Part shown: one piece after another, positions 1 through 64,000 of the stretch
Numbering within the stretch: the stretch's first letter is position 1
How the letters are laid out: every line of letters starts with the position of its first letter
Source of the DNA: Piromyces finnis finn
Lineage: Eukaryota > Fungi > Neocallimastigomycota
Assembly: GCA_002104945.1 (NCBI GenBank)
Contig: MCFH01000021.1
Location: 682,001 to 746,000, forward strand
Direction of reading: 5' to 3'
DNA length: 64,000 bases
Translations under genes and position numbers: made by a program
The notes under the pieces: generated by a model
The model's input: the letters and a program-made list of their open reading frames with translations, nothing else
What the model was told of the DNA's origin: nothing
Databases searched by the model: none

Positions 1-1393
1 TATGGGATTTAAATTAATGAAGAAAAATGATAAGAATAAAATGTTTGTTTTATTTGAATTTAAAAAGTTAGAAAAGAAAGAAGTTCAATCAAAAAAGAAT
101 ATAAACAAAGATGAAAGTGAAAAAGTTTTATTAAAACCATGTTTATATAAAAAGCGTTAATTAAAATGATACCTTTTTAGAATAATTGTATTGTTATAAG
201 ATATAGAATTAATAATATAAATGTAGTTAATTTTAATTACTAATTATCCTTATTTTTTAAAAATATTAATATACTATTAATTTAATAAATTTCTTTGATG
301 TAATAATATAAATGTAATGATTATTCAATAAAACCATTAATATTTAAACTTTTTTTTTTGGCTAATAACAATGTTTTTTTTTTTTTTTTTTGAACTTTTA
401 ATGAAATTTGATGAATGTATTATAAAAAAATTTTTTAAAATTAAAAATTTAAAAAAAAAAAAAAAAAAAGAATAATGTATATAACGTATTTTAGTAATTT
501 TAATTAAAAGAATGAAAAAGTAACAAGATCAAAATCCAATTTATCGGGAGACAAATTATAACAGATTATGGTTGCCCTAACCAAAATATATTAAAAAGTT
601 TACGTTAACTGTCAAAAATATATATATATATTTAGCTAAAGTTTCTGGTTTAGTTTTATTAAAACATTTTGATTCATAAGGAAATTTAAGTTTTTTTTTT
701 TTTTTTTTTTTTTGAGTAAATTAAAATGCTTATTCATATTTAGAATTATAATTATCATCTTCATATTTAATACCAATATTACCATTATTGTTATTTTTTC
801 TATTTCTAAAATTAATAAATCTTAAATATTAATAATACATAATAATTTAAAAAAAAAATATTTTATTTTAGACTTAAATTATAATTTTAATTTTTTTTTT
901 TTATTTAATTTTATTTTATTTTATTTTATATAAATAACATTTTTAATTATTATTTCTTTAAAACTTTTTTTTTTTAAAAAAATTAACATCTATTTAATAA
1001 AATCATCATTTAGATTTTTAATAATTTAAATATATATTGGAGTTTTTTTTTTTTTTTTTTTTTTTTTTGATTTTGTAGGTTTAAATTAAAAGATAAATTA
1101 AAAAATTTTTATAATTTTATTTTATATATATTCTTTATAAATTTGATTAGTATTCATATATTTTACTGAAATATTTAATTTTTCTATGAATTATTTAATT
1201 ATTAATTTTTGTTTGTTAATTATATTAAAATACTGATTTCTTTATTGAAGCTCAATTATTTTCTTCTTTTTCTTTTTTTATAAAGTTCATCTTGTAGTCT
1301 TATAATTTCTAAATTTTCTTTTAAATTATAACTAAATTTGTTCTTCATTCATGGTAATTTGTTTTTATTTTATGGAATAATAAATTAATTAAA

Positions 1394-2742
1394 TTAGTAT
1401 TCCCAGTTGTGTGAATCACCGTAGAGGAAGGAAACACTTTCACCATTATGAATTCTTCTTATTACTTCAGCGAACATAGAAGCGAAATCAAGAACCTTAA
1501 TTTTTGGACATTTTTCAACATGTTCTTCTTGTGGAATAGTGTTACCAACGATAACTTCATCAATGAAACTTTCATTAAGAAGGGTAAGAGCATCACCAGA
1601 TAAAATGGCGTGTGGAGCTACAGCGTAAATTCTCTTAGCACCTTGTTCATGTAAAAGCTTAGCAGCCTTAGTAATAGTATTAGCAGTATCAACAATATCA
1701 TCAAATAAAATACAAGTTTTGTCCTTAACATTACCAACAAGTTGCATATTATCCTTGTTCTTACGATCTTTGTGAATTAAACCAATAGAGGTGTTAAGAA
1801 TTTCACTAAGAGCAGTAGCTCTCTTGGCACCTCCAGCATCTGGAGAAACAATGATAGCATCCTTGTAATCTGGAATGTTATCTCTGATATATTTAGCAAT
1901 TAAAGGTTGACTAGTTAAATTATCAACTGGAATATCAAAGAAACCTTGGAATTGTGGATCATGAAGATCAAGAGTAATGATTTGATCAGCACCTATCATT
2001 TAAAAAGTATTATAATATGTTATTAATATTATATTTTTAAAATGATTTTTTCAAAATATATATCATATTTCACATTTCTAATTTTTACCAGCAGCAGTAA
2101 TCATGTTGGCAATTAAAGTACCAGAACTAGCAGTCCAATGCTTGTAACCAGTTTGGTTCTTTGGTGGTTCTGGTAATTGGCTAAGATCCATAACAGTAGT
2201 GTTAGCCTTTGCCTTTTTGTTGGCTTCAGTTTCTATTTTTTTTATTATATTAAAATTTATTAATTTTTAATAACAACAACCAAATATATACACTCCAATT
2301 ATTAACACTTTTATTGTACCTTTTGGTTCATCAAAAGATAAATCTTCTGGTTCACGATTACGAGAGTATGGGAAGAATGGACAAACACAAATAACTCTTC
2401 TACATAATTCCAAAATATTTGAAAATTTAAATGTTTAATCTTACATTTCTAAATAAATTATATTATTATTGTTATTATTATAAGTGATAAATACCTAGCA
2501 CTAGCAGTTCTACAAGCACCAATCATAATAATAAGTTCAATTAAGTTGTCATTGACTTGACCGCAACCAGATTGAACAATGTAAACATCATTTTCACGAA
2601 TAGATTGATGAATTTCAACATTAGTTTCTTGGTTAGAGAATTTGGAAAGAGTAACCTTACCAACTGGAATACCTAACTTTTCACCAATTTGTTGAGTAAG
2701 TTTTGGATGAGCTGAACCAGATAAAACTACAAGATTGTTCAT
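1394..2742 (-). CDS. PRS: Ribose-phosphate pyrophosphokinase (PRPP synthetase), Prs5-like; 4 exons, ~356 aa
   Basis: Exons 2742-2495, 2399-2320, 2232-2089 and 1992-1394 join in frame through GT-AG introns. Motifs: [72 protein letters not shown]. Confidence 0.95.
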
Positions 2743-3303
2743 TTTATATTACTTTTATTATTAAAGTAATATTATAAAATTATTTAATAAAATTAGTATA
2801 TTAAACCTATTTTTTAAAATTATTTTAATAATACACTAAACATTAAATGTATTTAACTTTTAAATTAATAAATATTTAGTTATTTCACTTTTAATATTCA
2901 TAACTAATTAATAATACTATTTGAATTTTAACAATTATTTATATGAGATATTTCTTTTATATTTTTAATATGAATATTTATTTTTCTATAATTCTTTTAA
3001 AATTATCAATAATTTATAGTTCATTCAATTATTTTATCCTAAGCTAATATATATTTTTAAAACCAACAAATTACTTTTGAATATGAAGTAATAATATTGA
3101 GCAACTCATTTATTTCTATTAAACAAATCAGTTTTGTTATTATCAATACTAACAATCAATAATAATTACCTTTATGTAATAATATATTATCGAAAAAAAA
3201 TTAAAATTAAAAGCAAATTTGGTAATTATTGAATTTATTATTTTAATATATCTTAATTTCAAAAAAAAAAAAAAATTAAAAAAGTTAGAAATAATTGAAA
3301 TAT

Positions 3304-3312
3304 GATTGGTTA
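3304..3312 (-). promoter_or_regulatory. CCAAT box upstream of PRS
   Basis: GATTGGTTA on plus = TAACCAATC on minus, in the divergent gap between PRS and the small secreted-peptide gene. Confidence 0.3.
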
Positions 3313-4088
3313 GAGTTAAGTTATTAATTTTGATTTGCTTTTTTTTTTTTTTTTTAAACTTTTTCTATTATAAAATTTTAAAAAAAATAAAAATGTTTCA
3401 AAAACAAAATTAAAAAAAAACCTATTAAACTACGTACAAATATTATAAATGGAGATTTAAGCCATACATTATCCCATATTTTTGCCACATTTCAGGAAAT
3501 TTTGTATTTATAAAATATAGGAATGTGGGAAATAAACTTTATAAAAATTAAAATTTTTTTACACAAAAATTATTAAACGTAAATTAATATATATATCCCT
3601 ATAATAGTTATAATTTAATTTTTTATCTTTAAATTGTGAATTAATGAATTTATGGAAAATTATTGACATATGCCAGGAAGTAAAAGAAAATAAAATGACT
3701 TATGTAAAATAAAAATATAAATTTATTAAAGTTTTTATTAATATTATTTTTGTACATCTGCCAAATTCTATGCAAACTTTGGAATGTAAAAATATTTTAT
3801 TTATTTATTCAGTATTATACCATTCTACTTTTTTTTAAATTATTTTTTTAATATAGAAATTTAAAAATTAAACTTTATCAATTTTATTAGTCAATTTTTA
3901 TATTCCTATATTTTAATTAATATATAATAATAATAATAATATTTAAATTAAATAGATTTTTAAAAATATTTTAAAAATATCCTCTTACAAATTAAACCCC
4001 TTTCCATTTAAATAATAATATAAATTTTTTAAAAATAAATTTAAAATACTTTTAAAAAAAATTCTTTAATATTAAAAAAAAAAAAAAT

Positions 4089-4597
4089 ATGAAAACTAAT
4101 TATTTATTATTACTCTTCTTATTTGGATTTTTATTAATATTATCAAATGGAAAACTCGTAAGAAGGGACATGACTGTTGAAGAAATTGAAGAATTTGATA
4201 AAAGTAAGAAAAAAAGTTTTTTGAAATTCAAATTTTATATTAATTCAAATGTTATTTAATGAATTAAATTTAAAAAATAAAATATAATTAAAAGAATTTA
4301 AAATAGAATGTTTTGAAATTTCTCTTTTTAATTTATTTTACATTTTAAACTATATATATTTAAAAAAAAATAATAATAGTAAAAGATAAAAAAGATAAAA
4401 ACAAACTAGATATTTTTATTTAATAACATCTTTTAAATTGTTTTTATAAATCACTAATTGGATTTTTTTTTATTCATAAAAACACAGATTTCAAGATTGA
4501 TAAGGGCAAAATAAAGCCACCAAGTATTGATATTGATTTTGATAAATTGGAAGAAAAACTTAAAGAAAAGAAGATGGAAGAAAAAGAAAAAAAATAA
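4089..4597 (+). CDS. Putative small secreted protein, 74 aa, 2 exons (4089-4203, 4488-4597)
   Basis: MKTNYLLLLFLFGFLLILSNG-KLVRR-DMTVEEIEEFDK|NFKIDKGKIKPPSIDIDFDKLEEKLKEKKMEEKEKK*. Donor GTAAGA at 4204, branch-like CACTAAT near 4452 and acceptor ACAG at 4487 are phase-compatible. Signal-peptide-like N-terminus. Confidence 0.65.
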
Positions 4598-5846
4598 AAT
4601 TTTTCATGTGAAATTATAAATCTCAAAAAAAAATAAAGAAAATAAAATGATATATATATAAGCATATAAGCATTATTATTTGTTAACAATAATATTAGTG
4701 AATATATTTATATTAAATATTTAAATAATTGTAAAACCAAGTTTTCAAATTCATTATCCAATTTAGTGTAGAATTTATGAAAACTCAATATTACATTAAT
4801 AATCATAGTTAAAATTTGTAAATATAATAAACACTTTAAAAAGTATATAAAATTATATATATTATCAATATTATATAAAGTAATGAAATTTAAGTATATA
4901 AAATATAAAAGTAATAATACTATTGTCTGCTTTCATTTTATATTTTAGTACTCTGCAATAAATTATGTATATAGAATATATAGAATATATATTTTTGTTT
5001 TATTGTTAATTCTTTTTATTCATTTCTGACATTAAGATATTATTGTATAAATGTATTTAAATAAAAAACTCATTTTTAAGCACATTCTAATTTTTAACTA
5101 TTTTCAGTTTCTTAAAAAATAAATATTTTTTTTATTAAAACTAATGTTTAAAATAATGATTATAGGTAGAAGAGTAAAATAAGTTTATTTTGGGTTAAAT
5201 TTATTAATTAAAGATACTTAATATTTAAAAAAAAAAAAAAAAAAAAAAAAACAGCTTTTTTCTTTAAAAAAAAAAAAAAGGAAAAGAAAAGAATTAAATA
5301 TTTATAATTATGATATGGTAATATTAAGAATAAAAATAGTATAAATTTGAATTTATATGTAACAGTAACTAAAATATTAATTATGGTTAATTATATTTAA
5401 AAAGGAAAATGATTAAAAATAAAATTAATAGAAAAATTTTAATGAATAAATTTAAAACAAAATAAAAAGTTTAATTTAATGATTTTTTAAATTTTAATCG
5501 TCAGTATTTTTATAATTAAAATGTTTTTAATTATAGTAACTAAATTTTATAATGACAAAATTATTACTATATTATTATTAGTAATACTTGACATCATTAA
5601 AATAATATATATACAATATATATATGGATTGTATGGTTATTAAAATATAAGTATTTGATATGGTTTTCTTTATAAAATTTTAACTATTTCAAAAATTTTA
5701 TTGATTATTTAATAATTAACCCTAATAATGAATTATTAAATTATACAATAATTAATATAATATTAATGGATTAAGCTTTATAAATTTTCTCATATCCTTA
5801 TGTAATACAAAAAAATATAAATTGAAGATTAATACTTTTTTTCTTT

Positions 5847-5882
<36 letters not shown>

Positions 5883-6153
5883 TTATTTAAATAATAATGA
5901 AATTTTTAAATTAGAAATATTATTACTTTTAGTATTAGGAACATACATGGTAAATCATCATATCAAAAAAGCCTTTATTATTAAAATGAAATTTTAATCA
6001 TAACTATTGCTTGCTTATATTATTTTAATGCTAATATAATAAATTATAGTTGGAAGAAAAAACTTAAAAATAATTGTTTATATATTGCTTATTAAAAAAG
6101 ATAATAAATATAAAAAGAAAGTATAAAAATTAATCTATTAAAAAATAAACAAT

Positions 6154-9135
6154 ATGCATTCATTAAAAGGATTATTTAAACATAAAAGTAAAAGTGAAAA
6201 TTTCTTAAATGATTTATCGGATTTAGGCCCAGATGAAAAGGCCAAAAAAAAGAAGATAAAGGATTTAAAAAAAGAAAATAGTAAAAAAAGTAATAATAGT
6301 TTACTTAAAAATTTAAGTAGGCATTCATCAAGAATTTCAAATATTGGATTAGAGAATAAATCCTCGGAAAAATTGAAAGAAGCAGCTATTGTAAACGATT
6401 TAATAATAAATAATAATGAATCTAATGAATCTGAAGTTTCTTTACTTGAAAATAAAAATAATATAGAAAATGTTAATATAAAAAATATAAAAGATAATAA
6501 TAATAATAATAACAACAACAATAATAATAATAACGATAACAACAATAATAATAATAACAACAACAATAATAATAATAACGATAACAACAATAATAATAAT
6601 AACAACAATAATAATGTTCTTATTAAAAGAACATTACAAGAAGTAGGAACTAGTATTAGTATGCCTATTATTAATCAAATTCCAAGTCAAACGGAAGATG
6701 AGTACACAAATTCATTACAGAAAACTAAAAAAGAACTTAAGAAAGAACAAAAGCAGAAGAAAAAAGAAGAAAAGAAAGAATTAAAAATCCAAAAGAAAAA
6801 AGAAAAAAATGAGAAAAAGATGAAAGAAAATCAAGAGAAAGGTGAATTATATGCACTTAATATTAAAAAAAAGAAGAAAGATATAAAAAAAGAAATAAAA
6901 AAAATTAATAAATTAAATAAAAAAAATAGTAAGTTAAATAATAGTGATGAAAGAGATATTGCAATTTTAAATAGTGAAAATAAGGAAGCAATAACGGGCA
7001 TTAAAAATGAAGATAATAAAATAACTGATGAAAATTTAAATGATGGTTTAGAAGACGATAATGAAATACTAAATAATAAAAGTGAAAAGGAAATTAATGA
7101 TACAAATAAAGATAATAATAATATAATAAATTCAATAAGTGATGAAGAAAAAAATGACACAATAAAAGATATAAAAAATGATACTATTAGAATTACTGAT
7201 GAAACATTGAAAAATAATGAATATTTAAATGATAAAATTGATAATTATGTATCAAATAATGATAATATAATTGATGAAAAGAATGATGCCAAGGATAATA
7301 ATGAAAACATAGATAAAGATGCTATCATAATAGATAACGAAGAAGAGAACGATGAGGAAAATAATGAAGAAGAGGAGAGTGAGGAAAATAATGATGATGA
7401 AGATTATAATAGTGATGAATATGAAGAACAAAAAGCCAAAATAATACCATTAAAAGATTCAGATGATAATAGTAATGAAAATATGGAAAAAATCAATAAA
7501 GAAGTTCCAGAAAATAATAAGTTTGAAGCTAATGATAGTATACTCAGTAAAAATATTGAAAAGAGAGAGAATTTATTAAATGATAATAGTGATAAAAATG
7601 AAAAAGATCAAACAAAAAGTATTAATATTGATAAAGAAAGAAATCTAGAAGAAAACAATAATAAAGAAGAAAAATTAAAGGGTGATGAGAAAGAGAATGA
7701 TGATAAAATAAAAAGTGAAGAAAAAAATAAAAAGAAAAAAGAAGAAATTGAAGCAATTGAGGATGATCTTCCATTGGCAATATTACGTTATAAGAATCCT
7801 CAACCAGAACAGAAAACTGATGAAGAAGAAGAAGAAGAACCATTATATAATATAAAGATGAAATGTATGAAAAGAAAAAGTACGTCTGCAAGTTCTTTAT
7901 TGAATGGAAGAAGTATGTTGGCATCTGATTTATTAAATCGTGTAAGATATTCTATGGCATTACGAAGTGGAAACTTTACATCAAATATGCAAAATTATAA
8001 TGGAGGAATTCGAAAATGCCAAAGTTATGATTTATTAAAATCATATAATAACGATGAAGATGAAGATATATCTTTAGCAGAATTCAAAGAAAAAAGAGCA
8101 GAATATCTAACACAACTTAATGAAATGCAAACTAAACGTCTCTCTACTATCAGTGCCATGAGCAATAATGCTCCTAGTAATAATAGAAATATAGTAAGGA
8201 ATTCTGGTATGTGTGTATCTTATAGTTCTGGATGTTTAAGTTCATACAATCGACCAGTACCTCCTAATAGTGTTGGTCCAGTTAATGGAATGATAATGAA
8301 TAGATCACCAATGAATGGAATGGTCATGAATGGTGCTCCTATAAATGGTATGGCTATGAATGGAGTACCAATTAATGGTATGGCTATGAATGGTATACCA
8401 AAGAATGGAAAATATGTAAATTCATCGAACGAATCATTAAATAATCCATTATTAATGTCAATTGTTCCTGAAATGTATCCTATTAATAATAGGCAGTCAT
8501 TTATAACTCCGGGATATAATAGAAACTCAATGAGTTTGATGTCTCTTGCAGAATTAAATAAAAGTATTGCTGATCAAGAGATACAAAGAAAAAGACAATC
8601 TATTATTGAAAGCAATAAAAGAAGATCACAAATTATGATGAATGGTTATACACCAAATGAAAAATTAAAAAGTAGTAATAATAGTATTACTAGTGGCAAT
8701 GCTAGTGGTAGTAATAGTAATTCGAAAAAAAATAATTACGATGATAAGGAAAATAAACCATCAATACCACATTCATTTTCTGGTGGAAATCTTGTAAACC
8801 AAGGTAGATATGAAAATGAAATCCAAGAATATCCTGGCCAAAAGTTTGTTACTTTTACTCCACTAGAATTTAATACTTTCCCGGCGACAGCATCAGTTCG
8901 TGTTATTCCAGGTCAATCAAAAAGAGATAAATTACAAAGAAGAAGTTTAGCTGTAGAAGTTCAAGCGCCAAAGGATAATTATATTCCAATTGAAACTAAA
9001 GAAAATAATTATATGGAAATTGAAAATCTTAAATACAGAAAGCAGAAAAAGAAGGAAATACAAGAATATAAAGATAAAATTAATTCTTGGATAAATAATT
9101 CTGAGTCATCATCACAAAGTAAGAATAATAATTAG
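6154..9135 (+). CDS. Uncharacterised 993-aa low-complexity/disordered protein (Asn run, Lys/Glu-rich coiled coil, acidic region, Met/Asn/Gly repeats)
   Basis: Uninterrupted 2982-nt ORF in DNA where stop codons are very frequent; GC higher than the flanks in its 3' half. No recognisable domain. Confidence 0.85.
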   Translation: MHSLKGLFKHKSKSENFLNDLSDLGPDEKAKKKKIKDLKKENSKKSNNSLLKNLSRHSSRISNIGLENKSSEKLKEAAIVNDLIINNNESNESEVSLLENKNNIENVNIKNIKDNNNNNNNNNNNNNDNNNNNNNNNNNNNNDNNNNNNNNNNNVLIKRTLQEVGTSISMPIINQIPSQTEDEYTNSLQKTKKELKKEQKQKKKEEKKELKIQKKKEKNEKKMKENQEKGELYALNIKKKKKDIKKEIKKINKLNKKNSKLNNSDERDIAILNSENKEAITGIKNEDNKITDENLNDGLEDDNEILNNKSEKEINDTNKDNNNIINSISDEEKNDTIKDIKNDTIRITDETLKNNEYLNDKIDNYVSNNDNIIDEKNDAKDNNENIDKDAIIIDNEEENDEENNEEEESEENNDDEDYNSDEYEEQKAKIIPLKDSDDNSNENMEKINKEVPENNKFEANDSILSKNIEKRENLLNDNSDKNEKDQTKSINIDKERNLEENNNKEEKLKGDEKENDDKIKSEEKNKKKKEEIEAIEDDLPLAILRYKNPQPEQKTDEEEEEEPLYNIKMKCMKRKSTSASSLLNGRSMLASDLLNRVRYSMALRSGNFTSNMQNYNGGIRKCQSYDLLKSYNNDEDEDISLAEFKEKRAEYLTQLNEMQTKRLSTISAMSNNAPSNNRNIVRNSGMCVSYSSGCLSSYNRPVPPNSVGPVNGMIMNRSPMNGMVMNGAPINGMAMNGVPINGMAMNGIPKNGKYVNSSNESLNNPLLMSIVPEMYPINNRQSFITPGYNRNSMSLMSLAELNKSIADQEIQRKRQSIIESNKRRSQIMMNGYTPNEKLKSSNNSITSGNASGSNSNSKKNNYDDKENKPSIPHSFSGGNLVNQGRYENEIQEYPGQKFVTFTPLEFNTFPATASVRVIPGQSKRDKLQRRSLAVEVQAPKDNYIPIETKENNYMEIENLKYRKQKKKEIQEYKDKINSWINNSESSSQSKNNN
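8284..8409 (+). repeat. Coding tandem repeat, 30-bp (10-aa) units x4
   Basis: NGMIMNRSPM NGMVMNGAPI NGMAMNGVPI NGMAMNGIPK NG. Confidence 0.85.
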
Positions 9136-9570
9136 TTACATAAATAGTAGTAGTAATTTTAATATATTCAATTAAATTTTCTATCTTTAAAATATTAGTA
9201 TTATTAATATAAAAATCTCATTTTTGTATTAATAAAAATTTAATAATAAAATTTATATATATAAAAAAGAAAATAAATAAATATAAAAAAACAAGAAAAA
9301 AAAAAAAAACTAGATTACAATAAAAGTATTAATATCTAATAAATAACTTTTGTTAGTAAATATATACTATAATATTATTAAAAAGCATAAAAAAAAAAAA
9401 AAAAAAGAAAAAATTTTAACATTAAATTTCGAAAAATAAAATATATTTTTATATTCATTGATCAAATAATAATATAAAATATAGTTAATATATCATGATC
9501 CTTTTTTATTTTTATATAATTTGTTTTATATTAGTATATATAATTATGCTTATTTTATTATTTATTTAAT

Positions 9571-9610
<40 letters not shown>

Positions 9611-9779
9611 TTATTATTATTATTATTTTTCAAAAGTGATTAAATGAATTAAAAAAAAAGGAAAATATTTTAAAATTATTATTATCATTATAAAGAATAG
9701 TAATAGATATATAGTAATTTGTTTAATTTATGGGTTTAGTTTAGTATGTTTTGTACACATAAAAAATTCTTTTATTGAA

Positions 9780-10182
9780 TTAATTTAAAGCTCCTTGTAT
9801 TATCTTTTTTTCTGAATCATTCAAGAATTGTTCGCAGATACCCATAAAGTTATTAACGTTAGCACTTGCACATTTTCTGAAGAAATCTTGTAAATATTCC
9901 TATTAAAATAATAAAAATAGAATTATTATTTTGAAACAAATAAATATTATATTTGTAAAATTTAATGCGATTTATTCTTTAACATACATTAATCTTTATT
10001 TGATAAATTGGATCATTTTTAATATCTTCATCTTCTTCTTCATAACCACCTTCGTCATCATCAATATAACCATAATCAACAATTTCTAGAAGATATACAA
10101 TTAAAAATAAAAATATTTATATGATTAATATAAAATATTATATATATATACATATTTATTGAAAATATAATATATTTATTAT

Positions 10183-10239
<57 letters not shown>

Positions 10240-11802
10240 ATAAATATTTGAAATCACCTTCACCTGCAAGATCATCTTCCCAAGCATCATCTTCCTATAA
10301 TATTATTAAATTGTTAATATTTATTATTATTATTTTTTAATATTTTTTTTAAAGAAAAAAATAAATAAAATATTTATTATCTAACCTCATCATAACCTTC
10401 AACATAACTTTCTTCTTCTTGTAATGAACGTTGATATTCGTTTGCTAATAATTTAACAGCCTTAACATAGAATGGTAATTGATTATATTGTTTAGCTAAA
10501 TTAATGTGATAATTATTTTTTTTTTTTTTAGATTAAATGACTATAAACATTAAATAATCATTTTTATTTATTACTTATTATTTATAGTATATTTACCTGC
10601 TTTACTTTTAGAACGAGTCATAATACCTTAATGATTTTTTTTTTAATAAGTAGAATTAATAATTATTTTAATATTTTTTATATTTATTTATAAAATATCT
10701 TACCATTATTTTCTGTAATAATTAAATCACCTTGAACCATAACATATTGTAAATTTTGTTCAGTAGATGTAAATAATTTACTTAATGAAACAGTACTATT
10801 ATTATTTAATATTATCATAATAATATGTAAAAAGGTAATTAGCATATAATTAAATTTATATATATTAAATAATTAATAATAACAAACCATAATTTAGTCT
10901 TAAAGACACCTTGGAAACTATCAGAGTGTTCACACCATGCTCCTAAAATGATTTCTAAACCACTCTTTCCTTCAATATTTAATTGTGATAAAAATGATGT
11001 GACTGTTTCCATTTGGGATTGAATTAATTGAGCAAAAACGCAAATCATAGACTAAAGTAAAATTAAAAGAAAAAAAAAAACATATTATAAATAATTGATA
11101 AAAATACTTTTATATATTATTTAATGTACTTATAATTGTGATCTTTAACTTACTTGAATAAAGATGGTGTTTTTTGAAATAGCAACACGACGTGTAATAG
11201 CTGTTAATAAATCTGGTAAGATTTGTGCAATATCATTACCACCCTTTAAAATTAGTTTATTAATTAAATCACCTAAGAAAATTGAGGCATTATCAGATTG
11301 AGATGGATCTAACATTTTTGCAATAAATTCAACAATCAAAACAACACCATTCTTTCCAGAATTTGGATCAACCCTATATCATTTAACAAAATATAATAAT
11401 TAGTTGTTGATTTATGGTGTAATTATATAATCAATACAAATTATTGTTAAATTTAATTATACCAAGCAATTAATTGAGGTAAAGCTTTGTGAATCATGTA
11501 TTTTAAGTAGTCTTGGCCAGTCTTTTTTTAATAATATTAATAAAGAATCGAGTGGTAAGAATATATTTTAAAAAATCTTTAATATACTTCAAAAAATTTA
11601 AGAATTACTTGTAAAACGGAATGATCATCAGTAGTTGATAATAATTGAATTAAAGTTGGGAAGATTTGTTCAATATACAATGGTGGTAGTGGATTTACAC
11701 AACATTTCTTTACTAAAACAGTAAGTAATTCAACGCAAGACTATATATTTGAATTAAATTATATTTATTATTTTTCATTTTTATATAATTAGATTTTAAT
11801 AC

Positions 11803-11833
<31 letters not shown>

Positions 11834-14800
11834 TAAAAGTAAAAAATACTTACAGTTGCAACTCCAGAAAAGTCTTCCTTGTCAGAATCAGCAAGGGATT
11901 GCATAACAACTGGAACAACCTTAGTTTGAAGTGGCTCAACAAATCCAGGATTTGGAGCAAGAATTTCAAATAAATCTGTAACAAAACTACACAATAATGG
12001 ATCTTTTTATTAAAAATTTTAATTATAAATAATATACAAAAAAGTTAATTTATTATTAATAATATCATAATGTATAATAAATTTACTTTTATTATAAATA
12101 ATAATACCTTCACAATTTTTAACCCAAACATTAACAATAATTGGAATAATAATTGGTTCATATTGAGCAGTTGTTTCAGGGTTAATCTAAATAATTTAAT
12201 ATGATGTTATTAAATTAAATTTTATTTATCAAAATATAAAATGAGATGCATACCATTATAATGTCTGTGAAAGTTTCAAGAATTAAAAATAGAATATCAT
12301 CTTCGGCATCATTAACCATTGGAGCCATATTTTCTAAAATGGCTGATTGGAAGGGTTGAAGTTTTTCATTTTCTAAAAATGTACAGAAACTAATAGTATA
12401 TGCCGTATCGAGTTAATATATTTCATCAACTATGTAAATAAATTAATAATTAAGAATATATTTTACCTTTTGAGTGCTTTAACTGCAGAAATTTTAACTG
12501 GGAATGGTTGATTTGGTTGTAAAGCATTGACAGCAGCAGTAACATATTGAGTTGCTAATTCATTTGGTAATGATTTAGCAAATTGACTTACAAACCATAA
12601 TGTTCTTCCTTGGAGGAATGGAAGATCTATTTTATAAATGTTGTTGATTGGATTGATAATTTAATATGTCACTATTAAACTTATTTCATACTAAAATACA
12701 AATTGTATAATATAATTTATTTACCTGAATATCCAATATCTTCTAAAATTACGTTATTGAATAAACCACCTAAATCGAATTGAATTTGATTTTGTTCAAC
12801 ACCATCAGTGATGATATTTGAACATCTACCAATAGCTAAAAGACATGATTCATGAATCTTCCACCTATTATTAATATGTATATATTTTAGTTATATTAGA
12901 CTTTTTTGCGGATTAATAAATACACTATAAATGTTTATAAAGACTTTACCAGTTTGGATTACCAGCATTACGAGAATTAATACCTTCTTGGAAGTGACGA
13001 TTTGTAGCATTAATTAAAGCATTAACAGTTTCATATGGGTAAAAAAGAGAAAGACAATCTACAATTAATTCCTGAGTTGAAATTCTAACATTAAAACTGT
13101 AGGTATCTTCATGTTCATCTTGTACGTATTGATTAACATCTGAAATCCAAAGATCCATCTATTAAATGTTATATATATTATATTCATTATTAAACCTATT
13201 TATACGTATTAAACATTTTTATTAGATTAAACAATTTAGTTACTTGTTCTTGTGTCATTTCCATATAAATTAAACAATAGTATATAATTTCTTCAATGAA
13301 TTTTTGTTGATTATGTCCTTCTGGTATTGGAATATTTATTTTTTCATTTTTCTTAAGATTTGTAGTAAATAATGACTTAAATGGTTTCTTACTTGCTAAA
13401 AGATTAAAGAACTCGAAAAGAATATAGAGGAAATTTTCCATTCCAAATGATTCTCCATCAGAATGTTCTTCAGCAAATTCACCTTCTCCATCATTAACTA
13501 CATCTTCAATATATTTTGATGATAAGTTTGTAATATGTGACCATACTACTGGAATATATTCTATTACGTATTTTGAAATCATTTTTGGGAAAGTTTCTAA
13601 TAATTTACATACAAGCTATTATTTTAATTTTACATAATAAATTATATATTAATTACAAATTATATAAATATATATAAATATATGTAACTTTTAAATAAAC
13701 ATTTACATTTAACACTTCAAGTCTTAAACCATAATCTCCAAATTCAGTATTTGGATTTGATTTTAAAAGAATAAGCATATTAGTCATCCAATTATCTAAA
13801 ACAGGACCAAGGTAATATTGAGCAGCATCTGGATGCTCTTCTTTTAAAGTATATAACATTTCAACAAAATCTCTCATTATAGCAACTGCACGAGCACGAG
13901 TTTGTGGAGAGTATAACTTAAATTATTATTATATTATTGTATATAATGAAATATATTAAACTCATATTTTTTAACTTTATATTAATTTTCTTTAAATATA
14001 ATTTATGTGAGTTACTTTTTCTTCATTAAAAATTTTAAATAATTCTGGGAAAAGAACAGGAGCAACAATTGGAAATTGTTGATCAGTAATATCATTACGA
14101 ATAAATTCACTTAAAACATACATAGCACCATGGACTTGTTTAGAATCACCACTACGAAGGTTTTCAAGTAATGAGTCAAAAAGGTGTGGCCAAGATTCTG
14201 GCCAGTCATGTTGTGCAATTCTAGAAATTGCATAAGCCTATTGAAGATGGATAATTGATTTAAGTTTATTAAAACATTAATTTTCAATTTGAAACATCAA
14301 TCATAATAAAATAAAATTATTTAACATACAAGTGCAACTCTTATTTTATTTAAATCATCAGATAAACCAATTAAAAGTTTCTCGCGGACAGCAGCTTTAG
14401 TCTTTAAATATGAAGAATTAAATATAGATATAGTAATTAATTTATAAAAACTAAAGTATATTATTACTTTTTTTTTTTTTTTTTTTAATTTATAAAGAGA
14501 TGATTACAGTTTCAGGAACTTCAGGTCCAACAAATTTTTCATCTTTTGGAGACCAGTGTGTACTAACTAAACTTTTTAAAGTGATAGCTGCCATGTATAT
14601 AAAATAAAAAATAAGATACAATAGTTATATATAATATATATATATTTTAAAATATTACAATAAATATTTGATAATAAAGGAGTTAAAGAAATATTATTTT
14701 ATTTTATTTTATTTTTTGATATATATTATTTAATATTTGTATTATTTTCAAAGGAAAAGGCTTATTAAATTTTTAATATTTAAAGGATATTTGTCTTTGA

Positions 14801-15046
14801 GCAAATGGTAATTCTTTTGCGGTAGCAATATTAATTAAAGTCAAAGCATATTCTATATTTTTATGAAGACATTTTTTTATTAATATTCCATAAACATTAT
14901 TTTTTTTATTATTAAAATTATATGAATATAATATTACCTGGATTTAAAGCAAAACTCTTTAATTTTAATTCGGCTTCCAAACGAATGTTTGGATTAGGAT
15001 CAAGACATGCTGATAAAGTTTCAAAAACGGTGGTATTAAAATCCAT
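9780..15046 (-). CDS. IPO9: Importin-9 (Kap114 ortholog), multi-exon
   Basis: Spliced protein: MDFNTTVFETLSACLDPNPNIRLEAE..., QRQMAAITLKSLVSTHWSP, AYAISRIAQHDWPESWP, WKIHESCLLAIGRC, LPFLQGRTLWFVSQFA, GIMTRSKSK, an acidic loop, DPIYQI, ending ...KKIIQGALN*. About 20 introns, GT-AG except one AT-AC. Confidence 0.92.
14595..14790 (-). other. U12-type AT-AC intron (IPO9 intron 2), 196 nt
   Basis: Minus strand reads CAA AGA CAA|ATATCCTTTA ... TTTTATATAC|ATG GCA GCT ATC. Read-through hits TAA within 6 codons, the preceding exon has no GT, and no AG lies immediately before the next exon. Confidence 0.88.
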
Positions 15047-15203
15047 AATGAATAAATATTTATTAATTCAATTACTTATATTTATCCTATAAAAAATTTA
15101 TAATATTTAATATATTATATAAAATGAGTATTTTAACATTGTTAAAATTTAAATTTTAAAAAGAAATTATAAAAGTTTTATAGCAATATTTTTTTCTATT
15201 TAT

Positions 15204-15280
15204 ATTGGTTGTCAAGTGAAAATAATTTATTTGATTTTTCTGTTTATTTTTTTCTTCTTCATTTGTATATATATTGGTTG
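15204..15280 (-). promoter_or_regulatory. Two CCAAT boxes (CAACCAAT on minus) upstream of IPO9
   Basis: ATTGGTTG at 15204-15211 and 15273-15280, about 160-230 bp upstream of the IPO9 ATG. Confidence 0.4.
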
Positions 15281-16873
15281 AGATAAAAAAAAAACATACC
15301 TTTATATTATATTTAAATTACAATAATTTTTATTTTTATTTTCTTTTTTTACAAAATTTGGGAATTTGATTTGAAATTACTAAAACTCTAAATTAAATAT
15401 TTTTATTTTTTATCTTTTCTATTTTACTAAATATAAATGAAAAAAATAAAAGATACAGTAAAATTGTGATTATTATATATTTCTAAATTTCTAGAAATTT
15501 TATTTTATTTTATTTTTTTTTTTTTAATTTTAATTTTAATAATATATATATATTTTTTTCTGTTGAAATAATAGTAAAATAGAAAGCAGTAATTTTTGTA
15601 TTATCCTTTTAACTATCGTTAAACATTTCAAATTAATAGTAATAATATATAATTATTTAGAATCAAGTAATATAAAATTAATATATCACGAGTATATTAA
15701 TTTCATTGGACAAAATGGAACATAAAATTTAAAGATAAAATTTTCATTACTATTAAAGAAATTGAAGTTAGAAGAAATATTGTTAATACAATAATGTATT
15801 ATTATTATTACTTAAAAAAATATTATAATAATATTTGAAATCTTTCTATTATTATTCTTTATATTTTATTACTAAGAAGGAAAAGACTATAATATAGTAA
15901 TTTAAATATATACTATAATTCATTTTAAATAAAATGTAGATCGAGAATTAAATATTTACCAATAAAAAATATATTTAAAAATTTTGTATACAATATATAT
16001 ATTATATTTTAGAAATCACTTTTTTATATTAGCACTTTTTTGAATAATAAAACTGATTTTATTATTTAAAAATTTAATAGTTTTTTATAATGTACATATG
16101 AAAAAATATATCTCTTTCACTCTATACCAACGTTTTTTTATCATTACTATAACCTTATATTACTTATAAAAAATATAAAAAGTATTAAATTTAGATTCTT
16201 TTTGTATACCTTTTTTTCATTGGAGATTTATTTTTTTTTTGCTTACTTCAACAAATAATACAATATAATAATATATTGAGAATATAATCTAATATATTAT
16301 ACTATATAAGTTTTATTTTATTTTATTTTATATATATATATATATATATTTTTTTTTTTTAATTTTAAATTTTAACACCAAATCAACTTTATAATAAAGA
16401 AGTTTAAAGGAATTTAAAATTTAGATTTCTTAAAATCTTCACATCTTGTTTAAATATAAATTTAAGTAGTTTATTTCATTATTTTATATCTTTTATTTTT
16501 ATTTATTTATTTTCCCCATTTATTAGAAAGGTAAGAACGAATAAAAATGAATAAATATACAAAAATACTTATATATTATTATTATATAACAATATTTTTT
16601 ATGTTTAATTTACAAATTAACTAATTAATTAATTAATTAATTAGTTAATTAATAATAGTATCATTACTTTTGATATTGGTTTATTGATTTATTAAATTTT
16701 ATATTATAAATAGAATTGTTTTAATATATTATACACTATATAATACTTCTTTTAAATTAGTAATAAATTTCTAATTCCATTTTTTATTAACAATTCACTT
16801 TATTTTTTAAATCATTTTATATCTATATATATATACTATTTTATAATTTTCAGATTGTCATAATTAAAACAAT

Positions 16874-20521
<3,648 letters not shown>

Positions 20522-23193
20522 ATTCATTAACTTATATTAGAAAGAAATTTAAAAATTTTCAACCTTCTTTTTTTTATTTTTCTAAAAAGATTTTAAACTT
20601 TAGTCAGTATAAAATAAATTATAAAATTGATTATTTATTTTTTCATTATATATTTACAATAAAGATAATATTAAATAAAAATAATTAAAAATTAAAAATA
20701 AATATTAAGGTAATGAGTGTTGAATATTTTTTATAGATATACATTTTTATTATTTATAAAGCTACTCATAATACAAAAAAAATAGAAAAAAAAAAAAAAA
20801 AATAAAATTGATGATTGAATATTTATTTTTAAAAAATAGTATTATAAATTTTACAGGAAATAATAAAAAAACAAATATAAAAATTAATGAGAAACTTTTT
20901 CTATATAGATTTTTATTTTATCTTCTTTCTAATTAAACAACTTTTTAAACTTTGTTATTTCAGATAAATAGAATATATCTTTTATTAATTAAAAAAAAAA
21001 AAAAAAAAAAAACGAATTATTCAATTTAATTTATTTTTAACTTAAATTTTAACAATTTTATGGTTAACTAAATATTTGATATTCTGATACATTAATAAAT
21101 AAAAAAACATTGAACTGTTAAAAAATATTTATAAAATAGAAATAGAAATAGTTGTAATTTATTAAGTAAGCTATTATTCTTTTTTAAAGTGCTTTTTTTT
21201 TTTAATGTTTTCTTTTGAGAAATTATTTTATGGTAATTAAAATATTTATTTTTTAAGAATTTTTGTGCTTTATATTAAATTAAATTTTAACTTTAAAAGG
21301 TATTGCATGTTTAATATAAAAAGTTTAAATATTAATAAAAATAATTTTAGATTTTGAAATTTAATTTAATAAATTTAATGTAATATATTTTGATAATATA
21401 TTATGATTATATTCAAAAAACTTTAAATTGGAATGATAATACTAAATTTGTTTGGTATAAAGTTTTATAGTATAGGATAAGATATCAAATATATTTTTAT
21501 TATTATTATCATCATCATCATAAAAATAAAACAAAAAGTTCACATATTTGTGTAAATTCAAAATTTAAAAGTATTGTGTGTTATATAATTGATATTATAT
21601 ATTTTTTAAAAAATATTCAAAGTTCCAGAATTGCGTTAATTATATACATTTTAAAAAAAAAATATTAATACTATCAAAAAGAATTAATAAAAAATTATGA
21701 CCAATTAATTTTTCTATTCATTTTAATAATAAATAAAATTTTAACCCTTAACTTAATAATGATAAATATTTTTTTTGTTTCAATTGATTAAATAATATAT
21801 TATAATATATTCTAAATAATATAAGATTAATTTCAAGTTTTCTATTTATAATATAATAAATATTATTATATTATTAATTATATTTCGTAAGATTACCCTA
21901 AAAAAATATATTTTATTATTTTTAAATAAATCTATTATTAAAATTAAATAATGATGCTATTATTTAAAAAAAAAAAAAAAAAAAAACGTATTATATAAAA
22001 TAAAATTTCATTATTATTTTTTTTAAAATTTAATTTTAAAATTTATTAAATTTAATAACTGTCTAAAAAAATATTTATATTTTTTTATACTTTTCCTTTC
22101 TTTTCCATTACCTTTTTTTTTTTATAATTCAAAACATTAACTAAAAATTATAAATAAATTTATATAAAAAAAAATTAATATAACATTAGGAATAACATTA
22201 AAAATCTCGTATACAGGGAATAATCAATTTAAAATTAAAAGATTGAAAGGAATATTAATTGTTAATTAAAACACTAAAAATAATAAAGCAACGAAGCATT
22301 CCTTTTTTTTTTTTTTTTAACTAAATTTAAGAATAAACCAAGGATTAAGAAAAAAAAAAAACATATAATTCCAATAAATTAATAATTAAGAAAATAAAAT
22401 AATTCTATTTATTGAAAAATATAATATTTTAATATTTTTCAATATGCCTAAAGAATTATAAAGCTTAGTTTTTCAAAGGAAAAGTTGTTTTTCTTTTCTA
22501 AATGACATCAATAAGTTTACAAGCTAATAATATTTTAATGAAAATATAATCAAAATAATTGATTATAATTAAAAATAATATAAAAACTATTTTTTAATAA
22601 CGATTCACAATTCATTTATATTGCCTTTTTTAATTAAAATCAAAAGAAAGTTTTTTTTTCTTTTAAATGAAATAACAAAATTAAAATATATTTCATATAA
22701 AATTTAAATCCAGCTTTTAAAAAATTATATTAACAATTATGAAATCATGAAAAATAATTTTTTATTATATCTTAAATAATAATTTAAATTTAAAGAAGAT
22801 AAATTTTATATAAACAAAAATTATTTATAATAATTGAATTTAATTTGCACAAAATATTAACTTTAAAAACAAGCCATTTCACAAATTTAAAAATTAATAG
22901 CTTAATAATAAATAATTAAATAACAATTGTAAATATATATGTATATGAAATTACTTATGTATAAATTATAAAAATAAAGAATTAGCTATTCAAAAATTTG
23001 AAATTCATAATTACTAAAAGAATAAAAACAAGATATATATCATATAGTCATATAGTATTATTATATTTTAAATAAAGGAAAGCATATATATATATAAAAG
23101 AAAAATAAAATTAAATCCAAATTTAAAGAAGTTAAAATAATTTAAAATTTAATTATTTAACAAAGTGTAATTTAATTAAATAATATTACAAAA

Positions 23194-25609
23194 ATGAAAA
23201 TGACTAATAATAACGATGCTATTGGTATTGTATCAAATACATTATATAGTAATTATATGCACACGTAATAATACAATATTTATATAAATATTTGTTTTTT
23301 TTTTTATTTGCTTTTTATAATAGGAAATGGTGAAGGTGGTGGAACAATAAAAAATAAAATATCGAATTCTAACTCAAGCCAAATAAATCAATCAATTGTA
23401 AAATTATTATCTTCTAATAATAGTTCTCCGTCATCATTACCAATAATGAAATCATCTTCAATAACTTATGTAACCTCAGAAACTACAACATCTTCATTAA
23501 TTAATTCAACATTAACTCCAAATCAGATTATAAATAATGTTGAAAATGAAATTATCAAAAGAGATAGTAATGATATTAAAAGTGCAAACCAAATTAAATA
23601 TGATGAAAGTTTTAGTATAACCAATGGTATTAACAAAGCAACACAGTATAATAAAAGTCCAAAACATACAACAAGAAGTAATAGTACTCATAGTTTAGAT
23701 GAATATTATTCTTCTTCACCTATTCCTACTCCAAAAGCACGTTCAATAACTAAATCAAACACCATTCCATTACCATCATATTCATTCAACACAAATAATA
23801 GTTCAAATTCTTCATTAAGTAACATAGATGAATGTTTAAATGAATATGGATATTTTTATTCCGAGGAAGAGTTGGATACATATAAAAACGTTGCTAACTT
23901 TATTTGCAAAATAGCACAATTAATTCTTCGTTCTCGTGTTGGTCTTAGTTATAATCATAATTATAACATCAAAATAAATAAGAAAAATAAGAATAAAGAA
24001 ACTCCAATTGATAAAAATAGTAGTTCTTTAAATTCATGTACAAATTCATTTTCAAATATGTGTATTGAGGCTACTTATGCATCATCTATATCATCTAATG
24101 AATCACAAACTCAATTTATTCCTTATTCTTTAAATTCCTCTTATAATTCATCTTTTGATAACTCATATACTTCAACCAAGATATTAAATTCTATGAATTC
24201 TTTTAATAGGGACAATAATTTTCATATACCAACACCTTCAATTGATAACATTAAACAATTACATAATCTACTTATAGACCGTATACCATTTTGGAAAAAT
24301 CGTATTCCCATAAATATTGATATTTTTGCAAACAAATGTGATTATGGTAAAAAAGGAAATGAAGGTTACAGAAGAAGAAGTAATGAATACAGTTATAGTA
24401 ATGATTTAGATAAAGATTATGAGAGTAGTTTTAATAAAGTGAGTGATTTTCAATCATCATCAACAAGAGTTAGATCATCTTCAATATCAAATATATATCC
24501 TACATTTAAAAAGACGCCTTCAACTAGTTCATCAAACAAATTTAATAATAAACGCCTATTAGAACGTTGGGTAGTATCTTATGAATTAAATGATGAATTA
24601 GAATCAATAACTAAGGGAAGAAATTCAAAGATTGATACCACTGACTTTATTCTTTTAGTTCAGTCTCTCTATTCATATATTCGTTTAATGCCACTTCATT
24701 CCCTTCTCTCAGATAATTCAATTAAAAAAACTGATTTACAATATTGTATATCAACTGCAGATGGCTTTTTACTTTTACCGCTTCTTGAAGAACAAAATAA
24801 TGATATTGAATATTGCCACATTGGTTCGTCAGGTTTTGATCTTTCTGCAAAATTAAAAGTATATAAATTTAATAAAGCTTCCACAAATTTAGGAAATTTA
24901 AATATTTCAGTTGTATATGATGCTAATGTAAATAACAAAAATCCAGCAGTTTATCCTTCTAACTATTCACATATTCATTCTAAATCACTATCAACTATAT
25001 CTTCATCTTTTTTATGTAATGATACTAATCTTAATACACAAGCGTTTAATAAAGTTAATAGTAATCAGTTAAATATATCGAATTCATTATCTTCATGTGA
25101 TAAATCAATTTCAAAATCAAATAATGATTTAAATGATTCTTCTGTAAAAACTATTACTGTTGAGGATAAAACTTCTAAAGATAAGAAAGTAAATTTTAAT
25201 TATATAATTAAAAAAAAAAAAAAAACATGTATTTAATTATAAAATTTATTAATTATAAAATGATATAATTAAAATCAATTATTTTATTTATAGGACGAGA
25301 AATCTGATACCCCTACTGATGATGAATCATCTTCTCCTAATAGTAGAAGAAAATCATGTCCAACCATTGGTAGTCCATTTCCTAGTCCGAAAACTCATAC
25401 TAAAGTTTTGTCTTTAACACAGAATAAATATTCAAATCAAACACAGAATCCATTATTTTCTTCAACACCAAATTTAATTCATAAATTAGTTAACAAACAA
25501 CGTTTAGAAAAATATAGTAGTTCTGTTCACTCTTTATCCGATAACAATTCATTATCATCTCAATCAAATTTATTATTATCAGGATTTAATTATAAAAGTA
25601 TTAATTTAA

Positions 25610-25670
<61 letters not shown>

Positions 25671-27817
25671 ATTTTTTTTTAAATTAATAACATAAATATT
25701 CAATTTTACTAATATTTAAAACATATATGAAAATTAGAATCCAATGTGACGGATTTCAATAAAAATAAAATTTTAGGTCAAGAATCACCAAGTAATAAAA
25801 GCTTGTATCATTCATACCCTGCTCATTCAAATAGGAACAATAGTTATCAAAATAATTCAATGGAATTATTTGGTAGTTTAGTTGGATCATATGAGGTACA
25901 TTTCCTAGATAAATAAAATTTAATTCAATTTTTATATATTATGGGATATTAAAAAATTATTATAAAACGTTTTTATTTATTTATTTTTGTGATTTTTTTT
26001 AAATATTTGTATATTTTAGGAATCAATTCTTAGTGGTAGAATGTCAACTTTACCATCTAAACCAATTAAATTTATATCTGAAATTGGAGTTATAGGTTTT
26101 GGTAAATGCCATCCTCGTTTGAAATGCCCACCACATATTAATATTACTTTCCCGGTATATTTTTATGAAATTCCAGATCAAAATGATTTTTTTACGACAC
26201 CTTATGTTGGTACAGTAGATATTGAACAATATCTTCAAAAACAATATTTAATAAAACAACAAAAATTGCAACAAAAACAGCAAGAAAGTCAATCTATATC
26301 ATTAAAAGATGAACCAGAAGAAAAATTGAATATTGACCAAACTACTACAGAGTCAGTAATATTAACATCAATGAATAAAGTAGAGAATGAAAATCAAAAT
26401 AATAAGAATAATTCATTAATTCCATCATCTACTATTCTGTTGAATAATGAACCAATGTTAGCACGAACCTCATCTTCTAGTTCTCTTAATGGTTTAAGTT
26501 CTAAATTTCCTGGTTACCGTATTCCTTATAAAGGACAAATTCAAGTGGTAAAATCAAATTTTTTATATTATTTTAACTTTTTCAATATTAATAACATTAA
26601 TTTGTTTTTATTAATATTTTATACATTTATTTATTTAGATCATTAAAAATCCAAGTAAAACAGCTGTTAAAGTATTTCTTATACCATATGATTTCCATGA
26701 TATGCCACCAAATTCCAAAACATTTATTCGTCAAAAATCATATTTAAAGGATAGTAGAAATCCAAAAGACCCAAAATCATCATTAAGATATGCAATTCAG
26801 TTACAGTTTGTGTCGCCATCAAAAAAGAGATTATATCTTTGTAAAACATTAAGGGTAGTATTTGCTCATAAAGCTCCAGAGAAAGATGAAAAGCTTTATA
26901 CTATTTCTGATGGACCTATTAATCCAAAGTACATACCAATAGTAGATATAAACAATAAAAATTATAGTCAGAATTCAAACGACTATAGTCAAGAAAAGTT
27001 CATTGGTGGTACCAAATCAATAATGAAACCCAATGAAAAAGGATCTTCTATTTCAAAGGATGAAAGTAATGTTTTTTCATCCTCTTATTCTTCAAGACGC
27101 CGTAGTAGTTTTGGTTCAAATATGATGATGTTGGCAGAAATGGGTGTTAATTTAGGAGACTATAGTGTTTCACCTGTTAAGCCTATTTTAATACATCAGC
27201 ATCGTCAAACAACATCAGGTGGAAATTATAGTAGTATAAATAGTGGTAGTTATGTAAGTAATAATTTGAATGGATTAGGTATATATACACCAACGACTTC
27301 CACTACTTCTACTAAAATTACAAAACCACTTTACTTTAAAGGAAATTCACCTAATGTGTGTCCATTTGATATCCATAAGCGTAATGACCCCAAAGATATT
27401 TCACAAGAGGACATTAATCTTGTTCAACCACCCTTACCATACTTTTCTAATTCATCAAAAACCTTAAAATATTTGCATACTCATCAATATTCCTATTTAT
27501 CTAAAAACCTTGAACATCTTTCAAATAAACTTCCACCTAAAGCTGAAGAATCTATTATAGGTACATCTTATGATTTATCTAATCCAAATTATTCCTCAGG
27601 TGGTTTAACAAAGAGTGTTAATGATATTGAAGAGGAAGACTACTATTCAAAATCCTCTAAATCTACAACTGGACTCTCTAACTTCACTACAAAACGTTCT
27701 TTAAGAAAACTCACTGAATCTTCACTTAATGACGACAATACAGATAATGAGGGACGAGAGGAAGAATCTAATTCTTTATCATCCACACAATTGAAAGTTT
27801 TCAATTATATAAATTAA
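23194..27817 (+). CDS. ATOS: Atos/FAM214 homolog (DUF4210 + Chromosome_seg domains) with an N-terminal HORMA-like region; start codon uncertain
   Basis: LFGSLVGSYE|ESILSGRMSTLPSKPIKFISEIGVIGFGKC...LKCPPHINITFPVYFY (DUF4210). GYRIPYKGQIQV|IIKNPSKTAVKVFLIPYDFHDMPPNSKTFIRQK...LRYAIQLQF...LYLCKTLRVVF (Chromosome_seg). Internal exons join in phase; the first short exon 23194-23224 is tentative. Confidence 0.88.
25612..25669 (+). repeat. (TTA)n microsatellite in an ATOS intron
   Basis: Direct reading; explains the poly-Leu tail of ORF 25408..25671. Confidence 0.9.
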
Positions 27818-27879
27818 ATACTATTACTACTAATATATTATCTTGATATAAACATTTTTTATATATTCAACAATTTACT

Positions 27880-27900
27880 CCCTCCCTCCCTAAACCCCCC
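27880..27900 (-). other. Canonical G-quadruplex motif GGGGGG-TTTA-GGG-A-GGG-A-GGG (C-rich on the ATOS sense strand), just 3' of the ATOS stop codon
   Basis: Plus strand CCCTCCCTCCCTAAACCCCCC, 63 nt after the stop, in otherwise very AT-rich DNA. Confidence 0.6.
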
Positions 27901-28356
27901 TTTTTTTTTAATCTTTTTAAAGTATATTCAATAATTTTTATTAAATAACACGTTTCAGAAAATTGCCCAATTATTGTTATTTTTTTTAAAACTTTTTCTT
28001 TTTATTAGTCTTATTAAAAGTATATAGTATTTTTATGTATTTTTTTTTCTCATATTCTATCTTTTACATATACTACTTTTCTTATATTGAAAGATAAGAA
28101 GAATAAAAAAGAAAAACATTAGATAGTATTTCGTCTGTATATATATAAATAGTTATATAAATATACAAATATAAAAACTGATAAATATAAAAATGTTTTT
28201 ATATTAATAAATTTAATAGTAAATAAATCATTTATATATTTATATCATAATCTCTGTGTGTGTAATATCAACGGACAAAGGAAAATATTAATAAAATTTT
28301 CCACTTTTTATTTATTTAATTTTATGAAAAGATGCTATTAACTTTATAACTAAATG

Positions 28357-28486
<130 letters not shown>

Positions 28487-29605
28487 TTTCACTTTATAAA
28501 ATATTTTTTTTTAAATAAATAAATATATATATATGTAGTTATTAAATGATTTTTAGTATAGATTTTTTTTTTAGCTATACATGTACTTTGAACAAAAAAG
28601 TGAAATGCGTTTTCTAAAACACCTCAACGAAAGTAACTTTCAAATTGAATATGTATTATTATTTAAAACTTACTAAGTCTTAATTATTAATAAAATATTT
28701 AAACACCAACTATTTTGGTAAAATATCAATAATAATATCAATTAATAGTATATAAAAAATCTTCATTTGAATAAATCAACTACACTGCCTTTTCTTTTAA
28801 TGAACAAATAAGGAATTTTTTTAACATCCCTTTAAATTAAAAAAAAAATTTTTTATAAATAATTTTTATAAATAAAAAATCAATATAAGAATATTATATG
28901 TAATAATAATAAATCGATTAAAATTTAAATTAATTTAAATTTCAAATTAATTAAAATTTTATGGCGTTCGTTTATTTTTATTGTATATATTACACCACAA
29001 ATTATTTTTTTAGTTTAATAATAATATATCATTATATTAAAAATTGATAAATCCTAATAAAAATAGAAAAGTATTAAATTAATTTTTTTTTAAAATTTTT
29101 TACTCTATATAGTAATAAATGTAATGAATTATATATATTATATATATTTCTAATATAAATTAATAAATACATTTTAAATTTTGTAAGAAGACTTTTCTGC
29201 TGATATTTTTTTAATTAAATTAGATTTTTCTTGGATTAATGAATCATTATATAAATAAGCTAATATTGAACATAACTTTTTTTTTTCTTTGAAACAAAAT
29301 AATCAAAAAAAAAAAAAAAAAAACACCTTTATTTATAATAATAAAGAAAAATATTAATAAAATAATATTATATCCTATAAATAACGAAAATAATAATAAT
29401 TATAATTAAAAAAAAAATAAATAACTAAAATAATAATTATAATTAAAAAAAATAAAAAAGACCAATAATAAAGACATTTAAATAATATTAATTCAACATA
29501 ATAAAATCTATTGATAAGAATCTTAAAATAGTTATTAAAATTAAGAATAAATAAATATTATTACAAGACAACATTTATATAGTAAAATTATATTCAATAA
29601 TAAAA

Positions 29606-30456
29606 ATGTTTGCTACAAAAGTTATTCCAAAAATTTATGGTTATTTCCTTATATTATTAGGAATGTTTCTTAGTAATGTTGAAGCTATACCAATATTATT
29701 AGTTCCAAGAGCAAATGAAAGCACAAATAATGAAGAAAGTAAGTTTCGAATAAGTATTTATATTTAATATTGTAATTTATAGATTGTAATTATATTAACA
29801 AAAATTATTTTATAATATTATTAGACAAACAACAATTAATTCAAAAGATTATTGGTGCCATAGCTATTGCTACTGGTTTTTGTATTTGCTTTTTTGGTTA
29901 TCAATTATATAACAGAATTATTTTCTTTATTGGTTTCATTTGTGGTGTTTTCCTTACTAAATCAATCATTTCAAGCGTTTTCGGTGAGGTTAGCGATACT
30001 TTCTTTTATATATCTGCTATAATCATTGGTATTATTCTTGGTTCAGTTGCATTATGCGCTTATAAAGTATCACTCTGCATTCTTGGGGCATTAGCTGGTT
30101 ACGGTGTAGCTGCTATTATTATTGCATTTGTTCCAAGTGTTGCTGAAAAGGTTAACCCACTTATTATTACCATTATTTTAGCTATAGTATTCATTATTCT
30201 TATTAATGTAATGGAAATTCCAATTATTATTGTTGCAACTGGTATTGTTGGTTCATTCTTAATGTTCTATGGAACTGATACTCTTATCAATACTGGTTTT
30301 GCTCATGCTATTCAAACTATGTATGACAGTAAGAGTTTCGCATTATTCAATTCTAATAACAGTGTTAAAATTATGGTTACTGCTTCACTTCTTATCTCTG
30401 TTCTTGGTTGGGTTGTTCAATTTATTTCTTACAAACACAGCCATTATAAACAATAA
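29606..30456 (+). CDS. TM7S3/TMEM198-like (DUF4203) multi-pass membrane protein with signal peptide; 2 exons (29606-29738, 29825-30456)
   Basis: MFATKVIPKIYGYFLILLGMFLSNVEAIP...|...IIGAIAIATGFCICFFGYQLYNRIIFLIGFICG...IIGIILGSVALCAYKVSLCILGALAGY...IIIVATGIVGSFLMFYGTD, the typical Gly-rich TM pattern of DUF4203. Confidence 0.8.
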
Positions 30457-31276
30457 GTTAATAAACAATAATGAAAATAACAAAAGATTTTTGTTTAAAA
30501 AAAGAGATAAAAAAAAAAAAAGGAAATATTATAGCAAATACTATTTTTGATATCTATTTTTGTATTTAATAGATATAAAAGATTAATTTTTATTATATAT
30601 ATTATACTATTATCAATATTTATAGCCAGAAGAAAAATAACAACCATTAATGTATATTTAGTATAATCCATTTGATTTTGAGGGATTATATTATTGTATT
30701 TTAATTATTTGTATATATTTTTCTACATATAACAAAAGCATAGTTCAAACATTAATATTATATATTTATTATTATAAGCATAATATAAAAATGTATCAAT
30801 ACTTTACAAAACAATAAAATTTATACCAAGATTCGTATACCATATTAATTTTAATTATTTTGATATACACTTTATTATAATCAACTAATGATTTTAATAA
30901 AATTTTATATAGGATTAATATTTTTTTTCTTATTTTTCTATTTTTTTTTTTATTCTTTTTATTTTATACAATTATTATAATATAATAATGAACTTTTTAA
31001 CTTTTCTAGTATATATGTAATATTACTATGCAATATCCATTTGTTTTCAAATTTCTATGTTGCATGTAATTTTAAAAATTAAAAAAAAAAAAATATATAT
31101 ATATATATAGAATTATGCATATTTTAGCTAATATAAATTTATTAAATATATGTTACTCATAAAATAAATAACCATATTAAGAGATAGTATTATTCTTTAT
31201 TTTTTTTTTTCCCCTATAAATGAATATATGAATATGTAGGTGTAAATGATTTAAATTATCTGTTAATAGGATGCTT

Positions 31277-34155
31277 CTATATTGAGTTTGAATAGGATGA
31301 AGTAATATTATCGTAGGAAGATGTCATATTATATGATTTACTATTTATTATTATATTAGGATTATAATGATAACTAATCATTCTTAAAAATAGATTGGGA
31401 TGAGGAATGTAATGATCATTAATATAATAATTATTATTAATATTTTCTTCATCATCATTACTATTTAAATTATTGGTATCTGCCTCCATATCATTGTAAT
31501 TCACTTCTTTTAGTTTATATTGATAATTATTTGATGGCTTTCTACTTACTATAAATATTCTTAATATATAAACATATATGTAATTTGAAAGGGAATATAA
31601 TATTACAATAAATGTATGGATAGTATAGAAAACGTTATAATTATTTAATTTAATATAATTAATTATAATTAATAGTATAATCACAAGACTTTCAAGATAA
31701 ACGGTAAATAGTATTGCTCTAATATCTTCATAAATCGATTTTATATTCCATTCAATGAAAATAAGTATTAAAATTATTATAATTAAAAAAACTTTTATGA
31801 TAGAGTAACTTAACATTGTAATATCTCCAAAAACACTATTCATTGAGCAACGGTTAAAATTTCTATTATCACAAGATATTCTTATGTCATTAGAAAAAGG
31901 TGAATAAATGAGAAAACCATTTAAGAACACTTCTACACTGATGATTCCCATTATAAATATATTTTTGTTTAGTACAAACCATTTTTTTATTTCATTTTTC
32001 TCAGGAAAATGAATAATAAGTTTGTAGAGAATTGGTATAATGTTGAATGTTATCCCAAATAGAAGCATTGAAAGCCCTAATTGACATTTAAAATTAGATA
32101 ATGGTCCAAATTTTGTGTATTCTGAACAAAGGCATAATAATGTTCCTGAACAATACATTACCCATTGATCATTTGTAAAGAAATTATTAAATATTTCATA
32201 TTTTTTAATAGGAATCATAATGAACGTGTATAGTAATACAACTACAGTAATAGTTATAATTGAAATCATAATTAATCCAAATTTTGTTAATGGATCATAA
32301 TAATAAATACGTGTAATATCATCAATTTTTGTTAGTGTTTCTTCTGCTGATTGCCCTTTATATAAAAATTCAAAGAAATAATTCATAACTTTTGTAGAGT
32401 AAGAATCATAATCATCAACTTCATAGCTTGGTCGATGAATAGATTGAACATTTTGAATAAAATCACAATTGATAAAAGAACACACTTCTTTATCTTGGTA
32501 TAGGCTTTTTATACCAGAAAATAATTTATATCGGGAAATAATAATATTTTTTTGCTGTTTTAGTGAAGTGAAAAATTGTAACACTTTAATAGATGCTTCG
32601 ATATTTTCTTTTTTTATAAAATTAGCAATACCAATATTATATCCACCGATACATGATCCACTTGTTTCTAGATTTTTTCCTGGAAGTGGAGTCATACGAT
32701 ATTTTTCTAACCCAATACCTTCTATATCCCAAAATTTAAAAAATAGCATATCCCCATTAAAAATATTAAACGCGTTGAAACCTTCATTTGCTTGGAAAAT
32801 TTGATCTAATATTAATACAAATATTTAAACGATGAAAAAAAATATGTATGTTATGTTTATTATTGAAAAATCAGTATTTTAAATATTCAAAATGATTATT
32901 AGTAATTATTAAATCAATTAATTACCTGATGATATTTCTTTCTTGATTTTATCTAGTTTATTTAAGGCTTCCAATGCATTATTACTTTTAAAATTTGGAA
33001 ATGGTGATTCAGGTGTATCTCTAAAAGAGTATATAAATTCATAGATAGAACACATTGTGTTTTCAAAATCTTATATTTTAGTTATTAATATTGTTGTTAT
33101 TGTTATTGTTATTATTATTATTATTATTATAGGCATAATATTTATAATATAATGGTATATAAACATTAATTTATTAAATAAAATTATAATTTTTCTATTA
33201 AATTTTTAAAAAAATATTTTATATAGTTTTTGTGATATTTACTTGGAAATAATCCATTATAACCAATTAATTGAGAATTTTCATTAATCATTTTTTCCTG
33301 TTCTAATATGTATTTTCCTGTTTCAATTAATTCGTCCCATGTTTTTGGTATATTTTTATTATACTTTTGTAAGTATTCAATATTAGAATATAAACCATCA
33401 TATTTTAAAAAAATAGGCTATATTATATTTAAATATATAAAATTTAACAAATAAATAAATAATTTTTAAATAATAATAATTTAATAATTAATTTTATTTA
33501 AGTCTCCCTCCTTTTTTTTTTTTTAAAAAAAAAAAAAAAGTATAAACTATTTTGAAAAAACCAATTAATTATATATACTAAAATTAAAAACTTAAGCTTA
33601 CCAAGCCAACCAATCGATTATTATATACACTAACTTTTTGAGAATCTTTTGAATTATATAAATTTATATGCTCGGGTGGTAAATATTCTTTTAAATCTAT
33701 TAAGTAATTGGCATATTTTCTCGTATAGATTACATCATATATATATAAATCATATTTCCGTGATTTCTTTTTTAACAAGTATTCTATTGTTGAACCAAAA
33801 TCATTAATAGCATATGTTGTATTTTCATCTGAAAAAAGTGTTAAATTTAAAGTAATGTCTAGATTATTTTCCTTTGAATATTTATTAAATTCATTTACCA
33901 TTTCATTATGTAATTGTGCATAAGAAAGGTAAGAATATACTGCTATATTAATAGATATTGCTCGTATTATTCCTTAATATATAATAATTAAATATGAAAA
34001 TATTTAGAATAGTAAAAAAAAAAAAAAAACATAAATATTATGTTTTGTTATAAATTATAAAATATAAACATTATTTTATTATAACAAATAATTTGATTAT
34101 ACATACTTGAAAAAAGCAGTATAAATGCAAATAAATATTGAATTTTTAATTTCAT
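31277..34155 (-). CDS. Secreted periplasmic-binding-protein (SBP family 1-like) domain fused to a class-C-like 7TM receptor domain; 5 exons
   Basis: Signal peptide MKLKIQYLFAFILLFS|RIIRA; NEFNKYSKENNLDITLNL, KYDLYIYD, PKTWDELIETG, MTPLPGK..TSGSCIGGYNIGI, then 7 hydrophobic segments including CQLGLSMLLFGITFNIIPILYKLII and IFIEWNIK. All junctions GT-AG and in phase. Confidence 0.85.
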
Positions 34156-35397
34156 TCTTTAATCTTTTTTTTTTTATATATTTTTCAATATCATAATTAT
34201 AAAATAAATGTAATCTATTGCAAGAGATTGATATAACTATATAAAGTTTCTATATAAAAGGTTAAGATATTATTTATATTTTTATGTAATATTGTAATAT
34301 ATATTTTTTATATAAAAAAAATAAACTTTAAATATTATTAAATAAATATTCATTTATATGCTATAAAATGAATGGTAACTTTTATTAAACAACCATTAAT
34401 TTTTTCCAAAATTCTTAAACTTTATCTATTATTAAAAGTTACTAAAAATTTCTTTTAATTTATCAATGTATTATATAATTTTAATTCATATTGTTTTATA
34501 AAATATTAATTCTAAATAAAATCTATTTAATATAAATAATCACTTTAAAAAAAGATTATATATAACTTTTTGTATTTCTACTATTTGTTTGTACTTTTTT
34601 TTTTCCTCATAAATTTAATGTAGTTGGTTGTTATTCTAATAAATATATTGAATTCAAGTATATTAAAGAAATAAAAAATAACAGTAACAAAAAGTTAAAC
34701 ATTATTAAATATATTATCTAGATAGTAACATTATCTTGATAAATTATCATTTTTCAGTGATTTTTCTTTATCTTTTTCTTTTATATTTTTTTATGATTAC
34801 TTTTAACCATAAATAATAAAAAATATTCTTTTAAAATTTCGTAAAGTTTAATAAGAAAAGTAGAAATAAATTATATTAATTCTTTTCTGTTTGTTATTTT
34901 ATATATTTATTTAATTTCTTTTTTTTTTTAAGACATAATAACTTATAGAAAGGTGAATTTTTAAAAAATTATTTGATAAATGAAATAATAGTTCCTTTAG
35001 TAACATTTTAAATGCAATATAACAATATTTATTTATTTATTTATTTATTTATTTTTCTTAGAAAGAAAAAAACTATCAGATCAGGCATTGATTAGTTTTT
35101 TTTTTTCATTATGGAAAATAAATATATTTATTAAATAATAATAATAATAAAATTTTAAATGCATTTATTATTTTTATTATTATTATTATTTTTATTATTA
35201 TTATTATAGTTTAAAAAAATTAATTAAAATATAGTCTATATAAAAAAATAATTAATTAGATATTTATTTTTATAATTTTTTTTTTTTTACAATTTTTTCA
35301 TTATAATTAATTATTTTAATTTTAAACAAGAAGAAATTTATTAAATTTTTTATTATTTATATTTTAACAATATATAATATAATCTAATATAGTTGAA

Positions 35398-37851
35398 ATG
35401 GTATGTTTTTTATAAATATTAATAAGTTCATGTAATTAATAAATATTTATGGGTATTCCATTCCCCAAGGTAAATATTATATTAATTTTTATATAATAAA
35501 ATAAATAAAAACAATAATAGCATGGTGTAAAAAAAGCTTATATTTCCGAAGAAATTCGTCAAGAGAAGAAATTAAAAGAAAAATCAGAAATTAATGATTA
35601 TTTAAATTTAGTAAAAATCATTAATGAAAAGGTAATTAATATAATTATAAATTCGAAAAAATAAATTAATTTTTATTTTTTAAATTCTAATAAAATGTCT
35701 TTTTATTAAGAGAAAAAATAAAGTATATGATTCTGAGGCATTTAATATAACTACAAAGATTTTATCAATGAATGTTGAATACTATACTTTGTGGAATTTT
35801 AGAAGAAAAATACTATTACATGAATTCGAAACTTTGTAATATAGATTTTATTAATAATATTTAATTGATATAAATAATATAATTATAATAAACAATTAAA
35901 TATCTTATTATATTTAATTTTTTATTTTATTATTAGAATAATAATTTACTTTTAATATTAATTTTTTTTTATATATATCAATTGATTCTTTTTTCATAAT
36001 TAAAAAAAAATAAATAAATAACTATTTAATACAAAGAACTTCTGAAGAAAAGGAAAAAAAATTTGAAACAGAATTGGAATTTCAAGAAAAATGTGTTAGA
36101 AAGAAGCCAAAATCATATTGGGCATGGAATCATAGACGTTGGATTTTAGAAAATATGGAAAAGCCAAATTGGAAAAGAGAATTATTGTTAGTCAATGGGA
36201 TGTTAAATTTAGATACCAGAAATTGTAAATATAATAATAAAAGAATAAATGTAATTTAAAATAATAATAATATAATGTAATAAATATTAAATTATATACC
36301 ATTTTTATTATCTTAATATTATTAAATAAATAATTACAAAAAAAAAAAAAAGTTCATGGATGGGATTACAGAAGATATGTAATTTCAAAATCTGAAGTAT
36401 CAACAACAAAGGAAGAATTTGAATATACCAAAAAGAAAATTAGTCAAAGTTTCTCAAATTATTCTGCATGGCATTATAGAAGTAAACTTATTCCAAAACT
36501 AATTACTAAGAAAACAAAATGGGAAAAATTATTAGGAAATGGTATAGTATTATCTTTATTGAATTTTGAAATTAGCAATAAAATTTAATTTTAATGCTAT
36601 ATATATAATGATACAGAACTTGAAATGGTAAAAAACGCTGAATATACTGATCCTGCTGATCAAAGTGCATGGTTATACCATTGTTGGCTTCTCGGAGATG
36701 GTAAATAATACTTATTAATAATTTATTTTTAAAATATTCTAATTATTAGTTTTTTTTTTTTTTTAATTTATAATGGATTAGATAATAGTCTTGTAGGAAT
36801 TAAAAATTGTTATATAATTGACAATATTGATAATACATATACACTTGGCATTGAATTTTTTAAAAAAATAAAGGTAAAAAATATGAAATAAAAAAATATT
36901 ATAATATAACAGGAAATTAATAATATAATATTTAAATTTGATTATTGTATAAACAAATCAAAATATAATGAAATAATATTTAGTTAGTTTCATCTAATTC
37001 AATTAAAATTTCCTTAAATAACGAAAATCAAAACTCTGAATTTTTTACTCCATCTATAAGAAAAAATAAATTTAGTAAACTATGGATATCCTTTTTTTAA
37101 ATGATAATTAATATATTTAAATATAAATTAAAATTTTATTAATAGAATATAAAACTTAACTCAATTGATCATACATTTCAAAGTTAACTTTTAAAGATTT
37201 TTCTAAAAATCAAGATTCTATAATAAAAATTAGCTTTAATAAAAACGAAGTGATTACTATAGATGATAAAAAATTAATTATTCCAGATCTTGAATTTGCT
37301 CTTAATTCATTATATATTAAAGATGAAAATATGAATTATAATATAAAAGAACAATTAAATAATTTTAATTCTTTATGCAAAGAAGAAAAAAAAGAAGATC
37401 AAATAAAGATTGTAAATATCCAACCATCTGAAGATATATTAAATGAAGAATTAGAGTCTGTAAGAGAATTACTTGAATTAGAACCAGATAGTAAATGTAA
37501 GTAATATGTATCATCATATTTCTCATTATTATAATTTGTAATAGCAAATTAATTTATAAATTTATATTGAATAATTATTAATAGGGGCATTATTAACATT
37601 AGTTAAAATTTTATCTAAACTTGGAAATAATGAAGATGAAATCATTGAAATTCTTGAAAAATTAAAAGATATAGATATTTTCAGAAAAGAATATTATATG
37701 GATTTTGGTAAGATATTATTTATATTTAAGAGTTAAATTAGTAACAAATAATGTTTTAACTATTTAAAATATAAAATTATCAATTTAACAAAATAGTAAA
37801 CCAATTTAAAATGAATAAATGTATTATGAAGGTATAGTAATATTAATAATC

Positions 37852-37940
<89 letters not shown>

Positions 37941-38486
37941 TAATAATAATAATAAAATTTAGGCTGATAAAGACATATCACTTGATTTATCATCCCAAGA
38001 TCTAACTAAATTGCCATTAATTGACGAATGTTCAACATTTAAAAAAATAGATTTATCTAATAATCCATCAATATTTAAATCAATTGATAATGAAAACTCT
38101 CAAACTTATGATACATTATCATATTTAATAAGCGTAAATACATTAATTATTAATAAAAATTCTTTAAAATCAATTCCAAGATCATTACTTTCATTATTAA
38201 ATATTACTGAACTTTATTTAGAGAATAATGGTAAATAAAATATATTATAATCATCAATTTTTAATTAAAAAATATTAAAAGTTTTAATTTTTATTAATGA
38301 AAATGTTTATTTTTTTTATCCATATTTATTGAATACGGTAAAGAATTTTCAAATCTTGAAGATCTTAAACTTTTAAAACAAATTAAATCTTTAAAAACTG
38401 TTCATCTTGGTAAAAATCCTTTATTATCTTCTCATGAAGAATCAGAAATAAAAGAATATTTTAATGGCATTGATATTTATTTTTAA
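35398..38486 (+). CDS. RABGGTA: Rab geranylgeranyltransferase alpha subunit (PPTA repeats + ~200-aa insert + C-terminal LRR); ~13 exons
   Basis: M|HGVKK..., [31 protein letters not shown]|[53 protein letters not shown]|W, then LRRs ([32 protein letters not shown]). Confidence 0.93.
37086..37174 (+). other. U12-type AT-AC intron in RABGGTA, 89 nt
   Basis: CTA TGG|ATATCCTTTT ... AAACTTAAC-(14 nt)-AC|ATT TCA AAG restores the frame into ORF 37250..37504. Read-through gives ISFF*, and the alternative GTAAAC/AATAG pair also gives a stop. Confidence 0.9.
37855..37953 (+). repeat. (AAT)n microsatellite inside RABGGTA intron 37832-37962
   Basis: Direct reading. Confidence 0.93.
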
Positions 38487-38852
38487 TTAATTACAAGTGA
38501 AAACAAAAAATTAATTGATAATTTTTAAAGATATTTTACATAAAATATATTCAACTTATTATAATACTTTAAGGTCTTTATCTATATATTATGTCTTATT
38601 AAATAAAACTACGAATTGAAACAAAAAAAACAAAAAAACAAAAAAACAAAAAAATAATAAAAAAAATAAATTTATTTATTTTTTAATTATTAGAGTATAT
38701 TTTATTTAATTATTGCTTTTATAATTATTTTTAATATTCCTTGAAAATTTATTTTATATATATGCTTTGTTCTGCATTTTTTTTTTTTTTTTTTATGTTT
38801 TTTTTTTTTTTTTTTTTTTTTTGTTTTATATATTCTAGTATATATTAATTCT

Positions 38853-41800
38853 TTACTTTGATTTTTCAATATCATAATACATATTTTGCAATTCCTCCAA
38901 TGTAAAATCTAATTTTATATTGGTATTTGCATAACATTTATTAATTAATTCTTCAATACGTTTAATATGATCTGTAAATTCATTTTGAATGCTTAACCAG
39001 ATTTCTGGTATTAGACTTTCTTCAGTGAAATGTTTTGATAATTGTTTATACAAGTTTTCTAGACCTTTCTTTACCTAAATTATATATATTGTATTTTAGT
39101 AAATATTTATTTTTGTTTTTTTATTGATAATGTATATAAAAATAATATGTTTAAAACAATTGAACTTACATCTTTTCTTGTATAATTTCTTAAAACACTC
39201 TTTAATGAAGCTTTACTATACTTGAAATGATAACCAATTTCCTCTGGAGCATTTGTTGATAAAAGTTCTTCAATTCCATCAAAGAATTCCTTTTTATTAA
39301 AAAAAAAAAAAAATTATTATTAATATAAAATATTATTTTAATTATTATTAATGTTTTATTTAATTATATGAATTTACCATAAACTTTCCAAAGCTCTTAT
39401 AAATTACAATTTTCTTATAAGCCTTTAAATGATGGTTATAACGATTCTTTGCTTCAGTGATATAATAATGAAGAGTTTTAATTTGTCTTTCTGCTAATTC
39501 AATGTTAAAATAATGCATGTTTTCTATTTTCATTTAATCATATAAAAAAATATATAATCATTACATTATTATAATTGTTTTTATATAAAAAATTATTACT
39601 TTTTTTTTTTTTTTACCAATAATTAGTATATGAATATTTAATTTATCTTTTTCATCAATTTTTTCATTATCATTTGATATATCCTTTGTATAGGAATCAA
39701 TACATTCAAATATTTTTTTTGATGTTCTTTCATAAGTAATTGTGACAATACCAGAAGTCTCATTATCATTATTTTCTAAATTATATTCTAAACAATCTAC
39801 AAAGTTCTATAGAAAACGGAAAAACTATAATTAATTTTCATGTTTAATCTTATTTGTAAATATTAATATTTTAACTTACTGGGAATATACTAATGATTGG
39901 TAAAACACCTTGTGGTTTTTTCCTTATATTCTTAAATTCATCAATAGCTTTAAATTGTTTTTCCTTTGTTATTTGGAATTAATAGAAGAACAATTGAAAT
40001 TATTGAATTAATTCAATTATAATAAAAATTCAATTTTTAAATAAAAATAAATATATATAACTAAATTTTTTTTAATTATTCTTATTATTATTACCATATA
40101 TGAGTCAAAAACAACAACTAAATGCTTAAATACATATTCAACAATTGTATAAATATAATTTTGATCTGTATTTTTATAATCTCTAAGTAAGCATTCTAAT
40201 CTAACCATCATTCCTATAGCAAAAGTAGGATCATGTTGAGAACCAGCATCAACAATATTAATAAGTTCATTCTTAAAATTTTCAAATATGCTATTCATTA
40301 TATCGCTAATTAATATATATATTTAAATAATAATGAAATAAATTTAGAAAAGACGTTAATTTATATATATTTTATAATAGTTAAGATTTGTTATTTAAAA
40401 TTTAAATATAATAAATTTATCATACAATATTTTTTTTTTAATTTTTATATCCTTTATAGGATCGTGAACTTTTGATAATATAGCAACATCTAAACTTTTC
40501 ATATCTTCATCAAAGTTTTCATTTATTTCTTTATTTTTTTCAATACCATTTTCGATTTTATCATCATTAAGTGTCATAGTACTCTTTTTATTATTCGAAG
40601 AATTTAGTTTGAATATATTTAATATAAAGTTTTGTTCTTGAATTATTAAAGGTATGATAGCATTTAAGGTATTTGTTACTGCCTTTTTATTATTTTTGTT
40701 TTTATTTATGAAATATTATTATTAAATTATTAAAGTTAGAAAGAAAATAATTTATTATTAATTTAATTAACTATATAACAATTCATATTAAAACATACCT
40801 CAGGTGGATATAATTTTTCATCAGATATATCTGGAAGACTTGCTAAATTATCTGAAGTAGCTGTTTTAGCTGAAAATGATTCTTCTTTCACTTTTTTTAA
40901 AGAACTATTGTTATTGCTTTTCGAATTTTCATTATTACCAAATTTCATAAAATGTCTATGTTTCTTATCCTGACCGACCTTTAAAATTGACATTGAAATT
41001 TGAGATGCTGAAGAATTTTGGATTTTTTGAGTAATCTTATTTAAGCGTTCAATACCTTTTTCAAAAACTATAAATTTGAATAAATAAAATCAAAAATAAG
41101 TTTTAATATAAATCATTACCTGATTATTAAATTAATTTTTTAAAAATTTACCATAATCCGTCTCTTCGTTTCTTTTTTCCATATAATAAAATCTTAAAAG
41201 TTCTGAATAATCTTTAATTTCTTTTTTATATATTTCATTAATTATACCAACATAATTCTAAAATATATAACAACAATTATAATAATTATAATAATAATAA
41301 TAATTATTAACTATCATCAAATTAAAATTTATACTAATATTTTATTAAAAGATTATTTACCATTAATAGTTCATTATGTTTTATTGGATCTACATTTCTT
41401 AACCATAAGATTAATTTTTTATACTTAAATACTATATCTTGTATAGAATTATGTGTAAAAATCTGAAGTTGGAACTTTGATTTCTTGGTTGTCATTTTAC
41501 TCTTTTCTTTTATTTTTAAGATATTATCACTCTTTTTTAATAATAATCATGGTAAAAAAAATATGGAATTAATAAAAAATTAAAAAAAAAAAAAATATAA
41601 TTTAAAAAATATATATTGCAAAATTTATGCTTTTTTTATTAAAACTATAATAAATTACTTCTTTTTTGCATTCTTCAATTATACATTGTGATAATCTATT
41701 TGAAAAGTGATTTTCATAACCATGGAAAAGATTTATTTTTTCAGTTACAGCTGTCATTGATCTTAGATCTAATAAATTTTATAATTTTATTTTTTTTATT

Positions 41801-43870
41801 ATAAAAATATACAAATATTTAAAATATTGTATTTTATATTTTCAATTTTTTATATTTAATTAAATATAAATATTAGAATATTAAAATTTAATATACCATC
41901 ATTTATATCAATTTCTATTTTCATTTTAAGTTCGTTAGCTGCCTTTTCACACTTTTGAATTCCTTCATCAGTCGTTAACGTTTCAGAATACAAAGTTGTA
42001 ATGATTTCAGAAGGTATAGTAAGATTATTCTATATAATGAAAATAAAAAGAAGATGAATTAATATTATAATTCATTATTTTATATTTATTTACTAATATC
42101 TTAAAAACAAACTTACTAATAATTCTGATAATTCTTTGTATAATAATTTTTGATTCTCAGTTTGAATTTGGAGATTTTTATTCTTATTTTCAATCTGTTT
42201 TACATCTGTACCCATATCCTATATTATAAATAATGTTAATATTTGTTGTCATGTATATTTAACCTATTCTACAATATAATATTATATATTTTATTTTTGT
42301 AGTTTACATACATTTAATTTTTTGGCATAATCTGATAATAAATCATCAATTAAATCTAATTCACTGATAGCACTATCTAATTGCGTTACAACTAAATTAG
42401 CTTGTTCCTCACATTCAAATATAGAATGAACATTATTCTTTTAAAAAAGATTTAGTAAAACTGTATTATATAATTAAATAAAAAATGTTATTATGTAATG
42501 ATTTCGTATATATATTTACTGCTTCAATTTCCGTTAATTCATTATAAAGACGCTCTACTAAAGCTGTTGCATCACTGCTAGCTTTCCAATTAATATCTTT
42601 TAATAATTCTTCCAAATTAACTTGAACAATTTCCTCTTAATTATTAATTATAATTAAACATTAATATTTTACTATAGATTAAAAAATTATTAAATTTAAT
42701 TATTAAAATTTATACCTTTTAATTTTTGTTCATTTTCATAATTATCAATATCATTTTCTGTTATTTGTTTTGTTGTCTCGGTAACTTCTTCATCCTTGTA
42801 TGAATTAATCATTTCTTAAATAATTATAATATAATAAAATTAATATATAAATAATATATTTAAATTTTTTTTAAATAATTATAGTTTTAATATACTTTGT
42901 AAAAATACTTCATTGAACCCGAAATATTTTGGCTTTTTCTTCATATATTTATCACAAAACTTTTGTTTCGTGATTTTTTTTATTATTATTATTATTATTG
43001 TTGTTGTTGTTGTTATATATTTTTTATATTATTATTTTATATTAAAAAAAGATATATGTTAAATTTAAAAATGTAAAAGATATTTATAAATATTATAAAA
43101 TTTGGTAATATTTAAAAATAATTTTTACCTTAACAATCATATAGATAAATTCATTTCTTCCTTTATCATTTGGACATCTCCAAACATGAGTCTTACTGTT
43201 AAATGTTATTGAAAATAAAGGATTCTTTTATTTTTATATAAAAATATAATAAATATTATTTAATATTTTTAAATATTTACTAATAATTTTTTAATATAGT
43301 ATTATTATATTAAATTTACTTTTTCTATTAATTCTATTGATTTAATATCTTCCAAATTCCATGATTTTTTACAAAAAGAATAAATTCCTGTTGTTTCATT
43401 CTTTTTTATTTTTTTAATTTTAATTTTCCATTTTTTTTTTACTTTTATTTATTATGTTAATTGTCAATTATTTAATAGGTTTTATATTTGAAATTATTTT
43501 TGTATATTTTAAAATAAATTATTAATTTAATTATATAAAATTGAATAAAATTATATTATTTTATTATTATTTAAATTAATTTCTTACCAACTAAACATAA
43601 AAATCTCTTTTTATACTTTTTTTTATATTCTATCGATGATTTCTGAAGGCTACTTATACTTCCTTTTGTAAGGTTTTTCATATAACTATTACCAACACCA
43701 TTTGATTTAGTTTCCTCAAATACCTCCGCAATACAAAATAATTTATCCTGAAATTGATTTTTTTCTTGGTCAATTTTTGATAAGGATTGTGAATTTAAAT
43801 TTCCAGAAAATAATTGTTCTGTAATGTTTTTTTTAATAATTTCTAATTCATTATCTGATGAAGGATTCAT
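38853..43870 (-). CDS. SEC3: Exocyst subunit Sec3/EXOC1, multi-exon
   Basis: N-terminal PH-like segment (KRFLCLV...KSWNLEDIKSIE...THVW). WKASSDATALVERLYNELTEIEA|NNVHSI, ELDLIDDLLSDYAKKLN|DMGTDVKQIENKNKNLQIQTENQKLLYKEL, QHDPTFAIGMMV, EFFDGIEELL, C-terminus LIPEIWLSIQNEF...KLDFTLEEL. All checked introns GT-AG. Confidence 0.9.
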
Positions 43871-44172
43871 TTTGAAATATATTTTTATAAATTTATTATA
43901 TTTTTAATAGTTGTTGTGTTTACTTTTATATATAAATTTTATTTATTTATTTTAAAAAAATATATAAATTTAATTTGGTAATTATTTGACTTTATTGAAT
44001 TTAACTTTTTAATTAGTTATTATTGTTGTGTAAATATCTATTTCTCCATTATTATATATTAGTATTAATATATATCAATTCTTTTATTGAAATTTTTGTT
44101 TAATATATATTAATTTTTATTTTTTATTTTATTTTATTTTATATTACACTTTTCTTAAATTGATTTATATAT

Positions 44173-44205
<33 letters not shown>

Positions 44206-44593
44206 CTTTTCTTTTATATATTTTATATTATCATTTTATATGAATTTCTAATAATTAACACATATATTTAATACTTTATAATGTTTCTTCCTTTTTTTTT
44301 TTATTAATTATTTTTTAAATAAAATGTAAATATTTCTTTAATTTGTGTTTATAATTGAAATATATTACAATATATTGTTAATATATTTGAATACTATTTT
44401 AAAAAGATCGTAATATTTAAAATTTTAATAATTTAATTAAATATAATTAAAATTTCAAAGTAGATAACTAAAAAAGAAATTGTTATAGAAAGAAATACTA
44501 AAAATATTATAAAAATATAGTAATAAATAAATAAAAACATTGAATTAAAATAATATTTAAAAGAATATTTACTTTTAAATTATACTATTAAAA

Positions 44594-46066
44594 ATGGATA
44601 TTGATAAAGAATTACAAGAACGTTTAAGAAAATTAAAACAACCTTTTGAAGAAAATAACAAAGAAAAGTATATAAAATATATTTCTAAATTTCTAAATTC
44701 AATATTTTATAATATATTAATTATTCATTTTTAAAGAAATTCACAAGATGAATTATCCAAACGCTTAGCGAATTTATTAGGACGAGATCCAGTAGCTTCG
44801 CAAAAACCAATGAATTTTTCAAATCCAAAACTAAATGATTCAATGGGTTTTACATTTCATGATGAAGTAGATTTCAAAAAAAAAAAAAAATAAATAAATA
44901 AGATATAAGCATTTTTCAATTATTATATTAATATATTATTTTATTTTCTTTTTAATTTTTCAAGATGATAGATTTAAAAAACGCACATATAAATGCATTT
45001 AAAGACTTAAATCAGGAATTAAAAAATAATAATTTTTTGAATTGCAATAATTACAGCAATAGTAATAATAATTGTAATTACAACAATAATAATTATTATA
45101 ACTATAATAATAACAATAATTACAATAATAATAATTACAATAATAATTATAATAATAATAATTACAATAATAATTACAACAACAACAATAATAATAATAA
45201 TAATTACAATAATAATTACAACAACAATAATAACAATTATAATTATAACAATAATAATTACAACAACAATGATAATTTCAATAATGATTTTAATGGGAAT
45301 TGTTATAACAATAATAATAACTTAAATATAAACAATAACAATAATAGAAATAATAATAATTTCCTTAAAAGTAAAACGAAGAATATAAATTTATATTAAT
45401 ATATTAAATATTATAATGTATAGCTTAATATTAATAAAAAAAATTTATTATATAATTTAAATAAATAATATTTAAAAATATCATAACAAGATACAACTCC
45501 TCAGTTTTCAGAAGTGGATCAATTAATTAATAATATTCAGGAACAAGTCCAGTTAGAAAGAAAAGAAGAGGAAACTTATGAATTTATGAAGAATGATTGG
45601 GAAAGTAGATTAAATAAACTAAAAGAATATAAGCCCTATGTTCCACCATCTGAACTTTCACCGAAAAATAATATAAGTAAGATAACAAAGAAAAGTAATA
45701 TAATTAATACAACTAAAAAAAGTAATGATGATACCGATTTGCCACCTCCACCCAAACCAGTTGATAAAAATTTTTTTTATGGAGAAGAAAAGAAAGAAGA
45801 TAAAGATGATATTAATAATTGGTGTTGTAAGATTAATAATATTAATAAAAATGATATTAACAAAAAAAAAATAAAATAAAAATTAGCTATTATAAATTTT
45901 ATTAAATATATTGATAATATAAATATTAACAGGTATATGTAATGACGATGGTGTTATAAGGTGTATTGACTGTGAAAATGATGCCTATTGTAAAAGATGT
46001 TTTAAAGAAACACACCCTAAGAACGATTATGAAATGAGAAATCATAGAACTAAAAAAATAGGTTAA
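44594..46066 (+). CDS. ANCHR/ZFYVE19-like protein lacking FYVE: MIM1-like motifs + Asn/Tyr tract + C-terminal B-box-type zinc finger; 5 exons
   Basis: Exons 44594-44667, ~44737-44868, 44965-45370, 45491-~45826 and ~45933-46066 are in phase. C-terminus [40 protein letters not shown]; N-terminus [12 protein letters not shown]. Confidence 0.75.
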
Positions 46067-46570
46067 TTTGTAAATCTATTTTTTTATATTTTACAAATAA
46101 AATAAATAAAAAAGAAATATTATATAAAATAGCCATTAAAATAAAAAAGAGTTTTTTTTTTACAATCTTGAAATTTAATATTAAGTATTAATGAAATGAA
46201 ATTTATTAATTTTTAAAAGAATTTAAATAATAATTTATTTAATTAAATTATTTTTATTGGATCACCCAAGTGAAATTATGTGTATGAAACCAAATAATTT
46301 TTAGTAATTAAAGTTTTGAAAATTTCACAATAAATCTAAATTATTTTAAAGTTCACATAGGATTAGATTGAAACAATTGCTACATTATACTTTACAAAAA
46401 ATTATTTATTTTTATATTAGTAATTTTTCTTTATTATTAAAAAATCAGTATTTTAAATAAAATAGTAAAACTAACAAAGGTATAACAGTAGAATTAAACC
46501 ATTTTGATAGTAATAACAATAATTATAGTGAATAAAATAAAAATATAGAAAAAAAAATTTAAAGATAAAA

Positions 46571-49500
46571 ATGTATAATGGATCAATATCACATTTTCCA
46601 GAATGGGTTCAAATATTGATTACGATCTTTGTTTCGTTGGCTTTTTTTGAATTCATTATATTTTATATTGTATTCATTTTTGGACTATTTAAATCATGTT
46701 TTAAAAATAAATTAACAAACAAACATGGAAATATTTGGTTAGCTATTATAGCAGCCATAATTTTTACTTTAATTAGATCATTACATATCCCAATGTTATT
46801 AATGAATATTCCATTGCCATTTAAGTTTCCTACATGGTTTATTAAATTAAGTATTTACTTTGTAACATCAGTATTTATTGTTTTATTATTAGCACCTGTT
46901 TTTACTATGATTTTTACTAAAATAATTACTGAAAAAAAGAAACAAGAGAAAAAAGATACATTTGAAGTCAATACTGTACAAAGAGAAAGAAATATTATTA
47001 ATTCTGTTTCTGCTCATGATATTATTAATAATAATTTTGGAAGTAGTTTATCACTAAATAATTTAGATAAAAGTAATTCTGGTTTAAATTTATATAAACC
47101 TTCATCCAACAATCATGTCAATGTTATCAACTTTAATAACAAAAGCAATGAAGAGCATTCTTCGGCTTCTCGTTTGAATAATTTATACAAGGCACCATCA
47201 ACACTTAATAATTATGACGAATATTCATCTACAACTCGTTTAAATGCTGATAATAATCAATCTTCAACAAGAATTAATATAACTGGATCTCTTTCAACAA
47301 TTGATATTGAACCTATTGTATGTATCATAATGCCAATTTACAATGAATTATTACCAATTCTTGTTGATGCTATTGATAGAATTGTTGATTCTAATTATGA
47401 AAAATCAAAATTGCACTTATATTTGTCTTTTGATGATGATACTGAATCTTTTCTTTATATAAAATTAATGAGCTGTCTTGGTGCTCAGAAATATAGAATA
47501 TCTGAAGGTTTGATTTTACTAATAATTTAAATATATATAATATATAATATTAAAAATTTCATTTTAAAATAATATTTAATTTTTATAATATCGATTTAAA
47601 AGATTATAAGGGACCAGAATTAGGACAATCTTCTATTAGAATTGAAAATCATGTTGTGGAAAGTGACCATTATAGTTACAATGAAGGTGGATATCCACCG
47701 ATTTTCAATATGGTTTATAGAGGTGTAAAATGTACTGTTATAAGAAATAAACATGAAGGAAAAAGAATGACACAAGCTAATACATTCAACGCAATAAAAC
47801 ATACTTATGAAGATTTCGTTTTAACATCAACAAATAATATTGCATTAACTGTTCTTTTTATTGATTCTGATGTTTTAATTGATTCCAATGCAATCAAAGA
47901 ATTTGTTAATTGTTTTAAAGATGGAAGAATGGCAGTAACTGGCTTAATTACATGCGCAACTTCATCAGATAATAAAAACTTTTGGTGGCTTTTACAAGAT
48001 CTTGAGTATGTTCAAGGACAAATGATGGATAGATGTTTAGAAAGTTTCTTAGGTGGTGTTACTTGTCTTCCCGGTGCTTTAACAATGGTTGAATTTAATA
48101 CATTAAAGGAAGTTGAAGATGAATACTTTAAAAGTAGTAATTTTATAAAAAATATGAGTATTATTGATTATGCTAGATTCCATCTTGGTGAGGATAGGTA
48201 AAAATGAATTAAATATAATAATATTTATTATTAAATGTTATAAAAAAAAATAAATGATAATAAAAATAAATAATATTATTAATTATTAATATGAATTATA
48301 AAATAGATATTTAACCCATTTATTTATGGATTCTCTTCCATATCCAAATGCAATTGGTTTCTGTCCAACCGCTGTGTGTAAAACAGAAGCACCTAAACGT
48401 TTGTCTGTTTTATTAAAGCAAAGAAGAAGATGGATTTTAGGTAATAAATTTATTAAAAATTGTTTATACATTAATTTTAGATATATATAATATATGTATG
48501 TATATGATACTAATAACAATATTGATTTAAAAAAATTTTTTTTAGGAACATATGCAAATGAAATATATATGTTTACAGATCCAGTTTTATGGAAGTCAAG
48601 ACCATTATTAATGCTATTAAGATTTACACATAACTGTACTCGTTCAATTTCACTCCTACTTTACATCTTTATTATTTCAGTAATAGCAGGAATATTTTCA
48701 AAAGATGGAATGGTGATTGAAACACCAATAATCTTAATTGCTATTATTTTACCTTTAATTACTAATTGGATTTATATGATTTACTTTGGGCTTACTTTAC
48801 ATAGATATAAGACCTTACTTTATCCAGTAATGTATCTTGTTCATCCATTTTTCTCGTGGCTTTGTTTTGTTTATACTATATTTACCTTTAACAAAAGAAC
48901 ATGGGGTGGCCCAAGAACTATTAGTAATCCTACCACAAATAGTACAGAGAAAACAAAAAGTATGTTATCATCTGGAAATAGAAGTAGTGGCATGTCTAAA
49001 TTATCAGATGAAAGTGATGATGACAGATTTGAAAATGAAATCTTCAATATGTATTCTGAAGAATATAATAAAACTATTTATTTATCAGAAGTCGATAAAA
49101 ATACATTATATAATGCATACGGAGGAAGAAAAAGAGAAAAAGATATTGAAACAATTGTTAATAGAATCAATTCTCCAAATAGAAATTCGAGAAATCGTTT
49201 ATCCGAAATATTTAAATTTGAAAAAGGAAATAGTACCAATCATAGTATGGTTACTTCTCCTGTTAGTGTTAATAGTCAAACTAGTTATACAGATACAATT
49301 ATCCCATCAAAAATGAATAATATAACAAATTCTGAAATTAGTAACCAAGGAACAATTATTGCAAATTCAATAAACGTTTACCCTATAAATTCAGATGTTA
49401 ATAGTATTCATGGAACAATTGTGGCAAATAAACCTAAAAGACAACCCTATTATAGATTATATTATGGAAAAGGAAAAGAAAGATATGATTTAGACTATTC

Positions 49501-49591
49501 TAATACAAATTCTATAAGTACAGATTCTACAATAAGTCCAACATCTCCAAATAAACATGATTCAGATACTAAAACTATCTTTAATTCTTAG
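46571..49591 (+). CDS. CHS: Chitin synthase (GT2), class VI/ChsD-like; 4 exons
   Basis: IMPIYNE, HLYLSFDDD, HEGKR, LFIDSD, LQDLEYVQGQMMDRCLESFLGGVTCLPGAL, HLGEDR|YLTHL, KTEAP, LLKQRRRWILG|TYANE, WGGPR. N-terminal and C-terminal TM segments present. Confidence 0.88.
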
Positions 49592-50327
49592 AAATTTTTA
49601 AAATAACTTTTTTTTTTCTAATTATAATTCTAATAATTTCAATAAATAATAATAAAAAAATAGAATATAATAGAGTAAAATATAGTTATAAATAATAATA
49701 AATAAATAATTAAAAAAAAAAAGAATCTAAAAAAATTATATAAAAATAATGTTTAATAACTTTTAAAAATTATTAATAAATATATATTTACTAATAAAAA
49801 TATTTTTCCATTTATTTTATTATTTAATTGTAAGCTCAAAATGTAGTATTTTATTCATTACTGTATAAAAAGTTCAGTGTAAATCAACTTTTTATGTGTG
49901 AATAAAATAGTTTGTGTATAATTTATATTTATTTATATATTGTTTTAATAATTTATTTTAATAATTTCTATAGTTATTCAGTATATTAAATATATTATTA
50001 ATTATTTAGTTATATTTAACTATAAAAAAATAATAAATTAATATTTATAAAGAAAAATACTTTACAAAGAAAAATATTTTACTATATTAGATATTTTCTT
50101 TTTCATTTTTTTTTTCTTTTATCTTAATAAAAATTTTTAATCTTTTTCATTTTTTTTTTTATATTGTTATAAAATTTTTAATTGTATTTTTCATTATTTA
50201 TTTTACACTATTAAATACATTTTTATTTATATAATTATTATAAATATTATAATAAAATAATTAATTTTTATATAAATAAAAAAACTATTTTTTTTTTTTA
50301 TATTTACAACTTTTTTTAATATTTCAT

Positions 50328-53300
50328 TTATTTTCTACTACTTTTTTTAAAAATAGAAAAAGTCTTTCTGAATCCTTTTTTATTCTTTTTTGGCTTGGGA
50401 TTTTGGTCATTATACAATGACATTGTATGCATATTAGTTTCCCAATTTGCCTGTTCTTTATTATATAAAAATGGAATTTCTGAAACATTAATTTTACTAA
50501 CGATCTCAGCTTTATTTTCATTTTCACTTGAATTATTATTTTTTGCTTGAATGAAGCTTATATTATTTTGATTTTGATAGTTTATTCTATCATTACTTTT
50601 ATTTTCATTTTTAAAATCAAATTCAAGTGGTGGCTCTTCAATATATTCATCTTCCTCTTCTTTTATTTCACTGATAATATTACTTATATTATGAACTTTA
50701 CTATCTCTTGTATCTCTAAATAAGAAACTTCTTGAATTATCATTAGAATAAATTGATGAATCTACTCTATTATTATAAAGTGATCCTTCCATGGTTAACG
50801 TTTCTTGTGATCCTAAACTGTCGATGCTATCTTTTCTATTCGTTGATTGTGTGGCTTGAGGTGGTTGTTGATGAGATAAACTATTTGGATCAAAATGTGG
50901 AATACAAAGTTTAGTATGATGAGATGGTATTGGCATATTATTTTGATTATTATATGTATTCATATTTCTTGCAACAGAATATCTATAATATTTTGATTTT
51001 AAAGCAACATCAGATGGTTGTGCAACAGAGTGACGAGTTCTTGCACTAACAACTGAAAATCTAGTTAATGAACTATTTCTTTTAGAAAATATCAAGCCAC
51101 CACTTTGATATTGTCTTCTTTGTGGTGATGCGACATAATAATTGTTTTCTGTTGATATATTTTCTTCCATCATTTTAGGTGTTTTCATAGTTCCAAGATT
51201 AGGTGTTCCCTTATTATCCATGATTGGTGTTTTTTTATCTTCTAAATTGGGTGTTTTTTTATTATCTACAATAGGTGTTTTATTATTTTCCAAATTAGGA
51301 GTTCTTTTATCTTCCGAATTAGATGTTTTTAAATCATTACTAGATAAAGAATTATGTTTACTACTGCTATTTTTTGCCCAGCTTGGTTTAAAATGACCTT
51401 CTTCTTTACTTTTTTCCTTTTCACCACTAATACTATTTTTAATAGCTTCAAGATTATTCATCATTTTTTCAATATTTTTGTCTCTTTCAATATCACAAGT
51501 CATTAAATTTAATGTATCTTCTTCATGAGGAAGAGCACTTAATAATACCTTACCTGTCTCAAAATCTTCATCATCAGCACTTAAACTTTGACGTGATAAA
51601 GAACTTTTATTAACAGGGACACTACTTTTCATAAGATTTGGGGACAATGTAAATTTGTCATATTGTACTGGACGTTTGTTATTATTCATTACAGGAAGAG
51701 AACGGTTTGAAAAATTGGATGAAGTCGAGTCTGAACGTTGACGCTTAGAAGTAACATCAGATAATTTCCTAGTATTACGATATAGTTTTATAGATGAAGA
51801 ATTATCCGTTTCTTCTTCATTATTTATATTGTTTAAACGTCTTATGAAGTAAACATCCTTTCCTTTTTCATCAGTTGCTTTTGTGGTTTCAAAATTCTTA
51901 TTTTTAACATAAAATGGTTTAGTTAAATCCTTAACATTATTTATATCTTGGAAATTTATGCTTGAACGATTAACAGATAATCTATTACCAGATTGCTTTT
52001 TACGTAAATAATTTGAATTATTGTTTTTGTGATTTAAAAATGATTTTCTTTTATTACCGAAATTATCCTGAAGATTAACGCTATGACTATTTGAATAACG
52101 AATTGAATCATGACGAACTGGATTTCTTTCAACTTCATTATCATTTGTAAATTTATTATTTGAAAGTATTTCATATGAAGCTTCAACATCTTGATCCTTT
52201 AAATTATCTAAATTATCTTTAGAATATGTACGACGGATTTGACTTCTTTCCTTAATTTTATCAATTGGTAATTTTATAACTTCTGATTTTGATTTTTTAT
52301 GACCATAATTATTTGGAGGTAATTTTGGTAAGGCAAGAGATTCGAATTTTTTCCTATCTTTCAATTCTTTATCCAATTTTTCTTTTTCGATATTTAATTT
52401 TTTCTCTTCTTCTTCTTCCTTACCTTCATTAATTACATCAAGTTTATTCTCTGGGGTAATGGGTGTTATTGGGGTTTTAGGAAACAATTCAGAATTCATA
52501 TACACATCCAAATTAATAGAATCTCTGTTTTTTGAATATAGGTTTATTACTGAATTATCACTTCCATGGTTAACAAAACTATCATCATCTTCTTCTATAC
52601 TTTCCTGTTTTCTTGTTGATTCACATTGATCATTATCGGATTTATATATTGTAGCTTCAGATGATTTTCTTCGATTTTCAGTTATTTTTATTTCTGGTAT
52701 CTTAATAACTTCTTTTTTATCAATTTCTTTATTTTCTGTTATTTCTGCAGGTTTTTTTTCTTCTTCTTCTATTTTTGTTATATTTGTTTCTTCATTGTTT
52801 TCTTGAGTCTTTTTTGCTAAATTAAATATATAATTTTTAGAAGTTTGTAAAATGTCAGTAAAACAAGGCATATTATTTTCTTCACCATCCTTTAAACTTT
52901 CATTAGAAGTTTTTTTTCTTAAACTTAAGAGATATCTAAAACTTCCAGAATGCTTTAAGGTTGGTTCTAAAACATAAATATTTTTACATACTAATTAATA
53001 TCTATATAATAGTATTTATATATATTAAAGTATAACTATTTATTTCATACTTATTGGTTCATTAGGTTTTTCCTCATCACTTTCACCTTCTTTTTTTATA
53101 TTATTGTCATCAGTTTTCGAAGAATTATTTTCATCAGTTTTAGTGGAAATATTTTTAACTTCATCTATATTATTTCTTTTTTCTTCATGTTTAGCACGCT
53201 TAATTGTATTACTTTTAACTTCAGAAGTTAAATCATCTAAACTTTTTAAAAGTTCATTGTAATCAACAGCAGAAGTTGGAGTTTTAAAGCCATTATTGTT

Positions 53301-53612
53301 TGTTTGCATTCTTGCAAGTGATTTTGTATTAATGTTAAGAGTTGGTCTTTCTGGTATATAATATTCATTATTTCCTAATATTATTTCATTAATTTTATCT
53401 ATACCTCTTTTTTCTGATTTTTTATTTGATTGAACATTTAATTTTGAAAATGTTTTATTAAGAGCATTAATATCAAAAGATTTCGACCTACGATGACTAG
53501 CCTTTTGAGGAGATGCAATTTTCCTCGTTGGACTTGGTTGAGTTTCTACTATTTCCATATTGTTATTTAAATTATTTATAGTGTTATCAGTATTTATAGA
53601 CATTGTTGACAT
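50328..53612 (-). CDS. Uncharacterised ~1070-aa disordered, Ser/Asn/Lys-rich protein; 2 coding exons
   Basis: ORFs 53040..53612 and 50328..52871 join through donor A|GTATGA (about 53050) and acceptor TTTTAG (about 52970) in phase. No recognisable domain; many RxxS and TP sites. Confidence 0.8.
51168..51312 (-). repeat. Coding tandem repeat, 24-bp (8-aa) units with Thr-Pro
   Basis: RTPNLENN KTPIVDNK KTPNLEDK KTPIMDNK GTPNLGTM KTPKMM. Confidence 0.85.
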
Positions 53613-54989
53613 TATAGTTTATTATATTATTTTATATTATATTCTTTTTATGCTATAAAAATTGACTAAAGTATTATTTTCATATTATTAATAAATAAAA
53701 TGATAATATTTTCTTATTTAAAATTAATTAAAATAAAAATATAAAGTTATTCCGTATTAGTGTTTAAATTACTTTAATAAATAATATACTTTTAAAATTT
53801 AAATATACAAAAACAATAATCTTACCTTTGTTTTATAATTTCTTTTTATTAGTTCAGTTATTTAATAATTTATTATTTTTTTTCAACTTTAAATAAAATT
53901 AAATAATAAAAGTTTTAATAATTTATTTACATATATTATTAATATAGATTAATATTTATTCTTCCTTCTAATATTTTTTTAAAACATAAATGTTTTTTCT
54001 AATTCAATTACATATTAAACGTTTTTTTTTTTTTTTATTAGCTCTAAAGTTTTTTTTTTTAAAAGAAAAAATGAAGAAAATAAAAAAAAAAAATTTATGT
54101 AAAAATTTTTTTAATATAATTTAATTATAAAATATAATAATTAAACTTTCATAAGAATATTAAATATTAATATTTTTTTTTTCAAAAATTATGGAATAAT
54201 TGCTCCAGCGATCAATTAAATATTGATATTATTATTTTACTAATTTAATTTTTTTATTCCATATATATATTTATATAATAAAATTTAAAAAAAAAAAAAA
54301 ATATTTTATTCCTAATATTATTAAATACAATTAAGAATTAATAATTAAACTAATGATTAATAAATTTTTTAAATACAAAATTATAAACATTCTTTATTAA
54401 ACCTATTAATATTATAAAATAATATCCTGATTATTATTTAATAAAATAAATGGTTAAAAGTAGTTTATTATTATTTATTACATTCATAAATCATCTTCCT
54501 TCTTTGTCTTTGTCTGTAGGGTGTATTAAAGATAATTTAATAAATTAACATTATTTTAATTCAATTTAATCTACATAAATTTATTTTTTAATATATATAA
54601 TAAATTAAATTCAAATATAATTCAAAAAAAAAACATTATTTAATTTATAATATATTTTTTGTTCCATTCAATAATTTTACGGCTACAATTACACAAAGTA
54701 ATTTAATAATTTTAAAATAAAAATTTAATTTATAATTTATAAATAGATATTATACTTAACCATATTGTAATTTATATTTCTACATTTATTATAATAAATT
54801 AATTCTATATATTTAACATGAAAATACGAATATAAATAAAAAGAAAAACTTTGACAGATGAATAATAATAAAAAATTGACCGTTAAAAATATGCCGTTCA
54901 TTCTCACCACACCTAGTTAAATATGGATAATAAAAAGTTGTTAATATAATAGTTAATTTTAGTAGGAAAAAAAAAACTTTATTGTATCA

Positions 54990-54990
<1 letters not shown>

Positions 54991-55033
<43 letters not shown>

Positions 55034-55050
55034 TAGAATAATAATAATTA

Positions 55051-55096
<46 letters not shown>

Positions 55097-55113
55097 TAGA
55101 ATAATAATAATTA

Positions 55114-55159
<46 letters not shown>

Positions 55160-55176
55160 TAGAATAATAATAATTA

Positions 55177-55219
<43 letters not shown>

Positions 55220-55236
55220 TAGAATAATAATAATTA

Positions 55237-55277
<41 letters not shown>
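54991..55277 (+). repeat. Compound (AAT)n array with 4 higher-order units of ~60-63 bp, each marked by TAG-(AAT)4-TAG
   Basis: Direct reading; the antisense ORF shows 4 copies of SNYYYSN separated by Y13-14. Confidence 0.92.
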
Positions 55278-55280
<3 letters not shown>

Positions 55281-56265
55281 TAATACTGAATGAAACAAAT
55301 TTTGATTTAAGAAAATATTACAATAATAGTAACGATTTATATGATAATTCTTATTTAATTATTATTATTATATTAATAACTTGATATCTATACATACTAA
55401 ACTATATGATAAAAAGTTTTACAAAGAAAAAATAATATTGAATCATATGAACTATAAAGACTAATATCTATAATAGTTAAATACTAAAAATATATTAATA
55501 TTTATGTTTATATAATAATTTTAAAAAATAAAAATATATTTATATATTAATATTTATGTTTATATAATAATAAGTTAAAAAAAAAACAATTTTTTTATCA
55601 TAAATTAAAAAATTTAAAATAAAGAATATTATTTATTTTTATTGAATATTGTAAAGTTGATTTCATTATTCTATAATTTCGTTATAGTATTTCTCTTTAT
55701 CATTATTAATCTCATTATTTATATATATATAACAATATACATATTTCTCTATATCTAGTCTTAACTATTTATTTATTTATTTATACTAAAATACTATTAT
55801 TTACTTATTTATTATATATATCTCTTCCTCCTACTTGTCAAGTAATATAAAATGTATCGAATTCATTCATTCTTGGCTTCGTGTAACCAATAACTAAATT
55901 GACAACTTTTAAATTAAATGATAGTTGAATAAATTAAATATCTACAATTTTATTAATAATATTTATTTCTATAAAGTGTTATAGATCAACAATACATTTA
56001 AAATATATTTTACACTGCCTATTAAAAAATCGTTAATATAAAATTATAAAAATATTAATTAACAGTTCGTTATATCTTCTTGGGAAAACATTAACCTATC
56101 TTTAATATTATTTTTGTTTTTTTTTTAAATAAAAATATAAAAGGTTTTATTAAGTTTAACAAAATCAATAAATTAAATAATAAATACTATTTTTTTTTTA
56201 AGCGCTATATATAATTGATTTATTCATTAATATTCTTTTTTTTTTTTTTTCAATATTAGAAAATG

Positions 56266-56310
<45 letters not shown>

Positions 56311-57280
56311 GAAAAATGTTATTGAAAATTATTAAAATAAATCATTAAATGAATTTTCTTTAACAGTAATAAAATAATAATGTCAACAATTTATAAAAAT
56401 AAAAATATTTTTTACCATCAAAATAAAAAACTTTAAATATATTTTGGAGTTTAAAATTAATACTACCTAACAAAAGTAAAAGTTTTTTTTTTTATAAAAA
56501 TATATTATAAAAAAAAGAAATACTCTAAATCTATTTTTGATGCTTATATTTAAAACTATTTTTTAATTTTCTTTTTGTAAAAATTAATAATGTGAAAAAG
56601 GACCAAAATATCTATATATTTTTCATTTTACTTTATTTATATATATATATATTTGTAATTTTAAAACTATTATTTATTTAAATTTATTTATTCATCATTA
56701 TTTCACAATTACTTTATAATATGCTTTTATATAAAATATTATTAATTTTTTAAATGTTTTGCTTTTTTTTTTTTTTTATTTTTATTATTATTATTATATT
56801 ATTATTTAAAAATTTATTATCTAACATTACTATGTTATTTTCTATTTTCGAATTAATATTCATTTATATTTTGTATATATTTTTAATAATGCTAATAAAA
56901 AATAAATAAAAAAACTATATTAATTATAACATTTTAACTTAATAATAAATTCTTAGAAATAAATAAAATAAAGAAAATAAAAATTTTCATTTTCTTAATA
57001 CATATTAAAAGGTTTGTTATTATAAAGTATAGTCTTTATTTCTCTTTATGAATTTGGAATTTTAAATATCAAAGTTATTTTCTTCTTTCTTAATTTTTTT
57101 TTTTATTTTTGACTTGATTTTTTTTTTTTTTTATTTTCCTTTTCATTTATTGCTATGATTTTAATTTATATTAACAAAATTTCCAAATTTACTAAATATG
57201 AACAAATGATTAATTTGAAAATAATTATACGAAAATAATGTGATATATAAATAAATAAGTTTATTGAATAAATAATTAAT

Positions 57281-58192
57281 CTAGATAAGTTTCTTAGTTT
57301 GGAAGAACTTTCTAAGGTAGTATAATTGCCATAAACCTAAACAGACTAAGAAAGCAATTGACCAAACAGAGAACCATTGAACACGTTCATTAGTTGATTC
57401 ATTTGTATTTCTTAAATCAATTTCTTTTTGCTTAATTTTTTCCATATCATCAACAATTTTTTCAACAATACCTTCTAATTTACGAAGTTCAATTTCGACT
57501 GGCTTAAGTTTTTCAGTTTTAGCAATTTCAGTATAATCTATAGCTTCTGGACCAGTTTCAACGGTGAATAATACATTTCTGAAATATTGATCAGATGGAA
57601 TAAGACCTTTATATTTAAATTTTATTATTTGTTGATTTTGTAACATTTTTTAATACATTTTATTGAAAAGTATTTAATAATTTATCCATTTTATTCAGTC
57701 TATTTAACACATTTTAATAAATCATAATAAATAATATTATTATATTTACCTTTAGCTAAAACATTTCTAAAACAAATTCTAATTTCGTCATTTTTAACAG
57801 TGGTGAAAGAAAATTTAACTTCATCCTTGATATCTAAACGTTTCCAATATAAACTACCACCTTCGGTATTATCGGTAATCTAATAATATTTAAAACAATA
57901 ATCATATTATTATTATTATTATTATTATTAAATAATTAATTACATTATCATTTTAAAATAAATAATGATAAAAAAAAAAGTATATTTTGATTCATACTTC
58001 AACAGAAACTTTTTGTTGTTCACCGTCAGTTACAGCAACAGTACCAGCAACTAAAATATCTGGACCAATGTTTTGAACGAAACATCTTTCAGCGTGTGGA
58101 GAACCTTCTTGACCAGCATAAAGTGAGAAACTTATAGCATTAATACTACATACAAAAGTTAAAAATAATGCTAGTATAAAATAACAATTCAT
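57281..58192 (-). CDS. ERV25: p24 delta family COPII/COPI cargo receptor (Erv25/TMED10); 3 exons
   Basis: Signal peptide, GOLD domain (ERCF...ICFRN), LKPVEIELRKLE, LRNTNESTNERV, TM segment and tail YLRKFFQTKKLI (FF + KKxx). Confidence 0.95.
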
Positions 58193-59168
58193 TTTCCTAT
58201 ATAAATATATTTGATAATAATTTATATTAAATTTATAAGTAACATTTCCTTATTTTTAACAATATTAAGTAATATTTATTTAGTTTCCTATATTTTTTAT
58301 TAAAAATTTTAATAATTTCATTAATTTTTTAAATTTCATCTAAATCCATAAATATTAATTTATTTTTAATTATCTTGATATTATAATTTATGAAAATTGT
58401 ATAATTAATATTTTCCCGTTAAATCTTACAAAGTATATAAGTAAATATCTATAATTGATGTTACATTATTTTACATTAAATTTATTTCAAATAACAAATT
58501 ATTATACATCAACATATATTTTTCTTTTTTTCTTTTCCTTTTTTTAGTATTAATATTATTAATTTATTAATTTGTATTGTATTAAAAGGAATTAAAATTG
58601 TTTTAATTTAAATTATTATTGATGTTATAAACTTTTTTTTTTTTTTTTTAATTCTTATCTATTTACTATTTTAATTAACTTTTATTTCTTTTTTCATTTA
58701 TATATATCATATTGCATTTTTATTTGAATTTATTTTAATATGAATTGAAAACGACAAAAAATAGGTAATATTAAAATTAAGATTATATTAAATTTAAAAG
58801 ATGTATGATTTAAAAATTGTTTATATTTTATATATTTACTTTATTATTATTATTTTTTTTTATTTTTGTTTTTATTTTGTTTTGTTTATTATTTATTTTC
58901 GTTGGATTAGATATCTATTTATTTTATTTTTTATTTATTTATTTTTAAATTCTACTTTTTTGTTTTATATTTATTTATTATTTTTTTTTATTTATTTTTA
59001 TTTTATTTTTATTTTTTTATTCTTGATTTAAAAATAAATACAATTAAAAGGTTTAAAATATTATTTATTTTAAATAAAATATAAAATTGTTTTTAATATC
59101 AATATTACTTTAAAATATTAATTATTTATTATTATTTATTATATAAATAATAAATATAGATTTATAGA

Positions 59169-59311
59169 AACCAATTAACCAATTATATTAATATATATAA
59201 TAAATCTTTTTAATATTTATTTATTGACTGTTTTCATCAATTTTTATATAAAAACATATTTAATTACATTATGCTACGTTCTATAGCAAATACAATTCTT
59301 TCTACCAATCA
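59169..59311 (+). promoter_or_regulatory. Three CCAAT boxes upstream of DPH5
   Basis: AACCAATT twice in tandem (59169-59184) and TACCAATCA (59303-59311), about 130-270 bp upstream of the ATG. Confidence 0.4.
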
Positions 59312-59437
59312 ACTTTCATATATTTAATAAAATTTTAAAATTTATATAATACGAAATTTTAAAATTTGTGAAGCTTCACAAAAAAAAAAATAAAATAAAA
59401 TAAAATAAAATTTTAACAATAGAAATAATAAAGGAAA

Positions 59438-60896
59438 ATGGTTTTCTACGTTGTTGGTCTTGGTTTATCTGATGAATATGATATTACTTTAAAGGGTTTA
59501 GAAGCTGTCAAATCCTGTGAAAGAATATATTTAGAAGCATACACTAGTATTTTAATGGTTGATAAAGAAAGATTGGTATGAAATTAAATTTAAGAAATGC
59601 AAAATTTAAATTTATATATTGAAATACTTTTTTAAAACAATTGTTGGATGCATTGAATGTCTATATTTATTATTAAAGAAGCAATTTATTAAATATAATA
59701 AAAAACAATATAATAATGAAAGTAATAATGTGATAATTAAAACTATATGGTTTATTTAATAAATAATAAATAGGAAAAATTATATGGTCATGAAGTCATT
59801 CTTGCTGATCGTGATATGGTCGAATCTGACTCCGATACAATTTTAAAGGATGCTGACAAGGTTAATGTTGCCTTTTTAGTCGTTGGTGATCCATTCGGGT
59901 ATGTATTTAATAAAATTATTACAGTTATAATATCGATTTTTTTTTTTTTGACATTTTATTTATCATAAAATATAAATATAGTGCCACAACTCACACTGAT
60001 TTAGTTCTTCGTGCTCGTTCACAAAATATCGAAGTTAAAACTATTCACAATGCATCAGTTATGAACGCTATTGGTTGTTGTGGTTTACAATTATATAACT
60101 ATGGTCAAACTGTATCAATTGTATTCTTCACCGAAACTTGGAGACCAGATAGTTTCTATCCAAAAATTAAGGCCAACCGTGATATTGATCTTCACACTTT
60201 ATGTTTATTAGGTAATTTAAATTTTTTTTAAAATAAATAATTATTATCTATTATTAATTAATATAAAAATGTTTTAATATTTGTATTTCGCTTAATAATT
60301 TTCCTGAATATAGATATCAAGGTTAAGGAACAAACTATTGAAAATCTTATTAAGTAATAAAATAATAAATTTAACAAATTGATATTATATAAATATTTTT
60401 AAACATTAGTTTATTGAAAATAAATATATAACAATATTTTATATAAACAACATAAATAGGGGAAATAAGATCTTTGAACCACCAAGATACATGACTATCA
60501 ATCAATGTGTTGAACAATTATTAGAAGTTGAAGAAAAGCGTGGTGAAAATGGTAAAATAAAAATATTATATATAAAAAATAATATAATATTGAATTAAAA
60601 ACTAAGAATATAATAAACATAAAATTATAATAAATAATAATATATAATTTATGTTATTATTATTTGATGTAGTTTACAACAAGAATACTATTGGTGTTGG
60701 TTTAGCCCGTGTTGGATGTGAAGATCAACAAATCGTTGCTGGTACTTTTGAAGAATTACTTACATATGATTTCGGTAAACCATTACACTCCTTTGTTATT
60801 CCAGGAAAAATGCATTTCTTAGAAGCTGATGTTTTAAAGGAATATGCTATTAACAAGGAAACTTTTGAAAAATATGCTGATATTTCACAACATTAA
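59438..60896 (+). CDS. DPH5: Diphthine methyl ester synthase; 6 exons
   Basis: [24 protein letters not shown]...[17 protein letters not shown]|[41 protein letters not shown]|[25 protein letters not shown]. Confidence 0.97.
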
Positions 60897-61364
60897 ATAT
60901 TAACATTTTTATTTATTTATAGAATATATTATCATAATTATCATTAAAAATAATAATACAAAAAAAAAAAATAAAAAAAAAGATAGAAGGAAACAAGAAA
61001 CTTGTAGTTATAATGAAAAAAAAATAATATATATATAAAATTATATATTAAGTTAAATATTGTTAATTAACAAAATAAATGTTAAATAATTACAATTAAA
61101 TTAAAAGATTATATTAATATATTTTTATTTTTATATTAATATATTAGTAATTATTTTGTACATTATATCATTTTATAGATATGTATATTTTGTGATGATT
61201 AGAAGAAAAAAAAAAAAATATTATAAACAATTAAGATATGAGATATTTAGTATTGATTATAAAAGTATATTGATTAAATTATGTAACATAGAGAAAATTA
61301 AAAAAAAAAAAAGAAAAAAAATATGATGAAATAATGTATATTGAATTAAAGTTTTATAATAATT

Positions 61365-63827
61365 TTAAACTATTGTAATAGTTTTGTTTTTTATATCTTT
61401 TCTAAATAGATAATAAGGAAGATAAAACATTAATGATGTTAAAATTGTAAAGGCAATATTAATTTCGGCAAATTGTCCGTTAAAAACATTAACTACAAGA
61501 TATTCAACAATATATTGTCCAAAATTAACAACGGAAGATATTAAATTCATTAAACCATATACTCTTCCAAAAGTCTTAAATCCAAATCTAATATGTATAT
61601 TTTTACAATATAAATCATTGTAATTAAATAGTTTTTAATATTAAAATAAGTATATATTAGTTAATTACGTTTTTGTAGCAAAATCATTTCCAGAGGTATA
61701 CAATAATGGTCTCATGAATACAAATATAATAATACTTAGGAATTGAAGAGATAAAGATGGAATAAGCCTGAAATATATTATATAAAAACATTTTATATTA
61801 ATACCATTTTTAATTATATTTTTAATTCTTTATATAAATATACTTACGAAATTATACCAAATATTAATGCCATAAAACATAATACTGTAAAAGTAATATA
61901 CATTTTGAAATTATCTAATAGCCATCCGATTGGCATTATTGATACTAGAATAATTATTAGTTAATAAAAATGTTATTATATTGAATAGTATGAAATACTA
62001 TTTATTGATATTTACAAACACCAGCAAGTGGTAGCATAATATTAAAAAATTGAATAGTATTTTTTATTCCTATTTAATAATTATATTATTTAATATAATA
62101 TTCATCATATTTTTCTTTTTTTTTTTTTTTTTAATGTAAAAAAGTATTTCAAGAAATATATATTACCTTTTTCATCATTACTAATAGTTTGCATTTGTTC
62201 TTCTGTTGTACTTATGTAGAAATTTAATCTTATCATAAATATTGATGTTAAAAGTGTGATTAAACTTTATAATATTATTATAATAGAAATTTCTCATTAG
62301 TAAATTCCTTTTTTTTTTTTTTTTTGTTTTAATTTACAATTTTAATATTAAAAAAAATCAATATTAGAATTAATATATACATATATTCTTTTGTTTTCAT
62401 TTGTTCCCATGAAGACATTTCTTTTATATCTTTAACTTTATTTTCGTTTTGTTCATGTTGTGAAATAATGGATTGATAATTGGATATTGCTGTTGGAAGG
62501 TCTTCTTCTTCATCTTTTGAACCTAATAAACTTGAAGTTTCATTTGGTTCATTATTGATTTGTTGATTACTTGTTTCGGACCATTGCAAAGATGTTTCCG
62601 GCATTAAAAATGAATTTGCTATATATACATATTATTTGTTGTTAATTAAACATTAAGGTTTTAATAATTATATAAATAAACAATATTTAAATACCAATAA
62701 AAATAATAACTGGAACTATCATATATATTAAGAAGAATGTTTGAATAGAATATTTTCTATCGAAATAATAAAATAATTTCTAAATAAAAAAAATATAAAA
62801 TAATAATATTTAATTACAAAGGATAAACAAATATGTTATCATATATATTTATATAGATATATATTACATTAAATAATAAAAATATAATGGAACTGGCATC
62901 AAAACTTCCAGTTAATGCTGCCATAATAAGACCAGATTTATTCGGAAAAACTGTACTAAAATGTAATGTCTTTTTTATTATTTAAAATTAGAAAAAAAAA
63001 ACAAGTAATATTTAAGTTTACTTAATAGTTACTCACCGAAATAAAAATAAAAGGACCTGCAATTCCTAACAATAAAAATCCAACTAAATAGCCATTAAAG
63101 GCTATTAAAATAAATAATATAATATTTTCTTTAATTTTAACGTTAAAATTAATATAGGTTGAAAATTCTTTTTATCTTACTTGGTCCACTTAAACCGAAT
63201 AATAAGCAACCGAGAAAGAACAAAATGCTTCCAATATAACAAGAAACTCTAGGTCCATATTTATCTAATATATATCCAATTGGAAGAGAGAAAGCCTAAT
63301 AAAAATTTATTTATTAAATATATCTATTAATATCTTTGTTTAATCCATTTTATAATTTTAATCACTTACATTAGTAGCAGTGGAAGCTAATGAGAACATT
63401 AAACTAAATTTTAATATTTGTTCATTGCACTATAAAATAATTTTAAAATTAATTTTATATATATGTTGAAATAAAAGGAAAAAAACATTATTAAATATTT
63501 ACTTGAGTTATTTCACCATTTTGTTCAACATTTTCACATAATTCAAAATATACTTTATTTTCAATTAAAATGGATTTTAATGCTTGAAAACTATATAAAA
63601 AAAGTTTAAAATATTAAATATCATTGTTAGGTTATTTCTGTTATTGAATTAAAATAAGAATAAAGATTTTACCCAAATATAATTCCAGAAGTTGTTAGTG
63701 CCGAAAATACACCAAAAACAACTAAAAGAATTTTTCTTGTAAAACTTAATTCTTTATATAGATATCAATAATTAATACCCTTATTATAACATATATAATT
63801 TTAATTATTTTTACCTGTAATTTCCAT
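61365..63827 (-). CDS. FMP42: MFS transporter, FMP42/SLC43 (LAT3)-like; ~13 exons
   Basis: TTSGIIFG|FQALKSILIENKVYFELC, PIGYILDKYGPR, GIAGPFIFIS, FPNKSGLIMAALTGSFDASS, MIRLNFYIST, PIGWLLD, FGFKTFGRVYG. Pattern recalled from yeast Fmp42. Confidence 0.8.
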
Positions 63828-64000
63828 TTAGGTATTAATAAATGTTACTTTAGATATATTGTAAATTTTTATTATAATGTTGATATTGTATTTATAATTA
63901 TGTAATAATATTCTTATTTATCGACTTAATATAAAATATTTTAATTTATTTTTATATCATTTTAAACTTCAAAAAAAAAAAAAAAAGTTTCCTCTTTTTT

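Follow-up and report, generated by a model that had tools for sequence, protein, structure and literature searches.

The window analysed here, a stretch of 64,000 nucleotides from Piromyces finnis, carries on its minus strand the coding region of an importin-9 (Kap114-type) protein (9780..15046), which matches ORX50392.1, a public P. finnis sequence of 1029 aa. Exons 1-5 translate without any difference from ORX50392.1 (also P0157, named 'ARM repeat-containing protein'), including the stretch QRQMAAITLK, and tblastn of P0157 onto the window spans 15046..9783. Pfam analysis of P0157 gave PF03810, PF25018 and PF25758, the precomputed families being HEAT_IPO9_c, IBN_N and TPR_IPO11; the protein is 38% identical to the importin-9 of Gonapodya over 99%, and animal importin-9 proteins were found among the same matches. 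With an IBN_N domain at the N-terminus, an IPO9-type HEAT region at the C-terminus and full-length similarity to a named importin-9, it belongs to the importin-9/Kap114 family. Exon 1 starts with the ATG at 15046. Exon 2 (14852..14791, 62 nt), delimited upstream by the transcript joint 14852/14938, ends in ...CCATTTGCTCAAAGACAA, coding for PFAQRQ, and exon 3 (14594..14508, 87 nt), placed by transcript depth bins, starts with ATGGCAGCT (MAAITLKSLVSTHWSP) and reads MAAITLKSLVSTHWSPKDEKFVGPEVPET in full; all of these lie on the minus strand. Sixteen other introns of the gene could be placed, all of them GT-AG and 67-106 nt long.

Between ...PFAQRQ and MAAITLK lies an interval of 196 nt (14790..14595, minus strand; phase 0; 10% G+C), about twice as long as the 16 placeable GT-AG introns, which starts with ATATCCTTTAAAT and ends with ...TTTTATATAC. 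Its first nine bases, ATATCCTTT (14790..14782), match the U12-type 5' splice site consensus /RTATCCTT at 9/9 positions, and its last three, TAC (14597..14595), provide both the AC terminus and the pyrimidine at -3. As AT is repeated at both ends of the interval, three cuts within 2 nt of one another are equivalent, of which AT-AC is the canonical one. The first-pass annotation of this DNA had proposed an AT-AC intron of the U12 type at this place and had stated that no GT-AG solution exists and that read-through stops. Both statements hold: reading on from exon 2 meets a stop after 5 codons (ISFKY), and an exhaustive script testing all GT or GC donors against all AG acceptors over exon 2, the interval and exon 3 returned no in-frame, stop-free pair, the first GT 3' of exon 2 being that at 14658. 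The frequency of the 5' motif in the window carries no weight, as RTATCCTTT is not enriched above chance (4 observed, 3.3 expected) and only two of the five [AG]TATCCTT sites are found at exon ends; its weight comes from its exact place at a frame-restoring exon boundary, together with the transcript evidence and the orthologues described below.

Splicing was followed in assembled contigs from 4 public runs, not in raw reads. About 45% of the sampled words of the importin-9 gene were present in these runs, approximately the expectation from exons alone, and run X2 yielded one spliced contig of 3232 nt with 15 GT-AG joints of the gene. Depth of this contig is 0 over 14609-14775, and the bins flanking the zero-depth zone amount to 85 and 69 bases, which fits pieces at 14508-14592 and 14789-14852 (plus 5 bases of exon 1). 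The length of the record likewise fits an exact removal of 196 nt (2810+73+87+62+151+49 = 3232). The AT-AC joint is absent from the joints table of X2, as are the joint on the other side of exon 3 and several more of importin-9, and its support in this contig is given by depth and length arithmetic, which is indirect but tight. The same junction, QRQ/MAAITLK (the slash marking the joint), is used in ORX50392.1, and two further proteins of 1030 aa each, P0222 and P0155, read QRQMAAITLKSLVGTHW across it; both come from environmental contigs whose size, about 3.4 kb, is that of an mRNA and indicates that they are intron-less. P0059 was set aside as intron evidence, since its metatranscriptome origin leaves it without intron information. 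The interval 14790..14595 is skipped in the spliced transcript, which joins ...QRQ exactly to MAAITLK. That there might be no spliced intron at all, the interval being an assembly artefact, a pseudogene break or a case of constitutive retention, draws on the missing entry in the joints table and on nothing else; it is contradicted by the transcript contig, by the public model and by the two transcript-derived proteins, as well as by the same arrangement in six other genomes or contigs, and its probability is negligible. A nested or recursive route (a U12 step to about 12-24 nt past the distal branch motif described below, followed by GT-AG splicing from GTAATATT at 14658) was considered and rejected, because the sole downstream AG is within exon 3 and the transcript retains ATGGCAG.

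The first-pass annotation had also called for a genome check for the minor-spliceosome RNAs, and all four were found when the whole P. finnis genome (56.46 Mb, 232 contigs) was searched with Rfam cut-offs, with one match for each minor snRNA family. U12 (66.6 bits; cut-off 53) and U6atac (52.1 bits; cut-off 33) exceed their thresholds, and the U11 candidate (38.2 bits; cut-off 39) and the U4atac candidate (49.2 bits; cut-off 53) fall just under theirs. Both sub-threshold matches look real. The U4atac candidate was accepted because its 5' end CGUCCUUAUCU is the exact 11-bp complement of AGAUAAGGACG in the U6atac candidate. The U11 candidate was accepted for its central ...GUGCGGAAUCGAUAUCAAGAGAUUUCG...AUAAUUUUUG stretch, which appears to be nearly letter-for-letter that of human U11. 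The U12 of P. finnis retains the branch-binding GUAAGGA, and the U6atac candidate is without the GG that in human pairs with the CC of the 5' site; no second U6atac copy with a canonical 5'-site-binding stretch was found in the genome. Minor introns and minor snRNAs have been reported for Neocallimastigomycetes including P. finnis (Larue & Roy 2023, PMC10639083), and 129 minor introns for Neocallimastix californiae (Olthof et al. 2024). The intron is thus known biology, P. finnis minor splicing being published and the junction already present in the GenBank model, and the first-pass description of it as hidden does not apply.

Relatives of the gene were found by a whole-library search with exon 5 and then by a word search with the Gonapodya protein, after which the genomic loci were read; Gigaspora P0159, which has no genomic record, stood outside the orthologue set. 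In six relatives the phase-0 site after ...RQ carries a ATATCCTT...AC intron, and ATATCCTT is identical in all seven versions including that of the window, the ninth base being T in six and C in Ambispora. The branch motif is TCCTTGAC in Batrachochytrium dendrobatidis and Borealophlyctis nickersoniae, with the branch A 12 and 14 nt from the 3' end, respectively, and TTCTTAAC in Anaeromyces robustus, at 16 nt. Ambispora leptoticha has a weaker TCTATAAC, outside the scripted motif class, with its branch A placed by eye at about 16-17 nt. Piromyces sp. E2 has TTCTTAAC, with a second copy further upstream, and a Piromyces-like metagenome contig has TCCTTAAC, but here the branch A lies 75 and 56 nt from the 3' end. 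Intron length is 88-113 nt in B. dendrobatidis, Borealophlyctis and Anaeromyces compared with 131-196 nt in the three Piromyces-lineage versions. Gonapodya and Spizellomyces 'palustris' have no intron at the ...RQ site. Since Chytridiomycota, Neocallimastigomycota and Glomeromycotina share this AT-AC intron at one phase-0 site, it predates their split, and some lines have lost it. The intron is therefore best read as a legacy of an early ancestor of the fungi that certain lineages no longer carry, in agreement with the ancestral origin first proposed for it; the suggested comparison of intron positions with zoosporic fungi gave the same phase-0 AT-AC intron in B. dendrobatidis, Borealophlyctis, Anaeromyces and Piromyces sp. 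E2.

The prediction that annotation restricted to GT-AG would mis-model the gene came true for relatives and failed for the public model of P. finnis itself. In B. dendrobatidis ISFS is inserted, in Anaeromyces exons 2-3 are skipped, in Piromyces sp. E2 the model breaks into a gene of 60 aa and a partial one that begins at MAAITLK, and in Borealophlyctis and Ambispora exon 2 is skipped. We attribute these five wrong models to annotation unable to use AT-AC; the public importin-9 genes that the intron breaks, in five or more early-diverging fungi besides P. finnis, can accordingly be corrected.

For animals, the expectation had been that human IPO9 is a minor-intron gene with its junction at the homologous position IRQ/LAS. 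The first half is supported by the supplement of Olthof et al. (2019; PMC6717393), our sole source on human and mouse IPO9, in which IPO9 is a minor-intron gene in both species. According to the same supplement, the three exon bases preceding the mammalian ATATCCTTT are TTT in human and CTT in mouse, which cannot be a phase-0 cut after Gln, so that the mammalian intron is a different one from the fungal intron and the second half falls. At IRQ/LAS the pufferfish Tetraodon has an ordinary GT-AG intron (GTGGGA...TTTGCAG), and the limpet Lottia gene has no intron there. A ATATCCTTT in the Lottia gene was rejected as a candidate intron, as it lies within coding sequence. The ...RQ intron position is consequently common to fungi (U12-type) and a vertebrate (U2-type), either through parallel gain or through shared ancestry followed by a change of type.

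Within the importin-9 intron, the sole strong U12-type branch word is TCTTTAAC (14689..14682), part of the distal motif TTTCTTTAAC (14691..14682, minus strand), with a predicted branch A at 14683, 88 nt from the 3' end. It conforms to TCCTTRAC, complementary to U12, and when paired by hand with the GUAAGGA of this genome's own U12 it forms 7 pairs, one of them G-U. Counted over both strands of the window, the class T[CT][CT]TT[AG]AC with one C or more has 14 occurrences, and in the GT-AG introns of the gene (1436 nt) it has none; the chance of meeting it is 1-2% per intron. Removal of the AT-AC intron by the major (U2-type) spliceosome would be in keeping with the long T-rich stretch before the 3' site, which resembles a polypyrimidine tract, and rare U2-type AT-AC introns do exist; against this, the 5' site is a full U12 consensus and not ATAAGT-like, ATATCCTT is invariant among the orthologues, a U12-complementary branch motif is present and minor snRNAs are encoded in the genome, which makes such removal very improbable. 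Taking together the signals in the sequence, the junction in the transcript, the genes for the minor snRNAs and the AT-AC introns of the orthologues, we conclude, with a probability of roughly 0.9, that 14790..14595 is a real and ancient U12-type intron of P. finnis importin-9.

The position of the branch signal is unusual. In reviews, the distance from branch to 3' site in U12-type introns is given as 10-20 nt with an optimum at 11-13 nt and is described as a functional constraint; the distal motif is 4-8 times farther from its 3' site than this published range, in which only a weak word at -17 is found, another lying at -30. The first-pass annotation had flagged this as a caveat, and rightly so. 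Candidates closer to the 3' end are TATCTTAT (14618..14611, minus strand; A 14612, 17 nt from the 3' end) and the weaker ATATAAC (14630..14624, minus strand; A 14625, 30 nt from the 3' end). Elsewhere in the window, a second intron (37086-37174) has ACTTAAC 14 nt before its end, from which it follows that the machinery of this genome handles canonical spacing too.

The intron, still of U12 type, might accordingly branch at one of these degenerate proximal sites, with the distal TCTTTAAC left over as a relic, acting as a decoy or serving only for docking or as an enhancer. The published spacing rule speaks for this, as does the presence of TATCTTAT at exactly -17 both in P. finnis and in the metagenome relative, with GTTTAA at -17 in Piromyces sp. 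E2, which is where Anaeromyces and Ambispora have their canonical branch A. However, the proximal words pair poorly with the P. finnis U12 (TATCTTAT with about 5 pairs and no bulged A, by hand), and all three Piromyces-lineage introns retain the strong distal motif (at 88, 75 and 56 nt) despite strongly diverged surroundings, MAFFT placing the three motifs against one another. In addition, the tested zone of 79 nt from the distal motif to the 3' site (14676..14598, minus strand) contains no YAC or YAG, compared with 1.1 expected from composition-preserving shuffles, and one AAC (14626..14624); in none of the three Piromyces-lineage introns does a YAC or YAG occur between motif and 3' site. The TAC at 14597..14595 is hence the first YAC 3' of the distal motif. 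A hairpin bringing the distal motif near the 3' site was not supported in the three Piromyces-lineage introns (folding z-scores -0.03, +1.26 and -0.94).

A survey of the genome with the pattern ATATCCTTT N{30,300} TYCTTAAC gave 59 loci, compared with 30 for a reversed control, and all 59 were read. The rule applied was that the 3' site is the first YAC or YAG ending at least 8 nt past the motif, and a candidate was counted as intron-like if the frame stayed open for 28 or more codons up to the 5' site and its interior G+C did not exceed 0.17. About 33 candidates were intron-like, and in 30 of them the frame past the first YAC/YAG was in phase and open for 22 codons or more; only about 5 of the 26 that were not intron-like passed the same open-frame test. 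The YAC rule, with AAC skipped, was framed after the first 30 loci, and the YAC/YAG rule held in the hold-out batch of the remaining 29 (L047-L075). Among 27 accepted introns including importin-9, a sample conditioned on a strong motif and with 3' sites called by open-frame heuristics, the distance from motif end to 3' site was 10 (three introns), 12 (six), 13, 17, 23, 23, 27, 28, 28 and 33 nt on the short side, and 40, 42, 61, 61, 63, 71, 87, 110, 167 and 422 nt in the other 10. For all 10 of these long-distance introns (at least 40 nt) the first YAC/YAG past the motif precedes an in-phase open frame. Their motif-to-3'-site zones comprise 1044 nt with 0 YAC/YAG where 10.5 were expected from shuffles (Poisson P0 about 3e-5), a zero that follows in part from how the 3' site was defined, the independent check being the open frame or homology after that site; in their upstream parts these introns have 15 YAC/YAG in 834 nt. 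In 10 of 10 cases the stretch free of YAC/YAG extends as far back as the distal motif, which argues against proximal branching, since that would not need it. The reverse is suggested by one intron (L033), in which the distal motif and a canonical proximal TTCCTTAAT are both present, and another (L026) is 533 nt long and filled with a TTTTA repeat. Junctions with stronger support number three: IPO9, by transcripts and orthologues, and two by recognisable motifs. In L025 the distal junction restores VLL/DLCCGTGTIG, which we take to be a methyltransferase motif, and in L060 it restores AVFTWHGCTFE/IKGKCDVEYIADETPM, presumably Clp1-like.

Therefore, the new element at this locus is a strong branch signal far outside the accepted spacing, as in roughly a third of the 27 surveyed AT-AC introns. 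For the importin-9 intron we consider it slightly more probable than not that branching takes place at the distal site and that the first YAC/YAG then serves as the 3' site, and regard the proximal branch as a serious though less probable reading. If the distal branch is used, the U11/U12 di-snRNP would recognise ATATCCTTT together with the strong TCTTTAAC, branching would take place at the distal motif, 88 nt from the 3' end, and the second step would take the first YAC downstream, the TAC at 14597..14595. The usual branch-to-3'-site spacing of 10-20 nt appears to be relaxed in the Piromyces lineage. Whether the minor spliceosome of this lineage has lost strict spacing in general, branching at strong TYCTTAAC and then taking the first YAC/YAG 40 to more than 400 nt on, is in our view evenly balanced. 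If it has, AT-rich simple sequence could expand in the 3' part of minor introns, and the importin-9 intron would be a dated example of the shift in spacing (88, 75 and 56 nt in the Piromyces lineage, 16 nt in Anaeromyces). A short, fixed branch-to-3'-site distance counts among the hallmarks of minor introns, and the tools for finding them assume it. About a third of the strong-motif AT-AC introns of P. finnis may depart from it; in that case classifiers would under-score them, and the fungus would offer a natural system for studying how the minor spliceosome locates its 3' site.

Compared with canonical U12-type AT-AC introns (human and plant consensus, PMC8199999; P. finnis, PMC10639083), the importin-9 intron shares ATATCCTTT, the AT-AC termini, a TCCTTAAC-like motif complementary to U12, the U11/U12/U4atac/U6atac set in the genome and a position conserved over deep time, but differs in having its strong motif 88 nt instead of 10-20 nt from the 3' site, with a T-rich tract free of YAC/YAG between. 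The minor intron of mammalian IPO9 resembles it in being of the AT-AC type, in having a ATATCCTTT 5' site and in belonging to the same gene family; it occupies another junction, with exon ends TTT/CTT instead of a Gln codon. Much closer are the orthologous introns of B. dendrobatidis, Borealophlyctis and Anaeromyces, with the same codon, phase 0, ATATCCTT and AC end, which differ in carrying TCCTTGAC or TTCTTAAC 12-16 nt from the end, compared with 56-88 nt in the Piromyces lineage. A further comparison is offered by the major-spliceosome introns of S. cerevisiae, in which the distance from branch to 3' site is long and variable and the first downstream YAG is used. The spliceosome is a different one there (U2/U6, GT-AG), and in P. 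finnis no bridging structure was detected; by analogy, however, both would combine a strong, fixed branch motif with a variable distance and a 3' site that is simply the first suitable trinucleotide.

Several real joints of importin-9 (window 9780-15046, minus strand), among them both joints around exon 3 and others near low-complexity stretches, are absent from the joints table of the 3232-nt spliced transcript contig, which lists 15 GT-AG joints. If only the joints in the table are used to build the gene model, its reading frame ends after 679 residues, with codon 680 a stop. The loose end of this contig at 15088 resumes with sequence upstream of 15300; the stretch between them (window 15089-15299, minus strand) is a GT-AG intron that interrupts the mRNA's 5' untranslated region. 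Public importin-9 models of five relatives are faulty at the AT-AC intron (14595-14790 in the window, minus strand): ISFS was inserted in B. dendrobatidis (L006, GL882879.1), exons 2-3 were skipped in Anaeromyces (L012, MCFG01000312.1) and exon 2 in both Borealophlyctis (L009, JADGKA010000070.1) and Ambispora (L010, CAJVPS010006759.1), and the gene of Piromyces sp. E2 (L014, KZ150766.1) was split into a 60-aa gene and a partial protein starting from MAAITLK.

A second AT-AC intron candidate was found in the window at 37086-37174 (plus strand), with ATATCCTTTTTT...AAACTTAAC followed by 14 nt with a CATAC end, and its branch spacing is canonical. Elsewhere in the P. finnis assembly, a 533-nt AT-AC intron (L026, C46:492509 onward) carries the motif TCCTTAAC, separated by approximately 400 nt of TTTTA repeat from the first YAC, which is the 3' site and is followed by an in-phase open frame of 171 codons. 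Two branch motifs occur in the AT-AC intron of an XPG/FEN1-like gene that shares its contig with the window (L033, C124:498166-498275): TCCTTAAC lies 125 nt and TTCCTTAAT 8 nt from the 3' site.

Candidates for U6atac (L002:1501-1649; C112:211500-211648), which is single-copy in the assembly, and U4atac (L004:1503-1639; C90) were also detected. The 5' site ATATCCTTT is conserved. At positions 12-14, the U6atac candidate reads GCC where the Rfam consensus has AAG; in human U6atac, G14 and G15 pair with the CC of the 5' site. Further departures at 21-22 and 26 were observed, and due to the deviations from the consensus the AGC triad reads GGC. UGCCA in the U4atac candidate faces UGGCA of the U6atac candidate, and stem II forms an exact 11-bp complement; judged from these sequences, the putative U4atac compensates the position-26 change.

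The first-pass annotation had placed a homologous human IPO9 minor intron at IRQ|LAS. This was not borne out, as the mammalian IPO9 minor intron, according to its entry in the Olthof 2019 list (PMC6717393), sits at a different junction. The locus read from the limpet Lottia (L013:1453-1608, KB202620.1) is without an intron at the IRQ|LAS codon position. Tetraodon (L016:1764-1934, CAAE01014479.1) carries a phase 0 GT-AG intron of the major type at IRQ|LAS, the same codon as the fungal AT-AC intron.

Follow-up and report, generated by a model that had tools for sequence, protein, structure and literature searches.

An N-terminal HORMA domain of ATG13 type in an Atos-family protein of the anaerobic fungus Piromyces finnis

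The Atos-family gene of Piromyces finnis

The window analyzed here is a stretch of 64,000 nucleotides from the Piromyces finnis genome (56.46 Mb in 232 contigs), and positions refer to it unless a contig is named. On its forward strand, which carries the exons, domains and motifs described below, a gene of the Atos family occupies positions 23194..27817. The encoded protein, BCR36DRAFT_327208 (P0188; 1354 aa), bears the UniRef name 'Atos-like conserved domain-containing protein'. The NCBI model of this protein maps peptide by peptide onto the locus, with all introns delimited by GT..AG and the reading frame kept throughout, and the spliced protein used in this work is the database entry itself, which is identical to the spliced gene model. 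The six exons (23194-23224, 23324-25188, 25294-25597, 25738-25895, 26020-26547 and 26639-27817, stop codon included) total 4065 nt, corresponding to 1354 codons and a stop. The gene is present in a single copy, and it yields the sole match to PF13889 in the P. finnis genome.

Four small public sequencing runs (20-45 million letters, of a kind guessed to be RNA) contain between 0.46 and 0.85 of the words sampled from 23100-27900, and three of them fall at 0.81-0.85. Exons make up 0.847 of this span, and the share of words recovered thus fits the expectation for spliced mRNA of the Atos gene without amounting to proof. Long trinucleotide runs occur at two places in this part of the window: a (TTA)n run inside intron 3 (25600-25668) and an intergenic (AAT)n run downstream of the gene (28354-28485), which show up as poly-Leu and poly-Asn ORFs in the mechanical ORF list.

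The C-terminal part of the protein, encoded by exons 4-6, consists of DUF4210 followed by Chromosome_seg, the two domains of the Atos module by which members of the Atos/FAM214 family are recognized. DUF4210 (PF13915) spans 25863..26220 and is split by intron 4 into segments 25863-25895 and 26020-26220; it is identified by Pfam on the exon-5 ORF with an E-value of 2.5e-19 and 69.9 bits (gathering cut-off 21.2), and residues 776-853 of P0188 match the local HMM. The Chromosome_seg module, made up of the PF13889 core and a conserved extension, spans 26500..26932 (26500-26547 and 26639-26932), with a Pfam E-value of 7.9e-20, a score of 71.2 bits against a cut-off of 22.9 and a match over residues 947-1060. 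In the AF2 model of a chytrid ortholog, both domains together form a single beta-rich domain.

A long disordered linker, rich in Ser, Pro and Asn, joins this module to the HORMA domain described in the next section. The linker contains a conserved short linear motif (IGSPFPSP...KVL...; 25366..25431): SPFPSP is part of the consensus of 41 full-length orthologs, and these show almost no variation in GSPFPSP or in the basic residue and VL that come after it. The motif may be a candidate site for proline-directed phosphorylation or docking. A role as a closure motif acting in cis on the HORMA domain of the same protein finds no support in the AF2 monomer of a full-length ortholog, in which GSPFPSP is not docked on the HORMA domain and stays disordered (pLDDT <50).

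The initial annotation of this locus had proposed that the N-terminal domain and the Atos domains belong to one protein, and several lines of evidence confirm the fusion. Besides the single gene model of P. finnis, intron-free contigs of related gut fungi, metatranscriptome-like in nature, encode HORMA, DUF4210 and Chromosome_seg with no break in the reading frame; these include a contig of 3410 nt (L005), open from its 5' end, and one of 4366 nt coding for a protein of 1389 aa (P0187). The same three-domain architecture recurs in fungi whose genomes were annotated independently, dozens in all, encompassing Chytridiomycota, Neocallimastigomycota, Mucoromycota (Mortierellales, Umbelopsis and Mucorales) and Basidiobolus, with a partial match to the N-terminal domain in Hyaloraphidium. 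Some ortholog entries are odd: in the set P0229, P0190 and P0042, the name 'putative succinate dehydrogenase' is attached to an Atos homolog of Rosellinia, and a mitochondrial-carrier domain (PF00153) and a HET domain (PF06985) are found in the Ambispora and Physocladia models, respectively. P0229, P0190 and P0042 are probably misnamed or merged gene models.

The HORMA domain encoded in exon 2

Inside exon 2, positions 23872..24936 code for residues 194-548 of P0188, and this segment is assigned to an ATG13-type HORMA domain with two low-complexity inserts by Pfam, by a profile derived from ATG13 proteins, by AF2 and by fold searches. The initial annotation had singled out a series of peptide blocks in this region and likened them to the conserved blocks of the Atg13 HORMA domain. 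The blocks do lie in one open frame, from 23881 (start of the first) to 24921 (end of the last), and the six that were quoted coincide with invariant columns of an alignment (A3) that includes 11 chytrid orthologs. Across Neocallimastigomycota and chytrids, 48 columns are invariant, among them those of the surface-forming alpha-C and C-terminal hairpin blocks. The resemblance to Atg13 is likewise upheld: Pfam PF10033 (ATG13), with a gathering cut-off of 25 bits, matches the exon-2 ORF with an E-value of 5.9e-10 and the segment 23872-24960 with an E-value of 5.2e-12 and 46.4 bits (exon-2 matches span 39.7-46.4 bits), and it scores above its cut-off in all 12 orthologs tested, including the 11 chytrid orthologs of alignment A3. 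P0188 reaches 63.6 bits with an HMM built exclusively from 40 true ATG13 HORMA domains and free of Atos sequences, and a compact ortholog (P0023) reaches 48.8 bits in a match that covers its entire HORMA domain.

When the search is reversed and a profile of the Atos N-terminal domain (Atos-N) is run against 1.84 billion representative proteins, fungal Atos proteins come first and are followed by ATG13 proteins confirmed by Pfam, at E-values from 1e-11 to 1e-4, with one fibronectin-repeat protein as a false positive. In a sequence search of solved structures, the match to S. pombe Atg13 is marginal (E-values of 0.05 and 0.01), human ATG13 is not reached, and a designed protein outscores S. pombe Atg13 by chance on the alpha-C block.

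The fold was modeled with AF2 on 23872-24960, using alignment A3 as input. The HORMA core is predicted with a pLDDT of 85-95 in the conserved blocks and a pTM of 0.61, and the inserts are modeled as disorder. The model comprises three core helices (alpha-A, B and C), a beta-sheet with a beta-hairpin and a C-terminal safety-belt segment, the parts that make up a HORMA domain. A Foldseek search of the PDB with this model returns S. pombe Atg13 (4yk8_B) as its top match, followed by Mad2, Atg13/Atg101 and Rev7, and the matches of Foldseek and VIA are exclusively HORMA proteins, in good agreement with the ATG13-type fold that had been surmised from the peptide blocks.

The elements of the domain can be followed along the exon. 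Helix alpha-A (23875..23937; block ...FICKIAQLILRSRV) takes up residues 2-22 of the modeled construct with a pLDDT of 85-94, and F10, I11, K13, L19, R20 and R22 are invariant in A3. It is followed by the first insert (23938..24237), some 100 Asn/Ser-rich residues with pLDDT <50 that fall in gap columns of the orthologs and are short or missing in those of chytrids. Helix alpha-B and the first strand of the beta-hairpin (24241..24333; block FWKNRIPINIDIF) are predicted at residues 124-143 and 147-154, with F140, W141, P146, N148, D150 and I151 as invariant residues. The second insert (24334..24549; about 72 aa, pLDDT <50) occupies the hairpin loop, and chytrid orthologs are without it; both inserts are lineage-specific and confined to loops. 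The second hairpin strand (24550..24588; residues 227-239) bears LLERWVVSY, the strongest motif in common with true ATG13; it lines up with LERW in S. pombe Atg13 and with ILLERW in the P. finnis ATG13. Helix alpha-C (24640..24711; block DFILLVQSLYSYIRLMPLH) is predicted at residues 257-280 with a pLDDT of about 90, and its columns are invariant or nearly so. The C-terminal strands (24736..24921; residues 289-295, 328-332 and 341-350) comprise DLQYCIS and then the FDLSAKLKVYKF / GNLNISVVY hairpin, and this safety-belt region is modeled in the position typical of closed HORMA domains.

Solely closed-state HORMA proteins align with the model over its full length, to about residue 190. The matches of p31comet, ATG101 and a bacterial HORMA truncated at its C-terminus are limited to the core, and those of ATG101 and of C-terminally truncated HORMAs extend to about residue 140. 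Since full-length alignment is restricted to closed-state proteins, the model is read as closed-type, like ATG13, and we infer that the Atos HORMA is modeled in a closed topology. As judged from the profiles and the predicted structure, residues 194-548 are a complete ATG13-type HORMA domain.

Relation to ATG13 and taxonomic range

The existence of a separate ATG13 gene had been named in advance as a check on the assignment, and such a gene is present. A canonical multi-exon ATG13 with the same series of motifs lies on another contig (C113:745432-746077; L001/L003), and the P. finnis genome encodes ATG101 as well (PF07855; C1:1892107-1892268; L004). A Mad2-type match to PF02301 is also found in this genome (C156:1258547-1259041). 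A maximum-likelihood tree of 26 Atos-N and 40 ATG13 domains places the two sets on either side of a single branch with an SH-aLRT of 100; the tree was built with a 'quick' method and is unrooted, and the taxon is unknown for most of its ATG13 rows. The Atos-N subtree roughly tracks the fungal phyla and is not nested within any ATG13 subgroup. A group of its own in the tree, an Atos module following the HORMA domain and a separate ATG13 in the same genome all set the protein apart from ATG13 orthologs. By these sequence comparisons, the Atos HORMA and the ATG13 HORMA are distinct paralogues; the former has been inherited vertically and is not the ATG13 of autophagy.

The initial annotation went further and suggested that Atos proteins in general are HORMA proteins retained from the opisthokont ancestor. 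This broader claim stands for early-diverging fungi, as the domain is found in the Atos proteins of chytrids, Neocallimastigomycota, Mucoromycota and Basidiobolus, and it fails for the Dikarya. The dikaryan Atos proteins tested, including those of Tuber, Pyronema, Saitoella, Mixia, Sporisorium, Exophiala and Podospora, have kept DUF4210 and Chromosome_seg, and the Atos-N HMM has zero matches in any of them; aligned by hhalign to the Atos-N profile, their N-termini reach a probability of 0.09%. From sequence, the HORMA domain appears to have been lost from the Atos proteins of the Dikarya, and the fact that these proteins dropped the domain and kept the Atos module means that the core function of Atos can do without the HORMA domain, which is accessory to it.

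For animals, the claim is backed indirectly, by fold clusters of chordates and by a weak collinear match in one mosquito protein. When the model from the window is used to search the ESM Atlas by fold, it retrieves a chordate cluster named 'Atos homolog protein A (Fragment)', aligned over 174 residues with an rmsd of 4.3, and a chordate cluster in which 46% of the members carry PF10033 and 12% carry PF13915. The one animal Atos protein examined by sequence, that of Anopheles nili (P0283; 1747 aa), came from searches that otherwise yielded fungal proteins; it contains DUF4210 and Chromosome_seg, and Pfam finds no match to PF10033 in it. The Atos-N and ATG13 profiles both pick the same segment of this protein, the hairpin block at about residues 320-375, and hhalign gives a P of 0.028 over 26 columns. 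With wider profiles, residues 271-480 score 12.0 and 14.3 bits, where the highest values among 2000 HMMER shuffles are 5.7 and 5.1, in a test made somewhat generous by the choice of the region after the first match. The nearest language-model clusters of residues 275-500 all carry PF10033, and by eye a collinear series of blocks possibly matching most of the fungal HORMA blocks can be made out at about residues 280-465.

These data bear on when the HORMA domain joined the Atos family. One explanation is that a duplicate of the ATG13 HORMA was recruited in the fungal stem, and that animal Atos proteins have no homologous domain. Some of the evidence favors such an early-fungal invention, since every named Atos protein matched in the exhaustive profile search is fungal, with no animal Atos among the best 150 matches, and since the mosquito protein is without PF10033 in Pfam and yields that short hhalign match. 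Nonetheless, the two chordate fold clusters, the PF10033-bearing language-model neighbors of the mosquito segment, its score of 12-14 bits against a shuffle maximum of 5.7 and the placement of the Atos-N group outside every ATG13 subgroup all speak against it, and we consider a fungal origin of the fusion rather unlikely. It is instead probable that animal Atos proteins keep a diverged HORMA domain, in which case the domain would date back to the opisthokont ancestor and would have been lost in the Dikarya.

To our knowledge, Atos/FAM214 proteins are almost uncharacterized, and a literature search returned no paper that relevantly joins them with HORMA or ATG13. The family has been the subject of a single functional paper (PMC9194793), which describes the DUF4210, Chr_Seg and transactivation domains of Drosophila Atossa together with its localization signals, and a HORMA domain is absent from that description. 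It calls these proteins nuclear regulators of mitochondrial energetics, with the boosting of OxPhos as the function in the fly, and reports that both mouse Atos paralogues rescue the fly atossa mutant (PMC9194793). On the other hand, precomputed Pfam annotation already places PF10033, PF13915 and PF13889 together on many fungal Atos members, and automatic UniRef/JGI names of some orthologs read 'Autophagy-related protein 13'. The initial view of the Atos HORMA as an overlooked domain thus holds for the literature searched and not for automatic annotation. The domain is undescribed in the literature searched, yet partly present in automatic annotation, and it is HORMA/ATG13-like rather than of a new kind.

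Possible roles and comparison with known HORMA systems

Taken as a whole, the locus is very likely an Atos gene of P. finnis whose product combines a paralogue of the ATG13-type HORMA domain, a linker and the Atos module. By analogy with ATG13, Mad2 and Rev7, the HORMA domain probably serves as a protein-protein interaction or recruitment module and would provide a tether or a gate for the C-terminal Atos effector module, with the disordered linker supplying phospho-regulation. Two modes of binding can be envisaged. The domain might dimerize with another HORMA domain, be it that of ATG101 or its own, or its safety belt might close over a short peptide supplied by a partner. ATG13 forms a heterodimer with ATG101 through alpha-C and its neighbors, with I131, R133, V134 and Y138 as hot spots in the human protein (PMC6070014). 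A functional partner-binding role for the Atos HORMA seems a reasonable expectation, if no firmer than that, and ATG101 as the partner, should the domain have this role, is a tentative suggestion.

Alternatively, the HORMA domain might be vestigial, its intact fold persisting as a scaffold or stabilizer with neither switching nor a dedicated partner. The Dikarya have dropped the domain and retain the Atos module, and the gut-fungus lineage tolerates two inserts of 70-100 aa, as might be expected of a domain of this sort. The 48 invariant columns, extending to the surface-forming alpha-C and C-terminal hairpin blocks, are difficult to reconcile with it, as are the conservation of the domain from chytrids to Mucoromycota, in a tree that roughly follows the phyla, and the restriction of the inserts to loops. 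A purely structural remnant is thus an improbable reading. Far less probable still is an artefact of annotation or assembly by which a true ATG13 was wrongly joined to a downstream Atos gene; the location of the HORMA and Atos parts in different exons would allow for it, but it was rejected, as the canonical ATG13 lies elsewhere in the genome, intron-free gut-fungus contigs hold the three domains in one frame and the fusion recurs across fungal genomes, and the introns of P. finnis are GT..AG with the frame kept. Chance resemblance, the least credible alternative, could be imagined in a window as AT-rich as this (12-28% G+C; 18-23% in the HORMA region, with its Asn/Ser runs), and is excluded by matches that lie in non-repetitive blocks, the Pfam score above gathering, the score of the ATG13-only HMM, a confidently predicted AF2 core and fold matches that are all HORMA proteins.

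A partner-binding HORMA in early-diverging fungi may also be seen in a wider frame, in which Atos/FAM214 proteins across the opisthokonts, human ATOSA included, would constitute an unrecognized HORMA family, an ancient paralogue of ATG13 that pairs with ATG101 or a closure motif and is perhaps remodeled by an ATPase of the TRIP13/Pch2 type. We put this forward as a speculative proposal, and one with considerable implications if true, for it would link conformational switching, and possibly autophagy or nutrient signaling, to the control of metabolic gene expression by Atos, and would mean that the Dikarya lost one layer of that control. More immediately, an N-terminal ATG13-type HORMA offers a concrete biochemical handle on Atos proteins, in the form of an ATG101-like or closure-motif partner and of TRIP13 dependence, and it hints at a connection between the toolkit of autophagy initiation and Atos function.

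HORMA domains are rare, and few families of them are known in eukaryotes, namely Mad2, p31comet, Rev7, the meiotic HORMADs, ATG13 and ATG101, each of them acting as a controlled assembly switch at a signaling junction. The closure-motif binders Mad2, Rev7 and HORMAD show just 8-15% sequence identity to the Atos HORMA, and Pfam PF02301 has no match on the domain. A generic HORMA of Mad2/Rev7 type was rejected.

With known Atos/FAM214 proteins, such as Drosophila Atossa and mouse AtosA/B, the P. finnis protein shares PF13915 and PF13889, in the same order and above their cut-offs. The role of Atossa in boosting OxPhos in the fly cannot apply as such in P. finnis, a hydrogenosome-bearing anaerobe, and the single intact Atos copy of an organism devoid of oxidative phosphorylation argues that the ancestral function of Atos was broader than this. 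ATG101 belongs to the HORMA proteins too and naturally dimerizes with ATG13, the closest relative of the Atos HORMA. With respect to ATG13 itself (PF10033; S. pombe 4YK8 chain B, L. thermotolerans 4J2G and human 5C50/8DO8), the Atos HORMA forms a separate paralogous group. In ATG13, the HORMA domain is followed by a disordered tail that binds ATG1/ULK1 and ATG17/FIP200; the Atos protein carries the Atos module instead.

Follow-up and report, generated by a model that had tools for sequence, protein, structure and literature searches.

A predicted U12-type AT-AC intron in the RabGGTase alpha gene of Piromyces finnis at the aligned boundary of the human RABGGTA minor intron

Exons 9 and 10 of human RABGGTA are separated by an intron of the U12 type, with G/GT-AG boundaries (slashes mark splice junctions) and a G at position -2 (PMC10853781). 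A supplementary mutagenesis primer from the same study, read as its reverse complement, gives His-Val, the mutated Trp codon and then GTATCC. The fungi for which minor introns together with minor snRNAs have been reported include Piromyces finnis and Neocallimastix californiae (Larue and Roy 2023, PMC10639083), and positional conservation has been used to verify minor introns (PMC10639083). In the literature searched, we found no paper linking plant RGTA genes and U12 introns. Here we analyse the RabGGTase alpha gene of P. finnis in a window of 64,000 nucleotides, the whole stretch of DNA under study, which has a G+C content of about 18%. We conclude, with a probability of roughly 0.9, that the gene contains a predicted U12-dependent AT-AC intron at the boundary that aligns with the human U12-type GT-AG intron, and that this intron most likely goes back to the ancestor shared by fungi and animals, or further, one of the two lineages having changed the subtype.

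The gene model and the features discussed below are listed in the table. Database searches were run exon by exon or with database proteins, and the model was joined for the stop count and the identity test. The initial annotation had assigned the gene to RabGGTase alpha, and the searches agree with this assignment. PPTA repeats were recognised in exons 3-5 (E-values from 4e-12 to 5e-7), with a weaker, sub-threshold repeat in exon 6 (E 2.7e-4). The best solved relatives were rat GGTase-II alpha chains, with an E-value of 6e-14 versus 1e-10 for FTase alpha; exon 5 matched residues 144-192 of rat GGTase-II alpha (E 4e-13) better than it matched farnesyltransferase alpha. When the fungal profile was compared with that of animal RabGGTA using hhalign, the two aligned over 546 columns with 100% probability. 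The Pfam LRR_9 domain was weak in the public P. finnis protein ORX50397.1 (E 7e-4) and clear in the relative P0001. For the insert domain, single-sequence searches with exon 9 gave no match in PDB or Pfam, and the RabGGT_insert profile also missed the fungal insert, which was aligned to the animal insert solely by the profile alignment with hhalign.

Table. Features of the P. finnis RabGGTase alpha locus and candidate minor snRNAs; positions are those of the window unless a contig is given.
Feature	Position	Strand	Remarks
RabGGTase alpha (GGTase-II alpha) gene	35398-38486	+	13 exons, 594 codons, no internal stop
Exons 1-5	35398-35400, 35521-35631, 35711-35835, 36037-36224, 36353-36541	+	
Exons 6-9	36617-36700, 36782-36873, 36984-37085, 37175-37496	+	
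Exon 8	36984-37085	+	ends ...KFSKLW (TGG, phase 0)
AT-AC intron (predicted U12-type)	37086-37174	+	89 bases, 11% G+C; required to reproduce the public protein
5' splice site ATATCCTTT	37086-37094	+	9/9 vs U12-type consensus /RTATCCTTT
Branch-site motif CTTAAC	37155-37160	+	direct reading; extension CTTAACTCA, 37155-37163
3' terminal AC (...CATAC/)	37173-37174	+	
Exon 9	37175-37496	+	starts ISKLTFKD...; rest of insert region and start of last PPTA-like repeat
Exons 10-13	37585-37707, 37797-37831, 37963-38230, 38344-38486	+	
Rival conventional intron GTAAAC...TTTTAAAG	37075-37196	+	122 bases, in frame
U12 candidate			66.6 bits vs Rfam cut-off 53; above
U6atac candidate	L004:1501-1649 = G000:C112:211500-211648	+	52.1 bits vs cut-off 33; above
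U11 candidate	L002:1501-1615 = G000:C152:317514-317628	+	38.2 bits vs cut-off 39; just under
U4atac candidate			49.2 bits vs Rfam cut-off 53; just under

Apart from the AT-AC intron, the 11 introns of the gene are all GT-AG and range from 75 to 201 bases. The first coding exon consists of the start codon alone and is followed by a 120-base GT-AG intron (to 35520) and then by CAT GGT GTA (His-Gly-Val); the N-terminus of the public protein, MHGV, agrees with this arrangement. Intron 11 (37832-37962) is nearly entirely an (AAT)n simple repeat with 4% G+C, and reading through it would give a long poly-Asn run.

The translation of the 13-exon AT-AC model is identical to ORX50397.1 (UniProt A0A1Y1V9D1), a protein prenylyltransferase of 594 residues from Piromyces finnis, and the intron is therefore already present in the public annotation. 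In this sense the AT-AC intron of RabGGTase alpha is already known, being part of the public gene model of a species with published minor introns. The same inference may underlie both the public model and our AT-AC reading. Relatives were collected by searching a representative protein library with exon 9, which returned P0001, and by a word search with P0001, which returned ORX50397.1 (P0011) and P0010. P0001 is an orthologue of 591 residues with the junction KFSKLW/IAKL. P0010, of 594 residues and with the junction KFSKLW/ISKL, is encoded on a contig of 1785 bases, which is the exact length of the coding sequence. The contigs of P0001 and the members of its cluster (JGI, Logan) are 1977-2088 bases long and thus too short to accommodate about 1300 bases of introns, which suggests that they represent transcripts of related fungi. 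Residues N292-I299 were invariant in all four close Neocallimastigomycota-like sequences. Metagenome scans by protein alignment and with a degenerate junction pattern yielded chance matches alone, and none of these encoded a RabGGTA relative.

On the forward strand, positions 37086-37174 with their flanking codons read ...AAA CTA TGG/ATATCCTTTTTTT...AAAACTTAACTCAATTGATCATAC/ATT TCA AAG..., and splicing would create the exon junction CTATGG + ATTTCAAAG. With the interval removed, the reading in frame 3 (...KFSKLW) continues in phase 0 into frame 2 (ISKLTFKD...). An AT-AC intron that restores the frame at these positions had been proposed in the initial annotation, together with a stop at ISFF* if the intron were kept. 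Both proposals hold: the signals are present, the spliced model has no stop and equals the public protein, and unspliced read-through of the intron gives WISFF*. The branch-site motif is a partial one, matching six of the eight positions of the consensus TCCTTRAY (AACTTAAC vs TCCTTAAC). The candidate branch adenosine is at 37158 or 37159, which places it 15-16 bases before the end of the intron. The spacing between CTTAAC and the terminal AC is 12 bases, so that the short distance described earlier for this motif stands, but the figure of 14 nt given for it does not, unless the AC is counted. The pyrimidine tract is absent from this intron, and its 3' region is A-rich.

By analogy with textbook minor splicing, the U11 snRNP would recognise ATATCCTTT, and U12 would pair with CTTAAC(TCA), leaving a branch adenosine bulged some 15 bases before the end of the intron. 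The U4atac/U6atac.U5 tri-snRNP would then catalyse removal of the intron, after which Ile299 would directly follow Trp298, in phase 0. Retention of the intron would introduce the stop four codons on, and the remainder of the insert would be lost together with the final PPTA repeat and the putative LRR domain.

We compared the occurrence of the 5' motif in the window with chance expectation. The core ATATCCTT alone occurs at five sites in the 64-kb window against 7.7 expected, which is not unusual. The composite pattern ATATCCTT-N45-75-CTTAAC-N8-16-AC, on the other hand, occurs once against 0.02 expected, with matches in 2 of 100 shuffles, and this single match falls precisely where the conserved gene needs an intron. 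Three further ATATCCTT sites, at window positions 5792, 39679 and 40447 (forward strand), are not followed by a CTTAAC-type motif in the next 260 bases and are most likely chance matches. Pattern searches were also carried out on the whole P. finnis assembly (56.46 Mb in 232 contigs, with the window on contig C124). Loose composite patterns were not commoner genome-wide than their reversed controls (84 vs 170 and 33 vs 34), whereas the stringent pattern ATATCCTTT...TCCTTAAC...AC had 10 matches vs 2 in the control. This enrichment indicates that canonical AT-AC introns exist in the P. finnis genome. The motif alone is nevertheless insufficient to prove any single AT-AC intron in this genome.

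Enumeration of all frame-keeping GT-AG, GC-AG, AT-AC, AT-AG and GT-AC splice pairs produced a conventional alternative at the same place. The GT-AG pair 37075-37196 keeps the frame and contains no stops, its GTAAAC donor is similar to the other donors of the gene, and ATATCCTT by itself is found at chance frequency; the true intron could accordingly be this U2-type one, with ATATCCTTT and CTTAAC as chance matches in AT-rich DNA. Such an intron, however, would drop SKLW and ISKLTFKD and replace them with a single Asn codon, whereas the relatives retain KFSKLW/I(S/A)KL, with N292-I299 invariant, and the junction Trp is invariant in animals as well. In addition, the public model uses the AT-AC pair, and the composite U12 motif would be expected only 0.02 times per window. 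We rejected 37075-37196 as the main splice because relatives keep the residues that it would delete, and we consider this explanation extremely improbable. An AT-AG pair, 37086-37183, was rejected because in the relatives the Trp is still followed by I(S/A)K. The conservation of the junction residues thus argues against both the GT-AG and the AT-AG alternatives as the main form. The AT-AC intron 37086-37174 remains the preferred reading.

One candidate apiece for U11, U12, U4atac and U6atac was found in the P. finnis genome with Rfam models. The U12 candidate retains GAGUAAGGA as its branch-site box, and a direct reading allows eight pairs, around a bulged A, between CTTAACTCA and UGAGUAAG of this candidate. 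The energy of the U12:branch-site duplex is -7.4 kcal/mol, a value that is not distinct from shuffles (p ~0.13). Among the 12 introns of the gene, the AT-AC intron pairs best with the 5' end of the U11 candidate. Nevertheless, the duplex energies of U12, U11 and U6atac against all 12 introns gave no discrimination in this AT-rich DNA, and we gave them no weight. The 3' tail of the GT-AG intron 12 (38231-38343), for example, reaches -14.2 kcal/mol with the U12 branch-site box and beats the minor intron by chance. Duplex energy is useless as a test for U12 dependence in this AT-rich genome.

In U6atac, an AAGG box base-pairs with the UCCUU stretch at the 5' splice site. The sole U6atac candidate carries GUGUUGUAUGA-GCCG-AGAGA in this region, with GCCG in place of the AAGG of the Rfam consensus. 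With GCCG at the pairing box, the candidate lacks complementarity to the ATATCCTT sites used here. The P. finnis genome contains no second locus with the 5' end of this candidate, and a U6atac-like site at C152:562273 was discarded, as it had no Rfam match. The U11 candidate contains the stretch GUGCGGAAUCGAUAUCAAGAGAUUUCG and the Sm-like site AAUUUUUGA, both of which are close to human U11; its 5' end is AAGAAAAGUUUU, unlike that of human U11, which is of the AAAAAGGGC type. About 550 bases downstream of the U11 candidate, the opposite strand carries a SNORD14-like snoRNA.

Rare U2-type AT-AC introns exist, and the odd 5'-splice-site box of the U6atac candidate would fit removal of the P. finnis AT-AC intron by the major spliceosome. 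Alternatively, the same 5' site could be joined in frame to the downstream AG at 37183, as an AT-AG intron that drops Ile-Ser-Lys. The 5' site, however, matches the U12-type consensus at nine of nine positions and is not of the major A-TAAGT-like type, there is no pyrimidine tract, and candidates for all four minor snRNAs are present. For the AT-AG form, the relatives again retain I(S/A)K after the Trp. Moreover, experiments have shown the homologous intron in human to be of the U12 type (PMC10853781). Taken together, we judge either of these variants very unlikely, and we continue to treat the intron as a predicted U12-dependent one.

The position of the intron was then compared with that of the human one. 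In a MAFFT alignment of 25 sequences, W298 of the fungal protein fell in one column with a Trp present in chytrid, glomeromycote and animal orthologues, and this Trp was invariant in 11 animal sequences. In the hhalign comparison, the W298 region was paired with high confidence with the animal ...s-vWi-dlp block. The rat equivalent of the junction Trp (1DCE) is W300, in SHVW/LCDLP, and the alligator equivalent is W298, which is inside the Pfam RabGGT_insert domain (242-344). The mutagenesis primer, combined with the protein alignment, supports the conclusion that the human U12-type intron follows ...HVW in phase 0, that is, at the same aligned boundary as the fungal intron. The initial annotation had described the junction Trp as apparently homologous to that of human ...SHVW, had placed the junction inside the Ig-like insert, and had suggested a deeply conserved minor intron. 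The MAFFT and hhalign columns, rat W300 and the primer (PMC10853781) support the homology. The location in the insert is in agreement with the alligator Trp within RabGGT_insert, the fungal insert itself being aligned by hhalign alone, and the suggestion of deep conservation accords with the codon boundary and phase shared with the human U12-type intron.

Minor introns are considered to be gained very rarely, and conserved position to be the norm. An intron at the same aligned boundary in both lineages is therefore probably ancient, its subtype differing by lineage (AT-AC in P. finnis and GT-AG in human). The subtypes do differ between the two documented lineages, as might be expected if minor introns had been gained independently at a favoured site. 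The codon boundary and the phase, however, are identical and follow an invariant Trp, and, given the rarity of such gains, we regard convergence as unlikely. Inheritance is preferred: the intron probably dates back at least to the ancestor shared by fungi and animals, and its subtype then changed in one of the two lineages. We offer a broader proposal only tentatively and consider it doubtful as a whole. It holds that the intron is a relic from at least the fungus-animal ancestor, of LECA age if it also occurs in plants or amoebozoans, in which the codon was kept and the subtype switched, and that, separately, the lineage may recognise canonical ATATCCTT with a diverged U6atac box (GCCG for AAGG). 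The diverged box, if true, would imply an altered 5'-splice-site hand-over in the minor spliceosomes of gut fungi.

The analysis supports the public P. finnis RabGGTase alpha model as correctly spliced, and its significance is otherwise small. It adds a probable case of a minor intron that occupies the same codon in human and in a fungus of an early-diverging lineage. Shared positions of this kind can be used to date minor introns and to check minor-intron calls in AT-rich genomes, in which the 5' motif alone turns up by chance. A separate look at the unusual box of U6atac might be worthwhile.

Among known systems, rat RabGGTase alpha (PDB 1DCE/1LTX) has in common with the fungal protein the PPTA repeats and, probably, the insert between repeats 5 and 6 and the C-terminal LRR region; the two differ in that the fungal insert is missed by Pfam RabGGT_insert and is linked to the animal one through profile alignment alone. 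With the other AT-AC introns of P. finnis and the Neocallimastigomycota (PMC10639083), the intron shares the ATATCCTTT start, the short AT-rich body, the terminal AC and the set of minor snRNAs. Its branch motif is degenerate (AACTTAAC) and lies about 15 bases from the 3' end, as in textbook cases. A close counterpart is the U12-type intron that separates exons 9 and 10 in human RABGGTA (U12DB; PMC10853781), which belongs to the same gene family and interrupts it in phase 0 at the aligned boundary after the insert-domain Trp. The human intron is GT-AG and was tested in minigenes, whereas the P. finnis intron is AT-AC and is known here from sequence. Both introns follow an exon with a terminal GG and have the TATCC core at their 5' splice site.
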